From: Candidatus Hydrothermota bacterium
GTDB taxonomy: Bacteria > Hydrothermota > Hydrothermia > B15-G9 > DRBW01
DNA length: 62,395 nt
Reading direction: 5' to 3'
Assembly: GCA_021158525.1 (NCBI GenBank)
Contig: JAGGUL010000038.1
Span: 1 to 62,395 of the forward strand
A program made the position numbers and the translations under genes. Shown here in pieces: positions 1 through 62,395 of the stretch. Position 1 is the first letter of the stretch. Every line of letters begins with the position of its first letter. The notes below the pieces were generated by a model that saw only the letters and a program-made list of their open reading frames with translations, was not told the origin of the DNA and did not search any database.

Positions 1-661
1 GGAATACGAGGGTCAGGGGGAGGCCCACAAGGATCCATCTGGTGAAGGTTATTTCCGGCGCGTCGGGGAAGAGGGTTTTCATCTGGCCTGCAAAAACTAT
101 GTTGGGGGGAGTTCCCACGAGGGTCGCTATGCCGCCGAGAGAAGCTGCGTAGGCGATGCTCAGCATCATGGCGGTTTTGAACCTGTCCCCCTCCATGTTA
201 AGCTGGCTTATGACGGCAAGGGCAATTGGAAACAACATCATCGTGGTCGCCGTGTTGGAGATCCACATCGATAAGAAGGCAGTTGCGGCCATAAACCCGA
301 GAATGAGCTTTCTCCTCGATGTCCCGATGAGTAAGGCGATTCGCAGGGCGATTCTCCGGTGCAGGTTGTGCTTTTCCATGGCCCTGGCGATGAAGAAGCC
401 CCCGAGGAACAGGAAGATGTTGCTGTTCGAGTATGGCACCGCGACCTTTTTGGCGCTCATTATCCCGAGAACGGGGAAGAGGAAGAGGGGGAGCAGGGAG
501 GTCGCCGGAATGGGAAGGGCTTCAGTTATCCACCACACGGCTATGAGCCACGCCGAGGCCAGAACCTTTTTGGCGGGTGGCATTATGTCGGGTATGGGGA
601 GGAGCAGGAGGATGATGAAACCGAGAGGACCCAGAAAAAGACCAGTTTTGTTGGCTTTCAC
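1..661 (-). CDS. DASS/SLC13-family Na+-coupled anion (dicarboxylate/sulfate) symporter, N-terminal part; gene runs off the left edge
   Basis: Not in the ORF track (GTG start). Manual minus-strand translation from GTG 661..659 with AGGAG about 8 nt upstream: VKANKTGLFLGPLGFIILLLLP...FFIARAMEKHNLHRRIAL...LSMWISNTATTMMLFPIA...LVGTPPNIVFAG. Multi-TM with the SNT motif typical of DASS carriers. The + ORFs 156..692 and 359..685 are antisense shadows. Confidence 0.75.
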   Translation of the reverse strand, partial: MKANKTGLFLGPLGFIILLLLPIPDIMPPAKKVLASAWLIAVWWITEALPIPATSLLPLFLFPVLGIMSAKKVAVPYSNSNIFLFLGGFFIARAMEKHNLHRRIALRIALLIGTSRRKLILGFMAATAFLSMWISNTATTMMLFPIALAVISQLNMEGDRFKTAMMLSIAYAASLGGIATLVGTPPNIVFAGQMKTLFPDAPEITFTRWILVGLPLTLVF

Positions 662-727
662 CTCTGTCGCTCCTTTCCTGAATAACCAATGATATTGCTC
701 TTCCGCGTTCCTGTCAAAAACTCCCCC

Positions 728-756
728 TTGACAGATGAGTGATGAGGGAGTAATAA
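728..756 (+). promoter_or_regulatory. candidate sigma70 promoter of the tetR-efflux operon
   Basis: TTGACA (728-733), 17-nt spacer, TAATAA (751-756), about 20 nt before the tetR ATG. Confidence 0.4.
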
Positions 757-775
757 TAGGAACCGTAAACTTTGA

Positions 776-1390
776 ATGACCAGTCAGTCAACTCGAGATA
801 TTATATTGAGGGCGGCGAAGGAAGTCTTCGCCGAAAAAGGTTACTTCAGCACTACGGTCGACGATGTGGCGGAAAGGGCTGGGGTAGCCAAGGGCAGTAT
901 CTACACCTATTTCAATTCCAAATACAAGCTTTTCGTGACGGCACTGCTACAGGATTTTGAGAAGATCGTCCGGAAAATCGAAGAGAAAGTCGGGGGTATA
1001 GACAGAATAGAGGAGAGGATCTTGAGGGGCGTCGACATCTACCTAGACTATTTCGAGGAGAACCTGTTTTTCTTCAAGTCCCTCTTTCTGGAGAGGAGGG
1101 TCCTCATAAAGGAAAGCCAGGAGGAAGCAGAGGATGGTTTCTGGAAACTCTACCAGAGGTTCATAGATCAGCTGGCGTCGGCCTTTCAGATCGGAATAGA
1201 TAAGGGAGAGATAAGACCGCTGAATCCCCGCGTTCTGGCAATTGGGCTCATAGGCGGCATAGACAGGATTCTTTTCTCGTGCTTAAGGAAAGAGGAGAAA
1301 ACCAGCCCGAAGGAGAACGTGAAGATATTCCTCGAGGCTTTTTTCGAAGGAGTGAAGAGAACTCCTCCAAAAACTCTCAGGGAGGGTTAA
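776..1390 (+). CDS. TetR/AcrR-family transcriptional regulator
   Basis: N-terminal HTH signature ILRAAKEVFAEKGYFSTTVDDVAERAGVAKGSIYTYFNSKYKLF; 204 aa; heads an efflux operon. Confidence 0.9.
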   Translation: MTSQSTRDIILRAAKEVFAEKGYFSTTVDDVAERAGVAKGSIYTYFNSKYKLFVTALLQDFEKIVRKIEEKVGGIDRIEERILRGVDIYLDYFEENLFFFKSLFLERRVLIKESQEEAEDGFWKLYQRFIDQLASAFQIGIDKGEIRPLNPRVLAIGLIGGIDRILFSCLRKEEKTSPKENVKIFLEAFFEGVKRTPPKTLREG

Positions 1391-1392
1391 GC

Positions 1393-2838
1393 ATGAGTGC
1401 TTTTCTCCTTTTGTACCTGCTCGGAGCTGGAAACCTGTATGAGCTGGCTCTCGAGGACGCCGTCAACATGGCTCTCGAGAGGAACTTACAGGTTCTGGCG
1501 ACCGAGGAGAGCCATAACTCGGCCTACGGAAGTCTCCTACAGGCGAGAAGCGGATTTTTCCCGCAGGTCTCGCTGTCCAGCTCCTATACGTACCTTTCCA
1601 CGATTCAGAAGATGGAGACCTACCACCTGGTGAGGCTTGAGCCAGATCCACAGAACCCCGGAAGTTTCATCCCGGTTTTCGAGAAATCGGAGATGCCCTT
1701 CGGATACAAGAACAACTACGCCTTCGGCCTGACGGTTCAACAACTCCTTTTTTCCTGGGGAAGGCTCATAAACAATTACAAGCTGGCAAAGCACAACCTG
1801 AGGAGCACCGATTACGATATCGAGGCGAAGAAAGAGGTGATAAAGGAAGGTGTCAAAGAGGCCTACTACAATTGTCTCCTGGCCCGGCGCTATCTGGATG
1901 TCCTCAGGGAGACGAGAAAGGATCTGGAAGAGCACTACAATTCGGTCAAAAAGAGGTATGAAGAGGGATTAGCTTCCGACTTCGAGCTCTTGAGGGCCGA
2001 AGTTCAGCTTCGAAATGTTGAACCTCAGATAAAAGCAGCTGAGACAGGGCTTAAAACCGCTTACGACGCGCTGAAACTGCAGCTTAACCTTCCCTTTGAC
2101 GCCCAGATCAGGCTCAAGGACACCCTGGAATACAGGAGCTTCAATGCCGATCTCGATTCTCTCATCAATCTCGCCCTTTCCGAGAGATTCGACCTCAAGA
2201 GCACCGACGAGAAGCTGGAGGTGTTAAAAAAGACCGTGGCTATAGCCAGGGCGGGCAACAAACCCTCTATATTCGCACAATGGGCATACCAGTATCAGAG
2301 GCCCTTCGGATTCGAGGACAAATGGAAGGGCATGTGGACCTTCACAGTGGGCCTGCAGTTTCCCTTCTTCGACGGGTTCAAAACCTATGGTCAGGTCAAA
2401 AGCATGGAGGCTCAGCTGAGACAGGTTAAGTATATGAGAAAGCTTCAGAACAAAGCCATAGCCCTCGAGATCCGGTCCCTTTACAGGGATCTGGAGGCCA
2501 AAGAGGAGGCTCTCAAATCACAGCGAGATAACGTCAAACTCGCCCGCAGGGCCTTTGAGATGGCCGAGGAACAGTACAGAAACGGTTACGTATCTTCGCT
2601 GGACGTGATCGACGCAGAAGTGGCCTATTCCCAGGCCAGATTGTCCTACATATCGGCCCTTCACGACTATAACGTGGCACTCGCGAGGCTCGAGAGGGCT
2701 TTAAAAGCCGGTTCGGAAAGCCCGTCAGGGGCATCGACCGGCATGGAGATGGAAGGAGCTCCCGCTTCCGCTCAGGGAGGTTCTGCTGCGGGTGCAGCGC
2801 CTTCTCAGGGCCAGCGCCCCGGCGGGGCAGGTTTTTAA
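1393..2838 (+). CDS. TolC-like outer membrane efflux protein (OEP family)
   Basis: ORF 1279..2838 trimmed to ATG 1393 (MSAFLLLYLLGAG..., 2 nt after the tetR stop). OEP-type repeats (LEDAVNMALERNLQV...; YRNGYVSSLDVIDAEVAYSQARLSYISALHDYNVALARLERAL). G/A/S/P-rich C-terminal tail. Confidence 0.85.
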   Translation: MSAFLLLYLLGAGNLYELALEDAVNMALERNLQVLATEESHNSAYGSLLQARSGFFPQVSLSSSYTYLSTIQKMETYHLVRLEPDPQNPGSFIPVFEKSEMPFGYKNNYAFGLTVQQLLFSWGRLINNYKLAKHNLRSTDYDIEAKKEVIKEGVKEAYYNCLLARRYLDVLRETRKDLEEHYNSVKKRYEEGLASDFELLRAEVQLRNVEPQIKAAETGLKTAYDALKLQLNLPFDAQIRLKDTLEYRSFNADLDSLINLALSERFDLKSTDEKLEVLKKTVAIARAGNKPSIFAQWAYQYQRPFGFEDKWKGMWTFTVGLQFPFFDGFKTYGQVKSMEAQLRQVKYMRKLQNKAIALEIRSLYRDLEAKEEALKSQRDNVKLARRAFEMAEEQYRNGYVSSLDVIDAEVAYSQARLSYISALHDYNVALARLERALKAGSESPSGASTGMEMEGAPASAQGGSAAGAAPSQGQRPGGAGF

Positions 2839-2846
2839 AGGAGGAG

Positions 2847-3731
2847 ATGAAAATGAAATCATTCGGAGGAAAAAGAATTGGGAGATTCGCGGTCCTGGTT
2901 CCATTTCTGATGAGCGCCCTGCTTTACGCCCAGGAAGGCGAAAGGGAGGCCATGACCGTGGAGGCCGTGAGGGTTCAGAGAGGCGAGATTGCCGAGGTCC
3001 TCGAGTATTTTGGAACCGTTGCCGGCTACGAGGAGGCTCAGGTTTATCCCGACATGCCCGGGAAGCTTCTGGAGTATACCGTGAAGGAAGGAGATGAGGT
3101 CGAGAAAGACCAGGTCATAGCGAAACTCGACCGTTCCGTCCCCGGTCTGGAATTCAAGCCGCTTCTCGTCAAGAGCCCCATAAAAGGGATAGTCGGTATC
3201 CTCTATCTGAAACCGGGGCAGGCCGTCGCCCCACAGGTACCCATCGCTTTCATAAGCAACACCGAGAGCCTCGATGTGGTTGTGGAGATGCCTGAGTCAG
3301 ATCTCAACAGGATAAGAATAGGCGACGAAGTCGACGTTTATCTCGATTCGAACGTAAAAATTCCCGGCAAGGTCCACAGGATAGCCCACGCCCTGAATCC
3401 GATGTCCCGAATGGGAACGGTGAAAGTCCGCCTTCTCAGGAGGCAAAGAGGATTGCGTCCCGGAACCCTCGTCAGGGTCATGGTGAAGACCAGGCTGGTT
3501 AAATCGGCGCTGAAGGTTCCTCTGAGATCCCTGATGAGGTCCGATTCCCTGACTTATGTGTTCGTCGTGGAAGGGGGTAAGACGAGGCGAAGAGAAGTCG
3601 AAACGGGCCTCGTCTCCCGCGGATGGGTGGAGATCAAGAGCGGCCTCCAGGAAGGGGATACGGTGGTCACCCTTGGTGCTGCCGGCCTTCAGGACGGCGA
3701 AGCTGTCAGAATAAGGGGTGAAGTGAAATGA
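2847..3731 (+). CDS. RND efflux periplasmic adaptor (MFP/HlyD family)
   Basis: Signal-like N-terminus, lipoyl-like hairpin VKEGDEVEKDQVIAKLD, beta-barrel C-terminal part. Lies between the TolC-like and RND genes. Confidence 0.85.
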   Translation: MKMKSFGGKRIGRFAVLVPFLMSALLYAQEGEREAMTVEAVRVQRGEIAEVLEYFGTVAGYEEAQVYPDMPGKLLEYTVKEGDEVEKDQVIAKLDRSVPGLEFKPLLVKSPIKGIVGILYLKPGQAVAPQVPIAFISNTESLDVVVEMPESDLNRIRIGDEVDVYLDSNVKIPGKVHRIAHALNPMSRMGTVKVRLLRRQRGLRPGTLVRVMVKTRLVKSALKVPLRSLMRSDSLTYVFVVEGGKTRRREVETGLVSRGWVEIKSGLQEGDTVVTLGAAGLQDGEAVRIRGEVK

Positions 3732-6700
3732 TAAGATTTTCCGTCCGGCGGCCTATAACCATATCGATGTTGATCGGGGTTCTCGTCGTGATGGGTCTCG
3801 TCTCCCTTCAGAAGCTCGGCCTGGACCTTCTGCCGGAACTCTCATTCCCTTCGGTCTCGGTTGTCACCACCTATCCTGGCGTTTCTCCCGAGGACATAGA
3901 GGAGATGATCACTAAGCCCGTGGAGGAAGCGGTGGCCACGGTGAGCGGCGTAAAGAAGCTGACATCCATGTCTATGGAGGGCCTTTCTGTCGTCACAGTT
4001 GAGTTTAACTGGGGAAAGAACCTGGACTTCGCCGCCCAGGACATAAGGGACAAGTTAGGGTTGATCGAGGACTATTTGCCGGAAGATGCGAGCAAACCGC
4101 TGGTTGTGAAATTCGATATAAGCATGATGCCCATCATGGAGGGCTACGCTTCTTATAAGGGGATGAGCCCTGAGGACGTCAGAAAGTTCATAGAGGACCA
4201 CGTTAAGCCCAGGCTCGAGAGGATAGACGGGGTGGCCTCAGTAACGGTTTACGGGGGCAGGGATAAGGAGATCTGGGTAGAGATCGACCGCGGCAAACTC
4301 GAGAACTTCGGCCTTTCACTTCAGGACGTGGTGACGTTCCTCCAGCTTCACAACCTCAACCTTCCTGCCGGCCACATCGTTGAGGGCAGCAAAGAGTATC
4401 TTTTGAGGGCAGTGGGTGAATTCAAGGAGCCCTCCGATATAAACGACGTCGCCGTTGGCTACACGAAGACCGGAACTCCCGTTTTCGTGAGGGACGTGGG
4501 AAGGGTCGTTGAGACCTTATCCGAGAGGAGAAATTACGTCACCGAGAACGGCAAGGAGACCGTCTTTTTTGACGTCTATAAGCAATCAGGAACCAACACA
4601 GTAAAGGTTCTGAATAAAGTGAACGAGGAGTTGAAGAGAATAAAGGCCGATTTCCCTGATTTTGAGCCTGTTGTAGTTTCCGATCAGGCGAAGTTCATAA
4701 AGAGAGCGACGGGCCGTACAACGAACAACGCTCTGGTGGGCGCCCTTCTAGCAGCCCTCATGATCTTTTTCTTCCTGCGAAACTGGAGGCCCACCCTCGT
4801 GGCAGCCCTCGCCATTCCCCTTTCGGTCATAATCACTTTCATCGTTATATACTTCGCCGGCTACACCCTTAACATAATGACCCTGGGAGGGATCGCCCTT
4901 GGCGTGGGAATGCTCGTGGACAACGCGGTCGTGGTAATAGAGAACATCTTCAGACATCTCGAGGAAGGCGAGGACAAGATGAAGGCCGCCATAGACGGAA
5001 CGCGTGAGGTCGGCACTGCCATAAGCGCTTCGACCTTCACCAATATAATCGTTTTCCTCCCCCTGATATTCGTGGGGGGCATTGTCGCTAAAGTGACTCA
5101 CGAGCTTGCCGTCACAGTGGCTGCGACCCTTTTGGCATCCCTTTTCGTTGCTGTCACCATAATTCCTTCGCTGGCCCGTGTCTTCTTCAAGGAGAGGACA
5201 AAAGAAGCTTACGTCAAGGCATTCGGCGAGGTCTGGTTCAATCCCATCAGGCGGTTTTACGAAAGAATTCTCAGAGCTGTACTGAGGCACAGGTTGTTTG
5301 CTGTTTTGGCAGCCGTGATCCTCTTCGTGGCCTCGATCTTGCTCATTCCCAAAGTAGGAGTGGAGTTCATGCCTCAGATAGACAGAGACTTCGGAATGAT
5401 TAGAGTCACCCTGCCCCCGGGGACTGATCTCGACGAGACGTTGAACTACATGCTTCAGCTCGAGGAAATAGCAAAAAGGGACCCCGACGTTAAGATCGTA
5501 GGAAGCATATTGGGAGAATTACAGGAAGCGGAATTGGCCTCGTTTATGGGCGGAACCGGGGTTAATTCGGGGATGCTGTATGTCGTCTTCGTGGACAAGA
5601 AATTCAGAAAGAGGCCTTCCTACGAGACGATTAACGAGATAGTAGCAAAGGTACCCAGCTACAAAGATGCCAAGGTTGAGGTCCTGGACATATCGAAGAT
5701 GGCGTTCCTGGGAGTTGGGGAGAAACCAGTCAACATCAAGATCTACGGGAAAGACCTGAACACCCTCAAAGAGCTTGCGATGAACATAAAGGACAGGATC
5801 GAGGGGACGCCTGGCCTCGTGAGCCCATCCATATCGCTCGAGGAGGCAAAGCCCGAGATCCTCATAAAGATCGACAGAAAAAAAGCGGCTTATTACGGTC
5901 TGACGCCCGTTCAGGTGGAGACAGAATTGCAAGCTGGGCTCCTGGGCAAGGTGGCCACCAGGATAAGGATCAAGGGCGAGGAGATCAACACGAGGGTCAA
6001 GCTGGAGGAGGATCAGACCAAGTTCATGGAGGATATAAAGAGCCTCAGCATCAAGACGCCGCTCGGTACCAGGGTTCCGCTCAAGGAGATAGCTGATATC
6101 TCCTATGGCCTCGGCCCGATCAGGATCGACCGCGAAAACCAGGTTCGTACTGTGGCGGTGGGCGCCAACGTCGCAGGGAGGACGACCGGTGAGGTGGTCA
6201 GGGACCTGAAGAAGAAGTTGGCCGGGTTCACTTTGCCCCCGGGATACACCATGGCCTTTAAGGGCGAATGGGAGGACATACAGGATATGCTGAAGAGCAT
6301 GGCTTTCGCCATCATGGCTGCCATCCTCCTGATCTACATGGTTATGGCGGCCCAGTTCGAATCTTTCAAGGATCCGTTCATAGTGATGTTCACGATGCCC
6401 CTTGCCATTATCGGCGTCGTCTTCTTCTTCCTGGTCACGAGGACGACGATATCCCTTCCCTCGCTCATGGGGACGCTGATCCTCGTGGGAATCGTGGTGA
6501 ACAACGCCATCGTCATGATCGATTACATCAAAAAACTCAGGCAGAGAGGACTTCCGGGGCTCGAGGCTGTGGTGAGGGGAGCTCAGGTGCGTCTCAGGCC
6601 GATCCTCATAACCTCACTGACCACGATCCTGGGAATGGTGCCAATGGCGTTGTCCCGCTCGGAAGGATCGGAGATGCGCGCGCCGATGGCCATCGCCGTT

Positions 6701-6790
6701 ATAGGAGGCCTTCTGACATCGACTTTCCTGACCCTATTTGTCATTCCCACCCTTTACACTTTCTTCGAGAGAATTAAAACGAAGGAATAA
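3728..6790 (+). CDS. RND efflux transporter permease (AcrB/HAE1 family)
   Basis: 1020 aa with a 12-TM AcrB-like pattern (MIRFSVRRPITISMLIGVLVVMG..., GIALGVGMLVDNAVVVIENIFRH, second half mirrored). ATGA overlap with the adaptor gene. Confidence 0.95.
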   Translation: MIRFSVRRPITISMLIGVLVVMGLVSLQKLGLDLLPELSFPSVSVVTTYPGVSPEDIEEMITKPVEEAVATVSGVKKLTSMSMEGLSVVTVEFNWGKNLDFAAQDIRDKLGLIEDYLPEDASKPLVVKFDISMMPIMEGYASYKGMSPEDVRKFIEDHVKPRLERIDGVASVTVYGGRDKEIWVEIDRGKLENFGLSLQDVVTFLQLHNLNLPAGHIVEGSKEYLLRAVGEFKEPSDINDVAVGYTKTGTPVFVRDVGRVVETLSERRNYVTENGKETVFFDVYKQSGTNTVKVLNKVNEELKRIKADFPDFEPVVVSDQAKFIKRATGRTTNNALVGALLAALMIFFFLRNWRPTLVAALAIPLSVIITFIVIYFAGYTLNIMTLGGIALGVGMLVDNAVVVIENIFRHLEEGEDKMKAAIDGTREVGTAISASTFTNIIVFLPLIFVGGIVAKVTHELAVTVAATLLASLFVAVTIIPSLARVFFKERTKEAYVKAFGEVWFNPIRRFYERILRAVLRHRLFAVLAAVILFVASILLIPKVGVEFMPQIDRDFGMIRVTLPPGTDLDETLNYMLQLEEIAKRDPDVKIVGSILGELQEAELASFMGGTGVNSGMLYVVFVDKKFRKRPSYETINEIVAKVPSYKDAKVEVLDISKMAFLGVGEKPVNIKIYGKDLNTLKELAMNIKDRIEGTPGLVSPSISLEEAKPEILIKIDRKKAAYYGLTPVQVETELQAGLLGKVATRIRIKGEEINTRVKLEEDQTKFMEDIKSLSIKTPLGTRVPLKEIADISYGLGPIRIDRENQVRTVAVGANVAGRTTGEVVRDLKKKLAGFTLPPGYTMAFKGEWEDIQDMLKSMAFAIMAAILLIYMVMAAQFESFKDPFIVMFTMPLAIIGVVFFFLVTRTTISLPSLMGTLILVGIVVNNAIVMIDYIKKLRQRGLPGLEAVVRGAQVRLRPILITSLTTILGMVPMALSRSEGSEMRAPMAIAVIGGLLTSTFLTLFVIPTLYTFFERIKTKE

Positions 6791-6815
6791 TTAACAGGAA
6801 CGGAATTTAATTGTG

Positions 6816-6852
6816 GTGGCGTCCCGATCGAAGATCGGGACGCCACTTTTTT
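6816..6852 (+). terminator. rho-independent terminator of the efflux operon
   Basis: Perfect 14-bp stem GTGGCGTCCCGATC-GAA-GATCGGGACGCCAC followed by TTTTTT. Confidence 0.8.
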
Positions 6853-6892
6853 ATAGAAATTCGTCGGGGCCAAAAAATTTGATGGCTTCGTT

Positions 6893-6927
6893 GGGGTCGG
6901 GTCGTGCAGGTTGCACGACCCGACCCC
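6893..6927. repeat. 35-nt GC-rich perfect palindrome, copy A
   Basis: GGGGTCGGGTCGTGCA-GGT-TGCACGACCCGACCCC (16-bp arms). Confidence 0.8.
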
Positions 6928-7148
6928 GTAGAACTTATTGTGGGCTAAGCTTTTAGACGGTATGATCATGTGCGTCAAGTTTATTATCGAGAACCCTTTG
7001 AAAATCAGAAACTTACAGGGTCATTCTGAAAGCTGTGTTTCGGTTGTAAGCTAATGGATAGAGAGGTCGAGCGCCCTCAAAGTAACCGGGGAAATTTATG
7101 CGCACATCCTTATTTTTGCTAACCCCTTGAATTCGAACTGATTAGATG

Positions 7149-7190
7149 GGGGTCGGGCCGTGCAAGTTGCACGGCCCGACCCCGATTTTT
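7149..7190. repeat. 35-nt GC-rich perfect palindrome, copy B, followed by a T-run (terminator-like on +)
   Basis: GGGGTCGGGCCGTGCA-AGT-TGCACGGCCCGACCCC then GATTTTT. Differs from copy A by T->C in the left arm and the matching A->G in the right arm. Confidence 0.8.
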
Positions 7191-7203
7191 CAGATGGCAA
7201 AAA

Positions 7204-7237
7204 TGGTGGGCGGGGGACTGAAGTCCCCCGCCCACCA
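7204..7237. other. long GC hairpin (unrelated sequence)
   Basis: TGGTGGGCGGGGGACT-GA-AGTCCCCCGCCCACCA, 16-nt complementary arms, no T-run. Confidence 0.6.
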
Positions 7238-7331
7238 TTCACCCATAACCGTTTTGAACGGCTGGACTTGTGAGGTTGCACCTGTCGCGTATTCTATTTA
7301 AAGTCGCGACTTAAAAAGGAGGAGTGAGTTT

Positions 7332-10300
7332 ATGAGGATCATACTCCTGTTTCTGCTGTCCCTGAGCGGCCGCTATGAGGGGCCAGTAACGCGAAGCCTG
7401 TCCCCGTTGCCGCCCTCGGCTATCGGTCACCTGTCCTTCGAAAAGTTCTCTCCGCCTATTATGCCACTTCCGGAGGAGCCAAATCCTCAAGGAAGCGGCT
7501 CGAGAAGGTGGAATTACCAGCCCGATGGCTCTTCGAGCTTTCCCGGCGATAATACGATTACCAATTTCCAGGGCATATTTTTCACGGGATGGTTTCCTCC
7601 CGACGTCCAGATCGCAGCAGGACCCGGTTATGTGGGCGAGGTAGTTAATTCGAATATAGCTTTTTATGATACTCTCGGCAACCTTCTGTACAGTAACACA
7701 CTTTACAATTTTTTCTCTCCGCTCTCGCCCTCCAACAATTTCATTTTCGACCCCAAGATTGCCTACGATCCTCTCGGAGGAAGGTGGTTGGTGCTGGCCC
7801 TTCAGCAGAACTCTAATAACAGCGAGTCAAATTATTATCTGGCAGTTTCTCAGAGCTCGAATCCCCTGGGAAGCTGGTATTATTACGCTCTGGATGCCAC
7901 TTTAGATGGGTCAACACCCTCAAACAACTGGGCCGATTACCCAGGGCTCGGGTTTAACGATTGGGGGATCTTTATAACTTCCAATCAGTTTGACTGGAAC
8001 GGGAGCTTTTCCTATCCGAAGCTCAGGGTTCTGGATAAAACCGCTGCCTACAACGGCACACTGAATTCCTGGCACGATTTCTGGAACCTCTCCTATTCTT
8101 CGTCCTGGAAACCCGCCCAGTCCGTGACAGCAACTCAAACCGAGTATATCCTCAGAAGCTATTGGAACGGCAGCAGCTATATCTACGGGTGGAAGGTAAC
8201 GGGATCGGCTTCCTCTCCGAGCATCTCGTCGAGGTATAATATCTCCGTGGCTCCTTACAACCCTCCTCCCAATGCTTCCCAGTACGGTGGCAGCACACCT
8301 CTCAATTCGGGCGATGCGAGAATGCAGGACGTCACATACAAAGATGGCTTTATCTTCGGGACTCTGGGAGAGGAGAATCCGCTTTATTCCGGGTACTGCG
8401 CCTCCAGGTATTTCAGGCTCGATACGACTTTCACCGTGATCGAGGACATTTCCTACGGCGACAGCGGATACAACTATATCTACCCGAGGGTTGCTCCCGC
8501 TAACTCTTTTGTGGCGATGGTCTTCACGCGTTGCGGTCCCCTCGAATTCGCGGGAGTGAGATATACGACAAAAGCTCTGAATGCGACGGCATTCGATCCC
8601 AGCACATTGGTGAAAGCTGGAGAAGCCTATTATGTTCAGCTCGATGGTTCCGGAAGAAATCGGTGGGGCGATTATTCGGGCGCTTACCTCGATCCTTCGG
8701 GCACAAGCGTCTGGGTGTGTGGGGAGTACGCATCCACAAACAACCAGTGGGGAACATGGGTGGCGAGGGTGATACATTCGTCGGGTGATACTGTGCCGCC
8801 GCCGGCTCCGGTTCTCCTGTCGCCTCCCAACATGATTCACACCAATGCTGCCCCGCTCAGTTTCATCTGGAGCTCGGTCCAGGACAGCTCAGGTATTCTT
8901 CGATATGAGCTTCAGTATTCGGTAGACCCATCTTTCAGCGGAGCAAGCACGATAAACGTTTCCGATACGACTTATTCCTTAACTCTCCCCGACACCATAT
9001 ATTACTGGAGGGTGAGAGCTGTCGACAGCGCTTATAACACGGGGAGCTGGTCAAACACGTGGCTCTTTACGCTGGATACCCATCCCCCTGGAGTTCCTGC
9101 CCTGCTTTATCCCCCGAACGGTTCATATCTTGCTACTGCAGATGTGACATTCCAATGGGGATCCGTTGCCGATCCGGGATCAGGCGCAAAACTTTCCCCT
9201 GTCCGCTATATTATCGAGATAAGCAGCATCTCAATGGGAAATACCATCTGCGACACGACCGATACCAACACATACCAGGTTGTGCTCGCGGAAGATATGT
9301 ACATGTGGCGAGTCAGGGCCTTCGACGTGGCAGGAAATGAAGGAGTTTTCAGCTCGCCTGATACCTTCGGTATAGACCTGATCCCTCCCAGCGTGCCCCT
9401 TCTCATATCGCCGGACGACGGTGCCGTTATAAACGATAGCACACCGGATTTCGTGTGGCACAGCTCCTCGGACAATTTAAGCGGCATCCATCACTACGAG
9501 GTCGAGGTTGCCCAGGATCCTTCCTTCGCAGGCTCGACTGTCTATCCTTCGACTGACACCGTTCTGACGATTCCATCAGCCCTCACGGATGGAATGTGGT
9601 ACTGGAGGGTGCTTGCCGTCGACAGCGCGGGGAATTATGGGAATCCCTCAGACTCCAGGAACTTCGAGGTCGATACCGATGTTCCCGATATTCCTGTCCT
9701 CATTTATCCGTCCGACGGAACCGTCACAGGATCGCTTCCCGACCTGATCTGGGGCGAGGTTCTCCGCTCAGCAGAAGAAGACGGGGACAAATCACAGGTC
9801 TTCTACACGCTTCAACTGAGCCCCGATACCTTCTCCGGAACTATCTGGACATATACGTCCCTTTATGACACTGTTTTCTCAGTTCCCGACAGTCTCTTTC
9901 CGCCCGATAGCACCTTCCGCATGTACTGGAGGGTAAGGGCCGAGGATGAAGCCGGGAATGTCGGGCAATTCAGCGGATCGAGAAGCTTTATTTACGATGT
10001 TGTGCCCCCCGAGATAGAGAGCACCGTGGTTTTCGGCGATACGCTCGTGGCACCCGACTCTGTGGCCGTGACGGCTGTCATCAGGGACTATTCCGGAATA
10101 TCGGTCGCTCTCTTACATTACAGGTTCAGCGGAGGAAACTGGATAACGGATACCATGGTCCAGAACGCCGGCGATCTTTACATGGGATATATTAATTTCG
10201 AGTTTGAAGACAGCACCGGTCCGGTGGAATACTACATAGAGGCTTTTGATAATTCCGATCCAGCCAATTCGTCCCGAGACCCGGACTCCGGCTATTATAC

Positions 10301-10598
10301 CTTTGTACATCTCCGGATTTGCGAGGCGAGCTCTGCGGGTGAGATGTTGATGTCCGGCCCATATCCCAATCCGGCATCTTCAGAGGTCGAGTTCAGTATC
10401 ACCGTTCCCGATAAGATAGCGAGCCTTTTCTCCATCTATGATGTGCGAGGCAGATTGCTATGGAAGTCGAAGGAGTTCCTCCAGCGCGGATACAACCGGA
10501 TAATTCTTAACGTCAGATTGAGCCCGGGGATCTATTTTGTAGTTGTGGATGTGCCCGGCAACGGTGCCATTCGCAGAAAGCTCGTGATAATGAGGTAG
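7332..10598 (+). CDS. large secreted protein: propeller-like N-terminal region, four tandem FN3/Ig-like modules, T9SS-type C-terminal sorting domain
   Basis: Strong SD (AAAAAGGAGGAG) before ATG 7332 and signal-like MRIILLFLLSLSG. C-terminus YPNPASSEVEFSI...SIYDVRGRLLW...GIYFVVVDVPGNGAIRRKLVIMR matches the Por/T9SS CTD pattern. Confidence 0.85.
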   Translation: MRIILLFLLSLSGRYEGPVTRSLSPLPPSAIGHLSFEKFSPPIMPLPEEPNPQGSGSRRWNYQPDGSSSFPGDNTITNFQGIFFTGWFPPDVQIAAGPGYVGEVVNSNIAFYDTLGNLLYSNTLYNFFSPLSPSNNFIFDPKIAYDPLGGRWLVLALQQNSNNSESNYYLAVSQSSNPLGSWYYYALDATLDGSTPSNNWADYPGLGFNDWGIFITSNQFDWNGSFSYPKLRVLDKTAAYNGTLNSWHDFWNLSYSSSWKPAQSVTATQTEYILRSYWNGSSYIYGWKVTGSASSPSISSRYNISVAPYNPPPNASQYGGSTPLNSGDARMQDVTYKDGFIFGTLGEENPLYSGYCASRYFRLDTTFTVIEDISYGDSGYNYIYPRVAPANSFVAMVFTRCGPLEFAGVRYTTKALNATAFDPSTLVKAGEAYYVQLDGSGRNRWGDYSGAYLDPSGTSVWVCGEYASTNNQWGTWVARVIHSSGDTVPPPAPVLLSPPNMIHTNAAPLSFIWSSVQDSSGILRYELQYSVDPSFSGASTINVSDTTYSLTLPDTIYYWRVRAVDSAYNTGSWSNTWLFTLDTHPPGVPALLYPPNGSYLATADVTFQWGSVADPGSGAKLSPVRYIIEISSISMGNTICDTTDTNTYQVVLAEDMYMWRVRAFDVAGNEGVFSSPDTFGIDLIPPSVPLLISPDDGAVINDSTPDFVWHSSSDNLSGIHHYEVEVAQDPSFAGSTVYPSTDTVLTIPSALTDGMWYWRVLAVDSAGNYGNPSDSRNFEVDTDVPDIPVLIYPSDGTVTGSLPDLIWGEVLRSAEEDGDKSQVFYTLQLSPDTFSGTIWTYTSLYDTVFSVPDSLFPPDSTFRMYWRVRAEDEAGNVGQFSGSRSFIYDVVPPEIESTVVFGDTLVAPDSVAVTAVIRDYSGISVALLHYRFSGGNWITDTMVQNAGDLYMGYINFEFEDSTGPVEYYIEAFDNSDPANSSRDPDSGYYTFVHLRICEASSAGEMLMSGPYPNPASSEVEFSITVPDKIASLFSIYDVRGRLLWKSKEFLQRGYNRIILNVRLSPGIYFVVVDVPGNGAIRRKLVIMR
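8787..10001 (+). repeat. four tandem ~100-aa coding modules inside the secreted protein
   Basis: Each module starts (V/H/I)PPxxPxL(L/I)xPxxG and ends YxWRV(R/L)AxDxAGNxG...F. Boundaries near aa 486, 584, 684, 783 and 890. Confidence 0.8.
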
Positions 10599-10754
10599 GG
10601 ATATCTCTGGCAGAAAGGGGACTAAAGCGACTCGGGTATTGTGCAGCTGTTCTTGTTTCCTATCCCTGGCCGAAAGTGATATTTTTATCACGGGATGAAG
10701 TTTGGCGTTAGCAACGGCACATTTTCGAAACAGAGGAGGATGGCCGGATAAAAA

Positions 10755-12060
10755 TTATCGGGTGGGATCAATAAGTCTTCCAAAGAATAGAATATTTCCG
10801 TTGTGTCTTTGCTGGATTATGAATATGAATGGGTGGTCCGCCAGGAAGATTCTTTTTTTTCTCTTTACCATCTCAGGAGTGCACGCTATAATCGTAGCAG
10901 TTGCAGTATAAGCTTTTGTGCCCTTTTCATTGACTTTAACGCAGGTATGGTGAATCACGGAACTGATAAATAAGCCTTCGTTATTCGTCATTCCTGAAAA
11001 ATCAGCCCTTTTGGCGTTAAATGCTGTCGGCATCCCCAGGGTTTTCAGGTGATCATTCAGGATATATTCTGCCTCTATTTCAAATTTCGGCAGAAATATG
11101 GCATCCAGTTTTGTTATTTGCATCTGGCTCTTATATTCAGCAAGTTTTCTTGCTGATAGAGGCTCTATGCTATCGAGGGATTCTGTGGGCAGAAGAATTA
11201 ACATAGAAATTCCGCCCAGATAGGGCAATTCCAGAATTTGTAGATTTCCGAGATCGGCATAATTAAATCCTTTTCTGTATGTGGTCGTGCGCATCATGGG
11301 GACTTTAACAACACTGTCTGGAGTTATTTTGAAATCCATTTCTTCTGTGTCTTCAGGATCGAATTGCTGCTTCCATGTCCCTGTAAAGTGAATGGTATTT
11401 GTGAGGACAAACATCGTCAGTTGATTTACACACCCCACGGGGATTAACCCCTTTATTCTTCCGCCAGTTTGTTTTTCTATAAACTTGTTGATAGTTAGTC
11501 TGGATTTTTCTGTTTTTTGCAAAGTCAAGGTTCTCTGCTTTTCCAGAATAATATCGTTTGACTATATTTTTATAGTCCTTCAGGAGTGGATAATCTCGTT
11601 GAACCCATAATGCATTTCCCATTCTCAGTTCGTATGCTCCATAGGTTTTCTTCAGATCGTTATAAATTATGGCGAAATTCTTTCTCAATTTATCGACTTT
11701 CGGGAAGTGGAAAACAGATTTGATCTCGTCTGCCGTTTCACCGTTAGCTCCTTCATAAGCCAGAGCTAAAGAGGAAAAAATACAAAATGGAGAGTACAAG
11801 ATATTGCCTTTTTCACGTTTTGCCAGCACAGCATACAGATCAAAAGCGAATTCATTGTTAGCGTGTGCCACGATTCCCTGTCCTGATGATATCGAAGCTT
11901 CGGCCATCGGCAGCCGTTTTGGCTTGTAGGGAGCGAAGATGGAAAAGGATGCACCTAAAAATATCAAATAAATGAGGTCCAATAAAGTCACGACAAAAAC
12001 TATCCTATAGAAAAGAGGCATAGATGGTGCTGTTATGGTTTTTAAAATTTTTCCCTTCAT
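10755..12060 (-). pseudogene. membrane-anchored serpin interrupted by a frameshift in an A-homopolymer
   Basis: ORF 11353..12072 carries a TM anchor (PLFYRIVFVVTLLDLIYLIFLGASFSIF) and the serpin N-half (NEFAFDLYAVLAK...NILYSPFCIFSSLALAYEGANGETADEI). ORF 10755..11528 carries the serpin C-half with hinge/RCL (NEKGTKAYTATATIIAC...FLADHPFIFII). The frames join at GCAAAAAAC (T6 on + at 11513-11518); A5 would read ..LDFAKTEKSRLTINKFIEKQT... Confidence 0.8.
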
Positions 12061-12070
12061 ATCATTTCGC

Positions 12071-12099
12071 ATTTTAACATTTTTGCAAATTCATTGCAA
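12071..12099 (-). promoter_or_regulatory. candidate sigma70 promoter of the serpin gene (near-leaderless)
   Basis: Minus strand TTGCAA-17 nt-TAAAAT. The -10 overlaps the first ATG (12072), so ATG 12060, 10 nt after the -10 and without an SD, is the likely start. Confidence 0.45.
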
Positions 12100-12304
12100 G
12101 TCATCGAGATGGCCCGTAAAATCTTTTCAGAGAAACAAAAGCACAGCGATTGCTGAGTTGTGGGCTCCATAGGTAGCAGGGAAGGAGAGTGTGATTTATC
12201 TTTTGGGAAATGATGATCAGTTTGTTGATAGTTCACCGGAGGGCTTGGCGGTGATGATGGGTTATGCTGTGCGCTAACGCTGCCCCTGTGTTTTCGCCGT
12301 CCGA

Positions 12305-12333
12305 TTGATTTTCCGGCTCCTGGCAAGTATAAT
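12305..12333 (+). promoter_or_regulatory. candidate sigma70 promoter of tlpA-hslV
   Basis: TTGATT-17 nt-TATAAT, 40 nt before the SD (AAGGAGG) and ATG 12373. Confidence 0.55.
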
Positions 12334-12372
12334 TATGAACAAGTTTTGATATATTAAACCAAGGAGGTTCAG

Positions 12373-12915
12373 ATGAGATTAGCACTGGCACTCGCATTGA
12401 CAGCGACTCTCGTTCTTCCGCTTGCTTCAGAAGAGAGGGAGAAGGCTCCAGATTTCACGCTGGAGTCGATTAACGGGGATACGATCAAACTTTCGGATTA
12501 CAGGGGCAAGGTGGTCATACTTGATTTCTGGGCCACCTGGTGCAGGCCCTGTGTGATGGAAATTCCCCATTACAAGGAGCTTTATGAGGCATATAAGGAT
12601 AGCGGCCTCGCTATCATTGGAATAGCGCTCGACAAGCCGCAGAAAGTTGTTTCCTTCGTCGATCGTTTCGAAGTTAATTATCCCATTGCTGTTGGTGACA
12701 GGGCCCTCGCCAGGGAGTACGGCGGAATAAGGGCCATACCCACCACGTTTGTTCTGGATCAGGATGGGAGGATCTACAGGAAGTACGTCGGATACAGGGC
12801 GAAGGAGGTCTTCTTGCAGGATTTCATGAACCTCAAGAAGGAGTACATGGCCCGCAAAAAGGCAGAGAAATCAAACAAATCAAAGAAAGCTTCATCGACC
12901 GGAGTCGAAGACTGA
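12373..12915 (+). CDS. TlpA/ResA-like periplasmic thiol:disulfide oxidoreductase (thioredoxin fold)
   Basis: Signal peptide MRLALALALTATLVLPLAS, CxxC motif in VILDFWATWCRPCVMEIP, AhpC/TSA-like length. K/S-rich tail. Confidence 0.85.
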   Translation: MRLALALALTATLVLPLASEEREKAPDFTLESINGDTIKLSDYRGKVVILDFWATWCRPCVMEIPHYKELYEAYKDSGLAIIGIALDKPQKVVSFVDRFEVNYPIAVGDRALAREYGGIRAIPTTFVLDQDGRIYRKYVGYRAKEVFLQDFMNLKKEYMARKKAEKSNKSKKASSTGVED

Positions 12916-12918
12916 TCC

Positions 12919-13458
12919 ATGGGGAATAACTTTCGTTCTACCACCGTAGTGGGCATCATCAGAGGGGGAAAGGCGTGTATAGCCTCTGACGGTCAGGTCA
13001 CTTTCGGCGATTCGGTCCTGAAACACAATGCGAAGAAGGTCAGGACCCTTTTCAAAGGAGAGGTTCTCGCCGGTTTCGCCGGCGGTGTGGCCGATGCCCT
13101 CGCCCTTTTCGAGAGAATGGAGAAGAAGTTGCAGGAATTCAACGGGAACCTGGAGAAAGCTGCCGTGGAGCTCGCGAGGGACTGGAGGTCCGATAAGGTG
13201 CTTCGCCAGCTCGACGCCGTGCTGGTGGTTCTCAACAGGGAGAGGGCTTTTATCATAACGGGGCGCGGGGATATCCTCGAACCTGATGATAAGATAGTCG
13301 TCATAGGATCGGGAAGCGGGATAGCCCTCGGCGTGGCCAGGGCGCTCGTGAGGCACACCGATCTCGATGCGAGGACCATATGCGAGGAGGCCATAAGGAT
13401 AGCTTCGGAGATTAACATCTACACAAACTCCAGCATATCGGTCCTCGAGCTGAATTAA
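12919..13458 (+). CDS. hslV: ATP-dependent protease subunit HslV
   Basis: TTVVGIIRGGKACIASDGQVTFGDSVLKHNAKKVR...GFAGGVADALALFERMEKKL...VIGSGSGIALGVARAL. N-terminal Thr nucleophile context. 179 aa. Confidence 0.92.
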   Translation: MGNNFRSTTVVGIIRGGKACIASDGQVTFGDSVLKHNAKKVRTLFKGEVLAGFAGGVADALALFERMEKKLQEFNGNLEKAAVELARDWRSDKVLRQLDAVLVVLNRERAFIITGRGDILEPDDKIVVIGSGSGIALGVARALVRHTDLDARTICEEAIRIASEINIYTNSSISVLELN

Positions 13459-13485
13459 CGCCGCAAATTACCGCTCGTAGGGCCG

Positions 13486-13836
13486 CTAACGCGGGCCCTG
13501 AGGTGTCCCCGGAAGAACAAAGGAAGCCAGGGCGTTAAAAGCTGTTGCGGCCCGTGTAGCTGTTTCCAGCCGATGTTGTGACACAATGGCAAGGTCAAAC
13601 AAATTCTTTGCAAAGACCTTCTTGAGGATTAGCCTCTCCCTGTCTTGGGAAAATACTTCGCCCAGGGCTATTACCATCATGTCGAGGGTATGAGTTCCGG
13701 CGTCTCCCCGCCAACGGCATATAAGGAAGAGATAGGCAATCCCGAAGATTATATCTTTTGAAAACAGACGAGTTTCTCTCCTTATCGACGCCGAGCGATC
13801 AGTGAGGTCGCATTTCTCGACTGCTCTGATGGACAT
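13486..13836 (-). CDS. hypothetical ORF, doubtful
   Basis: 116-aa ORF with no SD, no recognisable motif and atypical codons for this genome. Listed only because nothing better explains the region. Confidence 0.2.
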   Translation of the reverse strand: MSIRAVEKCDLTDRSASIRRETRLFSKDIIFGIAYLFLICRWRGDAGTHTLDMMVIALGEVFSQDRERLILKKVFAKNLFDLAIVSQHRLETATRAATAFNALASFVLPGTPQGPR

Positions 13837-14319
13837 CCGCCTGTTCCGCCGTGAAAGAGGGATCCCCTCGACGATGCCCTCCGGGGTCGTATCCTGATAG
13901 GGGGAATTCCCCGTAAGTCCTCAAGCCCGGGGGCTTTTCAGTATCTGGATTTTCATCAGTTCGCCTTGAAGTGTTCCCCTCGGTACTTTCCGGATCCCGA
14001 GATGTACTCTGTCGCTGACGTGCCTCTCGCCGGCTTCCTGTTCGTCGAGCTAATCGAGTTTGTCCTATGTGTTGGCGATGTGAATCCCCTGTTTTCCCTC
14101 AATGTCCTGAGCCGAATGAGGCGAGAGATCGTAAATCCTGGAAAGAGAAACTGCAGCTTCCCCTCTCGGAACATAGAGCTTGACGACATGGAACCAGCTT
14201 TTTCTATCTCGAAGTCCCTCTCGGTACGGACGAAGTCGGACAGTTGATATCCGAGCCTTCGTATGTTTTCAACCGGATGAGGAACTTGAGGGACAGGAGC
14301 TCTTTGGCAGGGCAGGATG

Positions 14320-14361
14320 GAAGAATAAAGGCCGGCGGCGGGTTTCCTGCGGAAACCCGCC
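14320..14361 (-). terminator. intrinsic terminator after the 38-aa ORF
   Basis: Minus strand GGCGGGTTTCC-GCA-GGAAACCCGCC (11-bp stem) followed by GCCGGCCTTTATTCTTCC. Confidence 0.6.
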
Positions 14362-14424
14362 ACCATTCCATTACTCCGCATTCGGCTGTGTTACCGTATC
14401 TGCACGAGCTTCAGCAGACCAGGC

Positions 14425-14541
14425 CTACCACGGGGGCCTGGGGCTTCCAGGCATGTCTATGGGAATGCCATCGGCCACCCACGGAGGTCTGGGGCTACCA
14501 GGCATGTCTATAGGTATGCCGTTCCTGGTTCCCACCTTCAT
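14425..14541 (-). CDS. 38-aa tandem-repeat peptide MKVGTRNGIPIDMPGSPRPPWVADGIPIDMPGSPRPPW
   Basis: Below the ORF-track cutoff. SD AAAAAGGAGGTG, 7 nt, ATG 14541; TAG stop at 14427..14425. The two 14-aa units differ at 5 nt, all synonymous in this frame. Has its own promoter and terminator. Confidence 0.7.
   Translation of the reverse strand: MKVGTRNGIPIDMPGSPRPPWVADGIPIDMPGSPRPPW
14428..14520 (-). repeat. tandem 51-nt-period duplication encoding GIPIDMPGSPRPPW twice
   Basis: GGCATACCTATAGACATGCCTGGTAGCCCCAGACCTCCGTGG versus GGCATTCCCATAGACATGCCTGGAAGCCCCAGGCCCCCGTGG. Confidence 0.9.
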
Positions 14542-14622
14542 AGCAGCACCTCCTTTTTACTTCCTTCTCCCGCCTCAGAAGCAGGGTCACGTCCTTCGGC
14601 GGGCAAAGGTCTAACTGGTCTT

Positions 14623-14651
14623 ATTTTACAAGGGTCACCCTGTCATGTCAA
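14623..14651 (-). promoter_or_regulatory. consensus-like sigma70 promoter of the 38-aa ORF
   Basis: Minus strand TTGACA-TGACAGGGTGACCCTTG (17 nt)-TAAAAT. Predicted leader about 75 nt. Confidence 0.65.
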
Positions 14652-14820
14652 CGGAAAAAATCAAAAAAGTGTGTCATTTTGTCACATTAAAAGGGGATTT
14701 GGCAGAATTAATACATTGATACCGAGGGACTTATGTTGGAGTAACAATTTGTAACAAAATTTTTCAGCTGATAATTTCAGGATAAATTTGCAAACTTATC
14801 TTCGAGGGGTTTGGTTGAAA

Positions 14821-14841
14821 AGTGTAACAGATGGTTACACT
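14821..14841. promoter_or_regulatory. perfect inverted repeat, candidate regulator-binding (UAS-like) site
   Basis: AGTGTAAC-AGATG-GTTACACT. Related GTAACA copies at 14741-14746 and 14751-14756 (10-nt period). Confidence 0.4.
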
Positions 14842-14909
14842 ACGAGAAGGGTGAAATGGCCAGATCTACTGTGATTACAATGAGTTAGCAGATTCCGACG
14901 AGATCCCCG

Positions 14910-17900
14910 TCACTCCTCCTTTTTCTGGCGGTATTCAAGGGGGTCGATCCCGTGTTTCTTTATCAGCCTGTAAAGCTGTTCCCTATGAATAGAGAGGATC
15001 TCAGCGGCCCGTTTTATGTTCCCCTTCGCTGCCTGCAGGGCGTTCTGTATCCTTCTTTTCTCGAGGGCGGCCTTTTCCTCTTTTAAGGAAGCGGGAAGTG
15101 TCGTGTTGAGTGTCACCCTCGGATCGAGGTCGTCTATGTCGACCATTATGCCCTTGGCAAGCAGCACCGCCCTTTCAACTATGTTCTGGAGCTCCCTTAT
15201 GTTGCCGGGCCAGGTGTATTTTATGAGGGAATCCATGGCACGTGTCGTGAATCCCTTGAGCTCCTTTCCGAAATCTTTGGCATATCCCTTGAGGAAGTGC
15301 TCTGCCAGGATGGGAATGTCCTCGGCGCGCTCCCTGAGAGGAGGTATCTCGATCTCCATATCCAGAAATCGGCGGAGCCTCGGTGATATCGATTCCTCGA
15401 CGATTTTCCCCTCCTTTGAAGTCCCGAAGATAAAGGTTACTTTCGCCTTTCTCGGGGTGGCCTCTCCCACCCTGAAGAAGGTCTCGGTCTCTATGAGGGA
15501 GGCTATCTTTTCCTGGATCTCGAGGGGCACGTTGGTCATCTCGTCGATGTAAAGGGTACCTTCGTGGGCCTCTTCCACGAGTCCCGTCTTGTCGGCCACA
15601 GCCCCGGGAAAAGCATCTTCCTTGTGGCCGAAGAGCTCCGATTCGAGGAGATGCTGGGGAAGCGTGGCCGTCTCCAGCTTTCTGAAATGCCCTTCCTTTC
15701 CGGCTTTCATGTGTATAAACCGGGCGAGGGCGGTCTTTCCGGCGCCGGCTTCTCCCTTGATGATGGCGGCCCTGAGCTTTTCCGCCCTCTTCTCGATGGA
15801 GCGGTAGATTTCCAGCATCCTGGGAGATTTTCCGATGACGATGGGGGAGGGTGTCTCGTCCAGAAGGGCCTCGCGGAGGTATATGTTCTCCTCCTCGATC
15901 CTCCTGAAGGCCAGGGTCTTGTCTATTGTGGCTCCCAGTATGTAGGCCACCGCCATCAGGAAGTCCTTCTCCTCCTCGGAGAATATATCGGATGAGACCC
16001 TGCTGTCCAGATAAATCGTTCCGATGACCTTCCCGTTTGATATGAGCGGAACGCAGAGGAGTGACCTTATCTTATTCAAAAGGACGCTCTTTGAACCGGC
16101 GAACCTGGGATCCTGCAGGGCATCCTGGGAGAAAATGGGCTTTTCCGTGAGGGTTGCCTCGCTTATCACTGTCCTGGATATTCTTCGGGCATCTTTGAGG
16201 GTATCCTTGTCCATCTGTCTCCCGGCCGCCATGACGAATTTGCCCTCGTCGGACAGGAACAGGACTCCCCTCTCGGCCCCCGTTATCTCTATTACGACGT
16301 CCAGGAGAATGTCGAAGAAGTTCTCCTTGTCGAGAAGGCTGTTGATCACCTCGCTGACCCTGTAGAGGGCCTTCAGATATTTGTCGGGCGGGGCTCCGCT
16401 CCCCACTTTCACCAGGGCTATCTTGAGGAGCCTCTCCTTGAGTTTGGAGACTTTCTCGGCAAAGGCTTTGGAACCTATGGCATTAAAGGTCTCCTGGGAC
16501 TCCTCGAGGAGGTTGAAGATATTTCTTAAGGTTTCCCTCTCGCCCTCCTTTTTCTCGAGGTGATCTATCTCCATCGAGGCCAGCTCCATTTTGGCCCTGG
16601 CCAGCTGGAATTTGGCGTCCAATTTTTCGAAAAGTTCTATGCTGTTCTCGTAATGCTTTTTGCCCTCCTCATAATCCCCATTGATCATGAGGGCTTTTGC
16701 CAGGGCTCTCTGTCCCAGGGCGAGCTCCTTCCCTCCACCATTGTCCTTGAGGAGCTCCAGGGCTTTTTCGGCGTTCTTCAGGGCCCTCTCGGCGTCGCCG
16801 AGTTTGGCGAATAGCTCCGCGAATCCGAGATAGATGTAAAAGCGAGTCTTGTTGTCCTCTATCTCCCTTCTCAGGGCGAAGGCCTTCTCAAGGAATTCCC
16901 TGGCCAGGTCGGGCTGGTCCGCATCGAGATAAACCTGTGAGAGGTTGTAGTAAAGCGATGCCAGCCATCGCGGGTCCCCATATTTCTCGAAAACGGCCAG
17001 GCTCTTCTTTAGGTAGTAGATGCTCTTCTCAAAATCGCCGAGCTCGTGGGAAAGCGTGCCGAGGTTGGCGTTTATCACCCCTATGCTGCTTTCCCACGTG
17101 TCCTGTCTCTCGTATAGCTCCAGGGCCCTCTCGTAAAGTTCCCGGGCTTTCTTGAGGTCACCCTTTTCGTAGAGGATGTTCCCCAGATCGTTGAATATCT
17201 TCGCTTCGTCGGCAGCTGAGCCAATTTTTGAGGCATAGGAAAGGGCCTCTCTCATGACCTCCTCGGCCTTGGACAGATTCCCGAATTCCCTGTAAAGGCT
17301 GCCGAGCGTGAAAAGCTCCGATATCAGGCTGTACAGGTCATAATTCTTTTTCTGCAGCTCGAGACTGATTTTAATGTGTTCCTCGGCCTCCCGAAGATTT
17401 CCTGTATCTCTCTTTATTATGCCCAGGTGATGGTGAAGCCTCTCCTCGATAACCGGGTCTCTCTTTTCCTTGACGAGCTTCAGCCCCTTTTCTGCATAAG
17501 AAAGGGCCTCTTTGAACTTTCTCTCGTAATAGTAAGAAACGCTCAGGGAGTAGTAGATCTTCTCGAACCCATACCCTCCCTTTTCCTGAGACAGCTTGGC
17601 GGCGAAGTTGAAGTAGCTTCTGGCTTTCTTGTAATCGCCCTGGCTCATATAGGCCCACCCAATCTCGTTCAACACGTCGATCTGAGCCGGCGAGTCGAGG
17701 TCAGAGAGTATTTTGTGGGCCTCCTCGAAGGAATCGAAAGCCTCCCAGATTTCCTCTCTTTTCAGGCGAAGTTTCCCTATGTGCCTCAGTACCTCGGCCT
17801 TTTTCTCGGGTTCGTCCTTATAATAGAGAAGAGCGTCCCTGTAATGTTTTAACGCCCCCTCGAAATACCCGTTTCTCTCCTCGAGCCAGGCGACTTCCAG

Positions 17901-20030
17901 GAGGAGTTCTTTTTTGTCTTCCTCTTTACCCAGTTCGTCCGCCAGGTCGAGGGCTGTGATGAAGAAATCCAGGGCTTTGGGAAGGGAGTGAAGTTCTTTG
18001 GCCCTTCTCCCCGCTCTGGTCAGGTAATAATAGGACCTGTCTTTCTCGCCGCTTTCGGTGTAATGGTAGGCCAGCGAAAAGAGGAGAGATTCGTCCCCCG
18101 TCTCGTTCAGCCTGTTCTCGAGGTATCTTGCGATTTTCTTGTGTAGTTTTCTCCTCTCCTTTTCGGGTATCCTTTCAACTATGATATCGGCCAGGATCTG
18201 GTTTTCAGGAAGGTAGGACCCCTTCTTGTCGGGTGCCACTCTGAGGTAGCCGCATGTCCTTAGCTTTTCCAGGCTCGTATGAATCTCCGGTTTCTCACCG
18301 AAAAGGCCTTCGAGAACGTCTATATCCAGCGGCTCCTTCAGCAGCGCAGAGACCTTCATTATCTCGAGTTCCAGATTTTCCAGTTTGGAGATCTTCTGTT
18401 TGAGGAGATCGTGAATTCCCTGGGGGATGTCTATTTCCTCCAGGGCCTCTTCGTCGAATTCCCAGCCGGTCTCGCCGAAAACGAGGACATCGTGCTCGTA
18501 CAGGTCATAGAGGAGCTCGGTGATGAGGTAAGGGTTTCCGCCGCTTCTCTCCCGCAGCCATTCGGCCAGTCGGGAGAGATTGGTGCCTCTTCCGAGGACT
18601 GCCTTTACTATCTGGGAGGTCTCCTTCAGTGAGAGGGGCGGAAGGACCATCTTGGTGACAAAGGGCTTCTTCTCCAGTTCGTTAAGCCAGTCGCTGAAAC
18701 CGTTTTGTGTGCTCGATGAGTAGGCCCCGGCGATAAATATAGGGTCATCGCCTATGCTGTGGACGAGATAGCGCAGGAAGGCGAGGTCGTCAGAGGATGC
18801 GAGGCTGAGGTCATCGATGATGAGGACGGTTATTTTTCTCTGTGCGTTCTCCTTTTCCCGAAGTTTCTCGATTATGCTCTCGAAAAATTTGAACTTGGCC
18901 GATTCATCGTCTGAGGTGGGGCGTTCCACGTCGCCGACGAAATCGAGAAAACTCTCCACGAGGGGCGAGGCTTTGCCCTCATAGGATTTCAGAGGGATAA
19001 ATAGCACCCTGTGCCCCTCGAGCTGGGATATGAACTTGATCTCTTCGAGGAACCTCGTTTTACCTATGCCCTGTTCGCCCTCGACGAAGAAGGATTGCCC
19101 CTTGCCCGTTTTGGCAAGCCTCATGAGGTCCTTGACGGAATCCATCAGGGATTCCCTTCCCACGAAGGGCGAAGACAGGATAAAGCCTTTTCTCGCCTCC
19201 TGAAAGCGAGTCGGAGGCTCTACGTCGAATTTGTCCACGACCATCTTCACCACCTCAAAGGCCGAATTGGGCCTGAGGGTGGGTGAGCCGTGGAGCAACT
19301 TCAGAACTATGTCCTCAAATTCCTTGGGAACCTGGGAATTGAGGTCACGGGGAGGCCTTATGTCCCTGTAAAACTGCTTCTTCAGGAGCTCCCCCATGGT
19401 CTTCGCCGTGAAGGGCTTCTGACCGGTCAGTATCTCGTAGAGGACGACCCCGAGGGAATAGAGGTCAGAACGGGGATCAGGCTTCTGGCCGGTGAAGAGT
19501 TCGGGAGCTATGTAACCGAGGGTTCCTCCCGCTGTGCCAGAGAGCTCAAGCTCGTCGGCGAAACCGAAGTCGAGCAGCTTGATTTCGTGGGAATCCTTTC
19601 CCTTCTCGATGACCAGTATGTTCTCAGGCTTTATGTCGCTGTGGATCATGCCCTTGGAATGGATGTAATCCAGCACATCGAGTATGTCGAGCATCACTCG
19701 CAGGAGGCTTGGGGAGAACCCATGAAGCACCTTGGTGATGGGAGCACCTTCCACGAACTCCATCGCCATGTAAGAGCGATCCTCGCCGAGATAGCCGAAG
19801 TCGTAGACCTTGACTATTCCGGGGTGGTTTAAGTGAATCAGTATGTTGAACTCTCTCGACAGCCTTTTTCTGAACTCGTTTCCGGGATTGGAGATCTTGA
19901 GAGCGACGACTCTGTTGTTTCTCAGGTCTTTCGCTTTGAATACGGAACCGAGCTCCCCTTCCCCCACAGGCTCCACGATCTCGTAATCGCCGATCAAGGA
20001 CCCTCTTTTTACTTTAAGGACAGAGCCCAT
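14910..20030 (-). CDS. 1706-aa multidomain regulator: Hanks Ser/Thr kinase + STAND/AAA_16 P-loop ATPase + TPR array + GAF + sigma54-interaction-type AAA+ + Fis-type HTH
   Basis: Kinase motifs VALKIS, HSDIKPENIL, DFG, GYIAPE (aa ~15-275). Walker A GEQGIGKT and LIIDDLS (aa ~320-410). TPR-like repeats aa ~640-1170. GAF (GAERGVLFLSDEG...LCVPLISNGKVIGTIYLDSR, aa ~1217-1375). EBP core GEAGAGKTALARFIH...ESELFGHKEDAFPGA...WPGNIRELQN. HTH NIKRAAEILSIHREQLYRLIKKHGI. Confidence 0.9.
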   Translation of the reverse strand: MGSVLKVKRGSLIGDYEIVEPVGEGELGSVFKAKDLRNNRVVALKISNPGNEFRKRLSREFNILIHLNHPGIVKVYDFGYLGEDRSYMAMEFVEGAPITKVLHGFSPSLLRVMLDILDVLDYIHSKGMIHSDIKPENILVIEKGKDSHEIKLLDFGFADELELSGTAGGTLGYIAPELFTGQKPDPRSDLYSLGVVLYEILTGQKPFTAKTMGELLKKQFYRDIRPPRDLNSQVPKEFEDIVLKLLHGSPTLRPNSAFEVVKMVVDKFDVEPPTRFQEARKGFILSSPFVGRESLMDSVKDLMRLAKTGKGQSFFVEGEQGIGKTRFLEEIKFISQLEGHRVLFIPLKSYEGKASPLVESFLDFVGDVERPTSDDESAKFKFFESIIEKLREKENAQRKITVLIIDDLSLASSDDLAFLRYLVHSIGDDPIFIAGAYSSSTQNGFSDWLNELEKKPFVTKMVLPPLSLKETSQIVKAVLGRGTNLSRLAEWLRERSGGNPYLITELLYDLYEHDVLVFGETGWEFDEEALEEIDIPQGIHDLLKQKISKLENLELEIMKVSALLKEPLDIDVLEGLFGEKPEIHTSLEKLRTCGYLRVAPDKKGSYLPENQILADIIVERIPEKERRKLHKKIARYLENRLNETGDESLLFSLAYHYTESGEKDRSYYYLTRAGRRAKELHSLPKALDFFITALDLADELGKEEDKKELLLEVAWLEERNGYFEGALKHYRDALLYYKDEPEKKAEVLRHIGKLRLKREEIWEAFDSFEEAHKILSDLDSPAQIDVLNEIGWAYMSQGDYKKARSYFNFAAKLSQEKGGYGFEKIYYSLSVSYYYERKFKEALSYAEKGLKLVKEKRDPVIEERLHHHLGIIKRDTGNLREAEEHIKISLELQKKNYDLYSLISELFTLGSLYREFGNLSKAEEVMREALSYASKIGSAADEAKIFNDLGNILYEKGDLKKARELYERALELYERQDTWESSIGVINANLGTLSHELGDFEKSIYYLKKSLAVFEKYGDPRWLASLYYNLSQVYLDADQPDLAREFLEKAFALRREIEDNKTRFYIYLGFAELFAKLGDAERALKNAEKALELLKDNGGGKELALGQRALAKALMINGDYEEGKKHYENSIELFEKLDAKFQLARAKMELASMEIDHLEKKEGERETLRNIFNLLEESQETFNAIGSKAFAEKVSKLKERLLKIALVKVGSGAPPDKYLKALYRVSEVINSLLDKENFFDILLDVVIEITGAERGVLFLSDEGKFVMAAGRQMDKDTLKDARRISRTVISEATLTEKPIFSQDALQDPRFAGSKSVLLNKIRSLLCVPLISNGKVIGTIYLDSRVSSDIFSEEEKDFLMAVAYILGATIDKTLAFRRIEEENIYLREALLDETPSPIVIGKSPRMLEIYRSIEKRAEKLRAAIIKGEAGAGKTALARFIHMKAGKEGHFRKLETATLPQHLLESELFGHKEDAFPGAVADKTGLVEEAHEGTLYIDEMTNVPLEIQEKIASLIETETFFRVGEATPRKAKVTFIFGTSKEGKIVEESISPRLRRFLDMEIEIPPLRERAEDIPILAEHFLKGYAKDFGKELKGFTTRAMDSLIKYTWPGNIRELQNIVERAVLLAKGIMVDIDDLDPRVTLNTTLPASLKEEKAALEKRRIQNALQAAKGNIKRAAEILSIHREQLYRLIKKHGIDPLEYRQKKEE

Positions 20031-20055
20031 AAACAGTTAACCTCCCTTCCCTCCG

Positions 20056-20925
20056 TTAAGGTTCCGGATTAACCCCAAAGGCTTTTTCCACGAATTCAAG
20101 AGGCCCAGCCACCCCGTTTTCGGTCGCTATGCCACGCACAGTCTTGTAAGGCGTTACGTCGAAGTAAGGATTCACGACCTCCAGCTCTTTCAGGGTCTTC
20201 TCGAGGACCTCATCTCTTCTTCCGCTTCGGATCCTGAAGTAATTCGTGGCCTCCTTCGGCAGGATTTTGAAGCTATCCCCTACGAAGAAAACGGGAATCC
20301 CTCGATTTTCAGCATATTCCGCCATGGGGGCCGTGCCCACTTTGTTCACTATGCCGGATTTGAGAAAGGCGTCAACGCCGAACAAAAGCGATGAAGCCTT
20401 CGTTTCTATTGCCGAAAAGATACCCATGTCTGTCGTCAAATAAGTTTTGATTCCCATTTCACTCAGCTCTCGGGCGAGTTCAAGCCCTTCTTTTTGCGGT
20501 CTCGACTCAGTGCAGTAGACCTCAAAATCTTTGCCTCTCTCCCTGGCGAGTTTAAGAACCTCCAGTACAGACGACGAAAAAGAGTGTGTCACAACGGTGT
20601 CTCCATTTTCAATCAAATTTTCGGCATTTTCAAGGCTTTTTCCCCTTGCTTTCCTGAAATCAGCCACATAATCGATTATCGCTTTCTCGATTTCTTCCCC
20701 GTCCTCCCTTTTGTCCTCGTACTGTGCCAGAAGAAAGGCACCGAAGTTGAGGATCGGAGCCATCGAAGGCTGTGCTTTCATCAGCCGCTCGGCGAATTCG
20801 GGAATTTTTGAGACGTCGCCCTCCTTCAGCAAGGCCAGAGCAGCTTTTGCACCGAGTTCTATCAAATAACTTGCGCCGTGAACGTTATCGGTTTCAATCT
20901 GCCTGAGCAAGCTTTCATATTCCAT
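20056..20925 (-). CDS. eIF-2B alpha/beta/delta-like family protein (putative sugar-phosphate isomerase)
   Basis: VVTHSFSSSVLEVLKLARERGKDFEVYCTESRPQKEGLELARELSEMGIKTYLTTDMGI...FGVDAFLKSGIVNKVGT matches the IF-2B fold pattern. 289 aa. Confidence 0.8.
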   Translation of the reverse strand: MEYESLLRQIETDNVHGASYLIELGAKAALALLKEGDVSKIPEFAERLMKAQPSMAPILNFGAFLLAQYEDKREDGEEIEKAIIDYVADFRKARGKSLENAENLIENGDTVVTHSFSSSVLEVLKLARERGKDFEVYCTESRPQKEGLELARELSEMGIKTYLTTDMGIFSAIETKASSLLFGVDAFLKSGIVNKVGTAPMAEYAENRGIPVFFVGDSFKILPKEATNYFRIRSGRRDEVLEKTLKELEVVNPYFDVTPYKTVRGIATENGVAGPLEFVEKAFGVNPEP

Positions 20926-21001
20926 CGATCCTCATTATAATAACTAATCAAGGGACGTCGCGCAAGGTGCAGGCCATAAAATCACACGGAATGAGGGGAT
21001 T

Positions 21002-21559
21002 ATGGAGTTAAAGGGCATACGTGTAAAGGGTGTACTGATGGATGAAAAAGCCATCGGTCTGGCTATCGACCGGATGGCCCTGGAAATAAAAGCCCGTCAC
21101 GAGGAGTCCAGCGACCTGCTTCTCATCGGGATAAAAACACGTGGGGTACCCATAGCGAGCAGGCTCGCCGATAAGATATCCCGATCTCTCGGCATGCGCG
21201 TCACAGTGGGGACCTTCGATATCTCCTTCTACAGGGATGACCTCTCGTTGATCTGGGAGAAGCCCATAGTCAAAGGACACGATTTTCCCGATGACATCAC
21301 GGGGAAATCCCTGGTCATAGTTGACGATGTGCTCTATACGGGGAGAACCATAATAGCTGCCATCGATGAGATCCTGGACATGGGGAGGCCTGATAAGGTG
21401 GAACTGGCTGTCCTGGTGGATCGGGGACACAGGGAATTTCCCCTTTGTCCCGACTACTGCGGGCTGAAGGTTGAGACGACGAGGAGGGAGATAATCAAGG
21501 TTCAGCTAAAGGAGGTCGACGACAGGGATGAGGTCTTGATACTGGAAAGGGAGGAGTGA
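21002..21559 (+). CDS. pyrR: PyrR bifunctional pyrimidine regulatory protein / uracil phosphoribosyltransferase
   Basis: LLLIGIKTRGVPIASRLADKI...DISFYRDDL...VIVDDVLYTGRTIIAAID...VLVDRGHRE. The start could instead be ATG 21038 (MDEKAI). Confidence 0.9.
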   Translation: MELKGIRVKGVLMDEKAIGLAIDRMALEIKARHEESSDLLLIGIKTRGVPIASRLADKISRSLGMRVTVGTFDISFYRDDLSLIWEKPIVKGHDFPDDITGKSLVIVDDVLYTGRTIIAAIDEILDMGRPDKVELAVLVDRGHREFPLCPDYCGLKVETTRREIIKVQLKEVDDRDEVLILEREE

Positions 21560-21562
21560 GGG

Positions 21563-21970
21563 ATGAAGGTATTTATCAAGGAAATTGCCCTGAAGACGTC
21601 GAGGTGGATAGAGATGGTTGACATAACTTCCCTCATAAGGGGAGCCGTCTCCGAGTCCGGAGTGAAGGAGGGGCTCTGTGTGGTGTACTCTCCCCACACA
21701 ACAGCAGCCATAACTGTAAACGAGAACGCCGATCCCTCGGTCCGACATGACATCGAGAACAAGCTCTCGGAACTCGTTCCTTATTCTGCACGCTATTCCC
21801 ACCTCGAGGGAAACGCCGATGCACACATAAAGACCACCATGGTGGGACCTTCCGAGACGCTGATCGTCACCGGCGGAGCGCTTTACCTCGGTACCTGGCA
21901 GGGCGTGTTTTTCGCAGAGTTCGATGGCCCCAGGTCGAGGCGGGTTGTCGTCAGGGTGATGGGCGACTAA
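21563..21970 (+). CDS. yjbQ: YjbQ/UPF0047 family protein (secondary thiamine-phosphate synthase-like)
   Basis: VDITSLIRGAV..GLCVVYSPHTTAAITVNENADPSVRHD...HLEGNADAHIKTTMVGPSETL...LGTWQGVFFAEFDGPR. Confidence 0.85.
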   Translation: MKVFIKEIALKTSRWIEMVDITSLIRGAVSESGVKEGLCVVYSPHTTAAITVNENADPSVRHDIENKLSELVPYSARYSHLEGNADAHIKTTMVGPSETLIVTGGALYLGTWQGVFFAEFDGPRSRRVVVRVMGD

Positions 21971-24900
21971 AAGAGGAGGTTAAGGGAGAGAGAAGCACAG
22001 CCCGGAGGCGAAGCGGGCATCGTGCTGAAGTTCGATCGCAGTGAGAGGGAGGAGTTTTTCCCCATTTTTCGAGTGATAGATATTCTTCCCTCAGCGTTGA
22101 GCCCTTCGCACAGAGGATAGAGCAGGGGAGTGGAGGGCAGCGCCTCCCTGGTGAACCCATAGATGACTTTGCCCATCGTTTTTATGTCGAAGGCCTTCAC
22201 ATTGATCTTCGTTTCTGCATAGAGGGACGATTCTGTGGTTTTGAAGGTCTTTTCTTCCTGCGATGGCAGGGGTAGCTGCTTTTCCCTGGTCCCTCCCTCG
22301 ATCCCGAGCTTAAGCCTGAGGTTCTTCAGTGGAGTGAGGCTTCTCTCGAGGAAAACGAACCTGCTCGAATTCAGGGAATAGACTTTTTGTCCCCTCATCT
22401 CCCTCGAGTTTGAATATCGGAAGCCTGCCCGGATCCGGGATGATGGGGAAAACCATAGGGTGAGGTTATCCTCGTCGGAATGCAGCTTTTGGGGGTCATC
22501 TCCGAAAACGGAGCGGGAGGTCCATCCGCTTATGCCACTGCCCGCTCCCTTCCCCAGCCACCTTGCCCAGTCCACTTCCAGGCGATAGGAGGGATTTGAC
22601 CATTTACCTGTCCTGTCTATTTGCCCCAATTCGGCAAAACCGAAATTCAAACGGGCATCCAGGGAGAGGTTTCCGGCCTTTCCGCCGTCGATTTCCAGGA
22701 AAAGGCTGTTCTCGGAGCTATACCCCGGCGAAACCTCATCGAGGATTATCGAGGTCTTCACGTAGTCTCCCTGTGGGTTCTCATAGAAGCTCGAAGTCGT
22801 GGTGTCGTAGGAAAAATTGCCCCTTCCCGGGCCCACATAGAGGTACTTCTGGACCCATCTCCTCCTCCCTGTTCTGCTGAGAGTGCTTGTCAGATCGACA
22901 TGAAACTCGTCTGAACTGTACCTCAGGGAATTCCACGACATGAAGGTAAACTCTCGCAGGGTGTCACCGGATCTCCGGGTCAGGGTCATACGGCTTTCCA
23001 GAGATAGACCGCGAGGTTTGCTCTCGCTCAGCGCCAGGGTAACCTGGTATGTTTTCTCTCCATCTCTGTCGATGTAGGTTCCCACGACGGAGGGGGAGAG
23101 TAAAAGATCTGACCTGAAGCCACCTTTAAAAAAGAGAGAGGACGTGTTGCCCTTTTCGATCTCGAAGCTAAAGAAGGGGGTCAGGATATTTCTGTAGGCG
23201 AGGGTCCCGGAGAACCTTTTCAGGCCCCTGTCCGGATTTTTCGCCCGGATGAGCTCCGTCCCGAGCGAGAGGGAGAGGCGATCGAGAGTCCAACCTAAGG
23301 AAAAGGAGCCCCTCCTCGATTCTGAAATTCCGAGAGACAATCGGCCGATGGAAACTGACGTCCTGATGCCATTATTTCCGCGGTATGACATGGAAAATCG
23401 ATCTTCGACGAATCTCGTGTAATCCCTGAAATCCACGCCCCATTTTTTCTCGAAGAGGGGCTCAGGGGCGACCAGGGGGGGCGAGAAGGTGGAATCTCGA
23501 TAGAGGGCTTCGAGCTCAAGATTCATTTCTCCGAGGCCAAGCTGGACTTTCTTTTCCAGCTTAAAGTCGTAGGATTTGCCGAAGTTATCATCGTCATCTC
23601 TCGAGGAAAAGATGTTCCTGTCGACCTCCGAGAGGTTCAGCCGAAGCAAGCTCGTGAACAGGTTCCCCTGGAGCTCGAGGCCCATTTCGTAATTGGCTTT
23701 GCTCCCGGGAACCTCTATGGCGACGAGGGGAAGATATTCTCCCTGGCCGGAGCCGAGATAGACGTATTTTCCGGCGTCGTCGTCGTAAGTGTAATTTCCC
23801 TCTCCGGGCCCGAAATAGGTGAACCTCACCCTGTAATCTCCGTTTCCCTGGCCGACGAACTGAAAGTGATCCGCCTCCTTCACGTAGTCTCCTTCTCCCT
23901 GGCCGACATATTGAGCTCCAGATACGTAGATCACCGAGCATGTGTCCCCGATCGAATCGAGGATGCAGAGGTCCTCGTCGCTGAGGTAATCCTTCAGGTA
24001 ATTTCTGTCATCGCCCGCTTCCGAATAACGGCCGAACAGCCTGAGCAGGCCCATCCGATATGTGGCTTCAAGCGCTCTGATATACCGCCTGCCGAGCTGG
24101 CCTCTGTACTGGAATTCGACGGTTATCCTGTCTCTCGAGGATATCGGACGTTTGGGGGTAAAGGTGATAGAGCCTGTTTCATAATCCACGTAATAATCTT
24201 TTTCTCTGCCCCTTTTGAGGAGAACGCCGTTGAGGTAAACCTTCTCGCTGCCGGGCACGATGTGTATGCCGCTTTCCCCGAGAAAATAGGGCCCCTGTTT
24301 GCCCGTTTCGCCGGCGAAGGTCACCGATCGGAACTTGCCCTTTTCGAATCCGTAAACCCCGCGCAGTTCATATCTGTCGGTTTTGTACCCCAGGCTTATC
24401 CCCTTTGTCTTGATGTAGTTCTCGCCCAATATATAGCCTGTATCACCCAGCCTGAGCTTGAAGCCCCCCTTTTCGGCCGAGAGGTATGTTTTGTCGATCT
24501 GACTCACCTCTTTGGTAAAATAGGGATCCTGTCCTATATCTCTGTCTTGAAGGACACCCCTCACGGAGAGCCCGCCGGGCGTGATTCCAGAAACCTCGAT
24601 GTAAGTCGACTGATCGAAGCGCACATCACTTCCCTCCGTGAGCGAGAGGGAGAGGTTTTTCGATCCTCTCAATCTGAGGCCTCCCGATTTCTTCCCTTCT
24701 GACTGGAATCGATAAGTTGAAGTGGCGGCACCCTCGTTGATGGGCTTAAAGAGCGTGAAAGATCTCGGAGACGGCACATATAGGTAGCTTACCCTGAGGG
24801 TGTCCCCGGGGGAAAGCCCTTTTAAGTAAAGGGTATCCCTCCTTACCTCGAGTTTTTCCCAGCGATTTTTGCCTTTTACGGCATTTATGCTGGATAGGAG

Positions 24901-24999
24901 GGGTACGCCTTTGAGGGGAACGACGGTGTCGGGCCAGACCTTTGTCAGGGAGTCAGATTTAAAGGAAATTGCAAGAAAGAGGAAGAAAAACGCCGACAT
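21967..24999 (-). CDS. 1010-aa secreted, beta-rich protein of unknown function (probable outer-membrane protein)
   Basis: Signal-like MSAFFFLFLAISF. Alternating hydrophobic/polar beta-strand pattern with many Y/G/R/S throughout and an aromatic C-terminal residue (..SLNLLF). No recognised catalytic motif. Confidence 0.75.
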   Translation of the reverse strand: MSAFFFLFLAISFKSDSLTKVWPDTVVPLKGVPLLSSINAVKGKNRWEKLEVRRDTLYLKGLSPGDTLRVSYLYVPSPRSFTLFKPINEGAATSTYRFQSEGKKSGGLRLRGSKNLSLSLTEGSDVRFDQSTYIEVSGITPGGLSVRGVLQDRDIGQDPYFTKEVSQIDKTYLSAEKGGFKLRLGDTGYILGENYIKTKGISLGYKTDRYELRGVYGFEKGKFRSVTFAGETGKQGPYFLGESGIHIVPGSEKVYLNGVLLKRGREKDYYVDYETGSITFTPKRPISSRDRITVEFQYRGQLGRRYIRALEATYRMGLLRLFGRYSEAGDDRNYLKDYLSDEDLCILDSIGDTCSVIYVSGAQYVGQGEGDYVKEADHFQFVGQGNGDYRVRFTYFGPGEGNYTYDDDAGKYVYLGSGQGEYLPLVAIEVPGSKANYEMGLELQGNLFTSLLRLNLSEVDRNIFSSRDDDDNFGKSYDFKLEKKVQLGLGEMNLELEALYRDSTFSPPLVAPEPLFEKKWGVDFRDYTRFVEDRFSMSYRGNNGIRTSVSIGRLSLGISESRRGSFSLGWTLDRLSLSLGTELIRAKNPDRGLKRFSGTLAYRNILTPFFSFEIEKGNTSSLFFKGGFRSDLLLSPSVVGTYIDRDGEKTYQVTLALSESKPRGLSLESRMTLTRRSGDTLREFTFMSWNSLRYSSDEFHVDLTSTLSRTGRRRWVQKYLYVGPGRGNFSYDTTTSSFYENPQGDYVKTSIILDEVSPGYSSENSLFLEIDGGKAGNLSLDARLNFGFAELGQIDRTGKWSNPSYRLEVDWARWLGKGAGSGISGWTSRSVFGDDPQKLHSDEDNLTLWFSPSSRIRAGFRYSNSREMRGQKVYSLNSSRFVFLERSLTPLKNLRLKLGIEGGTREKQLPLPSQEEKTFKTTESSLYAETKINVKAFDIKTMGKVIYGFTREALPSTPLLYPLCEGLNAEGRISITRKMGKNSSLSLRSNFSTMPASPPGCASLSLNLLF

Positions 25000-25174
25000 C
25001 TTCTATCTATCATAGGTCGCTTTCACCTCCGGGTCAAGGAGCTGTTTTCCTGCAGGGTCAAAAAGCATTTTAATCTCAGGAAAAGTCATCCTGCACCGGG
25101 GGTTGGTAGAGAGGTTTTTTATCGAAATTAGGCTTGACAAAAGTGAGGTTTCCTCGTCATATTTAGGACTTCCG

Positions 25175-26155
25175 ATGGCTTTCGAAAAGGTTGACCTCGA
25201 TAAGATCAGGAAGGGCGTGAGGATAACATTTGTACTGTTCGCTCTCATCTCCGCCGCCCTCCTCGCGTTTACCGTTCAGAAAAAGACGTTGCCGGCCCTC
25301 AGGTCCTCGAACCCCCTGGGTCTACTTTTAGCCCTCTTTTTCTGGGGACTTTACATCTCCTTCGACACTCTCAGGTTGAAATTTCTGGCAGTCGCCATGG
25401 GCAGGAAGATCAGCTTTTTCAGGACATTGCAGGTTATAACGAGCGGCATCTTCCTCGCAGCCGTCACTCCCTTTCAGGTGAGCGGATTGCCCCTGCAGAT
25501 TTTTATCCTGAACAGGAGCGGATTGAGCGTAGGCGAGGCCACGGCTCTCCTCATATCCAGAGGCATAACCCAGTATTTTTTCATATTGCTGCTCCTCCCC
25601 TTTGCGGTCAGGATAATCGGGGAATCGGTGGGATTTTTGATCCGGGCCCTCGCGGTTTACATAGCTCTTTTGCTAGTAGCCGGTATCGCCTTTTACCTGC
25701 TGGCCGTGTGGAAGCCCCAGGTGGCGGTCAGGATTATCCCTCGGAGGTGGAAAAGGACACGGGAGAAATTCCTTGAGGAGATAGTCAAGCTCAGGGAGAG
25801 CTTTTTCATACTGCTCAGAGGGCGAAGATCCCTTCCCATCGCCCTCGCCATGCTGTCGTCTCTCCTTTCCCTTTTGTTTTACCTCTCCATGATCCCCTCG
25901 CTTCTTTTCGGACTGGGGCTCGATCCGAGGCCCCAGCTCTCCATGGCCATACAGGTGATATTTCAGGCGACACTCCTCTACACTCCCACGCCGGGAGGAG
26001 CGGGTATCGCCGAAGCTGCAGGGGCGGCTCTCTACTCTCTCGTCTGTCCCAAGTACCTTCTCGGCGTCTTCATAATTCTCTGGAGGTTCTTCACCATTTA
26101 CATCACTGCCTTTCTTGGTGCATACTTTTTCATCAAAGCCACGAGGGAAGTTTGA
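25175..26155 (+). CDS. UPF0104 / lysyl-PG-synthase-TM-like (flippase-like) membrane protein
   Basis: ORF 25103..26155 trimmed to ATG 25175 (MAFEKVDLDKIRKG). Multi-TM. Conserved LYTPTPGGAGIAEAA motif. TTGACA-18 nt-CATATT promoter at 25134-25163. Confidence 0.75.
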   Translation: MAFEKVDLDKIRKGVRITFVLFALISAALLAFTVQKKTLPALRSSNPLGLLLALFFWGLYISFDTLRLKFLAVAMGRKISFFRTLQVITSGIFLAAVTPFQVSGLPLQIFILNRSGLSVGEATALLISRGITQYFFILLLLPFAVRIIGESVGFLIRALAVYIALLLVAGIAFYLLAVWKPQVAVRIIPRRWKRTREKFLEEIVKLRESFFILLRGRRSLPIALAMLSSLLSLLFYLSMIPSLLFGLGLDPRPQLSMAIQVIFQATLLYTPTPGGAGIAEAAGAALYSLVCPKYLLGVFIILWRFFTIYITAFLGAYFFIKATREV

Positions 26156-26686
26156 ATGAAGATAGTGCTCGTCTCGCTCGACTTCAAAGATCTGGGCGCT
26201 TTTTCTGCCGTGCGAGGTTTTCTTCAGGACAGATTCGATGCCTCCCTCGAATCCCTGGTGCTGCCGGTGCCGGAGAGAGCCTTCAACCCATTGCGCAGCC
26301 AGTATCACGCGGGAGTCATAGTTCAGGAGCTCCTGAATAAGGTAAGAAAGGGGGAATATCTGATCGCGCTGGTCAGCGGAGATCTCTATGTGGATGGGTT
26401 CAACTTCGTCTTTGGACTCGCGGATCCTTCCTACAGAGTAGCGGTTGTGTCGGATGCGAGGCTCAGGCAGGAGTTCTACGGATTACCGCCGGACAGAGAA
26501 CTTCACCTGTCCCGCTTTAAAAAGGAGGTCCTGCACGAATTGGGGCACCTCCTTGGATTGCCTCACTGCCCTGATGCCCGGTGTGTCATGCATTTTTCCA
26601 ACACCCTGGAGGATACCGACAGGAAAGAGGCTGAATTCTGTGATTCCTGCCGGGCTAAGATTCTGCCTTATCTTCGGAAAGACTGA
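26156..26686 (+). CDS. archaemetzincin-like Zn metalloprotease (peptidase M54)
   Basis: HELGHLLGLPHCPDARCVMHFSNTLEDTDRKEAEFCDSC is the HExxHxxGxxHC...CxxC archaemetzincin signature. Confidence 0.85.
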   Translation: MKIVLVSLDFKDLGAFSAVRGFLQDRFDASLESLVLPVPERAFNPLRSQYHAGVIVQELLNKVRKGEYLIALVSGDLYVDGFNFVFGLADPSYRVAVVSDARLRQEFYGLPPDRELHLSRFKKEVLHELGHLLGLPHCPDARCVMHFSNTLEDTDRKEAEFCDSCRAKILPYLRKD

Positions 26687-28538
26687 CCGATCCCGCCGCT
26701 TTTTCCTTTTTCTTGAAGCCCAGGATTTCGTCGATCTCGTCCTTGTCGAGGGTTTCCTTCTGAAGCAGGGCTTCAGCCAGCGTATGGAGCTTGTCTATGT
26801 TTTTTGTCAGGATCTCCCGCGCCTTGGACTCGGCTTCCCTCACAATTCTGCTGATTTCCTCGTCGATGAGCCTGGCGATCTCCTCGGAATAGACCCTCTT
26901 CAGTCCGAGCTCTCTTCCCAGGAAGACTTCGTGCTCGACCTTGCCGAAGGTAGCCGGCCCGAGCTTCTCCGACATGCCCCATTCACAGACCATTTTCCTG
27001 GCGAGTTCCGTAGCCTTTTCCAGGTCGTCGGCGGCGCCGGTCGATCCCTCGCCCAGGACGAGCTCTTCGGCGACCCTGCCCCCGAGTAAGACGGCCAGCT
27101 GGTTGAGCACGTAGCTCTTTTTGTAGATGTGCCTGTCGCTCAGGGGGAGCTGTTGGGTTGCTCCCAGTGCCATCCCGCGCGGTATTATGGTTACCTTGTG
27201 GATCGGATCTGTTCCGGGCAGGAATTTCGATACCATGACGTGGCCGGCCTCGTGATAGGCGATCTCCTTTTTCTCATCTTCGGAGAGGACCATGCTTTTC
27301 CTGGCTATCCCGAGGATAACCTTGTCCTTGGCTTCCTCGAAGTCAGCCATTTTCACCTCAGATCTTCCGGCCCTGGCCGCGAGGAGGGCAGCCTCATTCA
27401 CGAGGTTTGCCAGGTCGGCGCCGGAGAAGCCGGGAGTGCTTCTGGCTATGGTCTCGAGGTCAACGTCGTCGGCGAGGGGCACGTTTCTGGCATGGATCTT
27501 CAGGATTGCCTCCCGGCCCTTAACGTCGGGTCTGTCCACGACTATCCTTCTGTCGAAACGGCCGGGGCGGAGCAGAGCGGGATCCAGGATGTCGGGCCTG
27601 TTGGTGGCGGCCATGACGACTATTCCCTCGGAGGTGTCGAAGCCGTCCATCTCCACGAGGAGCTGATTCAGCGTCTGCTCACGCTCATCGTGGCCACCTC
27701 CGAGCCCAGCGCCGCGGAGCCTGCCCACAGCGTCTATCTCATCGATAAAAACTATACACGGGGCATGTTGTTTGGCCTGCTCGAATAGGTCTCTGACCCT
27801 GGCAGCGCCGACCCCCACGAAGAGCTCTACGAAATCGGAACCCGAAATGGAGAGGAATGGGACCCCCGCTTCTCCGGCCACTGCTCTGGCGAGTAGTGTC
27901 TTCCCTGTGCCGGGCGGACCGAGAAGAAGGACTCCTTTTGGAATTCTCGCACCGAGCCTCCTGAATTTCTCGGGATTCTTCAGGAACTCAATGACCTCCT
28001 TTAATTCCTCCTTGGCTTCCTCCACTCCTGCCACGTCCTCAAAGGTTACCTTTGGCCTGTCTTCCTGGAGGACCTTGACCCTGCTCTTTCCGAAAGAAAA
28101 AGCCCTGTTAGAGCCCGATTGAAATTGTCGGGCCATAAAGATCCAGAAAAGAACCAGCAGTATCAGCCAGGGAAGATATCCCAGGGCGATCTCCCAGAAG
28201 ACCTGTTTTTTCTTGGATACCACCACCACGCCCTTCTGGACCATCTCCCTCACCAGGTCGGGGTCCTCGTAGGGCAGGTAGGTTTTGAACCTGAGGACAG
28301 GCTCTCCCTCGACCGAGATCTGATCCTTAAAAAGTCCCTTTATTTCCTTCTCCACTATGGTCACCCTGTCAACGTTGCCCCGGTCGAGTTCCTTTTTGAA
28401 CTCCGAGAAGGAGATGGTTCTCTCTCCGCCTCCAGTGTTCAAGAACTGAAGCAACATAAGTGCCCCGAGAAACAAAAGGAGCCAGACCCCCAGGGTTCTG
28501 AAAAGGTCTTTTTTTGAACTGTCCTTCTTTTCCTTCAT
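26655..28538 (-). CDS. ftsH: ATP-dependent zinc metalloprotease FtsH
   Basis: Walker [55 protein letters not shown] zinc site. 627 aa. Confidence 0.95.
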
Positions 28539-29077
28539 CCTCCTTTCACCTCTTCCGGGCTTAAGGCCCGGATGTATTTTAATCCTCTGAATTTTTCGGC
28601 ATAATCAAGCCCATATCCCACCAGGAACAGATCGGGAACCTCAAAGCCCACGTATTTTACGGGCACTTCGACCTTTCTTCTCTCTTTTTTGTCGAGAAGA
28701 ACGCAGATCTCAAGGCTCCTCGGGTTCCTGGACAGGAGGAGATTATATAGATATCTCAAAGTGAGACCGGTGTCAACTATGTCTTCGACCAGAAGGACAT
28801 CTCTGTCAGTTATGTTCTGGTTAAGGTCCTTTATGATCTTGACGATCCCCGTGGACTCCGTTGAATGCCCGTAGCTGGAAGTGGCGATGAAATCTACTTC
28901 CACCGGCAGATCCATCTCCCGGATGAGATCGGCGAGGAAAACGAAGGCTCCTTTCAGAATGCCGACGAGCAGGGGTGATCTGCCTTTATAATCGGCGTTT
29001 ATCCTGGCGGCCAGCTCTCTGACCTTTGCCCTGATTTCTTCCTCAGATATCATAAATCCAGAAGGCACGGGGGTCAT
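28535..29077 (-). CDS. hpt: hypoxanthine-guanine phosphoribosyltransferase
   Basis: LLVGILKGAFVFLADL...VLLVEDIVDTGLTL...VGFEVPDLFLVGYGLDYAEKFR. In the tilS-hpt-ftsH order. Confidence 0.92.
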   Translation of the reverse strand: MTPVPSGFMISEEEIRAKVRELAARINADYKGRSPLLVGILKGAFVFLADLIREMDLPVEVDFIATSSYGHSTESTGIVKIIKDLNQNITDRDVLLVEDIVDTGLTLRYLYNLLLSRNPRSLEICVLLDKKERRKVEVPVKYVGFEVPDLFLVGYGLDYAEKFRGLKYIRALSPEEVKGG

Positions 29078-30401
29078 TTTTCCTAACCTCCATTTTGATG
29101 TAAGGCCCTTTTTCCCTGTCGGGCCTCCAGGCCTTTTGAATGCCTGCGACCCAGATTATGCCCTTACCGTCCTCGACCACGGGGATCAGGTCCCTCCTCC
29201 ATCTCGGGACCTTCCTGTCGATGAAAAGGTCCTTCAATTTCTTGGTACCTGCCTTCGTCCTGATACGATCGCCTTTTTTCCTTCTCCTCACCAGGAAAGG
29301 AGGTTCCACCTGGTTGCTCCCAAAGTATACAGTAAAAAGTGTGTTTTTTCCCCTTTTTTGGGCTTTTTCGATGGTGAGAAGGGTGTTTATCTCGGGAAGC
29401 TCACAGACTCCGATCTCGAGTTTGCATGTCTTCTCGAGGGCTTTTTCGTTCCTGTAGAACCTGACCTCTCCCATTGAGATTTCAGCTTTTAGCCCTTCCG
29501 TGAAGCTGATTCGCCCTTCTTTGTCGAGAAGTTTGATCAGATCTTTTATCGGCCTGTGGCCGGATCCCGTGAGCTCGTGAAGGGCCCATCGAACCACAAC
29601 GGGTTCGGCCTCCTTCAGGATCTCGCGATCGAGCAAAATCTCATCGGGGAAGGAGGCCTTTTTAGCCCTCTCTATGAGTTCTCGTGCGAGAGATTTCAGG
29701 AAATCCGCTTCCTCCTGAAGGAGAAAGGAAGCTTCCGAAACTCTCCTTTCGAAGTCCCCGAATCTCTCTTTGAGGAGGGCGAAGACCCTGTTTCTCAAAA
29801 AGTTTCTGTTATACATGATGTTCAGGTTTGTCCTGTCCACCCTGTAGGGAATTCGGCTGGCATCGAGGTAGTTGAGGATCTCCTCCCTCGAGATAGTTAC
29901 GAGTGGACGTATGATTTTGCCCCTCCTGGGCCTGATGCCCGAGATCCCGGTGAGATCGCTTCCCCTGAGCAGGTTGAGAAACACCGTTTCAGCGTTGTCG
30001 GACAGGGTGTGCCCAGTGGCGATCAGGTCCCCCTTCCATTTTTTGAGTGCGCGTTCCAGAAATTCGTACCGCAGCTTTCTAGCGGCATCCTCGAGGTTGA
30101 GCTTTTCTTTCTTCGAATATTCGAGCACGTTTTTTTTCTCGGTGAAGAAAGGAAGGCCGTGTTCGGCGGCCAGTTCCGCCGCGAACTCCTCGTCGGCATC
30201 GGATTCCTCGCCTCGGAGCATGTGGTTGAAATGGGCAACCGCCAGCTCGAGCCCGTACTTTTCTTTCAGCTCCAGAAGCGAAAGGAGGAGGAAAACCGAA
30301 TCGGGTCCTCCCGACACAGCGACGAGGATCCTATCGCCGCTTTTGAAGAGCGAGAATTCCCTGCGAGCTCGCTCGATTTTTTCGAGGAGATCCCGGAACA
30401 T
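29043..30401 (-). CDS. tilS: tRNA(Ile)-lysidine synthase
   Basis: PP-loop ILVAVSGGPDSVFLL, HFNHMLRGEESD, ATGHTLSDNAETVFLNLLRG. Confidence 0.9.
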   Translation of the reverse strand: MFRDLLEKIERARREFSLFKSGDRILVAVSGGPDSVFLLLSLLELKEKYGLELAVAHFNHMLRGEESDADEEFAAELAAEHGLPFFTEKKNVLEYSKKEKLNLEDAARKLRYEFLERALKKWKGDLIATGHTLSDNAETVFLNLLRGSDLTGISGIRPRRGKIIRPLVTISREEILNYLDASRIPYRVDRTNLNIMYNRNFLRNRVFALLKERFGDFERRVSEASFLLQEEADFLKSLARELIERAKKASFPDEILLDREILKEAEPVVVRWALHELTGSGHRPIKDLIKLLDKEGRISFTEGLKAEISMGEVRFYRNEKALEKTCKLEIGVCELPEINTLLTIEKAQKRGKNTLFTVYFGSNQVEPPFLVRRRKKGDRIRTKAGTKKLKDLFIDRKVPRWRRDLIPVVEDGKGIIWVAGIQKAWRPDREKGPYIKMEVRKNDPRAFWIYDI

Positions 30402-30443
30402 TCAGGTAAAACTCGGGAAGGTTAAAAGATTGCGCATCGCAGT

Positions 30444-31709
30444 TTAGGAGGCTATTATCTGTTCACGCTCTTTCCCGACCGAGATGTAGGTGATCGGTAT
30501 CTTCAGAGAGTCTTCTATGAAATCCAGGTATTCTTTCGCTTCCGGGGGGAGGTCTTCGCGCCTCCTTACGGAGCTTATTTCGCCCCAGCCCTTGAATTCC
30601 ACGTAATTGACCTGAACGCCGTACCAGTCCGACAGGTCAAGGGGAGGATAGAGAAGTTCTTTCCCGCCGAGGGAATAGCTTCGGGCCACCTTCACGACTT
30701 TCGTTCCTGCCAGTGAATCGAGCTTGGTAATGGCAAGCTCGCTTGCACCGTTTATCCAGACGGAAAACCTGAGGGCGACTAAGTCGAGCCATCCGCACCT
30801 TCTGGGTCTGCCCGTTGTCGCTCCGTATTCCCCTCCCTTTTCCCTGAGGTGTTCACCCTCGGGCCCCTTCAATTCCGTCGGAAAAGGGCCCTTCCCCACC
30901 CGTGTCGTGTATGCTTTGGTGACCCCTATGATCCTTTCGATCGCCCTGGGCGGCACTCCGGCGCCCACCGATGCCCCTCCGGAAATGGTGTGGGATGAGG
31001 TCACAAAGGGGTAGGTGCCGAAGTTTATATCGAGGAAACTGCCCTGTGCGCCTTCGAGGAGGATATGTTTTCCCTTCCTGTTTTCCTCGAGGAGAAAGAC
31101 GGATACGTCTCTGATGAAGGGCGCGATCCGGTCGCCGAATTCCCTGAGGTCCTCGTGGATCTCCTTAAAGTCAAAGGGGGGCTTTCCATACCTGGCGCCG
31201 AGCACCTGATTGTTGAAGTCGAGGCTCTGCCTGAGCCGCTCCTCGAGATTTCTGGGAGAAAGCAGGTCAACTGCTCTGAGGCCGATTCTGTAGTAACGGT
31301 CCCTGTAGGCCGGGCCTATTCCCTTCTTCGTGGTCCCGATGCCCCCCATCAGCTCTTCCTCCCATCGGTCTTCGGCTTTGTGATAGGGGAGCACGAGTTG
31401 AGCCCTGCCGTCGATCCAGAACCTGCCCTCCAGGGGAGCGGACAATTTCCCCACTTCCTCCATTTCCTTAATCAAGATATCGGGGTCAATGGCGACGCCG
31501 GCCGCTATGGCACCCGTCACCTGTGGCCTCAATAGGCCAGAGGGTATCATGTGGAAGATGAACTCCCTTCCACCGACGGATACAGTATGTCCCGCGTTGG
31601 CACCTCCTTGAAACCTCACGACCACGTCGTGTTTCTCCCCGAGATAATCGACGATTTTGCCCTTGCCCTCATCGCCCCATTGCAGACCTATAACGGCAGT
31701 AAAGCTCAT
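30444..31709 (-). CDS. purA: adenylosuccinate synthase
   Basis: GLQWGDEGKGKIVD, GGANAGHTV, GTTKKGIGPAY, GATTGRPRRCGWLD. Confidence 0.95.
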   Translation of the reverse strand: MSFTAVIGLQWGDEGKGKIVDYLGEKHDVVVRFQGGANAGHTVSVGGREFIFHMIPSGLLRPQVTGAIAAGVAIDPDILIKEMEEVGKLSAPLEGRFWIDGRAQLVLPYHKAEDRWEEELMGGIGTTKKGIGPAYRDRYYRIGLRAVDLLSPRNLEERLRQSLDFNNQVLGARYGKPPFDFKEIHEDLREFGDRIAPFIRDVSVFLLEENRKGKHILLEGAQGSFLDINFGTYPFVTSSHTISGGASVGAGVPPRAIERIIGVTKAYTTRVGKGPFPTELKGPEGEHLREKGGEYGATTGRPRRCGWLDLVALRFSVWINGASELAITKLDSLAGTKVVKVARSYSLGGKELLYPPLDLSDWYGVQVNYVEFKGWGEISSVRRREDLPPEAKEYLDFIEDSLKIPITYISVGKEREQIIAS

Positions 31710-33499
31710 TTTTCCCTGATCTCCTTGGAGGGCTTTTCGAAGAGGAACCTCTTGATCTTTCTCGTGGTTGTCTTGGGGAACTCCTCCTCCCTGAGGGTTA
31801 TTCTGCGGGGCCTCTTGTAAGGAGCGAGCCTCCGGGACAGTCTCGTCACTTCCTGGGATATCAGGGCCAGGACGTCATCCTCGGAGGGATTTGATATGCC
31901 CTTTTCGGAGAAATAACTGTCGACCTTTTCGTAGTTCGGATAAACGATGGCCTGAATCTCTTCGTCTCCGGATGTGGGGTTTATGCCCTTCAGGACGAGT
32001 ACCTCCTCTATGTAAGGCGATTGCAGGAGGACGTTCTCGACTTCCTCAGGGTATATGTTTTTCCCGCCCCTCGTTACTATGACAGACTTTTTCCTTCCGG
32101 TTATGTAGAGGAAACCCTCTTCGTCGATATAGCCGAGGTCACCGGTCAGAAGCCAGCCGTCCTCCGTGAGGACTTCTCTCGTGGCCTCTTCGTTCTTGTA
32201 ATACCCTTTCATAACGTTGGGCCCCTTCGCGGCGATCTCACCGATCCCGTTGTCGTCGGGATTGAATATCTTGATTTCGACATATGGTATGGGCAGTCCC
32301 ACCGATGCGAGCTTCGGTCTGGAAGGCGGTGTGAGGGTCAAAACCGGTGAAGTTTCAGAGAGCCCGTAGCCCTGAAGGAGGGGAAAGCCAAGTTCTCTCA
32401 TGCCCTTGCCCACCCAAACAGGAAGGGCTGCTCCCCCGGAGACCATATATCGCAGGTTGCCGAACCCCATTTTGTCGCGGACGCTCTTGAAGAGTATCCT
32501 GGGCGAGGCATCGCTTAAGAGAGGTTTCAGGGCCTTTGAGGCCCCTTTCAAGAGGTAAAAGAAGGATTTTTTGACCGGTGAGGCCTTTCTTATCTCCCTA
32601 TAAAGGCCTCCGAGTATCTTCTCCAACAGAAGCGGCACGACGAGCATCACCGTGGGCTTGCAGTGTATGAGATCCTCTCTGAGGTCCCTGGGCTTAAGTG
32701 ACCTTGCGTAGACTATAGCAGCACCACCGTAAAGGGGGGTGAGGAAACCGGCCGTTGCCTCGAAGACGTGATGCACGGGAAGGACTGAGAAAAATTTATC
32801 CCCGGGCCCGTAATAGATGCACTGATATACGGCGTCGACGTTGGACATGATGTTCTTATGGGTGAGCATCACTCCCTTGGAGGTACCCGTGGTCCCGGAC
32901 GTGTAGAGTATGACGGCGAGGTCCTCCAGTGTCGTGTCCGGCCTGGGAGCTCCCTTTTTGTACCTTTCCAGGATAGATCCCAGTGACTCGGCCTCGCCGT
33001 TGTCGTCGATCGATATCACGTGTTTCAGCGTCTTGAGGTCTTCCTTGATATCGAGAAAGTCGGAGACCATTTTGCCCGAGGATATGACGACTTTAACCTC
33101 GGCGTCCTGGATGATGTGTTTCCACTCGTGAACCGTGAGTTTGGGGTCGAGAGGCACAGCCACGCCCCCCGCCCAGTGGATGGCCAGATAGGCCATGGCC
33201 CACTCTGGGCGGTTTTCACCGACCACGGAAGCCCTGTCTCCCTTTTTGAGTCCGAGGTCTTTCAGCCTCAGGGCGAGTCTCTTTACGATATCAAAGAGTT
33301 CTCCGTAAGTAAAGCGCCTGAATCCCTCTTTGCCCCTCATGCTGAGAGCAAGTTCGTCTCGATATGCTTCCGCACTTCGCTCCAGCATTTCGGGAATAGT
33401 CATCCAGCCGAGACCGCTTCTTTCTGTGGGGAATCTCATCCCTTCCTCCGTCGTTAACGTTGGCATATTAAAGGTTTGTCCTATGTCTGTCAAGCTCAC
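31706..33499 (-). CDS. AMP-dependent acyl-CoA synthetase (long-chain-fatty-acid--CoA ligase-like)
   Basis: AMP-binding motif ILYTSGTTGTSKGVMLTHKN, GYGLSETSP, TGDLGYIDEEGFLYITGRKK. Confidence 0.9.
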   Translation of the reverse strand: MSLTDIGQTFNMPTLTTEEGMRFPTERSGLGWMTIPEMLERSAEAYRDELALSMRGKEGFRRFTYGELFDIVKRLALRLKDLGLKKGDRASVVGENRPEWAMAYLAIHWAGGVAVPLDPKLTVHEWKHIIQDAEVKVVISSGKMVSDFLDIKEDLKTLKHVISIDDNGEAESLGSILERYKKGAPRPDTTLEDLAVILYTSGTTGTSKGVMLTHKNIMSNVDAVYQCIYYGPGDKFFSVLPVHHVFEATAGFLTPLYGGAAIVYARSLKPRDLREDLIHCKPTVMLVVPLLLEKILGGLYREIRKASPVKKSFFYLLKGASKALKPLLSDASPRILFKSVRDKMGFGNLRYMVSGGAALPVWVGKGMRELGFPLLQGYGLSETSPVLTLTPPSRPKLASVGLPIPYVEIKIFNPDDNGIGEIAAKGPNVMKGYYKNEEATREVLTEDGWLLTGDLGYIDEEGFLYITGRKKSVIVTRGGKNIYPEEVENVLLQSPYIEEVLVLKGINPTSGDEEIQAIVYPNYEKVDSYFSEKGISNPSEDDVLALISQEVTRLSRRLAPYKRPRRITLREEEFPKTTTRKIKRFLFEKPSKEIREK

Positions 33500-33578
33500 G
33501 GGAACTGGAGCGGTTGAGATAGTTTCTTTTTAACAATAGAATTAGAGGAACTCAAGGGAATCGAAAGGGGGAGATAAA

Positions 33579-34535
33579 ATGTTTGCCCTTTTTATAGTTC
33601 TGGTTCTATTAGGTGTTGCCGTTTATTTCGCCCTGAAAAAGACCTCAAGGGTTGTGATTACTGAGAAAAACGGCGAAGTCGTCACCGTCAGGAAGGTGGG
33701 GTTTTCGTCCGGTCTTGTTCTCGGGGTTCTCGGCGTCTTGATTCTCCTGTTGATTTTCTTCAGCATAAGGATCGTGCCCGTGGGACACGCGATGGTGAAG
33801 TTCAATGTGCTTACCAAGCGGTTTTCGCTTTCCCGGGAAGGTGTTACCTTCGTGCCCCCCGTTATCTACAAGACGTACATATACGACCTGAGAAGGCAGG
33901 AGTACACGATGTCCTCGAGGAAGGGCGAGGGAAAGAAGAAGAACATCGATGATTCCCTCTGGTCTCCTACCAAAGAGGGTCTGCAGGTTGGGATAGATCT
34001 GACGTGCTGGTACAGGATCAAGCCGGATAGCGTTATAAGCCTCCACAGGAGGATCGGGCCGGATTACGACGAGAAAGTCGTCAGGCCGGCTATCAGGTCC
34101 ATAGTTCGGCATGTTATCTCGGAGTACCCGATAATGGACGTTTATTCCGAAAAAAGGCGTTTGATTCAAGGGGAAATACTCCGCAGGGTCAGGGAATTGC
34201 TCGAGAAAGACGGCTTCATAATTGAGGAGATCGTTCTGAGGGACGTACATTTCACCCCTGACTTCAGCAAGGCAATAGAGGAAAAGCAGATAGCCCAGCA
34301 GGAGGCGGAAAGGATGAAGTATGTCCTCGAGAAGGAGAGAAAAGAGGCCGAGAGAAAGAAGATAGAGGCCGAGGGTACGGCAAGGGCCATAGAGATCGTC
34401 TCTAAACAGCTCAAAAAGAACCCAGAGTATATAAAGTACCTGTACGTCGACAAGCTTTCGGACAAGATCCAGGTCATAGTTTCCGATCAGAGCACGATAA
34501 TGAACCTGGGAGAGATCCTGAAGAAGGGGAAGTGA
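33579..34535 (+). CDS. SPFH/Band 7 (prohibitin/HflC-like) membrane protein
   Basis: N-terminal TM segments, SPFH core (IRIVPVGHAMVKFN...VRPAIRSIVRHVISEYPIMDVY), coiled E/K-rich tail. Confidence 0.85.
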   Translation: MFALFIVLVLLGVAVYFALKKTSRVVITEKNGEVVTVRKVGFSSGLVLGVLGVLILLLIFFSIRIVPVGHAMVKFNVLTKRFSLSREGVTFVPPVIYKTYIYDLRRQEYTMSSRKGEGKKKNIDDSLWSPTKEGLQVGIDLTCWYRIKPDSVISLHRRIGPDYDEKVVRPAIRSIVRHVISEYPIMDVYSEKRRLIQGEILRRVRELLEKDGFIIEEIVLRDVHFTPDFSKAIEEKQIAQQEAERMKYVLEKERKEAERKKIEAEGTARAIEIVSKQLKKNPEYIKYLYVDKLSDKIQVIVSDQSTIMNLGEILKKGK

Positions 34536-35365
34536 TCGGCGGCTATCTGAAGCTATTAAGGCCTTTCAATCTGATTATAGCGGGGGCATCGTTTTTCGTC
34601 AGTTTTGTGCTTGCCGGAAAATTTCCCCCATTGAAGGATTTCTTGCTTTCTTTCGGCGTCGTCCTCTTTTTCGCCGGCGGAGGATACGTTATAAACGATT
34701 TCGCGGATATTGAGACCGATCGGGTGGCCCATCCCTCACGTCCTATCCCCAGGGGAGAAGCCGATAGGAATCGAAGCCTCCTTTTCGGGCTGACGCTTTT
34801 TGCCCTCGGCGCCATTTTTGCATTTTCTCTCAAGCCGCTGCCTCGCCTGATCGCCCTTTTCGTCTTTGTCCTCCTCCTTCTCTACGATTTTTATCTGAAA
34901 GATCTGCCCCTTATCGGCAATATAGCCGTTGCCCTCAGCGCTTCTGTCCTCTTCCTTTTCGGCGGAGCTCTCGTCGGCAGGCTTGGGGCGCTGATCTATC
35001 CCGCTGTCTTTGCCTTTTTGTATCACCTCGGCAGAGAGCTCGTCAAGGATGTCGAGGATGTGGCCGGGGACAGGGAGTCTGGAAGGTTTACCCTTCCGCT
35101 TCTCTGGGGTGAGGACAGGACGCTGAAGTTAGCCGGTGTTATTTATCTTTTTCTGGTGTTGCTGACGCCGATCCCGTACCTTGCGGGTGTTTACAATTTA
35201 CGCTATTTTCTTATCGTCTTTTTGGGCGTCGATCTACCTCTTCTCTTCGTGATCTGGAGGTTTTTCACCGAGTTTCCGGACCGAAACTTGAAAAAGGTCG
35301 ATCTTTTCCTTAAAGTAGATATGATTGTGGCCCTTTTTGCCCTTTACGAAGGAGGGTTGGTATGA
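34532..35365 (+). CDS. UbiA-family prenyltransferase (DGGGP-synthase-like)
   Basis: GTG start overlapping the previous stop. Multi-TM. First Asp-rich motif YVINDFADIETDRVAHPSRPIPRGE, second motif LVKDVEDVAGDRESG. Confidence 0.8.
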   Translation: MIGGYLKLLRPFNLIIAGASFFVSFVLAGKFPPLKDFLLSFGVVLFFAGGGYVINDFADIETDRVAHPSRPIPRGEADRNRSLLFGLTLFALGAIFAFSLKPLPRLIALFVFVLLLLYDFYLKDLPLIGNIAVALSASVLFLFGGALVGRLGALIYPAVFAFLYHLGRELVKDVEDVAGDRESGRFTLPLLWGEDRTLKLAGVIYLFLVLLTPIPYLAGVYNLRYFLIVFLGVDLPLLFVIWRFFTEFPDRNLKKVDLFLKVDMIVALFALYEGGLV

Positions 35366-35853
35366 AGATCGGGGTGATTTCCGATACTCACGACAATCTC
35401 GAAGCGATAAGGGAGATCTTTGTCCGTTACGCCGATGAAGGCATCGATACGGTGATTCATCTCGGAGATCTTATATCGCCCTTCGTCGCGAGGATCGTGG
35501 GAGAGCTATTCAGCGGAAAGCTATATCTGGTCCTCGGCAACAATGACGGTGACAGACTGTTTTTAAGGGAAGTACTTGAAAAGGCAGGTTTCGAACTCAT
35601 CAGGAGTCCCGCTGAACTCGAGATAGCGGGGAGGAAGCTGGCAGTCATGCACGAACCGGTCTTTGTAGACGCCCTTGCGAGGTCGGGGTTCTATGACGCC
35701 GTTCTTTACGGACACACTCACAGGACAGATCTCAGGCTCGAGGCGGGAACCCTGGTGCTCAACCCCGGCGAGGCCTGCGGTTACCTGACGGGGAAAGCTA
35801 CCTATGCCCTTTTAGACCTCGAGGCTCTGAAGGCTGAGGTCAGGGAGGTTTAA
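35362..35853 (+). CDS. YfcE/MJ0936-family metallophosphoesterase
   Basis: MKIGVISDTHDN, HLGDL, GNNDGD, MHEP, YGHTH motifs. Confidence 0.85.
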   Translation: MKIGVISDTHDNLEAIREIFVRYADEGIDTVIHLGDLISPFVARIVGELFSGKLYLVLGNNDGDRLFLREVLEKAGFELIRSPAELEIAGRKLAVMHEPVFVDALARSGFYDAVLYGHTHRTDLRLEAGTLVLNPGEACGYLTGKATYALLDLEALKAEVREV

Positions 35854-36315
35854 GTGAACGGACTTGATTTTTTCATAATCGGAATAATCGGTCTGGCTGC
35901 CATAAGGGGCTTCTTTCGCGGATTTGTGAGGGAGTTCTTCTCCCTCTTGGGAATTGCCCTGGGAGTCTATTATGCCGCGAATAAATACACCAGTTTCACT
36001 CGATTTTTTGAGTTTCTGGGGAAGCCCTTTCTGATCAAAGTCATTTCCTTTATCGTCGTTTTCCTGTTGATCTATCTCCTGGTCAGCCTTGTGGGCGTGG
36101 TTATCTCGAAGTTCTTGAAGCTTCTCTTCCTGGGTTTTGCTGACAGAATTCTGGGGATTGTTTTCGGCGCTTTCGAGGGGATGTTCCTCGTGGCGGCCAT
36201 TCTGTACATCTTCACGATGTTTCCATGGGGAGTTGAGATACTTCATGAGAGCAAGACCGCCGATTTCGTATTCACCGTCGTGAGGAGCATTGTGGGGGGA
36301 GGAACGTCCCTGTGA
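35854..36315 (+). CDS. cvpA: CvpA-family membrane protein
   Basis: GTG start. LDFFIIGIIGLAAIRGFFRGFVREFFSLLGIALG, 4 TM, typical CvpA N-terminus. Confidence 0.8.
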   Translation: MNGLDFFIIGIIGLAAIRGFFRGFVREFFSLLGIALGVYYAANKYTSFTRFFEFLGKPFLIKVISFIVVFLLIYLLVSLVGVVISKFLKLLFLGFADRILGIVFGAFEGMFLVAAILYIFTMFPWGVEILHESKTADFVFTVVRSIVGGGTSL

Positions 36316-36545
36316 GCCCCTTTATCGAAGTCGAGACCTATTCCGGGGGGAATGCGGATGAGCATCCCCGCAAGATAAAGATCGAGGGGGTAGAGTACAG
36401 GGTCCTGGACTGGCATCCTCTCGGTACGATTCAGGGCGTTGAGGGCTTCGTGAAGAGAGAGTTTTACGTCGAACTGGAGGAATTGGGAGCCTTCAGGTTG
36501 ATCCATTATCCGGAGGAGGAAAGATGGAGTTTGATCAAAATATAG
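36312..36545 (+). CDS. small hypothetical protein (77 aa)
   Basis: GTGA overlap with cvpA and in-operon position. No recognisable motif. Confidence 0.45.
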   Translation: MSPFIEVETYSGGNADEHPRKIKIEGVEYRVLDWHPLGTIQGVEGFVKREFYVELEELGAFRLIHYPEEERWSLIKI

Positions 36546-36934
36546 ATGGTCTCGTAGAAAAACTTTTGCCCGTGGCTCGAGAGGCTCAGAAAAAAGCCTA
36601 CGCTCCCTATTCTCAGTTTCGCGTGGGAGCCGCCCTTCTGACCGACGGGGGGCGGGTTTTCGCGGGGTGTAATGTGGAGAACGCATCCTATGGTCTCACC
36701 GTGTGCGCCGAGAGGACAGCGGCTTTTAAGGCGATATGTGAGGGGGAGAGGGTCTTCAGGGCTATACTTCTCGTTTCCGACTCCGAAGAGCCGGTCCCGC
36801 CCTGCGGTGCCTGCCTTCAGGTGCTCGCCGAATTTTCCGGGGAAGATATGACGGTCATAAGCATCGGAAAGAAAGGCGACAGGGCCGTTTACAGGCTATC
36901 AGAGCTAATCCCCAGGGCCTTTAAGTTCAGATGA
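36524..36934 (+). CDS. cdd: cytidine deaminase
   Basis: CAERTAAFKAI and PCGACLQVLAEF zinc-binding motifs. 136 aa. Confidence 0.9.
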   Translation: MEFDQNIDGLVEKLLPVAREAQKKAYAPYSQFRVGAALLTDGGRVFAGCNVENASYGLTVCAERTAAFKAICEGERVFRAILLVSDSEEPVPPCGACLQVLAEFSGEDMTVISIGKKGDRAVYRLSELIPRAFKFR

Positions 36935-37748
36935 TTTTCAGGAGCTCGTCGATCACTCTCATCAGTTTTTCGGTCGCCACACCGGCTACTTCGAGCACTT
37001 CCTCGTGGGTTGTGGGTCGCGGGGAATAGGGGTTCGCCAGATTCGTTATGATTGAAAAGCCGAGCACTTTGACCCCCATGTGGTTGGCCACGATTACTTC
37101 TGGAACGGTGGACATGCCCACCGCATCTCCTCCTATTGTCCTGACGAAGCTATACTCGGCGGGTGTCTCGAGGTCGGGCCCCTGAAGGGCCACGTAAACT
37201 CCCCTTCGAAGCGAAACGCCGGCTTTCAAGGCTGCTTCCTCTGCCTTCCCGCGAAGTTCGCGTGAATACACGTCATGGAGGGAAGGAAATCTGGGGCCGA
37301 AGGCATCTATGTTTGGACCCCTCAAGGGGTTTTCGGGCAAGAGATTTATGTGGTCTTCGATCAGCATTATGTCGCCCGGCCTGAAGCGCGGGTTTACGCC
37401 GCCTGCAGCATTGGTGATGATCAGCTTCTTGACCCCCCACAGGGCGAGGACCCTGATGGGGAAGGTTATCTCCTTCATGCTGTAGCCCTCGTAGTAATGG
37501 AATCGGCCGGCGAGGACGGCTATTCTCTTTCCCTCTTTCTCCCCATAAACGAGCTCGCCCGGGTGGCCTTTTACGGTGGAGACGGGGAAGTTGGGAATTT
37601 CGGAGTATTTAGTTTTTCCCTTGACCTCGAAGAGTTCGCTCAGCCCGCCGAGTCCGGACCCGAGGACGAGCCCTATCTCGGGAGCAAAGCCCGTTTTGCT
37701 TTTGAGGTGTTCAACGGCATCGATGTATTCTCTCGGTATTCCTTCCAT
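36927..37748 (-). CDS. purine nucleoside phosphorylase (PunA-type)
   Basis: ORF 36927..38000 trimmed to ATG 37748 (AGGAGGAGAA-ATG; MEGIPREYIDAVEHL). GLVLGSGLGGL, FPVSTVKGHPGELVYG, GRFHYYEG, VGMSTVPE. Confidence 0.9.
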   Translation of the reverse strand: MEGIPREYIDAVEHLKSKTGFAPEIGLVLGSGLGGLSELFEVKGKTKYSEIPNFPVSTVKGHPGELVYGEKEGKRIAVLAGRFHYYEGYSMKEITFPIRVLALWGVKKLIITNAAGGVNPRFRPGDIMLIEDHINLLPENPLRGPNIDAFGPRFPSLHDVYSRELRGKAEEAALKAGVSLRRGVYVALQGPDLETPAEYSFVRTIGGDAVGMSTVPEVIVANHMGVKVLGFSIITNLANPYSPRPTTHEEVLEVAGVATEKLMRVIDELLKII

Positions 37749-37756
37749 TTCTCCTC

Positions 37757-38068
37757 CTATAGAGGTTTGCCTCCGAGGCTTATCCCGAGCCTGAAAAGGG
37801 TTGCCACGAGGAAGTATTTTACGAAGAGGATGAGCAATATCGCGATTAGCGGCGAGATATCGATCGGCGTGTAAAACAATCTCAGGGTTCTCCTTATCCA
37901 GAACAGAAAAGGGTCGGTGATGGCCCTGAGAAATCGAACGATGGGATTGTAGGGATCGGGATTCACCCAGGAGACCAGTGCCCTTATTATGATCACCCAC
38001 ATGTAGAGGGTGAGAGCGATGTCGAGCACCCTGGCTGTCGCCACAAAAAGGTTGCCTATTATGAACAT
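37757..38068 (-). CDS. yggT: YggT-family membrane protein
   Basis: LYMWVIIIRALVSWVNPDPYNPIVRFLRAITDPFL. Confidence 0.85.
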   Translation of the reverse strand: MFIIGNLFVATARVLDIALTLYMWVIIIRALVSWVNPDPYNPIVRFLRAITDPFLFWIRRTLRLFYTPIDISPLIAILLILFVKYFLVATLFRLGISLGGKPL

Positions 38069-38069
38069 T

Positions 38070-38741
38070 TCAGCTCCTTTCTCCGAAAATCGCCCTTCCT
38101 ATCCTGACGATGGTTGCTCCTTCCATCACTGCCCACTCGAAGTCCTCGGTCATTCCCATGGAGAGAATCGGCAGGTCTATAGCGAATTTTTCCTGGATTT
38201 TGTCCCTCAACTCGCGGAGCAGTGCGAAAGCCTTTCGCGAATTTTTCTCTGAAGGGGGGTAGGGGCCGAGGGTCATCAGGCCTCTGAGTTTTAAATTTTC
38301 AAGGCTGAGGCACTTTTCGACGAGGCTCTCCGTTTCTTCGGGTTTTACCCCGTGTTTTTGTGGCTCCATGGATGTGTTCACTTCGATGAGCACTTCGAAC
38401 GGGGTTTCCGCCCTCCTGTTGATTTCCTGGGCGAGCTCGAGAGAATCCACCGACTGTATCATCGAGAACAATCGCAGGGCTTTTTTGACTTTATTTCTCT
38501 GAAGGTGGCCGATCATGTGCCATTCGGCATTTCCCCTGACCAGAGGTATCTTCCTCTCAGCCTCCTGAACCCTGTTCTCGCCGAGGAGGTGGAGGCCGGC
38601 TTCGATGGCTTCTTCTATCCTTTCCGGATCGACTCCCTTTGTCGCTCCCAGTATGCTGACTTCGTCGGGATTCCTGCCGACGATGATCGCTGCCTTCTGG
38701 ATCCGTTCCCTCACTTCCTCAAGCCTTTCTTTTACTTTCAT
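38070..38741 (-). CDS. yggS: YggS-family pyridoxal-phosphate homeostasis protein
   Basis: ILGATKGV, HLLGENRVQE, WHMIGHLQRNKVK, MGMTEDFEWAVMEGATIVRIGRAIFG. Confidence 0.9.
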   Translation of the reverse strand: MKVKERLEEVRERIQKAAIIVGRNPDEVSILGATKGVDPERIEEAIEAGLHLLGENRVQEAERKIPLVRGNAEWHMIGHLQRNKVKKALRLFSMIQSVDSLELAQEINRRAETPFEVLIEVNTSMEPQKHGVKPEETESLVEKCLSLENLKLRGLMTLGPYPPSEKNSRKAFALLRELRDKIQEKFAIDLPILSMGMTEDFEWAVMEGATIVRIGRAIFGERS

Positions 38742-39162
38742 TTATCCTCTCCTCGATGAAAGAGATGACCTCATCGCGGTTTCCTTCGACCATTAAATAG
38801 ATCCCCCGAAAGTTCTCGAGCCTCCTGGGCCTGCTGAAAGGGCTCAGAAATATCCCGTTTTTGTCTGCCTCGTATCTCTTTATCTCGGCCCAGGGCCTTT
38901 TGAGGGTATAGAGGGGCCTTTTGATCGTTATTTCCTTCTCCGTCAAGATATATTTTGTGGGCGTGTAAAAGGCCGAGAGGGATCCGAGGAGAAGGAGAAG
39001 GCCGAAGAGAGCCCAGTAGAGTCCCGCGAAAATATAAAGGAGAACGCCTGTCCCCAGAAGGGCTATGACGAAGATCATCAGTTTCTTCCCTCCCTTTTTT
39101 ATCGGCAGGACCTGCCAGCTTATTTCCCTCTCGGTCATCGGAGCTATTTTATCCTCGGGCAT
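38719..39162 (-). CDS. hypothetical membrane protein (two TM plus a PH-like soluble part)
   Basis: 147 aa, LMIFVIALLGTGVLLYIFAGLYWALFGLLLLLGSL. In operon with yggS/yggT. Confidence 0.6.
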   Translation of the reverse strand: MPEDKIAPMTEREISWQVLPIKKGGKKLMIFVIALLGTGVLLYIFAGLYWALFGLLLLLGSLSAFYTPTKYILTEKEITIKRPLYTLKRPWAEIKRYEADKNGIFLSPFSRPRRLENFRGIYLMVEGNRDEVISFIEERINESKRKA

Positions 39163-39177
39163 TGCGTTAAGTCAAGG

Positions 39178-39206
39178 TTGACAGGCAAAAGGCTACCGGA
39201 TACTTA
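39178..39206 (+). promoter_or_regulatory. candidate sigma70 promoter of rlpA (leaderless-type)
   Basis: TTGACA-17 nt-TACTTA. Only 8 nt (ATTAAAAG, no SD) separate the -10 from ATG 39215. Confidence 0.45.
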
Positions 39207-39214
39207 ATTAAAAG

Positions 39215-39586
39215 ATGAGGAGGATATTTCTAATCTCGGCTTTGATTTTCCTCGCATCATGTGCTCCTAGCGGCCATCAATGGGTGGAATACGGGATCGC
39301 GAGCTGGTACGGACCCGGTTTTCACGGCAAAAGAACGGCTTCGGGCGAGGTCTTCGACATGTACAAACTGACCGCGGCACACAATCACCTTCCCTTCGGC
39401 ACGATCGTCGAGGTGACCAATCTGGAGAACGGCAAGAAAGTGACGGTCAGGATAAACGATCGGGGCCCTCACAAACGGGGAAGGATAATCGACCTCTCCT
39501 ACAGAGCTGCTCAGAAGATAGGATTGATAGGACCTGGCCTGGCGCGAGTACGAGTGAGAGTCTTGAAATGGGGAAAGCGGCCTTAG
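39215..39586 (+). CDS. rlpA: RlpA-like septal-ring lytic transglycosylase (DPBB domain)
   Basis: GIASWYGPGFHGKRTASGEVFDMYKLTAAHNHLPFGTIVEVTNLENGKKVTVRINDRGP. Confidence 0.85.
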   Translation: MRRIFLISALIFLASCAPSGHQWVEYGIASWYGPGFHGKRTASGEVFDMYKLTAAHNHLPFGTIVEVTNLENGKKVTVRINDRGPHKRGRIIDLSYRAAQKIGLIGPGLARVRVRVLKWGKRP

Positions 39587-39619
39587 GGGCTTCCTCGACA
39601 TCTTCTCCTCCTGAGGATG

Positions 39620-39654
39620 GGGGTGGTGCTCGGCAGCACCACCCCTCTTTTTTT
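39620..39654 (+). terminator. rho-independent terminator after rlpA
   Basis: GGGGTGGTGCT-CGGC-AGCACCACCCC followed by TCTTTTTTT. Confidence 0.8.
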
Positions 39655-39973
39655 ACCTTAAAAGCATGAACTTCTTTGCCTCTCTCCCACTCCCTGCCCT
39701 GTATTCCAGAAAGTACACTCCGCTTTTCATCCCCTTAAGGTCATTTTTTCGATTACCCCATAGTTTTTTCATATTTTTAACTTTCTCCAGCACATCTCCT
39801 GCAAGTCTCCTGATCCACTCCTCAGGATTAGACTTCGCAACCTCCTCAAGCTCCCTGAGTGCCTATTTTTTACCCATCTCCTCCAGAAGATCTATCGCTT
39901 TAGTCTGTAAATGGTCTTTGAATTTCTTCTTTTGCTCCCTTATTTCTTCTTCCGTCATATTCTCAAGACCCAT
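39653..39973 (-). pseudogene. decayed gene fragment ending in a T9SS C-terminal-domain tail, with an in-frame TAG
   Basis: Manual minus-strand translation: MGLENMTEEEIREQKKKFKDHLQTKAIDLLEEMGKK*ALRELEEV...KGMKSGVYFLEYRAGSGREAKKFMLLR*. The last 23 aa match the CTD ends of the two intact cargo proteins in this window. Confidence 0.4.
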
Positions 39974-40063
39974 GTAACCTGCCCAATCTACCGACCAGTT
40001 TTTTTTTCACTTTCAGCTTTGGACCTCTAAGGCTAATCATTAACATCAAAACACGTTTCCCCC

Positions 40064-41080
40064 TTACCTTTGTTTCAATTCGTATACGATGATAGTTGAG
40101 TTGTCTTTCCATCTGTAGCCCAACCTTGCCGGCATCAGTCCAGGCGGTAACTCCGCCAACCTCCTCAAATCCGTCCCATCGATATTTACGACATAAAGAT
40201 AAGCCTCTGTTTCCTTATCCCTGATCGGATCCACTTTAGCCCAGTAGTAAGCTATTTTCTGGCCGTCAGGACTCCACTCGTAGTCGCTTCCCAGCAACCT
40301 CGCCAATGTCCTGAATTCACTTCCGTCGACTTTCCCCAACCAGACGTTCCCCTCCTTCGAGTTGAAGACGATCCACTTATCATCGGGGGAGAAAGATTTC
40401 CAGAGATCTCCTCCTTCGGCGAGGAGCCAGTGTGTATCTTTTTCTACGTCGTATATCCACAGGTAGGGCCTGAAAGGAGCCCTTTCTCCCTCGATCCTGT
40501 TATATGCGATATACCTGCCCGTATTCGACCAGACTAATCCCTGCCATTTCTTCCATTTACCGATTTTTTTCTTTATCCTTCCATCTCTGCTGATCAGCCA
40601 GAAGTAATAGCCTTCGTCAGGAATCAGTTCTCCGAATAATGCGATCCATTTCCCATCGGGCGAAAATCTGGGAGGGCTCGCTATAATTCCCCTTGTGCCT
40701 TCAAATGACAACAGGGTTTCGGTTTTGTTATGTGATATGTTATAAATCGCTAACTTCTTTTCCCAATCCCCGAATTTTCGAAAACTGAACATATAAATAA
40801 TCTCACTACCGTCGGTGTTAAAGTCGGCGATGTGAACCCTCTGGTAACCGAGAGGGCCGTAATTCCATAGATAAATTGAGCTCTTTTCGCTGAAGAGGAA
40901 ACAAAAAGTTTTCGCTGTCCTGTCGAGAAAGGCGAGGACTCTGTAGTCTTTCGAGCGGGCCGCAAATTCCAGGTTGAGGCCTTTAACTTCAGGGACTCTG
41001 AGGATTGTTTTCTCTATTTTTACCGCTTTTGTCTCTGCTCCGAACAGGGAAAACAGCAAGAAGTATATTGACGGCAGCAT
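40064..41080 (-). CDS. TolB-like periplasmic WD40/PD40 beta-propeller protein
   Basis: Signal peptide MLPSIYFLLFSLFGA. Repeated PD40 motifs FSPDGKWIALF, FSPDDKWIVFNS, WSPDGQKIAYY. AT-rich gene. Confidence 0.75.
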   Translation of the reverse strand: MLPSIYFLLFSLFGAETKAVKIEKTILRVPEVKGLNLEFAARSKDYRVLAFLDRTAKTFCFLFSEKSSIYLWNYGPLGYQRVHIADFNTDGSEIIYMFSFRKFGDWEKKLAIYNISHNKTETLLSFEGTRGIIASPPRFSPDGKWIALFGELIPDEGYYFWLISRDGRIKKKIGKWKKWQGLVWSNTGRYIAYNRIEGERAPFRPYLWIYDVEKDTHWLLAEGGDLWKSFSPDDKWIVFNSKEGNVWLGKVDGSEFRTLARLLGSDYEWSPDGQKIAYYWAKVDPIRDKETEAYLYVVNIDGTDLRRLAELPPGLMPARLGYRWKDNSTIIVYELKQR

Positions 41081-41244
41081 AATTCCCTCTTTTCTAAAGT
41101 TTAGCCTCAGGGATTTTTCAGGTCAACTTTCCGGATCACTCTGAATGATTTGCACAGATGTATAAGGCTAAGGCTGATCGCCAGTGGGGATTCCCTGAGC
41201 TGATCAGCTTTTTATTTATTTTAGATGGAGAGGAATCCAATGTG

Positions 41245-41273
41245 TTGAAAAGGGCGGTGCTTCTCGTTAATAT
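41245..41273 (+). promoter_or_regulatory. candidate sigma70 promoter of tRNA-Thr (and the downstream mutase gene)
   Basis: TTGAAA-17 nt-TAATAT, 15 nt before the tRNA 5' end. Confidence 0.5.
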
Positions 41274-41288
41274 ATAAACCTGACTGAA

Positions 41289-41361
41289 GCCTCCGTAGCT
41301 CAACTGGTGGAGCAGCTCATTCGTAATGAGCAGGTTGGCGGTTCGAATCCGCCCGGGGGCT
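41289..41361 (+). tRNA. tRNA-Thr (anticodon CGT)
   Basis: Hand-folded cloverleaf: acceptor GCCTCCG/CGGGGGC, D arm GCTC-AACTGGTG-GAGC, anticodon arm GCTCA-TTCGTAA-TGAGC, T arm GGCGG-TTCGAAT-CCGCC, discriminator T. CCA not encoded. Confidence 0.9.
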
Positions 41362-41373
41362 TAAAGGCTGAAA

Positions 41374-42711
41374 GTGAAAAATTTATTATTCAGCGTTTCG
41401 GGCCTGAGAGGCATTGTTGGGGACGGGTTGAATCCCCTCAATACAGTTCGATATACAGCGGCCTTTGCTTCCTGGAACGGGAAGGGATTGTATCTTCTCG
41501 GGAGTGATACCAGGCCCCACGGGGATGTGTTTGTCGATCTCGTGAAGGCGACGTTGAGGGCGCTCGGTAACGATGTCGTCGATCTCGGGATCGTCCCCAC
41601 GCCGACCCTTCTTTACCTCGTCAGGAAGTGGGAGGCTCAGGGCGGCGTTATCGTCACGGCGAGCCACAATCCGATAGAATGGAACGCCCTGAAATTCGTA
41701 AAAAAAGGGGGAATTTTCCCATCGGACAGGGAGAAAGAGGACATAGAGAAAGGACTCGACGGTCCCTTTAAATGGGCACGCTGGGATGAGGTGGGCGGCT
41801 TTCTTGAGGATTTCACTGCCTGGACCGAACATGTCGACGATATATTGACATCTCCCTACGTCGATGTCGATTCGATAAAAAGCAAAAATTTCAAAGTTGC
41901 CGTCGACGCCGTTAACGGCGCTGCTCATGAAGCTCTTCCCGCCCTTCTTGAAGAGCTCGGGACAGGTGTTGTGCGCCTGAACTGCAGCCCCGAATCCCCT
42001 TTTCCCCATAAGCCCGAGCCACGTCCCGACGCCCTTGTCGAGCTCGATGCCCTTCTGAAGGCCGGGAGCGTAGATATAGGCTTTGCGGTGGATCCCGATG
42101 GGGATCGGCTCCTTTTGGGCATAACGGGAAGGGGCCTCCTTTCGGAAGAGTACACCGTTCCCCTCGCCGTCTATTCCGTCTTGATGAGAAAGAAAGGAGA
42201 CGTGGTCGTCAACTATTCTTCCTCACTCCTCACGGACCGGGTTGCCTCGAAATTCGGCGTAAAGGTCTATAGGGCGAGGGTAGGGGAGGCCAACGTGGTG
42301 GAAAAAATGAGGGAAGTCGGTGCCCTGATCGGCGGAGAGGGAAACGGTGGCGTGATTTTCCCAGAGATAAACTCGGCGAGAGATTCCCTGGTGGGTGCGG
42401 CCCTTATCCTGAGCCTGTTCAGTAAGCGGGGTTTTGAAGTTATCGATGAATTGCCGCAGTATCATTTGATCAAGAAGAGCTTTCCTGTGAAGGGAAAGTT
42501 TCAGGCTCAGAGGCTTGCCGCTTGTTTTGAGAACGGTCAGGTGAGCCTCGAGGATGGCCTCTACGTGAGATATGAGAATTCCTGGGTCCACATCCGGCCT
42601 TCCAACACGGAGCCCATAATCAGGGTCTTTGCAGAAGCAGAATCGAGTGAGGATGCAGAGAATCTCGTTAAAAACGCTGAAGATGTTTTAAAGAGAGCTG
42701 GCCTTCTCTGA
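41374..42711 (+). CDS. phosphohexomutase (phosphoglucosamine/phosphomannomutase family)
   Basis: GTG start. LFSVSGLRGIVG, active-site loop VTASHNPIEWNALKF, metal loop FAVDPDGDRLLL, GGEGNGGVIFPE. Confidence 0.88.
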   Translation: MKNLLFSVSGLRGIVGDGLNPLNTVRYTAAFASWNGKGLYLLGSDTRPHGDVFVDLVKATLRALGNDVVDLGIVPTPTLLYLVRKWEAQGGVIVTASHNPIEWNALKFVKKGGIFPSDREKEDIEKGLDGPFKWARWDEVGGFLEDFTAWTEHVDDILTSPYVDVDSIKSKNFKVAVDAVNGAAHEALPALLEELGTGVVRLNCSPESPFPHKPEPRPDALVELDALLKAGSVDIGFAVDPDGDRLLLGITGRGLLSEEYTVPLAVYSVLMRKKGDVVVNYSSSLLTDRVASKFGVKVYRARVGEANVVEKMREVGALIGGEGNGGVIFPEINSARDSLVGAALILSLFSKRGFEVIDELPQYHLIKKSFPVKGKFQAQRLAACFENGQVSLEDGLYVRYENSWVHIRPSNTEPIIRVFAEAESSEDAENLVKNAEDVLKRAGLL

Positions 42712-43167
42712 CGAGTCCTCGAGGAATTTTCTGATCTTTTCCTCGAGTTTTTCCCTGTGAGTTCCTCTCCAGTAAATTCTCTTGCAGCCGGGGCAGTAAT
42801 AGAATTCTTGATGGACGCGGTATACATGAAAGGGCACAAGTCCCTTCACTTTTTCTCTGAAGACCTTCTCGAGGGGGGTGTTGCACTCCAGGCAGCGCGT
42901 GAACGGATCGATTTTGTCCTTGAGTTTGAAGTGTTTGAGCACTGCCCTCACCTGTTCATCGGTTTTTTCGGTGGGGAGGAAAAAGAAATCTATTTTGCCT
43001 TTGAAGTCGAGGATGGCGGTGTTACGAGTTAGCACGATCCGTTTTTCTTCCCGGGCTTTCCTCACCAGAGATTTGATATCCCCTTCCCTGTGGTATTCGG
43101 CATCAAAGCCCAGAAGCCTGAGATATCTGGCCAGCTTTCCGGCCATGGAGTCTACAAGGAATCTCAT
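42688..43167 (-). CDS. Mut7-C RNase domain (DUF82, PIN-like plus zinc ribbon) protein
   Basis: MRFLVDSMAGKLARYLRLLGFDAEY N-terminus. C-terminal CLECN...CPGC ribbon. Confidence 0.8.
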   Translation of the reverse strand: MRFLVDSMAGKLARYLRLLGFDAEYHREGDIKSLVRKAREEKRIVLTRNTAILDFKGKIDFFFLPTEKTDEQVRAVLKHFKLKDKIDPFTRCLECNTPLEKVFREKVKGLVPFHVYRVHQEFYYCPGCKRIYWRGTHREKLEEKIRKFLEDSSEKASSL

Positions 43168-43961
43168 CTCGCGGAGAGAGCGATCAGTATTTCCCTCATG
43201 AGAACTGCGGCTGTGACGGCGGAGTGGTTTCCGGGGGCGGCCAGCGGATTGAACTCCACCATGTCGGCTCCTATTATTCTTCCGCGGAGCAATTTTATGA
43301 CCTCTAAAAGTTCCAAGAAGCTTATGCCCCCGGGTTCCGGGTTGGTCACGGCGGGGAACTCGGAGGGGTTCAGGACATCGAGGTCAAGCGTCAGATAGAG
43401 GGGCCTGTCTTTCCATTTCTCGAGCTGTGTCATCAACGGTTCCAGCACCCTGAAGGGCTTGCCACAGCCAGGCTCATTTTCTTCGGGACCTCGGCTTCTG
43501 TATCCGAAGGAGCAGATCCTGTCCTCTCCGATGAGCTCCTCAAGCCTTCTTATGACTGTGGCATGGGAGAAGTAACGTCCCTCGAAAGTGTCTCTCCTGT
43601 CGAGGTGGGCGTCGATATGAAGGATGTGGATGTCGTCCCAGATCCTCCCGGCCGATTTCACGAGGGGATAAGTTATGAGGTGATCACCGCCGAGGGCAAG
43701 GAAGGGATATCCGCCTTCCAGGACCTTGTCGATGGCCGTTTCGATCTTCTTCAGGGTTTCCTCTGGTTCGGAATCGGCGCCAGGATAGAGATCCCCGATG
43801 TCTATGTATTCAGGCATCGGAGCCCTCTGATAGATGCTGTAGAACTCGATGGACTCGAGAGCCCAGCGGATTTTCTGAGGGCCAAGGGAGGCGCCGCTCA
43901 AGAAATTTCCCTTTCCCTCGAAAGGAATGCCGAAGACGATCAGTTTATCTCTCGATCTCAT
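43164..43961 (-). CDS. speB: agmatinase / ureohydrolase (arginase family)
   Basis: Mn-binding motifs LGGDHLITYP, ILHIDAHLD, LTLDLDVLNPSEFPAVTNPEPGG. Confidence 0.88.
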   Translation of the reverse strand: MRSRDKLIVFGIPFEGKGNFLSGASLGPQKIRWALESIEFYSIYQRAPMPEYIDIGDLYPGADSEPEETLKKIETAIDKVLEGGYPFLALGGDHLITYPLVKSAGRIWDDIHILHIDAHLDRRDTFEGRYFSHATVIRRLEELIGEDRICSFGYRSRGPEENEPGCGKPFRVLEPLMTQLEKWKDRPLYLTLDLDVLNPSEFPAVTNPEPGGISFLELLEVIKLLRGRIIGADMVEFNPLAAPGNHSAVTAAVLMREILIALSAR

Positions 43962-44775
43962 CTCTCATGAATGGCGGCAGGGTGAAAGCAGCTCTGTGTA
44001 TATGCTCGTCGTAATACCTGAGGCCTTCTGGGGGTTTCCTCTTTAATTCGAGGGGATCGACGCTGTCGGAGGCAAAGGCAAAACTCCATAAAGAGCCGGG
44101 ATAGGTGGGGACAACGGCGTTGTAAAAATTCACCCTCCCGAATATGGAACTCAGGATTTTCTTCTGGCTTTTTATGAAGTCCATGTGCAGAAATGGCGAT
44201 TCACACTGGAGGGCGAGTATCCCATCGCGTCCTATAAGGGCCTTTATATCCCGGTAAAAGCCCTCGGAAAAGAGTATTTCCGCCGGTCCCACGGGATCTG
44301 TAGAATCCACCAGCACGACGTCATAACTGCTTTTGGCGGTTTTCACGAATTTTGCCCCGTCACCGATCACAACTTCAGCTCTCGGATCAGAAAAGCTGAT
44401 CGATAACGAGGGCAGGTGGCGCTTCGCCAGGTCGATCACATCCCTGTCGAGTTCGACCAGGGTCGCCTTCCCGACCTCGGGGTAACGCAATACCTCCCTG
44501 AGGGTTCCGCCGTCCCCTCCGCCGATGATAAGCACTCTCTCCGGTTTCGGGTGGGTCGTCAGGGCGGGGTGTGCCAGCATCTCGTGGTAGAAGAACTCGT
44601 CTTTCTCCGTTGTCATCACGCAGCCATCGAGAACCAGGACTTTGCCGAAGACGGGGTTGTCGAAGATCCAGATCTCCTGGTAGGAGCTTTTTCTGTATGC
44701 AATGGGTTTGCTTATCTCGAGGAGAATTCCCGATGATGACGTGTGTAGCTCGTTGAACCAGTTTCTGCCCGCCAT
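43945..44775 (-). CDS. speE: spermidine synthase-type aminopropyltransferase (GGGDGG type)
   Basis: ORF 43945..44820 trimmed to ATG 44775 (MAGRNWFNELH), 1 nt after the pdaD stop. YHEMLAH, VLIIGGGDGGTLREVLRY, VLVDSTDPVGPA. Confidence 0.88.
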   Translation of the reverse strand: MAGRNWFNELHTSSSGILLEISKPIAYRKSSYQEIWIFDNPVFGKVLVLDGCVMTTEKDEFFYHEMLAHPALTTHPKPERVLIIGGGDGGTLREVLRYPEVGKATLVELDRDVIDLAKRHLPSLSISFSDPRAEVVIGDGAKFVKTAKSSYDVVLVDSTDPVGPAEILFSEGFYRDIKALIGRDGILALQCESPFLHMDFIKSQKKILSSIFGRVNFYNAVVPTYPGSLWSFAFASDSVDPLELKRKPPEGLRYYDEHIHRAAFTLPPFMRDEIER

Positions 44776-44776
44776 A

Positions 44777-45250
44777 TCACCACACCGCCACGCCGGCAAA
44801 GGCGCATGATGGTCCCGCAACCTCGATGCTCGAGGAGACTACCAGTATCTCTTTTATCTCGCAGCCCCTTGTGATCAGGGCCTGTTCAGCCATGTAACGC
44901 GCTCTCTGCCTGGCATAATCCTCGTCAAACTCGCCGGCTATCTCCGCGATGATCCCCACACAGCCCCTGTCGACGGGCAATCCCACAGCCACCGCGGCGG
45001 ATATCAGCCTTCCTCGTTCCGAGCTGCATACCGATCCGTAGGCTATCGGGAGAAGGGATCCCTCGGGCAGATCGACTGAGTCAGCCATCTTGGATCCGGG
45101 CGGGATTATGCTGGAGACTTTCAGGAGGTTGTAATTCCCAATGCCGGCTTTGAGGAGCGCATTGTCGAAAGCGTTCAGTTCGGTGGGGCCTTCGGCGGCC
45201 CCGGCTGCCATGAAGAATTTCTCAGGCTTGCCAGATAAAGGGTTTGCCAT
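44777..45250 (-). CDS. pdaD: pyruvoyl-dependent arginine decarboxylase
   Basis: FFMAAGAAEGPTELNAFDNALLKAGIGNYNLLKVSSIIPPG including the VSS self-cleavage context. 157 aa. Confidence 0.88.
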   Translation of the reverse strand: MANPLSGKPEKFFMAAGAAEGPTELNAFDNALLKAGIGNYNLLKVSSIIPPGSKMADSVDLPEGSLLPIAYGSVCSSERGRLISAAVAVGLPVDRGCVGIIAEIAGEFDEDYARQRARYMAEQALITRGCEIKEILVVSSSIEVAGPSCAFAGVAVW

Positions 45251-46136
45251 CTCTGAAAATCTCTCCTCGCTTCAGATCCCGAAGCAGGTAGTTTGGGAGG
45301 GAGAACATGCCCTTCATTACCTCGGCATTCAGGAAGTAGAGTTCCTTTAACCCACGGCTTTCCATGCGATTTCCGAGCTCGGCAAGATCGATGCTGAGAG
45401 GAGATTTTTTCTTGGATGCCAGGACGAAGGCCCACAGGAGTTGAAACGAGAAAATGAAGGTCACATAGACGCTAACGTGCTCGAAGACCTCCCGAAGGGT
45501 TCTGTAGAGACCCGTTACGAATTTGTTATAGAGCGGGTCAGCGCTGCCTGCCTGGGCAACATAGAGTCCCTCCTCGTCGAGGATCTCGTAGATTCTGCTC
45601 AGAAATTCGAGGGTATAGAGGGAAATGGAGGGCCCTTCCTCAACGGGCTCCGTGAGGTCCGAGATAACCACATCGAATTTCTCGTCTGTATCGAAGACAT
45701 ATTTCCTGGCGTCGCCTATGATAATTTCACTCCTTTCATCCTCAAAGGCTCCCTGAGACCATTCCGGCATATACTCTTTGCAGACCTCTACCAGTTCCCC
45801 GTCGATGTCCACCATGACGGCTTTTTCCACCGTGGGGTGTCTGAGCACTTCCCTCAGAGTCGCTCCCTCGCCTCCGCCGGCAATGAGAACCCTTCCGGGT
45901 GAATGGTGAGAGAGCAAGGCAGGATGTACCAGGGCCTCATGATAGACCCTCTCATCTATCTGGGCGGACTGCAATTTGCCGTCAAGAAACAAGGTCTTAC
46001 CGAAAGCATAAAGGTCAAAAAGATCAACCCTTTGAAATTTCGTCCTGCCCTGATATAAAACCTCTTTTACCCTGTATTCAAACCTCAGGTTTTCAGTATA
46101 GGGTTCTATATACCATAAGCTGTCATCGCCATCCAT
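45222..46136 (-). CDS. second aminopropyltransferase paralog (GGGEGA type, resembles thermophile agmatine/polyamine aminopropyltransferases)
   Basis: YHEALVHPAL, VLIAGGGEGATLREVLRHPTVEKAVMVDIDGELVEVCKEYMPEW, VISDLTEP. Confidence 0.85.
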   Translation of the reverse strand: MDGDDSLWYIEPYTENLRFEYRVKEVLYQGRTKFQRVDLFDLYAFGKTLFLDGKLQSAQIDERVYHEALVHPALLSHHSPGRVLIAGGGEGATLREVLRHPTVEKAVMVDIDGELVEVCKEYMPEWSQGAFEDERSEIIIGDARKYVFDTDEKFDVVISDLTEPVEEGPSISLYTLEFLSRIYEILDEEGLYVAQAGSADPLYNKFVTGLYRTLREVFEHVSVYVTFIFSFQLLWAFVLASKKKSPLSIDLAELGNRMESRGLKELYFLNAEVMKGMFSLPNYLLRDLKRGEIFRDGKPFIWQA

Positions 46137-46153
46137 ACTTCACCGCCGTTTAG

Positions 46154-46555
46154 TCAAGGAACGCCCGAAGCAGCTTCTTTACGTCTGCTGAATGCCATCA
46201 GCTCGTTGGGCTTGCCTCTGAGCAGCTCCGTGGATTTAATCATGGTTGGTTTGAAGGCTTCCTTGAGAACCTGGATGGCCTTTTCGATCTCGATTTCGTC
46301 GCTGCAGTAAAACAGATCGATGGCTGCATAGGCGTGTTCGGGCCATGTATGGATAGTGTAGTGAGATTCCTCTATGACCACCACACCAGAGACGCCATAG
46401 GGATTGAACTGGTGGAAGTTGTGAGCTACAACGTGGGTTTTGGATTCCTTTGCGGCTTTCAGGAAGGCTTTTTCAACATATGGAACTTCTTTTAAGGTTC
46501 CAGGGTCACACCCAAAAAACTCCAGGATCAGATGGGTACCCAGAGCCTTTTTCAA
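46154..46555 (-). CDS. speD: S-adenosylmethionine decarboxylase proenzyme (small bacterial/archaeal type)
   Basis: LGTHLILEFFGCD and VVVIEESHYTIHTWPEHAYAAIDLFYC (E-S self-processing site). SD AAAAAGGAGG. Confidence 0.9.
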   Translation of the reverse strand: MKKALGTHLILEFFGCDPGTLKEVPYVEKAFLKAAKESKTHVVAHNFHQFNPYGVSGVVVIEESHYTIHTWPEHAYAAIDLFYCSDEIEIEKAIQVLKEAFKPTMIKSTELLRGKPNELMAFSRRKEAASGVP

Positions 46556-46586
46556 TTCATCTTACCTCCTTTTTGGGTTTAGACAC

Positions 46587-46646
46587 TCACCAGTTATCCA
46601 CATACAGAAGTCCGACACAGTGCTTGCATCGGTCTCCTTCACTCAT
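46587..46646 (-). CDS. 19-aa upstream (leader) ORF MSEGDRCKHCVGLLYVDNW preceding speD
   Basis: Below the ORF-track cutoff. SD AAGGGAGG, 8 nt, ATG 46646; TGA at 46589..46587, 13 nt before the speD SD. Sits 24 nt downstream of a consensus promoter. Confidence 0.5.
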   Translation of the reverse strand: MSEGDRCKHCVGLLYVDNW

Positions 46647-46679
46647 GATATCGACCTCCCTTTATGTCGAGCGGGCTTT

Positions 46680-46708
46680 ATTATAGTCAGATAGCCCCCC
46701 AAAGTCAA
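46680..46708 (-). promoter_or_regulatory. sigma70 promoter of the leader ORF-speD polyamine operon
   Basis: Minus strand TTGACT-TTGGGGGGCTATCTGAC (17 nt)-TATAAT. Confidence 0.6.
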
Positions 46709-46811
46709 GGTGTGGCGATCGAGCCAACAGTGCGCGAAAAGGGCATTTTCGCCGTCTTTCGGTTGATGGCGGTACCCTCCGGCATTATCATTATTCAAAA
46801 GGAGGAGAGAC

Positions 46812-47117
46812 ATGGAAGGAAGACCCCCCTTCAAGATTGAGGTTGATGAGAACAAAGGAGAGGGAATCTATTCGAACCTGGCAATGATAACCCATTCTCC
46901 TTCGGAATTTATCATTGATTTTGCCAGGGTTATGCCGGGCCTGCCCAAAGCCAAGGTCCACGCCCGAATAGTTATGACGCCACAGCACGCGAAGCTATTG
47001 CTTAAGGCTCTGGAAGATAACATCAAGAAATACGAAAATCGATTTGGCGAGATAAAACTGCACGGTCTTGAGCAGAAGAAGGTGGGCTTTGTCGGCGTAG
47101 ACGAGGAGGGAACTTAG
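46812..47117 (+). CDS. DUF3467-family small protein
   Basis: GEGIYSNLAMITHSPSEFIIDFARVMPGLPKAKVHARIVMTPQHAKLLLKALEDNIKKYE. SD AAAGGAGGAG. Confidence 0.8.
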   Translation: MEGRPPFKIEVDENKGEGIYSNLAMITHSPSEFIIDFARVMPGLPKAKVHARIVMTPQHAKLLLKALEDNIKKYENRFGEIKLHGLEQKKVGFVGVDEEGT

Positions 47118-48199
47118 TTAAAGGCCCTGTCTATTATCCCTCCGGCCACAAGCACGTCACTCTCGTAGAAGGCGGCTATCTGGCCGGGCGCGGGCGCCCA
47201 TTGGGGTTCATCGAAAGCTATCAGTGCTGTTTGTTCTTCTAATTTCTGGATGTGAGCCTCTGCGGGCTTGTGGTTCTGCCTGATCCTGACGCGGTATGAT
47301 TTTCCTTCCCTGAGGGGTTCGAATTGGTTCAGAAGTTTCACTTCCAGAAATTTTCTGTAAGCCGACCGCTCCTCACCCAGGATCACGTCCCCCGTTGTGG
47401 GATCGATGGACAGGACATACAGCCTTTTGCCACCAGCCACTCCGGTTCCCCTTCTCTGGCCCAGCGTGAATCTGTAAAATCCCTCGTGCTCTCCGAGTAT
47501 TTCTCCGCTCTCCGAAAGGATTCTGCCCTTTCGTTTTCCTATTTCCCTCTCGAGAAAATCCCTGTAGCTCTCCCCCGTCAGGAAACATATTTCCTGTGAT
47601 TCCGGCCTTATAAGACTCATGAGGCCAGCCTTCTCCGCTATTTCCATGACCTCCTTCTTTTTCATCTCCCCGAGGGGAAAATAAAGATGGTCGATAAGCT
47701 CGGGCTCGATGAGGGCCAGAAAATAGGATTGATCCTTCTTCCGATCAGAGCCCATTGCGATGGATTTTCTCTCGCCTCTCCGTTTTATGCGGGCATAATG
47801 TCCGGTAGCTATGAGGTCCGAGCCGGTCCTCCTCATCGCCCCGCGGAGGCCTTTGAACTTGACGAGCCTGTTGCACATCCCGCAGGGATTGGGTGTACGG
47901 CCGGCAAGGTATTCGGCGACGAAGTATTCGATGACTTCTTTTCTGAACTCTTTTCTCTGGTCGAGGATGATGAGCGGGACATCGAGCTTCTCCGTTATTT
48001 TTTCTATCAGGGGTACGATTACGTCGGAATGCCAGTCGAGGAGAATCAGCGTTATCCCGATGGCAACCGCACCGGCCTTTTTTAGCAGGTAGAGGGAAAC
48101 GGTTGAGTCGAGGCCGCCCGAAAGCCCGACGACGACCCTTTTGTTCTTCAGCGCATCACCCTCAACACGAGATCCCTCGGCTCGGTCCTTTCCTTCCAT
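47114..48199 (-). CDS. mnmA: tRNA 2-thiouridine(34) synthase MnmA
   Basis: PP-loop VVVGLSGGLDSTVSL, NPCGMCNRLVKF, ATGHYAR, KDQSYFL. ATG 48199 preferred over the GTG 48211 used by the ORF track. Confidence 0.9.
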   Translation of the reverse strand: MEGKDRAEGSRVEGDALKNKRVVVGLSGGLDSTVSLYLLKKAGAVAIGITLILLDWHSDVIVPLIEKITEKLDVPLIILDQRKEFRKEVIEYFVAEYLAGRTPNPCGMCNRLVKFKGLRGAMRRTGSDLIATGHYARIKRRGERKSIAMGSDRKKDQSYFLALIEPELIDHLYFPLGEMKKKEVMEIAEKAGLMSLIRPESQEICFLTGESYRDFLEREIGKRKGRILSESGEILGEHEGFYRFTLGQRRGTGVAGGKRLYVLSIDPTTGDVILGEERSAYRKFLEVKLLNQFEPLREGKSYRVRIRQNHKPAEAHIQKLEEQTALIAFDEPQWAPAPGQIAAFYESDVLVAGGIIDRAFN

Positions 48200-49449
48200 A
48201 CGGTGTAACACTCCTCCAGGAGAGATTTCGCTTCCTTAACGCGAGCTTCCTCATTGCCCCTTATTTCGAAAAGGGGTGCGCCTTTTTCTACTCTATCTCC
48301 TATCTTCTTGAGGACATAGATCCCCACCTTCGGATCTATGGGATCTTCCACCTTAGCCCGGCCTGCACCGAGAAGGGCTGCGGCTGTACCTATTTTGTAA
48401 GCATCGTAATGGGCCAGATAGCCCTCCTCAGTTGAAAGGACCTCGTCAATTATCTTAACCTGAGTGAAGTCCTCGGAAAGGGGAGCGTCGGGGTCTCCCC
48501 CTTGATTTTTGACCATCTCCACCCATTTTTCATAGGCTTTTCCTGTAGAGAGGACCTCTTCCAGTATCCTTCTGGCCTCGCTGAGCTTGGGACTCAGGCC
48601 TGCCAGGATCAACATATAGGAGCCCAGGATCAGGGAGAGTTCCCTCACGTCCTCCGGCCCCTTGCCCCTCAGCACCTCAATGGACTCCACGACCTCGAGG
48701 GCATTGCCGACGGCGTTGCCCAGAGGCTGATTCATGTCGGTGATAAGAGCGAACATCTTCTTGCCCATCGATTTCCCTATGGACATGAGGGTTTCGGCCA
48801 GCTGCTCCGCGTCATCGAACCGCCTCATGAAAGCCCCGGAGCCTGTTTTCACGTCGAGAACCAGACCATCGATGCCCTCGGCCAGTTTTTTGGACATTAT
48901 GCTCGAGGCGATCAGAGGAATGCTGTCCACCGTTGCCGTGGCGTCCCTGAGCGAGTAAAGCTTTCTGTCGGCTGGAACCAGATCTTCCGTCTGCCCCGCG
49001 ATCGCCACTCCTATGTTTTTCACGCTTTCCACGAACTCCTCCTGAGTCAGGCCCGTCTTGAAGCCGGGAATGGATTCCAGTTTGTCGAGGGTGCCGCCGG
49101 TATGTCCCAGGGATCTGCCCGATATCATGGGCACTTTGACCCCGGCCGATGCCACCAGAGGAGCGAGGACCAGCGATATCTTATCGCCCACACCTCCCGT
49201 TGAGTGCTTGTCGATCTTGGGCCCATCTATCTCAGACAGATCTATCACTGTTCCGCTTTCCATCATGTATTTCGTAAAAAGTGCCGTTTCCTCCATGTCC
49301 ATCCCGCGGAAATAAACGGCCATCAAAAAGGCCGTGAGCTGATAATCGGGCGTACTTCCCGTAACCGCCCCTTCTATGATCGATGCTATTTCTCCTTCAT
49401 TGAGCTTCTTGCCGTCGCGTTTTTTCCTGATTATGTCGACTGCTCTCAT
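48148..49449 (-). CDS. deoA: thymidine / pyrimidine-nucleoside phosphorylase
   Basis: MRAVDIIRKKRDG, KHSTGGVGDKISL, SGRSLGHTGGTLDKLESIPG. Confidence 0.92.
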   Translation of the reverse strand: MRAVDIIRKKRDGKKLNEGEIASIIEGAVTGSTPDYQLTAFLMAVYFRGMDMEETALFTKYMMESGTVIDLSEIDGPKIDKHSTGGVGDKISLVLAPLVASAGVKVPMISGRSLGHTGGTLDKLESIPGFKTGLTQEEFVESVKNIGVAIAGQTEDLVPADRKLYSLRDATATVDSIPLIASSIMSKKLAEGIDGLVLDVKTGSGAFMRRFDDAEQLAETLMSIGKSMGKKMFALITDMNQPLGNAVGNALEVVESIEVLRGKGPEDVRELSLILGSYMLILAGLSPKLSEARRILEEVLSTGKAYEKWVEMVKNQGGDPDAPLSEDFTQVKIIDEVLSTEEGYLAHYDAYKIGTAAALLGAGRAKVEDPIDPKVGIYVLKKIGDRVEKGAPLFEIRGNEEARVKEAKSLLEECYTVWKERTEPRDLVLRVMR

Positions 49450-49465
49450 TTCTAAAACGCTCCTT

Positions 49466-50620
49466 TCAAATGATGTATTTGGCCTCTGCTCTGGCTACCA
49501 TGACGTTGGTCATGGCAACGATGGCCTTTCTCTCGCCGACTGCTCCGATCCCCTCTCCTCTTTTCCCCTTTATCGAGATCCTGTCCGTCGGAATACCGAG
49601 GACCCCGGATATATTGCCCTTCATCTTGTCGATGTAGGGAGAGATGAGCGGTTTCTCAAGAAGCACTGTAGAATCAATATTTAAAACCCAAAATCCGTTT
49701 TCTTCAAGAAGTTTATTGGTCCTGTCGAGCAGATACAGGCTGGAAATACCCTTGAATTCCAGGGATGTATCGGGGAAAAGCTTTCCTATGTCGCCGAGGC
49801 AAGAGGCTCCGAGCATGGCGTCTATTATGGAATGCAGGAGGGTGTCTCCGTCGGAATGGGCCACGGCGCCGTAAGTGGTCTCGATCAACTCTCCGCCGAG
49901 GTAAAGTTTTCGGCCCTCTTCCAGGCGGTGCAGGTCGTAGCCGAAGCCGCTTCGTACCTCGCCCATCATGTAGTTTTTGAATATCTCGATGTCGCTCCTG
50001 TATGTGATCTTTAGATTTTCCCTGTCCCCCTCGATGAAGTCGGGGATTACGCCCAGGATTTCGATGAGCAACGTCGATTCATCGCTGAATTCGCTGAGCC
50101 TCTCCCCGGCCATCTCGAAAGCCTTTTCAAGGATCTCCCTGCGAAAGCCCTGGGGGGTCTGGACCAGGAGAACCTGTTCCCTGTGTATCCTTTCGATTCC
50201 AGATGATCCCTCTTTCAGTGTGGTCTCGACGGGATTTATCGCGGGGACAACAGCCTCTTTTGTCTCGAGCAGATCAAGGATGCGGTTTATCAGGGCTTCG
50301 CTGACGTTGGGACGGGCGCCGTCGTGCACCAGAATTATATCTCCCCGGGCCTTTTCGAGCCCCTTTTTCACCGACTCCTCCCTGTGGCAGCCGCCCTCGA
50401 CTATTTTCATCGGGATGTTTCCCAGATAGGCTTTCGCCTTTCTGACGTTCCTGAAGAGTTCTTTCCTCGTCGCAACGATTATCTCGTCGATCCTGCCGGT
50501 TCTTACGAAGGGGAGGAGCGTGTAGAAGATGAGGGGCCTGCCGAGGATCTCGCAGGTTATCTTTGCCTCGCCGAACCTCCGCGATTCCCCGGCTGCTGCC
50601 ACGACGAGAGAGACTTTCAT
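49466..50620 (-). CDS. ispDF: bifunctional IspD/IspF (MEP cytidylyltransferase / MEcPP synthase)
   Basis: N-half VVAAAGESRRFG...VHDGARP. C-half RSGFGYDLHRL...AHSDGDTLLHSIIDAMLGA... Confidence 0.92.
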   Translation of the reverse strand: MKVSLVVAAAGESRRFGEAKITCEILGRPLIFYTLLPFVRTGRIDEIIVATRKELFRNVRKAKAYLGNIPMKIVEGGCHREESVKKGLEKARGDIILVHDGARPNVSEALINRILDLLETKEAVVPAINPVETTLKEGSSGIERIHREQVLLVQTPQGFRREILEKAFEMAGERLSEFSDESTLLIEILGVIPDFIEGDRENLKITYRSDIEIFKNYMMGEVRSGFGYDLHRLEEGRKLYLGGELIETTYGAVAHSDGDTLLHSIIDAMLGASCLGDIGKLFPDTSLEFKGISSLYLLDRTNKLLEENGFWVLNIDSTVLLEKPLISPYIDKMKGNISGVLGIPTDRISIKGKRGEGIGAVGERKAIVAMTNVMVARAEAKYII

Positions 50621-50629
50621 CTCTTCCTC

Positions 50630-51547
50630 CTATTCCAGATCGGGCCTCAGGACCTTTATCCTGTGGATGGCCACCCTTTTGATCTCGTCCATTGCGCTCG
50701 ACAGTATCTTGCGGGGGTCGAAGACAGCGGGGTTTTCTTTCAAAAATCTGCGCACTGCATAGGTAAAGGCAAGTCGAAGATCGGTGTCCGCGTTCACCTT
50801 TCTTATGCCTCTTTTCACCGCCTCCCGAAGTTCGTCATCGGGCACGCCCCTTGCGCCCTTGATATCGCCTCCCAGTTCGTTTATTCCGTCGACGAGCTCT
50901 CCGGGAACGCCCGACGCGCCGTGAAGGACAAGCGGGACGTTCACGCGGTCTCTTATCTCCTCGAGCCTTTTCAGATCCAGTTTGGGCTCTCCCTTGAATT
51001 TGTAAGCCCCGTGGGAGGTACCGATCGCAACGGCAAGGGCATCCACTCCCGTTTCTTCGACAAACCTTTTCGCATCATCGGGATCCGTCAGGAAGGCCTC
51101 CCGCTCGTCGACCGAGACGTAGTCTTCGATTCCCTTTAATCTGCCCAGCTCGGCTTCCACCGTGACGCCGACAGCATGTGCTATCTGAACGACTTTTCGC
51201 GTTATCTCGACGTTCTCCTCGAAAGGCCTGTCGGAGGCGTCTATCATCACGGAGGTCCAGCCGTACCTTATGGCCCTGACCACCGATTCAAGGCTCTTTC
51301 CGTGATCGAGGTGAAGCGCGACGGGGATAGGCGCCTTTTCCCCGAACGAATGGACGACCTTCGAAAGGCAATCGATGCCCGCATAATCTATGGCTTTCTC
51401 GGATGTGGCGATTATCACGGGCGTCTCTGTTTCAATGGCAGCATCGATTATTGCCCTCGTCAGCTCTATGTTGGATGTATTGAAAGCTGAAACGGCAAAC
51501 CCGCCCTTTTCTGCCATTTCCAGTATTTCTTTCATGGTCGTTATCAT
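50630..51547 (-). CDS. fba: class II fructose/tagatose-bisphosphate aldolase
   Basis: GFAVSAFNTSNIE, VALHLDHG, SVMIDAS, AIGTSHGAYKF, LVLHGASG. Confidence 0.9.
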   Translation of the reverse strand: MITTMKEILEMAEKGGFAVSAFNTSNIELTRAIIDAAIETETPVIIATSEKAIDYAGIDCLSKVVHSFGEKAPIPVALHLDHGKSLESVVRAIRYGWTSVMIDASDRPFEENVEITRKVVQIAHAVGVTVEAELGRLKGIEDYVSVDEREAFLTDPDDAKRFVEETGVDALAVAIGTSHGAYKFKGEPKLDLKRLEEIRDRVNVPLVLHGASGVPGELVDGINELGGDIKGARGVPDDELREAVKRGIRKVNADTDLRLAFTYAVRRFLKENPAVFDPRKILSSAMDEIKRVAIHRIKVLRPDLE

Positions 51548-51557
51548 CGAAATCCTC

Positions 51558-53462
51558 CTATAAAAGACCTTTTAGCCTCCTCACGAGCCATTCGGCCAGG
51601 AAGAGGGCGATTACGACGAAATAGGGGAGAGGGAGTTCCCTCAGAGGGATTTTCTCCCCCTTTCCCGCCTCCTCTTCCATGAAGTTAAGCAGCTCCTCGG
51701 CAGAGCCGAGCACCTTCCCACCCGTTCTCTCGGCGATGAGGGAGAGGGTGAGGGTATCGACCCCGAGGTCGAACTTCTCCAGGTCGCCCCTTTCCACCTT
51801 GAAAGTGACTTTCTTCTCCTTCAGGACTTTTTCGCCTTTTTTGAAAACGATCCTCTCCTCGGCCAGCCCGGTGTCGGGGAAAAAAGGAGCAGAGACAAAT
51901 TTGCCCGGCTCCTCCATCTTCAGGGGCAGCAGGCTATCTCCCATGTACATGTAAGCCTGCACGCCGAAATAGGGCTCACCCCTTTCGTCGAAAGCGTACG
52001 CCCTTATGGTGACGGGCTCCCCTTCATAGTACACGCCCTTTGCCGGAGCGGCGTAGAACTGCCCCTCGCCTCTCGTGATTATGGAGAGGATGGTGTCCAT
52101 GATCGAGCTGAAGAACTGGGGTGAGGCCAGCGATGTTTTCCAGAGACCGGTTGACGTCACGTAGGCGAGATGCCTTTTCTCATCCTCTATGGAAAAGAGG
52201 AGTGGGTAGACCCCCATGCCTCTGACTCCGGTGAGAACTATTCGGCTTTTGGCAAGGGGCGGAAGCTCTGCCACGACGACCTCCTCCAGAGGAGGTATTT
52301 CGGCGATGCCCTCCTCCTTCAACCCCCTTATGGGGAATTTGCCGTCCCTCACCCTGAGCGGGGAGGAGAAATTCAGGAAGGCGAAGGCTTCGGGGCTCCT
52401 CTTTCCGAGGAACAGGGCGGAGCGCGGCGGTAGCTTTCCGTTGAAAATCCTTGCGATGACCCTATCGGGATCCACAAAGATATAAAGATCGGCGCTTGGC
52501 TTGAGGGCTTTCTCTGTTTTCTCCGGTTTGCCGTCAAGATAAAGGAAGGTTGACTTCCCCGATTCCACCAGATAGAGGGTTTTCAGCCCCGCGATCCCCG
52601 AGAGGTACCCCCTGAGATGGCGAAGAAGAGGATGGGGCCTCGAGGCGACGACGGCCATTGTTCTCAGGCCCCCAGTGACGGTGATGGAGAAGTATCTCGT
52701 GTTGTTCTCGGTGTTTTCCTCATCGGCCTTCGGCACGAGATAGACCCTGTAACGGTGGATGCCTGTTCCCTCGGGTGATATCTCTATGGGTATTTCCCCC
52801 CTGCCATTGAACCTGATTTTCTTCTCCACGACGACCCTGTCTCCTTCGTATACGATCAATTTGCCGGCATATCTCGATCGCGGCGATGAGGTCAGCCTGA
52901 CTACGATGCGGGCATTTCCCCCTTCGTTGACCGTCTCATCTCCGCCGATCCCCGATATCGAGAAGTCGGGCGGGGCCTTTTCGGTCTCGGGCAGGAGGAC
53001 ATAAACCGGCTTTGAACGTCCTTCCAGGGCGCCGATGAGGTCCTCCTGGGAATTGTGTATGCCGTCAGAGAGGAGCAGGACGGTCCTGTCGGCAGTTTCC
53101 CTGAGAGCAGCGGCGATATCGGTGACTTTGCCGACGGGTTTTATCGTGTCGGTCATGGGCTTCACGGCATCCGAAAAGGTCAGGTAATCGAGCCTTTCGC
53201 CATAGAGTTCTTTTAATCTGTCAAGGGCGGCGAGGGCCCATTTAAATTTGCCCTCTTTGTCCATGCTCTCGGAGCTGTCGAGAAGCACGGCAGTTTTGAC
53301 CCGGAGCTTCGCCCTGTGGACGACGCTCACCCCGAAGAGCATGGATAAAAGGAGGGAGAGGCCGAGAAATCTGAGTATGAAGGGGAGGATTTCCCCCTTT
53401 CTCCTGTAGAGAAGGAGGGTGATCGCGAAAGAGATGAGAACCGCACCTATAATGCCCAGCAT
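51558..53462 (-). CDS. membrane-anchored vWA-domain protein (BatA-like N-terminus), function unknown
   Basis: Two N-terminal TM and one C-terminal TM. vWA MIDAS-like LLDSSESMD...TDIAAAL...LLLSDGIHN. 634 aa. No SD at ATG 53462. Confidence 0.7.
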   Translation of the reverse strand: MLGIIGAVLISFAITLLLYRRKGEILPFILRFLGLSLLLSMLFGVSVVHRAKLRVKTAVLLDSSESMDKEGKFKWALAALDRLKELYGERLDYLTFSDAVKPMTDTIKPVGKVTDIAAALRETADRTVLLLSDGIHNSQEDLIGALEGRSKPVYVLLPETEKAPPDFSISGIGGDETVNEGGNARIVVRLTSSPRSRYAGKLIVYEGDRVVVEKKIRFNGRGEIPIEISPEGTGIHRYRVYLVPKADEENTENNTRYFSITVTGGLRTMAVVASRPHPLLRHLRGYLSGIAGLKTLYLVESGKSTFLYLDGKPEKTEKALKPSADLYIFVDPDRVIARIFNGKLPPRSALFLGKRSPEAFAFLNFSSPLRVRDGKFPIRGLKEEGIAEIPPLEEVVVAELPPLAKSRIVLTGVRGMGVYPLLFSIEDEKRHLAYVTSTGLWKTSLASPQFFSSIMDTILSIITRGEGQFYAAPAKGVYYEGEPVTIRAYAFDERGEPYFGVQAYMYMGDSLLPLKMEEPGKFVSAPFFPDTGLAEERIVFKKGEKVLKEKKVTFKVERGDLEKFDLGVDTLTLSLIAERTGGKVLGSAEELLNFMEEEAGKGEKIPLRELPLPYFVVIALFLAEWLVRRLKGLL

Positions 53463-53677
53463 AGTCTTTTATGATAAATCCAGAACCCGCGAAACTAAAG
53501 GAGTTGATGAGCCTTTTGAGGATAAAACCTGGCAATCATGACTTTCAGAAAACTCTTCGCCCGGCAGGGGCTTTGATGGCGGGACAGCTGCTTCTCTCTC
53601 AGGCTTTCCAGCGAAAACCGATCACGTGGCTCACCGTGTCCCGGCAAGGGCAAACCGACATCCCATGGATGTGCAGG

Positions 53678-54445
53678 TCAGCGGGAGAGCTTGCCGACAG
53701 GCTGTAAATAAAGGGGATAAACGCCGGGGACATTCAGTATCTCGGAAACCTCGTCGTCGGCAAAGGCTCCCACTGCAACGGTGCCGAGGCCCAGTGCTGT
53801 AGCCATGAGATAGAGGTTCTGGCTTGTGTGTCCGGCCTCCATGAGGACATAGCGCCAGCCCCTCTCGCCGTATTTTGCTCTCGTCCTGTCGACGACGGCA
53901 GAAACGATGATGACAGCGGCGGCGTCGTAGACCCATCTCTGCCAGAGCGACGCTCTGTAGAGCCTGTCCCAGAGCTTTCCATCTTTCCTCAGGTACTCGA
54001 TGGAGTGGTCTGAGGGGGAATAATGATAGAGGCCCGGCTTCAGCCCCCTGACCCTCTTTACGGCGATGAAAAGTTCGATGGGATAAAGGGCTCCTGCCGA
54101 TGGCGAGGCTCTCAGCAGGAATTTCTTTCTCCTTTTCGTTACGCCCTGTCCGGCGAAGAGGAGGTTGGACAGCTCCCGGAGATCGAGGGAGTCGCGGCTG
54201 TAGCTCCTTCTGGACCTTCTCTCAAGAAGGGCCTCGAAAAGGGTCATCTCGACGTCGAAGGGGTCGGGAAGATCGATTTTTTCCGCTTTCTCAAATTTGA
54301 GAAAGGGCGGAGGAGACTCGGGCCTGTTTTTGAAGGCCTCTCCCCGCGGTCCCTCGAGGCTCTCTTTGGTTTTCTCATAGAAAATCTGGCCTATAGGCGT
54401 CGTGCCTACGAGCAAGAGGAGGAGAACAAAGGGCATGGAGATCAC
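53678..54445 (-). CDS. SagB/ThcOx-type nitroreductase-family dehydrogenase with N-terminal hydrophobic segment
   Basis: RRSRRSYS...LSNLLFAGQGVT...RASPSAGALYPIELF...GLYHYSP..H.L...WRYVLMEAGHTSQNLYLMATALGLG. Confidence 0.8.
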   Translation of the reverse strand: MISMPFVLLLLLVGTTPIGQIFYEKTKESLEGPRGEAFKNRPESPPPFLKFEKAEKIDLPDPFDVEMTLFEALLERRSRRSYSRDSLDLRELSNLLFAGQGVTKRRKKFLLRASPSAGALYPIELFIAVKRVRGLKPGLYHYSPSDHSIEYLRKDGKLWDRLYRASLWQRWVYDAAAVIIVSAVVDRTRAKYGERGWRYVLMEAGHTSQNLYLMATALGLGTVAVGAFADDEVSEILNVPGVYPLYLQPVGKLSR

Positions 54446-55578
54446 CTCCCGATGAATTCTCTAAGGCTCTCTGCAACGAAATGAACGTCTTCTTCCCTCA
54501 TTCCGGGGTAGAGGGGCAGGGTCAGTTCCCTCCTGCCCGCTTCTTCGGTGATGGGAAGCAGGCCTTCTCCCGTTCCCATTGTCTTCCGGAAAAGCGACAT
54601 GAGGTGTACGGGCCTGTAGTGATGGCTGGTCTGTATGCCCTTATCGTGCAGAAAGAGGGCCGCCTCTTCCCTCTCGATGCCACTGGGAAGAATTATGGGG
54701 AAAATGTAATTGGCGGAATTTTCGTAATCCTCAAAGGGGATCAGTACGGCATCTTTCAGCGCCTCCCTGTAAATTCTGACCAGCTCCCTTCGTTTCCTGT
54801 TGGCAGTTTCCAGTTTTTGGAGCTGAACCCTGCCGAGGGCGGCCTGCAGCTCGTTCATCCTGTAATTGAAGCCGAGCTCCACGACGTCGTAATCGGAAGT
54901 ACCTCCCCTTATCTTGTCCCAGGCGAGCCTTGTCATACCGTGGGAACGCAGGAGTTTTGCCTTTCTGTAAATTTCATCACTCCCCGTTATTATCATGCCT
55001 CCCTCGCCGACGGCGAGGTTTTTGTTGGAGAAAAAGCTGAAGGCGCCCAGAAGGCCGAAGGTTCCCGCGTGTTTGCCTTTCACACGGGAACCGTGGGCGT
55101 GGGATGCGTCCTCGATGAGGACGCATCCCACGCCCGAACAGAAATCCTTTAGTTCCTCAATTCCATCGGTAAAGCCAGCGAAATGGACGAATACCACGGC
55201 CTTCGTCCTCTCCGTCACGAGGGGCTCGACGGTCCGGCGCGATATGTTGAGGTTGTCGAGGGAATCTATGTCGGCAAAGACGGGCTTTGCGCCGATCCAG
55301 AGCAGAGGAGTGACCGTGGCTATAAAAGTGAAGGAGGGGACGATCACTTCATCGCCGGGCCCTATTCCTGCGAGAAGATAGGAAAGATGGAGGGCCGCCG
55401 TCCCGTTTGAGACGGCTATCGCATATCTGCTGTCCGTGAATTGGGCAAACTCCCTCTCAAAGGCCTCCGTTTCTGGACCCTGGGATATCCAGCGCGAACG
55501 CAGGACACGAAGGAGGGCTTCCTCTTCCTCTTTTCCGTAATTCAGGTCGAAAAGCGGGATCCTGAAGGCGCCTGCCAC
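54442..55578 (-). CDS. DegT/DnrJ/EryC1/StrS-family PLP-dependent aminotransferase
   Basis: [51 protein letters not shown] (PLP Lys context). Confidence 0.88.
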
Positions 55579-55579
55579 C

Positions 55580-57682
55580 TCAGTCTACCTTGGTGACCTT
55601 CTTAACTCCTCCCTCTAAGGCTTTTTTCCTGGAGAGCTTTATCTTGCCGGATTCGTCGATGTCTATTACCTTCACCAGGATCTTATCGCCGACTTTGACT
55701 ATGTCTTCCACCTTGTTCACCCTCTTGGGGGCGAGCTCAGAGATGTGGACGAGGCCGTCCTTGCCGGGGAGGATCTCCACGAAGGCTCCAAAGGGAGCGA
55801 TCTTGACCACTTTCCCCATGTAGACCTTTCCGAGCTCCACCTCCTGAACGAGTTCCTCGATCATCTTCTTTGCCTCTTCCACGGCCTCCCTCGTTTCACC
55901 CGATATGACCACTTTCCCGGAGGTGTCGTCTATGTCTATTTTTGTGCCGGTGACCTCCAGTATTTTCCTGATGACCCTCCCACCGGGGCCGATCACGTCG
56001 CCTATCTTCTCTCGGGGGATCCAGATGGCTCCAACCTTGGGCGCGTACTCGGAGAGCTCCTTTCTCGGTTCGCTTATTATGGTCTCCATGATGTCCAGGA
56101 TGTAGTGACGGGCCTTTTTGGCCCTCTCGAGGGTTCTGGCGACGACCTCAACGGGAAGTCCGTGGATCTTCAGGTCAAGCTGAATGGCCGTCACGCCCTG
56201 ACGTGTGCCGGCCACCTTGAAATCCATGTCGCCGAAATGATCCTCGGCCCCGATAATGTCGGTGAGCAGGATGTAATTCTCGCCGTCCTTCAGGAGGCCG
56301 ATGGAGATGCCGGCACAGGAAGTCCTGATGGGGACCCCGGCATCCATCAGAGAAAGAGAACCCCCGCAGACGGTTGCCATCGACGTGGAGCCGTTGGATT
56401 CCATTATATCCGACACGAGCCTTATCGTGTAGGGAAATTCCTCCTCCGGGGGAATCAGGGGCGCGAGCGCCTTCTCGGCGAGGGCTCCGTGGCCTATCTC
56501 CCTTCTGGAGGGCCCCCTGATGGGCTTTACCTCGCCTGTGGAGAAGGGATGAAAGTTATAGTGAAGCATAAAACGCTTCGATTCCTCAAGCTCGAGTTCT
56601 GACAGCCTCTGGACGTCCTCGGCGGTGCCCAGGGTAGTAACCACCAGTGCCTGGGTTTCGCCTCGGGTGAAAAGGGCCGAGCCGTGAGGCCTGGGCAAAA
56701 GGCCTATCTCGGCCGTTATCGGCCTTATGTCCTCGTAGCCCCTTCCGTCGACCCTCTTGCCGCTCTTTATGAGCTTGCGCATTTCGTCCTTCTCGATCTT
56801 CGAGAAGGCCTTTTCTATCTCGAGTTCCATCTCGGGGAACTGCTCGGCCAGCTCTTCTTTTATCTTCTCCCTGAGGTTGTCCAGGGCCTCGTTTCTGGTC
56901 TTTTTCTCTGGTATGTTGAGGGCCTCCCTGATGTTGTCCCTGGCCTTTTCTTCCACGGCCGCCATGACCTCATCGGGAATGACGAGCCTCCCTGGCTCTT
57001 TCTTTTCCTGGCCCACCTCGTTTCTGAGCATCTCCTGAAACTCGATCAGCTTGTTCAGCTCGGGCATTGCAAATTCGATAGCTTCTATTATCGATTTTTC
57101 CTCGATTTCCCTGCCGCCAAATTCTACCATCGAGACGAGGTCGTTGTGCCCGGCGAGAAGGAGGTCAAATTCGCTTTTTTCCATCTGTGAATTTGTGGGA
57201 TTTATGACGTACTGGCCGTCGACCTTGCCTATCCTGAGCGCTGCCACCGGGCCTTCGAAGGGGATGTTCGAGATGTGGAGAGCCGTAGAAGCTCCTATTA
57301 TCCCGAGGAAGTTGGCCTCATTTTCCATGTCGTAGGAGAGGAGATAAACGACGATCTGTATCTCGTCGGTCATGTCCTCGGGGAAAAGAGGCCTCAGAGC
57401 CCTATCTATCGCCCTTCCATAGAGAATTTCCCTCTCTCTCGGTTTGCCCTCTCTCTTGAAAAATCCTCCCGGTATTTTGCCGGCAGCATAGGCCTGTTCC
57501 CTGTACTCAACGAGCAGAGGCAGGAAATCCCTTTTCTCCGAAGAGGGTTTTGAGACTGCCGTCACCAGGAGGGCAGTATCGCCGTAACGGATGAAAACAG
57601 ACGCATCGGCCTGTTTTGCAAGTTTGCCTGTTTCGAGATAAAGGGTACGCCCCCCCACCTCCAGTTCTGCTATTTTTACCAT
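55580..57682 (-). CDS. pnp: polyribonucleotide nucleotidyltransferase (PNPase)
   Basis: Two RNase PH domains (RVDGR..., [11 protein letters not shown]), KH ([11 protein letters not shown]) and S1 ([27 protein letters not shown]). 700 aa. Confidence 0.95.
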
Positions 57683-57715
57683 CTTATTTTCCTCGGAAGG
57701 CTTCCCATAGAGGGT

Positions 57716-57985
57716 TTATCCCCTCAGCCCGAGTTTGGTAACGACTTCTCTGTACCTGCCGAAGTCCACCCGCCTCAGGTAATTCAAGAGCCTCCTTCTT
57801 TTTCCCACCATTTTAATCAGCCCATACCTAGAGTGCACATCCTTTTTATGGCGCTTCAGGTGCTCCGTCAGCTGCTTTATCCTCGCCGTGAGGATGGCAA
57901 TCTGGACCTCTGGTGAGCCCGAATCGCCTGGATGTCTCGCCCACTGTTCCATTATCTTCGCTTTTTCTTCCTTTGACAGTGACAT
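57716..57985 (-). CDS. rpsO: 30S ribosomal protein S15
   Basis: [54 protein letters not shown] 57985 (GGAGGTG 10 nt upstream) preferred over TTG 57991. Confidence 0.93.
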
Positions 57986-58032
57986 TTCCAACTTTCACCT
58001 CCGCTTTGATTTCCTCGTTCAAACGTTGGCTT

Positions 58033-58062
58033 ATTATATCGTCAATTTCGGGGGTTTGTCAA
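58033..58062 (-). promoter_or_regulatory. candidate sigma70 promoter of rpsO-pnp
   Basis: Minus strand TTGACA-18 nt-TATAAT. Confidence 0.55.
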
Positions 58063-58146
58063 TTAAAGTTTTTCTCCTTTGGCGTCCCGATGGAGTTTTT
58101 TCGGCTCGAGTTTTCGTTTTGTCTGCTTTGATCCCTGACAAAACGG

Positions 58147-58174
58147 TTGATTGTTCCTTTCCTCTCTGTAAAAT
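58147..58174 (+). promoter_or_regulatory. candidate sigma70 promoter of the M1 peptidase gene
   Basis: TTGATT-16 nt-TAAAAT, 22 nt before ATG 58197 (SD AAAAGGAGGAAG). Confidence 0.5.
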
Positions 58175-58196
58175 TAGCCAAAAGGAGGAAGAACTT

Positions 58197-60173
58197 ATGA
58201 GAAGAGGGGTTATGTTTTTGCTCGGTGTTTTTCTTCTATCTTCAAAGGGCTTCGGGACTGTAACTCCCTTTCCGGAAAGGGACGTGCTGGAGAGATGGAA
58301 ACGCCTCACAGAGGTGAAGCTGGAGAGGCTCAGGCACCTGCCTCCCCCCGACACGCTTCATCAGTTTGACGTCATAGATTACGAGTTACACCTGACAGTA
58401 GATGTCGAGGGGGATTCCATCTGGGCCTCCAACCGGGTGATCTTCTGTAGTTTCTCCGACACCCTCTCTCATCTCAAGCTTCACCTCGCCGGGCTGACGG
58501 TGGACAGCGTCGTCAGCTCATCGGGACTCCTCGATTTCGACAGGCCTGATACGAACCTCATAATCGACCTCGGGGAAACTCTGCCCGAGGGAGATACGGA
58601 CACGGTTGTTATCTACTACCACGGAATTCCTGAGAGCGGAGGGGGAGTTTTCGGGGGCGGGCTCACCATAGGGGACGATTTAATCTATGCCGACAACGAA
58701 CCCTGTGGGGCAAAGAGATGGTTCCCATGTTACGACAATCCCGCGGACAAGGCTACCATGACCCAGGTCATCGCTGTTCCCGCGGGTTTTCGAGCGGTTG
58801 CCAACGGGCTTCCCGTTGATTCGGCTCTTGTCGGTGATTGGTGGGAATTTACGTGGAGGGAGAACTATCCGATAGCCACCTATCTCGTGGTGTTCGCCGC
58901 CTCCCCCGAATTTATAACCCTCGTCGATACCTTTGAGTACGAGGGCCATGTCATGCCGATTTTGACTTACGTCCCGTACAGTGATTCCCTTCTGGCCCTG
59001 GAGAAATTTGATCACCTGAACGACATGATCGCTTATTTTTCCGATACCTTTGGCCTTTATCCCTTTATCGAGGAGAAATACGGACATGTGGACGCGCCCA
59101 TCGGCGGGGCCATGGAGAACCAGACCAACACCTTTATAAATATGAACGCAGGCTGGGGCGACGATTGGGATTGGGTTGTGGCACACGAATTATCACATCA
59201 ATGGTGGGGCGATTGCGTGACTCTGGGGGACTGGAGGGATATCTGGCTCAACGAGGGCTTTGCAGTCTATTGTGAGGCCCTCTATATGGAGCACCGGGAC
59301 GGCGTGGAAGCTTACCACGAATACATGAATTACGTCATGTATTTTGCCATTATGTACGAGCCTTACCCTCCCTATGCTATCTACAATCCTGAAGATCTGT
59401 TTTCCTTCGGGGTGACCTACGAGAAAGGAGGCAGCGTTCACCACATGTTGAGACATGTGGTCGGCGATACGGCCTATTTCGAGATAATGAAGACCTATCT
59501 CGCAACGTATGCCTATAAAGATGCGGTTATACCCGATTTTATAGAGATCGCCGAGAACATATCGGGGATGGATCTTGGGTGGTTTTTCGACGAATGGATC
59601 TATGAACCGGGGCATCCTGAATATCAGTTTTACTGGAGCTGCGATTCCCTGGGGAACGATTCCTTTGTCGTCAACCTTCACGTCGATCAGGTTCAGCCGC
59701 ATTCTAACGGCGTCCCGACTTACAGGATGCCCATCGACATAGGGATTGTGAATGGAGGAGATACCCTTATTTACGTCGTCTGGGATAGCCTCGATTCTCA
59801 GGATTTCGAGTTCAGGCTGAGCTACAGGCCCGACGACCTCCTCTTCGATCCGGGAAACTGGATACTCAAAGAAGTTCAGGAGCTCGGTGCCGAAGAGGGA
59901 TCCCATGTCCCCCGCCCGATGGCCAGAATTCGGGTGAAATCGCCCTCAAGGCTGCCTCTTCTGATCACGCTGACAACTCCTTCGAGTGCGATTCTCTCCA
60001 TCTATGACGGCAGGGGTTCCCTCCTCTGGAAGAGATTTCTCAACGGGGGAGACGAGACCGTGATCTGGCGGGGCGAGAGCTTCTCCCGGAGAGCGGTCAG
60101 CTCTGGAGTCTATTTTATCGAAATTGAGGGCAGAGATTTCAAATTGAGGAGAAAATTGCTCATAGTGCGCTGA
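58197..60173 (+). CDS. secreted M1-family aminopeptidase with T9SS-type C-terminal sorting domain
   Basis: ORF 57888..60173 trimmed to ATG 58197 (MRRGVMFLLGVFLLSSKG signal). GAMEN-like GGAMEN, zinc site VAHELSHQWWGD...WLNEGFAVY. C-terminus SIYDGRGSLLW...SGVYFIEIEGRDFKLRRKLLIVR. Confidence 0.88.
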   Translation: MRRGVMFLLGVFLLSSKGFGTVTPFPERDVLERWKRLTEVKLERLRHLPPPDTLHQFDVIDYELHLTVDVEGDSIWASNRVIFCSFSDTLSHLKLHLAGLTVDSVVSSSGLLDFDRPDTNLIIDLGETLPEGDTDTVVIYYHGIPESGGGVFGGGLTIGDDLIYADNEPCGAKRWFPCYDNPADKATMTQVIAVPAGFRAVANGLPVDSALVGDWWEFTWRENYPIATYLVVFAASPEFITLVDTFEYEGHVMPILTYVPYSDSLLALEKFDHLNDMIAYFSDTFGLYPFIEEKYGHVDAPIGGAMENQTNTFINMNAGWGDDWDWVVAHELSHQWWGDCVTLGDWRDIWLNEGFAVYCEALYMEHRDGVEAYHEYMNYVMYFAIMYEPYPPYAIYNPEDLFSFGVTYEKGGSVHHMLRHVVGDTAYFEIMKTYLATYAYKDAVIPDFIEIAENISGMDLGWFFDEWIYEPGHPEYQFYWSCDSLGNDSFVVNLHVDQVQPHSNGVPTYRMPIDIGIVNGGDTLIYVVWDSLDSQDFEFRLSYRPDDLLFDPGNWILKEVQELGAEEGSHVPRPMARIRVKSPSRLPLLITLTTPSSAILSIYDGRGSLLWKRFLNGGDETVIWRGESFSRRAVSSGVYFIEIEGRDFKLRRKLLIVR

Positions 60174-60192
60174 GGGAGGGCTGTAGCGGAAT

Positions 60193-60591
60193 TTACTCGG
60201 GGATGTGCATGTAGGTGGCGCGTGCGGTTGCGATTAACTCGCCGCTTTCGTCCTTGATGGTACCCTCAGTGCGTATGAGGCGACCCCTGTTCTGGACGAC
60301 TTTTCCCTCTACGAGGAGTCTGCTTCCGATGAGTGCCGGCTTTTTGTACCTGACGGTCAGCTCCGCCGTCAGGGAGGGGATTTTCACCGTGTGGGCCGCG
60401 TAGACCATCACCTCATCGAGAAGTGTGGCTATTATGCCTCCGTGAAGGTATCCGTGATATCCCTCGAACTCTTTTCTGGGCACGAACTCAGCCCACGCCC
60501 TGCCTTCCCCGGTTTTCACGTCGAGCTTCAGGCCGATAGGGTTTTTCTTTCCACAGGCGAAACAGTAGTCGTCGGAGTAATTAAAGGGCAT
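60193..60591 (-). CDS. PaaI-type hotdog-fold thioesterase
   Basis: CFACGKKNPIGL N-terminus, HGYLHGGIIATLLDEVM, 132 aa. Confidence 0.85.
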   Translation of the reverse strand: MPFNYSDDYCFACGKKNPIGLKLDVKTGEGRAWAEFVPRKEFEGYHGYLHGGIIATLLDEVMVYAAHTVKIPSLTAELTVRYKKPALIGSRLLVEGKVVQNRGRLIRTEGTIKDESGELIATARATYMHIPE

Positions 60592-61184
60592 CAGTCATAA
60601 ACTTTACAGTTCTTTGGGGGCTTGAAAAGAAAGAGCTTGTCCCTCAGTTTCTTGTCGGCCTTCCGTTTGGAGAAGTGAAAGTCAAAGGTGTTCTTTTCTT
60701 TGTCATATATAACGACCCTTTCCGGAAGGGTGTCATCGAGAGAGACGGAGAGCTGGATTTTATCTATCAGTACCAGCGCCCCCTCGGGGTTTTTCGGCTT
60801 CAGGGTGAAAAGGGCTTCCGTTTCCGTCAGCGTGTCGAGTTCAGCCGTGCACTTCGTAGTGTCCATGAAAATGTATGAGGGGGAGACCTCTTTGACGAGG
60901 GTCGTCACGTCTCTTTTGTATGCCTCATTTTTCTTCTTAAAGTAGAGCCAGACCGTCTTTCCATCCGATATTATGAGCTGTTTGTCGGGCTGCTTCACCT
61001 CTAAACGGAGTTTATCGGGGTTTTTGAAATAGATCTTGCCGCGCCAGGTATCGCTGACCGCTCCGGTACTGTAAGTGATCAATTCGTAGAAATCGGCTTT
61101 GAAGGTTTTCAACGCCGAAAGCCTGTCGATTATGCCCTTCTGTGGAGACAATGCTATCAAGGCTAACAAAAGGGGGATGTTCAT
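60591..61184 (-). CDS. LolA-like outer-membrane lipoprotein carrier / sorting protein
   Basis: Signal peptide. [12 protein letters not shown]...[33 protein letters not shown] pattern of the LolA fold. Confidence 0.75.
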
Positions 61185-62053
61185 TTTAACACCTCCTTTA
61201 CCAGTTTTGCCACTTCCTCGGGTTCGGAGGCGACCTTAACCCCCGCTTCGTTGAAAGCTCTTATTTTCTCCTCGGCTGTTCCGGAGCTGCCCGATATGAT
61301 AGCTCCGGCGTGGCCCATCCTCTTCTCCCGCGGGGCTGTTCTCCCGGCTATGAAGCCCACCACGGGCTTGTTGAACTTATCTTTTATGTACTTCGCCGCA
61401 TCCTGTTCGTCGGTGCCCCCGATCTCGCCGATGAGCACCACGGCCTCGGTCTGAGGATCATCCTTGAAGAGTTCCAGGGCGTCGATAAACCTGGTGCCTA
61501 TTATGGGATCACCGCCGATGCCTATCACCGTAGACTGACCTATGTCGGCGACAGTGAGATGGCTTACTATCTCATAGGTGAGGGTTCCGCTCCTTGAGAT
61601 AACTCCCACATTTCCCTTCTTAAAGATCTGACCGGGCATTATGCCTATTTTGGCCTCGCCCGGAGTGATGATTCCGGGGCAATTGGGCCCGATGAGCCTC
61701 GTGCCCTTTTCCTTGAGGAATTCCATCACTCTGATCATGTCCTGAACGGGAATCCCCTCGGTTATGGCCACTATGAGTTCTATACCAGCGGAGGCAGCTT
61801 CCATTATCGCGTCTGCGGCGAACGCCGAGGGCACGAAGATGACCGAGGCGTTCGCCGAGGTCTTTTCGACCGCTTCCCTCATCGTGTCGAAGACGGGCAG
61901 CCCGTGGACTTCATTTCCTCCCTTTCCGGGAGTTACTCCGCCCACCACCTTTGTGCCGTACTCCAGCATCAGTTTAGCGTGAAAAGAGCCATCTCTTCCC
62001 GTTATTCCCTGGACGAGAACCCTTGTATCCCTGTTCAACAAAATCGCCATCAA
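61181..62053 (-). CDS. sucD: succinate--CoA ligase subunit alpha
   Basis: [38 protein letters not shown], catalytic His in [10 protein letters not shown]. Confidence 0.93.
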
Positions 62054-62096
62054 ATTCCTCCTCTTTCTCTTAAACTTTCAAACCCGGCGTTTCTCA

Positions 62097-62125
62097 ATTT
62101 TAAGAAAGCCGTGGCATTTAGTCAA
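62097..62125 (-). promoter_or_regulatory. candidate sigma70 promoter directly upstream of sucD
   Basis: Minus strand TTGACT-17 nt-TAAAAT, about 40 nt before the SD (AGAGGAGGAA) and ATG 62053. Confidence 0.5.
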
Positions 62126-62250
62126 CTTCCCGCTTTTCCTCAAAAATAATCTTACCGAAAGGGGTATTGTTTCCTCAAAATACCCAAACAACATTCATGG
62201 GAAGCTCCTTATGCCTTACCATTAGTCAAAACTTAAAGGAGGAACTCCCC

Positions 62251-62395
62251 ATGAACGTTTCTATACCTCATCACAATCTTAATGCAAAAGAGAAGAAAAA
62301 CATAGTCTCTGCTAACCAGAAACTCTACAAAAAGGCCCCAAAAAAGATTAAATCGCTCATGCTCAACGACCTCCAGTGCATCACTGGCTATTCAA
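62251..62395 (+). CDS. 5' part of an ORF running off the right edge; N-terminus resembles the HTH region of DDE integrase-type IS transposases
   Basis: SD AAAGGAGGAA, ATG 62251. MNVSIPHHNLNAKEKKNIVSANQKLYKKAPKKIKSLMLNDLQCITGYS. AT-rich. The K..K(S)xxLxxLxxxTGY(S/N) pattern is recalled from transposase N-termini, and only 48 aa are visible. Confidence 0.35.
   Translation, partial: MNVSIPHHNLNAKEKKNIVSANQKLYKKAPKKIKSLMLNDLQCITGYS

Follow-up and report, generated by a model that had tools for sequence, protein, structure and literature searches.

A small gene for a repeated proline-rich peptide beside a giant kinase/EBP regulator in WOR-3/Hydrothermota-type bacteria: a candidate peptide-regulator pair

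Peptide-receptor pairs of the RRNPP type are recognized by a five-criterion signature: the propeptide is 10-100 aa long and secreted, the receptor has ~250-500 aa and carries peptide-binding TPRs, and the two genes are adjacent (PMC10075063). Tandem pheromone copies have precedent (PMC11343458), as do leaderless communication peptides (PMC10518010). The locus described here, in a 62,395-nt window (the whole stretch of DNA that was analysed), shares part of this signature. A 38-codon ORF and the gene of a giant TPR-containing regulator lie on the same strand, 369 nt apart, and the lengths of the peptide and of its relatives (19 aa in locus L025, 36 in L035, 75 in L030 and 79 in L027) fall within the propeptide range; the regulator, at 1706 aa, exceeds the receptor range. 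The claim that the 38-aa peptide has neither a signal peptide nor Cys is borne out, its N-terminus (MKVGTRN-GIP) being devoid of a hydrophobic segment by inspection, so that secretion is not indicated in the window; the N-termini of L027 and L030, also by inspection, are signal-peptide-like. Comparative analysis indicates that this tiny gene of an uncultured hydrothermal (WOR-3) bacterium is genuine and previously undescribed, and suggests that peptide and regulator form a pair of the type described to date chiefly in Gram-positives.

Judged by its conservation across relatives, the segment 14651-14320 of the minus strand constitutes an independent, conserved transcription unit that encodes a selected 38-aa peptide. 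The regulator gene and the elements of the unit are the following:

14910..20030, minus strand: giant regulator gene, 1706 aa (Pfam scan)
14623..14651, minus strand: sigma-70-type promoter TTGACA-17-TAAAAT, 11/12 consensus (TTGACA 14651-14646, TAAAAT 14628-14623)
14563..14609, minus strand: 5' leader stem-loop CCUUUgCCCGCC / GGCGGGaGAAGG, from folding, with the Shine-Dalgarno site unpaired
14547..14555, minus strand: Shine-Dalgarno site AAGGAGGTG, GGAGG-to-ATG gap 7 nt
14425..14541, minus strand: ORF of 38 codons plus TAG, MKVGTRN-GIPIDMPGSPRPPW-VAD-GIPIDMPGSPRPPW (ATG 14541, TAG 14427-14425)
14479..14520, minus strand: repeat unit 1 (GIPIDMPGSPRPPW), 14 residues, proline-rich
14428..14469, minus strand: repeat unit 2, identical to unit 1 in amino acids, with 5 synonymous differences
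14382..14417, minus strand: 3' UTR block of 36 nt, invariant in all window-clade alleles
14320..14365, minus strand: intrinsic terminator, a 15-pair GC-rich hairpin (14365-14333) with the U-rich tail GCCTTTATTCTTC

The promoter, leader stem, start and stop codons and terminator are thus all present on the minus strand as the sequence-only reading had placed them, with some corrections of detail. The Shine-Dalgarno site and the 7 nt from GGAGG to ATG hold, although only 5 nt, not 7, separate AAAAAGGAGGTG from the ATG; the terminator hairpin with its U-rich tail was found, scored at 15 pairs instead of the 11 proposed. Nor is the ORF strictly unannotated, given that gene callers list a nameless 38-aa product on 14 contigs of public metagenome assemblies. 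It cannot be extended upstream because an in-frame TAA lies 5 codons 5' of the ATG. Consensus matches alone are not above chance, either for the promoter (2 found vs 1.1 expected) or for the terminator (2 vs 2.1); both elements are credible because they are conserved in relatives. The window clade, L035 and L025 retain the two promoter hexamers together with their 17-nt spacing, and the consensus fold of the terminator over four lineages comprises 15 pairs, 4 of them with compensatory double changes and none broken. The Shine-Dalgarno core AAAAAGGAGGTGC and its spacing are identical in all relatives. The 5' leader is ~75 nt long, and L026, L035 and L025 have a stem-loop at the same place with differing arms (CCCGCC/GGYGGG, CCCCUCC/GGGAGGG and CCCCGUGG/CCACGGGG), the z-scores of which are individually weak (-0.9 to -1.7).

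The evidence of coding comes from the repeat units. In the window, all 5 differences between them are synonymous and at third positions, with no non-synonymous difference (S=9.7, N=32.3 sites), and the chance of all 5 being synonymous is ~(9.7/42)^5 = 7e-4. The description of two 42-nt units differing at 5 synonymous positions therefore stands, with the amendment that the DNA repeat is actually 48 nt long with a period of 51 nt and extends beyond the stop codon (TGG-TAG-GCC vs TGG-GTG-GCC). The synonymous/non-synonymous counts between units are 5/0 in the window, 6/0 in L026 and 4/0 in L035 (dN 0, dS 0.64-1.3), and among the four units of L030 all 10 codons vary, all 37 pairwise differences being at third positions. 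Six alleles found in related metagenomes all preserve frame, length and stop codon. That a small translated peptide is under selection, which had been proposed together with a check of frame conservation and dN/dS, is strongly supported by these alleles and by the dN of 0 between units, and the pattern extends to other lineages. It had also been envisaged that the repeat might be part of a conserved plus-strand gene; this did not hold, the overlapping plus-strand ORF being broken in L022. That 144-aa ORF, which has no Pfam match, was rejected as a gene, as were two downstream minus-strand ORFs of 116 and 141 aa that are not conserved (best Pfam E 0.14, below cutoff).

No family match for the small gene or its peptide was obtained in Pfam, NCBIfam or Rfam, and searches of PDB and of the literature agree, in keeping with the earlier statement that no described family has this repeat. 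In Rfam, nothing reaches the gathering score, the best sub-threshold match being ROSE_2 on the opposite strand (22 bits vs 65). Nothing of relevance to the locus came from Rfam run with gathering or with permissive thresholds, from ARAGORN or from TRF, which misses the repeat because fewer than two copies are present. The Pfam Apidaecin model matches the L035 peptide only, far below the cutoff (E 0.44, 11.2 bits vs 23.1). A padded peptide query retrieved the peptide itself and one 95% variant and nothing else. A degenerate DNA scan covered 185,579 species genomes, a collection from which the home species is apparently absent; two single-unit matches in long ORFs, from Mycobacterium and Faecalibacterium, were rejected as chance. 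The metagenome DNA scan yielded one true two-unit locus (L022), and 14 single-unit matches were dismissed, again as chance. Among 5.8 billion proteins, the only match of the 79-aa L027 peptide is itself, and a profile search across 1.84 billion representatives brought in a single further genuine member, P0147. Two other matches of the profile search were rejected: P0146, a repetitive junk translation, and P0148, which is at a contig end and adjoins an unrelated response regulator.

Similar small genes adjoin the same giant regulator in four of the six other lineages sampled, and the adjacency is kept in the window clade, L035, L025, L027 and L030. The co-occurrence with homologs of the 1706-aa gene, suggested as a check, is therefore incomplete, given that the orthologue loci L028 and L029 (32-34% identity) have no such small ORF. 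These comparisons define a small undescribed family of predicted peptides with 1-4 units of the form G[IV]P[IF]x[MLI]P(G)xP[RK]PPW or relatives (PGNPKPPW, GIPQPPKPVPP), the gene of which is located directly downstream of orthologues of one giant regulator in WOR-3/Hydrothermota-type bacteria. L035 has the same synteny as the window and the peptide MPVGTRH-GVPIDIPDPKPPW-KAD-GVPIDIPDPKPPW; in L025, where the regulator is 71% identical, the peptide is MVRYGVPISLPGEPKPPWK. The small genes of L025, L027 and L030 carry one to four units of PGxP[KR]PPW or GIPQPPKPVPP, the signal-peptide-like N-terminus being followed by 3x DEGSPVPGNPKPPWRL[AV] in L027 (regulator 40% identical) and by 4x GIPQPPKPVPP in L030 (34% identical). 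The [KR]PPW end never varies in four of the five lineages (window clade, L035, L025 and L027) and is absent in L030, the unit of which is plausibly homologous to the PPW units.

Each unit contains one Asp and one Arg, for a net charge of ~0, and the window-clade peptides, without a signal peptide, are not hydrophobic, cationic or amphipathic; the peptide has no Cys and the unit no conserved Ser or Thr. Amino-acid changes in one unit recur in the other. The I/F change is found in both, and the window and L035 differ by four substitutions and one codon deletion, each of them in both units. One unit position varies among strains (S/N/R) in a stepwise manner, with the series S/S, S/N, N/N and S/S, S/R, R/R. 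Micro-gene-conversion could have produced the mirrored changes; simple gene conversion is argued against by the R/R allele, which encodes Arg by AGA and AGG.

The regulator combines, in a Pfam scan, a Ser/Thr kinase, AAA_16 (STAND), MalT-like TPRs (TPR_12, 1.4e-47, and TPR_MalT), GAF, a sigma-54-type AAA+ domain and HTH_8, and looks cytoplasmic. At least 403 homologues are found at E<=1e-50, with source names including WOR-3, Zixibacteria, Calditrichaeota and others. The GAFTGA motif is degenerate in the window (EDAFPGA), L026 and L025, and intact in L027, L028 and L030. The model of the TPR region (pLDDT 91) is a TPR superhelix with the best TM-scores to MalT domain III (1hz4; TM 0.71/0.77, the highest) and the peptide-binding LGN TPR, in a fold search that is not discriminating, given that MalT, LGN, OGT and designed TPRs all match. 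RNPP_C passes its cutoff in the orthologue P0004 only (30.3 vs 26.5 bits), which may be a generic TPR cross-hit. A TPR segment at approximately residues 831-1044 is hypervariable: 56 of the 111 regulator differences between the window and L026 fall in TPR residues 901-1200, and the hypervariability recurs in the 98%-identical strain P0130, compared on the regulator alone. As dS is saturated there too, the segment points to a mosaic block and not to proven positive selection.

The small gene is fairly likely to be a dedicated transcriptional target of the giant regulator, judging from the following sites between the two genes:

14822..14840, unstranded: operator-like palindrome 1, GTGTAAC-N5-GTTACAC, centre at about -215 from the inferred TSS
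14739..14757, unstranded: operator-like palindrome 2, TTGTTAC-N5-GTTACTC, centre at about -132
14669..14687, unstranded: operator-like palindrome 3, ATGTGAC-N5-GACACAC, centre at about -62

The pattern TGTNAC-N5-GTNACA occurs three times in the 62-kb window, each time in this intergenic region (expected 0.38). Palindrome 1 is conserved in L007, L022, L026, L035 and L025, and palindrome 3 ends 17 nt before the -35 hexamer in the window and in L025, where the three sites are arranged and spaced alike. The window, L025 and L027 have in common TGTAAC-type boxes as well as the HTH helix HREQLYRLIKK; in L030, helix and palindrome are both different, so that from lineage to lineage the kind of box changes together with the HTH helix. 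The features of a sigma-54 EBP target are missing from the window, where the motif is EDAFPGA and no -24/-12 promoter (GG-N10-GC) was found between 14300 and 14910, and are present in L030, where TGGAAC-N5-TTGCA (TGGAACTGTTATTGCA) lies 34 nt upstream of the small ORF and GAFTGA is intact. In L027, it is not the PPW gene but another, unrelated small gene that has the three palindromes and a sigma-54-like promoter in front of it. Atypical EBPs without GAFTGA use sigma-70 (PMC6158489), and the regulator of the window lineage, having probably lost the sigma-54 contact motif, fairly likely acts in a TyrR-like manner on the sigma-70 promoter; it would do so from the three TGTAAC-N5-GTTACA boxes at -62, -132 and -215.

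The reading that we tentatively favour, at slightly below an even chance, is a regulator-controlled cassette for a peptide signal or ligand, analogous to RRNPP systems and not a member of them. All repeat units would be copies of a single signal or ligand peptide that the TPR superhelix of the regulator recognises, resulting in a peptide-receptor feedback cassette that would work like RRNPP or leaderless-peptide quorum-sensing pairs. Substitutions would then be mirrored in all units because every copy must fit the same receptor pocket, and the variation of residue x (S/N/R) and of a TPR segment among close strains would be accounted for as well. The sequence-only reading had offered, as one option, a two-core RiPP-like or signalling peptide; the signalling half of it is the best fit, given the 1-4 units that are identical in amino acids with one strain-variable residue, the putative signal peptides of distant relatives, the TPR sensor of the neighbour and the dedicated operator-like promoter sites. 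Possible, although we consider it doubtful, is a full pheromone-receptor system outside Gram-positives, in which tandem-copy proline-rich peptides of thermophilic diderm WOR-3/Hydrothermota bacteria would be read by the TPR sensor of the giant one-component regulator and the regulator would in turn drive the peptide gene, residue x and the mosaic TPR segment diversifying together into strain-specific 'pherotypes'. Given that WOR-3 cells are diderm (PMC12285271) and that the regulator looks cytoplasmic, an exported peptide would need re-import; no exporter or importer linked to the small gene was found.

Several properties of the locus would suit an output-only effector, a peptide that the regulator switches on without sensing it and that acts outside or at the envelope, for instance against competitors, as a component of surface or matrix, or by binding another protein through its multivalent polyproline units. 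These are the regulator-target adjacency with operator-like sites, the sigma-54-like promoter of L030, the signal-peptide-like N-termini in L027 and L030, the very strong Shine-Dalgarno site and the single-residue variation, which is also typical of antagonistic co-evolution. We nevertheless regard this alternative as unlikely, because the window-clade peptides have no export signal and no cationic or amphipathic character, the Apidaecin match (E 0.44) is far below its cutoff and an effector alone leaves unexplained why the one neighbour that is conserved should be a regulator with a TPR sensor, part of which is hypervariable. That same lack of other constant neighbours, with no modifying enzyme, protease or transporter conserved around the small gene and flanking genes that differ among the window, L027 and L030, weighs against a multi-core RiPP precursor, which the tandem identical cores resemble, as does the absence of Cys. 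The companion proposal of a phospho-substrate or decoy for the adjacent Hanks-type kinase domain is prompted by the S-P site of the window allele next to the kinase gene and is disfavoured by the lack of a conserved Ser or Thr, the Ser of S-P giving way to N, R, E or D in other alleles and in relatives. We hold these two possibilities, taken together, to be very improbable.

The remaining alternatives shift the function from the peptide to its translation or its RNA. A translation-arrest or EF-P-sensing ORF, in which the RPPW stall itself would be functional and perhaps control how stable its own mRNA or 3' UTR is or how it is processed, is consistent with the [KR]PPW that is invariant in four lineages, with the stop codon directly after PPW and the conserved 3' UTR, and with the strong EF-P dependence of the motif, PPW having ranked first for dependence on EF-P in reporter assays (PMC5885033). 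However, sequence conservation collapses directly past the terminator, followed by unalignable DNA and the convergent hslV, so that there is no downstream gene to regulate in cis; residues far from PPW are equally constrained across the whole unit in every copy, the L030 units are without PPW, and the putative signal peptides of relatives point to a released product. We consider an arrest function, which was another option of the earlier reading, very improbable, and stalling could at most be a side property. With respect to the RNA, the 3' UTR is no less conserved than the ORF, so that the RNA may itself be functional. The 3' UTR and terminator are 88.6% identical between the window and L026 vs 62-75% identity at neighbouring 4-fold sites (the divergence at 4-fold sites is 37-38% over the neighbouring genes as a whole and ~26% in the 3' third of the regulator gene, which lies next to the unit), the 36-nt block is invariant, the transcript folds more stably than shuffled sequences (z = -4.0), and 2 of the 19 4-fold sites in the small ORF differ. 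An ~300-nt sRNA or dual-function RNA that would be the main actor through base pairing or protein binding, with the ORF secondary, is nonetheless improbable: Rfam has no match, nucleotides and UTRs of L025, L027 and L030 diverge while peptide motif and frame persist, and variation is restricted to third positions. Moreover, RNA-level selection is not required, because the dS of the ORF (0.33) matches that of the adjacent third of the regulator gene (0.34); the argument from low synonymous divergence of the ORF to an RNA-level constraint was mostly withdrawn for this reason.

Small genes of this kind are routinely missed or left nameless, and here the evolutionary evidence is unusually clean, with old duplicate units that are identical in protein and not in DNA. 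A strain of WOR-3 has been cultured (PMC12285271), which makes experiments conceivable. If the peptide is the ligand of the regulator or its dedicated output, it would offer the first functional handle on the widespread giant kinase/EBP regulators, peptide-receptor signalling would extend to an uncultured diderm phylum, and the repeat units would be a naturally occurring example of mirrored co-evolution.

Among known systems, ribosome arrest peptides such as SecM, TnaC and the RAPP-type ApdA/ApdP likewise have a short ORF with R-P-P-aromatic immediately before the stop codon. Unlike in these, the ORF is not upstream of a regulated gene in cis, a terminator and then convergent hslV being located there, and the whole unit, not just the C-terminus, is conserved and duplicated. 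Multi-copy apidaecin precursors share tandem identical units with a PRPP/IPQP-like core, whereas the peptide described here is not cationic, is of bacterial origin and is linked to a regulator. The AAA_16 domain and the MalT-like TPR sensor, with MalT domain III as the top TM-score, are as in MalT/STAND regulators; however, MalT senses a sugar and the candidate ligand here is a genetically linked peptide, and the output is an EBP-type AAA+ domain with HTH_8 instead of a LuxR-type HTH. The kinase-STAND fusion is presumably comparable to M. tuberculosis PknK, and we take the window boxes TGTAAC-N5-GTTACA to resemble the TyrR box TGTAAA-N6-TTTACA. With TyrR, PhhR and VpsR, the regulator shares an EBP-type AAA+ core in which GAFTGA is degenerate (EDAFPGA), an HTH of the Fis type at the C-terminus and several palindromic boxes, here putative, upstream of a sigma-70-type promoter (PMC6158489); it differs from them in its giant multi-sensor N-terminus (kinase, STAND, TPR, GAF) and in the box spacing of N5, not N6. 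From RRNPP systems, the locus is set apart by the 1706-aa receptor fused to a Ser/Thr kinase, STAND ATPase, GAF and sigma-54-type AAA+ domains, by a host from a diderm candidate phylum (WOR-3) rather than Bacillota, and by proline-rich units of 11-17 residues, maturation, export and Opp-type import being hypothetical here. As in RRNPP(A) pairs (Rap-Phr, NprR-NprX, PlcR-PapR, PrgX, AimR-AimP), a small peptide gene adjoins a cytoplasmic-looking TPR regulator with an HTH, operator-like sites lie by the peptide gene, precursors hold one to several presumed active units, as do tandem Phr propeptides (PMC11343458), strains vary at a single residue, and forms with a putative Sec-type leader (L027, L030) occur next to leaderless ones (window clade; cf. 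PMC10518010).

The small gene and the regulator gene that adjoins it comprise the following elements:

14651-14623, minus strand: promoter, TTGACA (14651-14646), 17 nt, TAAAAT (14628-14623), called on consensus match and conservation in relatives
about 75 nt, minus strand: leader (transcription start inferred at ~14616)
14555-14547, minus strand: Shine-Dalgarno sequence AAGGAGGTG
14541-14425, minus strand: ORF MKVGTRNGIPIDMPGSPRPPWVADGIPIDMPGSPRPPW, ATG at 14541, 38 codons, TAG at 14427-14425
14520-14479 and 14469-14428, minus strand: repeat units, 42 nt each
14365-14333, minus strand: terminator, GC-rich hairpin followed by a U-rich tail
14910-20030, minus strand: giant regulator gene (1706 aa), upstream of the small gene; degenerate GAFTGA motif (EDAFPGA) at residues about 1470-1476

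All the small-gene elements reported in the sequence-only reading are present, with three amendments: the terminator stem is scored as 15 pairs rather than 11, the DNA repeat is longer than the two 42-nt units (48 nt, period 51 nt, extending through the stop codon), and the ORF is not strictly unannotated, being a nameless product on 14 contigs in public gene calls. Consensus matches to the promoter and terminator are, by themselves, no more frequent in the region than expected by chance, and it is the comparative data that give these calls weight.

The five differences between the window units all fall, as had been noted, at synonymous third positions (Nei-Gojobori counts: 5 synonymous over 9.7 sites, 0 non-synonymous over 32.3; chance of such an outcome about 7e-4). 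Six alleles of the 38-aa ORF, found on related metagenome contigs by exact and near-exact look-ups, a scan with degenerate DNA and a profile search, all keep start, frame, length and stop. The related loci L026 and L035 likewise show only synonymous differences between units (6/0 and 4/0), and between-unit dS is 0.64-1.3 with dN 0 in each genome; therefore, the duplication is an old one, and purifying selection acts strongly on the protein encoded by each copy. Both frame conservation and dN/dS, the checks proposed at the outset, thus bear out the claim of selection on the small peptide. The overlapping long plus-strand ORF was rejected as a gene: it is split across different frames in the related locus L022 and has no family match. 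On these comparisons, the 38-aa ORF is a real coding gene.

Amino-acid changes within the unit occur in both units. One position is I in the window and F in all other alleles; position x of PGxPRPPW passes through S/S, S/N, N/N and S/S, S/R, R/R in two allele series; and the window differs from L035 by I to V, M to I, S to D, R to K and one codon deletion, each in both units, with synonymous sites differing between units. Because the two Arg codons of the R/R allele differ (AGA and AGG), at least this step looks like an independent parallel substitution, not gene conversion; micro-conversion followed by synonymous drift is a possible source of the mirrored changes. Whichever the route, the units are maintained as identical in protein.

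A three-way alignment stays highly conserved from a point upstream of the promoter until the terminator, past which conservation collapses at once (identity to L026: ORF 89.7%, 3' UTR and terminator 88.6%, leader 76.5%, beyond the terminator 24%). Across four lineages, 4 of the 15 terminator pairs show compensatory double changes and 0 are broken. The window, L026, L035 and L025 each have a leader stem-loop at the same place, built from different arm sequences and leaving the Shine-Dalgarno site unpaired; folded singly, the leaders are weakly better than shuffles. Within the 3' UTR, a block of 36 nt (14382-14417, minus strand; CTGCTGAAGCTCGTGCAGATACGGTAACACAGCCGA) is invariant in all alleles of the window clade, and GAATACGGAGTG, directly before the terminator, is also retained in L035; both may have an RNA-level function.

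A domain scan of the regulator identified Ser/Thr kinase, AAA_16 (STAND), MalT-like TPR, GAF, sigma-54-type AAA+ and HTH_8 domains; proteins of its cluster carry the names candidate division WOR-3 / Candidatus Hydrothermae. Seven regulator lineages were sampled; in five of them the regulator gene is followed by a gene for a tandem proline-rich peptide, which at each positive locus is encoded on the strand of the regulator:

L026: regulator 93% identical; two-unit gene, uncalled by the pipeline
L035: fragment with the same synteny; MPVGTRH-GVPIDIPDPKPPW-KAD-GVPIDIPDPKPPW
L025: regulator 71% identical; one-unit gene MVRYGVPISLPGEPKPPWK
L027: regulator 40% identical; 79 aa, signal-peptide-like N-terminus, 3x DEGSPVPGNPKPPWRL[AV]
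L030/L031: regulator 34% identical; 75 aa, signal-peptide-like N-terminus, 4x GIPQPPKPVPP

Signal peptides were judged by eye. L028 and L029 (32-34%, GC-rich) have no such ORF in the 800-930-nt gene-less gaps downstream of the regulator. In L025, the one-unit gene comes with the same promoter, leader hairpin and Shine-Dalgarno site, and with a terminator; since the DNA after its stop (11476-11520, GGAGGCTGTGGTATAGCC...) resembles, by eye, a frameshifted unit (compare GATGGTGTGCCTATAGAT in L035), loss of the second unit in this lineage is suggested. Among the four L030 copies, 10 of 10 codons vary, with 37 of 37 pairwise differences at third positions; the putative homology of this unit with those ending in PPW is based on their common context and on short motifs. 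Beyond these loci the family is extremely rare: no further members turned up among 5.8 billion proteins or 1.84 billion cluster representatives. Pfam, NCBIfam and PDB sequence searches with the peptides found nothing (the sole Pfam line was Apidaecin, E 0.44, below its cutoff) and Rfam gave no family match at the locus, in agreement with the initial statement that no described family has this repeat. The finding is real and goes beyond a lone ORF: an uncultured phylum has a family of tandem-repeat micro-proteins, undescribed so far, that is paired with a giant signalling regulator.

With one mismatch allowed, the 62-kb window contains three matches to TGTNAC-N5-GTNACA (0.38 expected), all between the regulator stop and the small-gene -35 hexamer, centred near -62, -132 and -215 from the inferred start. 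These boxes resemble TyrR boxes. L025 has three such sites at about -62, -134 and -229, with the same 17-nt gap to the -35 hexamer and diverged sequence between the palindromes, and L035 has three upstream of the same promoter. A common HTH helix and TGTAAC-type boxes go together in the window, L025 and L027; L030 has a different recognition helix and a different palindrome (ACCAATT-N5-AATTGGT). As helix and box type co-vary across lineages, the giant regulator itself is pointed to as the box-binding protein, and it probably controls the small-gene promoter. The GAFTGA sigma-54 contact motif is degenerate in the window, L026 (ENAFPGA) and L025, where it is unrecognisable, and intact in the 32-40% orthologues (L027, L028, L030), which suggests that sigma-54 promoters were exchanged for sigma-70 promoters in a lineage-specific manner. 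No -24/-12 element precedes the window ORF; in L030, TGGAACTGTTATTGCA stands 34 nt before the small ORF. Sigma-70 promoters are the targets of atypical enhancer-binding proteins that lack GAFTGA (PMC6158489). The L027 stretch 10212-10718 complicates this picture: there, three TGTAAC-type palindromes, spaced 61 and 83 nt apart, and a sigma-54-like TGGCGTCTTTTTTGCT lie ahead not of the PPW gene but of another, unrelated small gene (about 74 aa, MMMSAKPMVNRIPSS...), for which tblastn found no counterpart in the window or the other loci.

Regulator residues about 831-1044 (16899-17540, minus strand) are a replacement hot spot between strains, with 22 of the 33 changes in the 98%-identical strain P0130. 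Between the window and L026, 56 of 111 differences lie in TPR residues 901-1200, and residues 958-1018 differ at about half of their positions; dN is elevated in 944-1044, and since dS there is elevated and saturated, this segment, recombinant in look, is best described as a mosaic, deeply diverged cassette, not as demonstrated positive selection. The model of residues 831-1230 is a TPR superhelix (pLDDT 91) with best TM-scores to MalT domain III and LGN-type TPRs. LGN-type TPRs hold extended peptides in their groove, and the model is compatible with peptide binding, although non-discriminating. On the metagenome contig L001 (4513-9632), the regulator gene yields two separate products, of 473 aa and 1149 aa, through a frameshift or an assembly error; it is intact on other contigs of this population.

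The ~860 nt between the small-gene terminator and hslV (13459-14319) contain no conserved ORF and are not alignable with L026, where the gap is 466 nt. A 116-aa ORF within them (13486-13836, minus strand; no Pfam match) is a called gene in L001-L006 and absent from L022 and L026. The convergent hslV (12919-13458, plus strand; proteasome-type peptidase subunit) follows a thioredoxin/AhpC-like gene and has no adjoining hslU; its synteny is kept in the window clade and L035. A serpin gene encodes 255 aa in the window population (L001-L006; 10755-11528, minus strand) and 422 aa in L026 (13614-14882); the former may be truncated, or its start called differently.

Taken together, the locus comparisons show a small gene family that is under selection, forms its own transcription unit and is physically linked to one regulator family. 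Its role can be proposed tentatively, at somewhat less than even chance: each unit would be a copy of one peptide signal or ligand read by the TPR sensor of the regulator, which would in turn drive the peptide gene, yielding a feedback cassette that works like the RRNPP systems. There is precedent for tandem pheromone copies (PMC11343458) and for leaderless communication peptides (PMC10518010). An effector peptide that is output only appears unlikely, and an RNA-centred or dual function, with which the conserved 3' UTR block would fit, improbable. The arrest or EF-P-sensing ORF of the sequence-only reading gains from the strong EF-P dependence of PPW (PMC5885033) but lacks a cis target, which leaves it quite improbable. 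Of the signalling or RiPP-like peptide envisaged there, the signal part is retained in the favoured scheme; a RiPP precursor, with no conserved enzyme nearby, and a kinase substrate, the Ser of which is not conserved, are very improbable.

The favoured signal-peptide cassette was compared with the five-criterion signature of RRNPP peptide quorum-sensing systems (PMC10075063). It shares with them the small size of the peptide and the adjacency of the two genes, and the regulator bears TPRs, as candidate peptide binders. It differs in the receptor, of 1706 aa versus 250-500, and in the window peptide, which has no secretion signal; the cassette does not belong to the RRNPP family.
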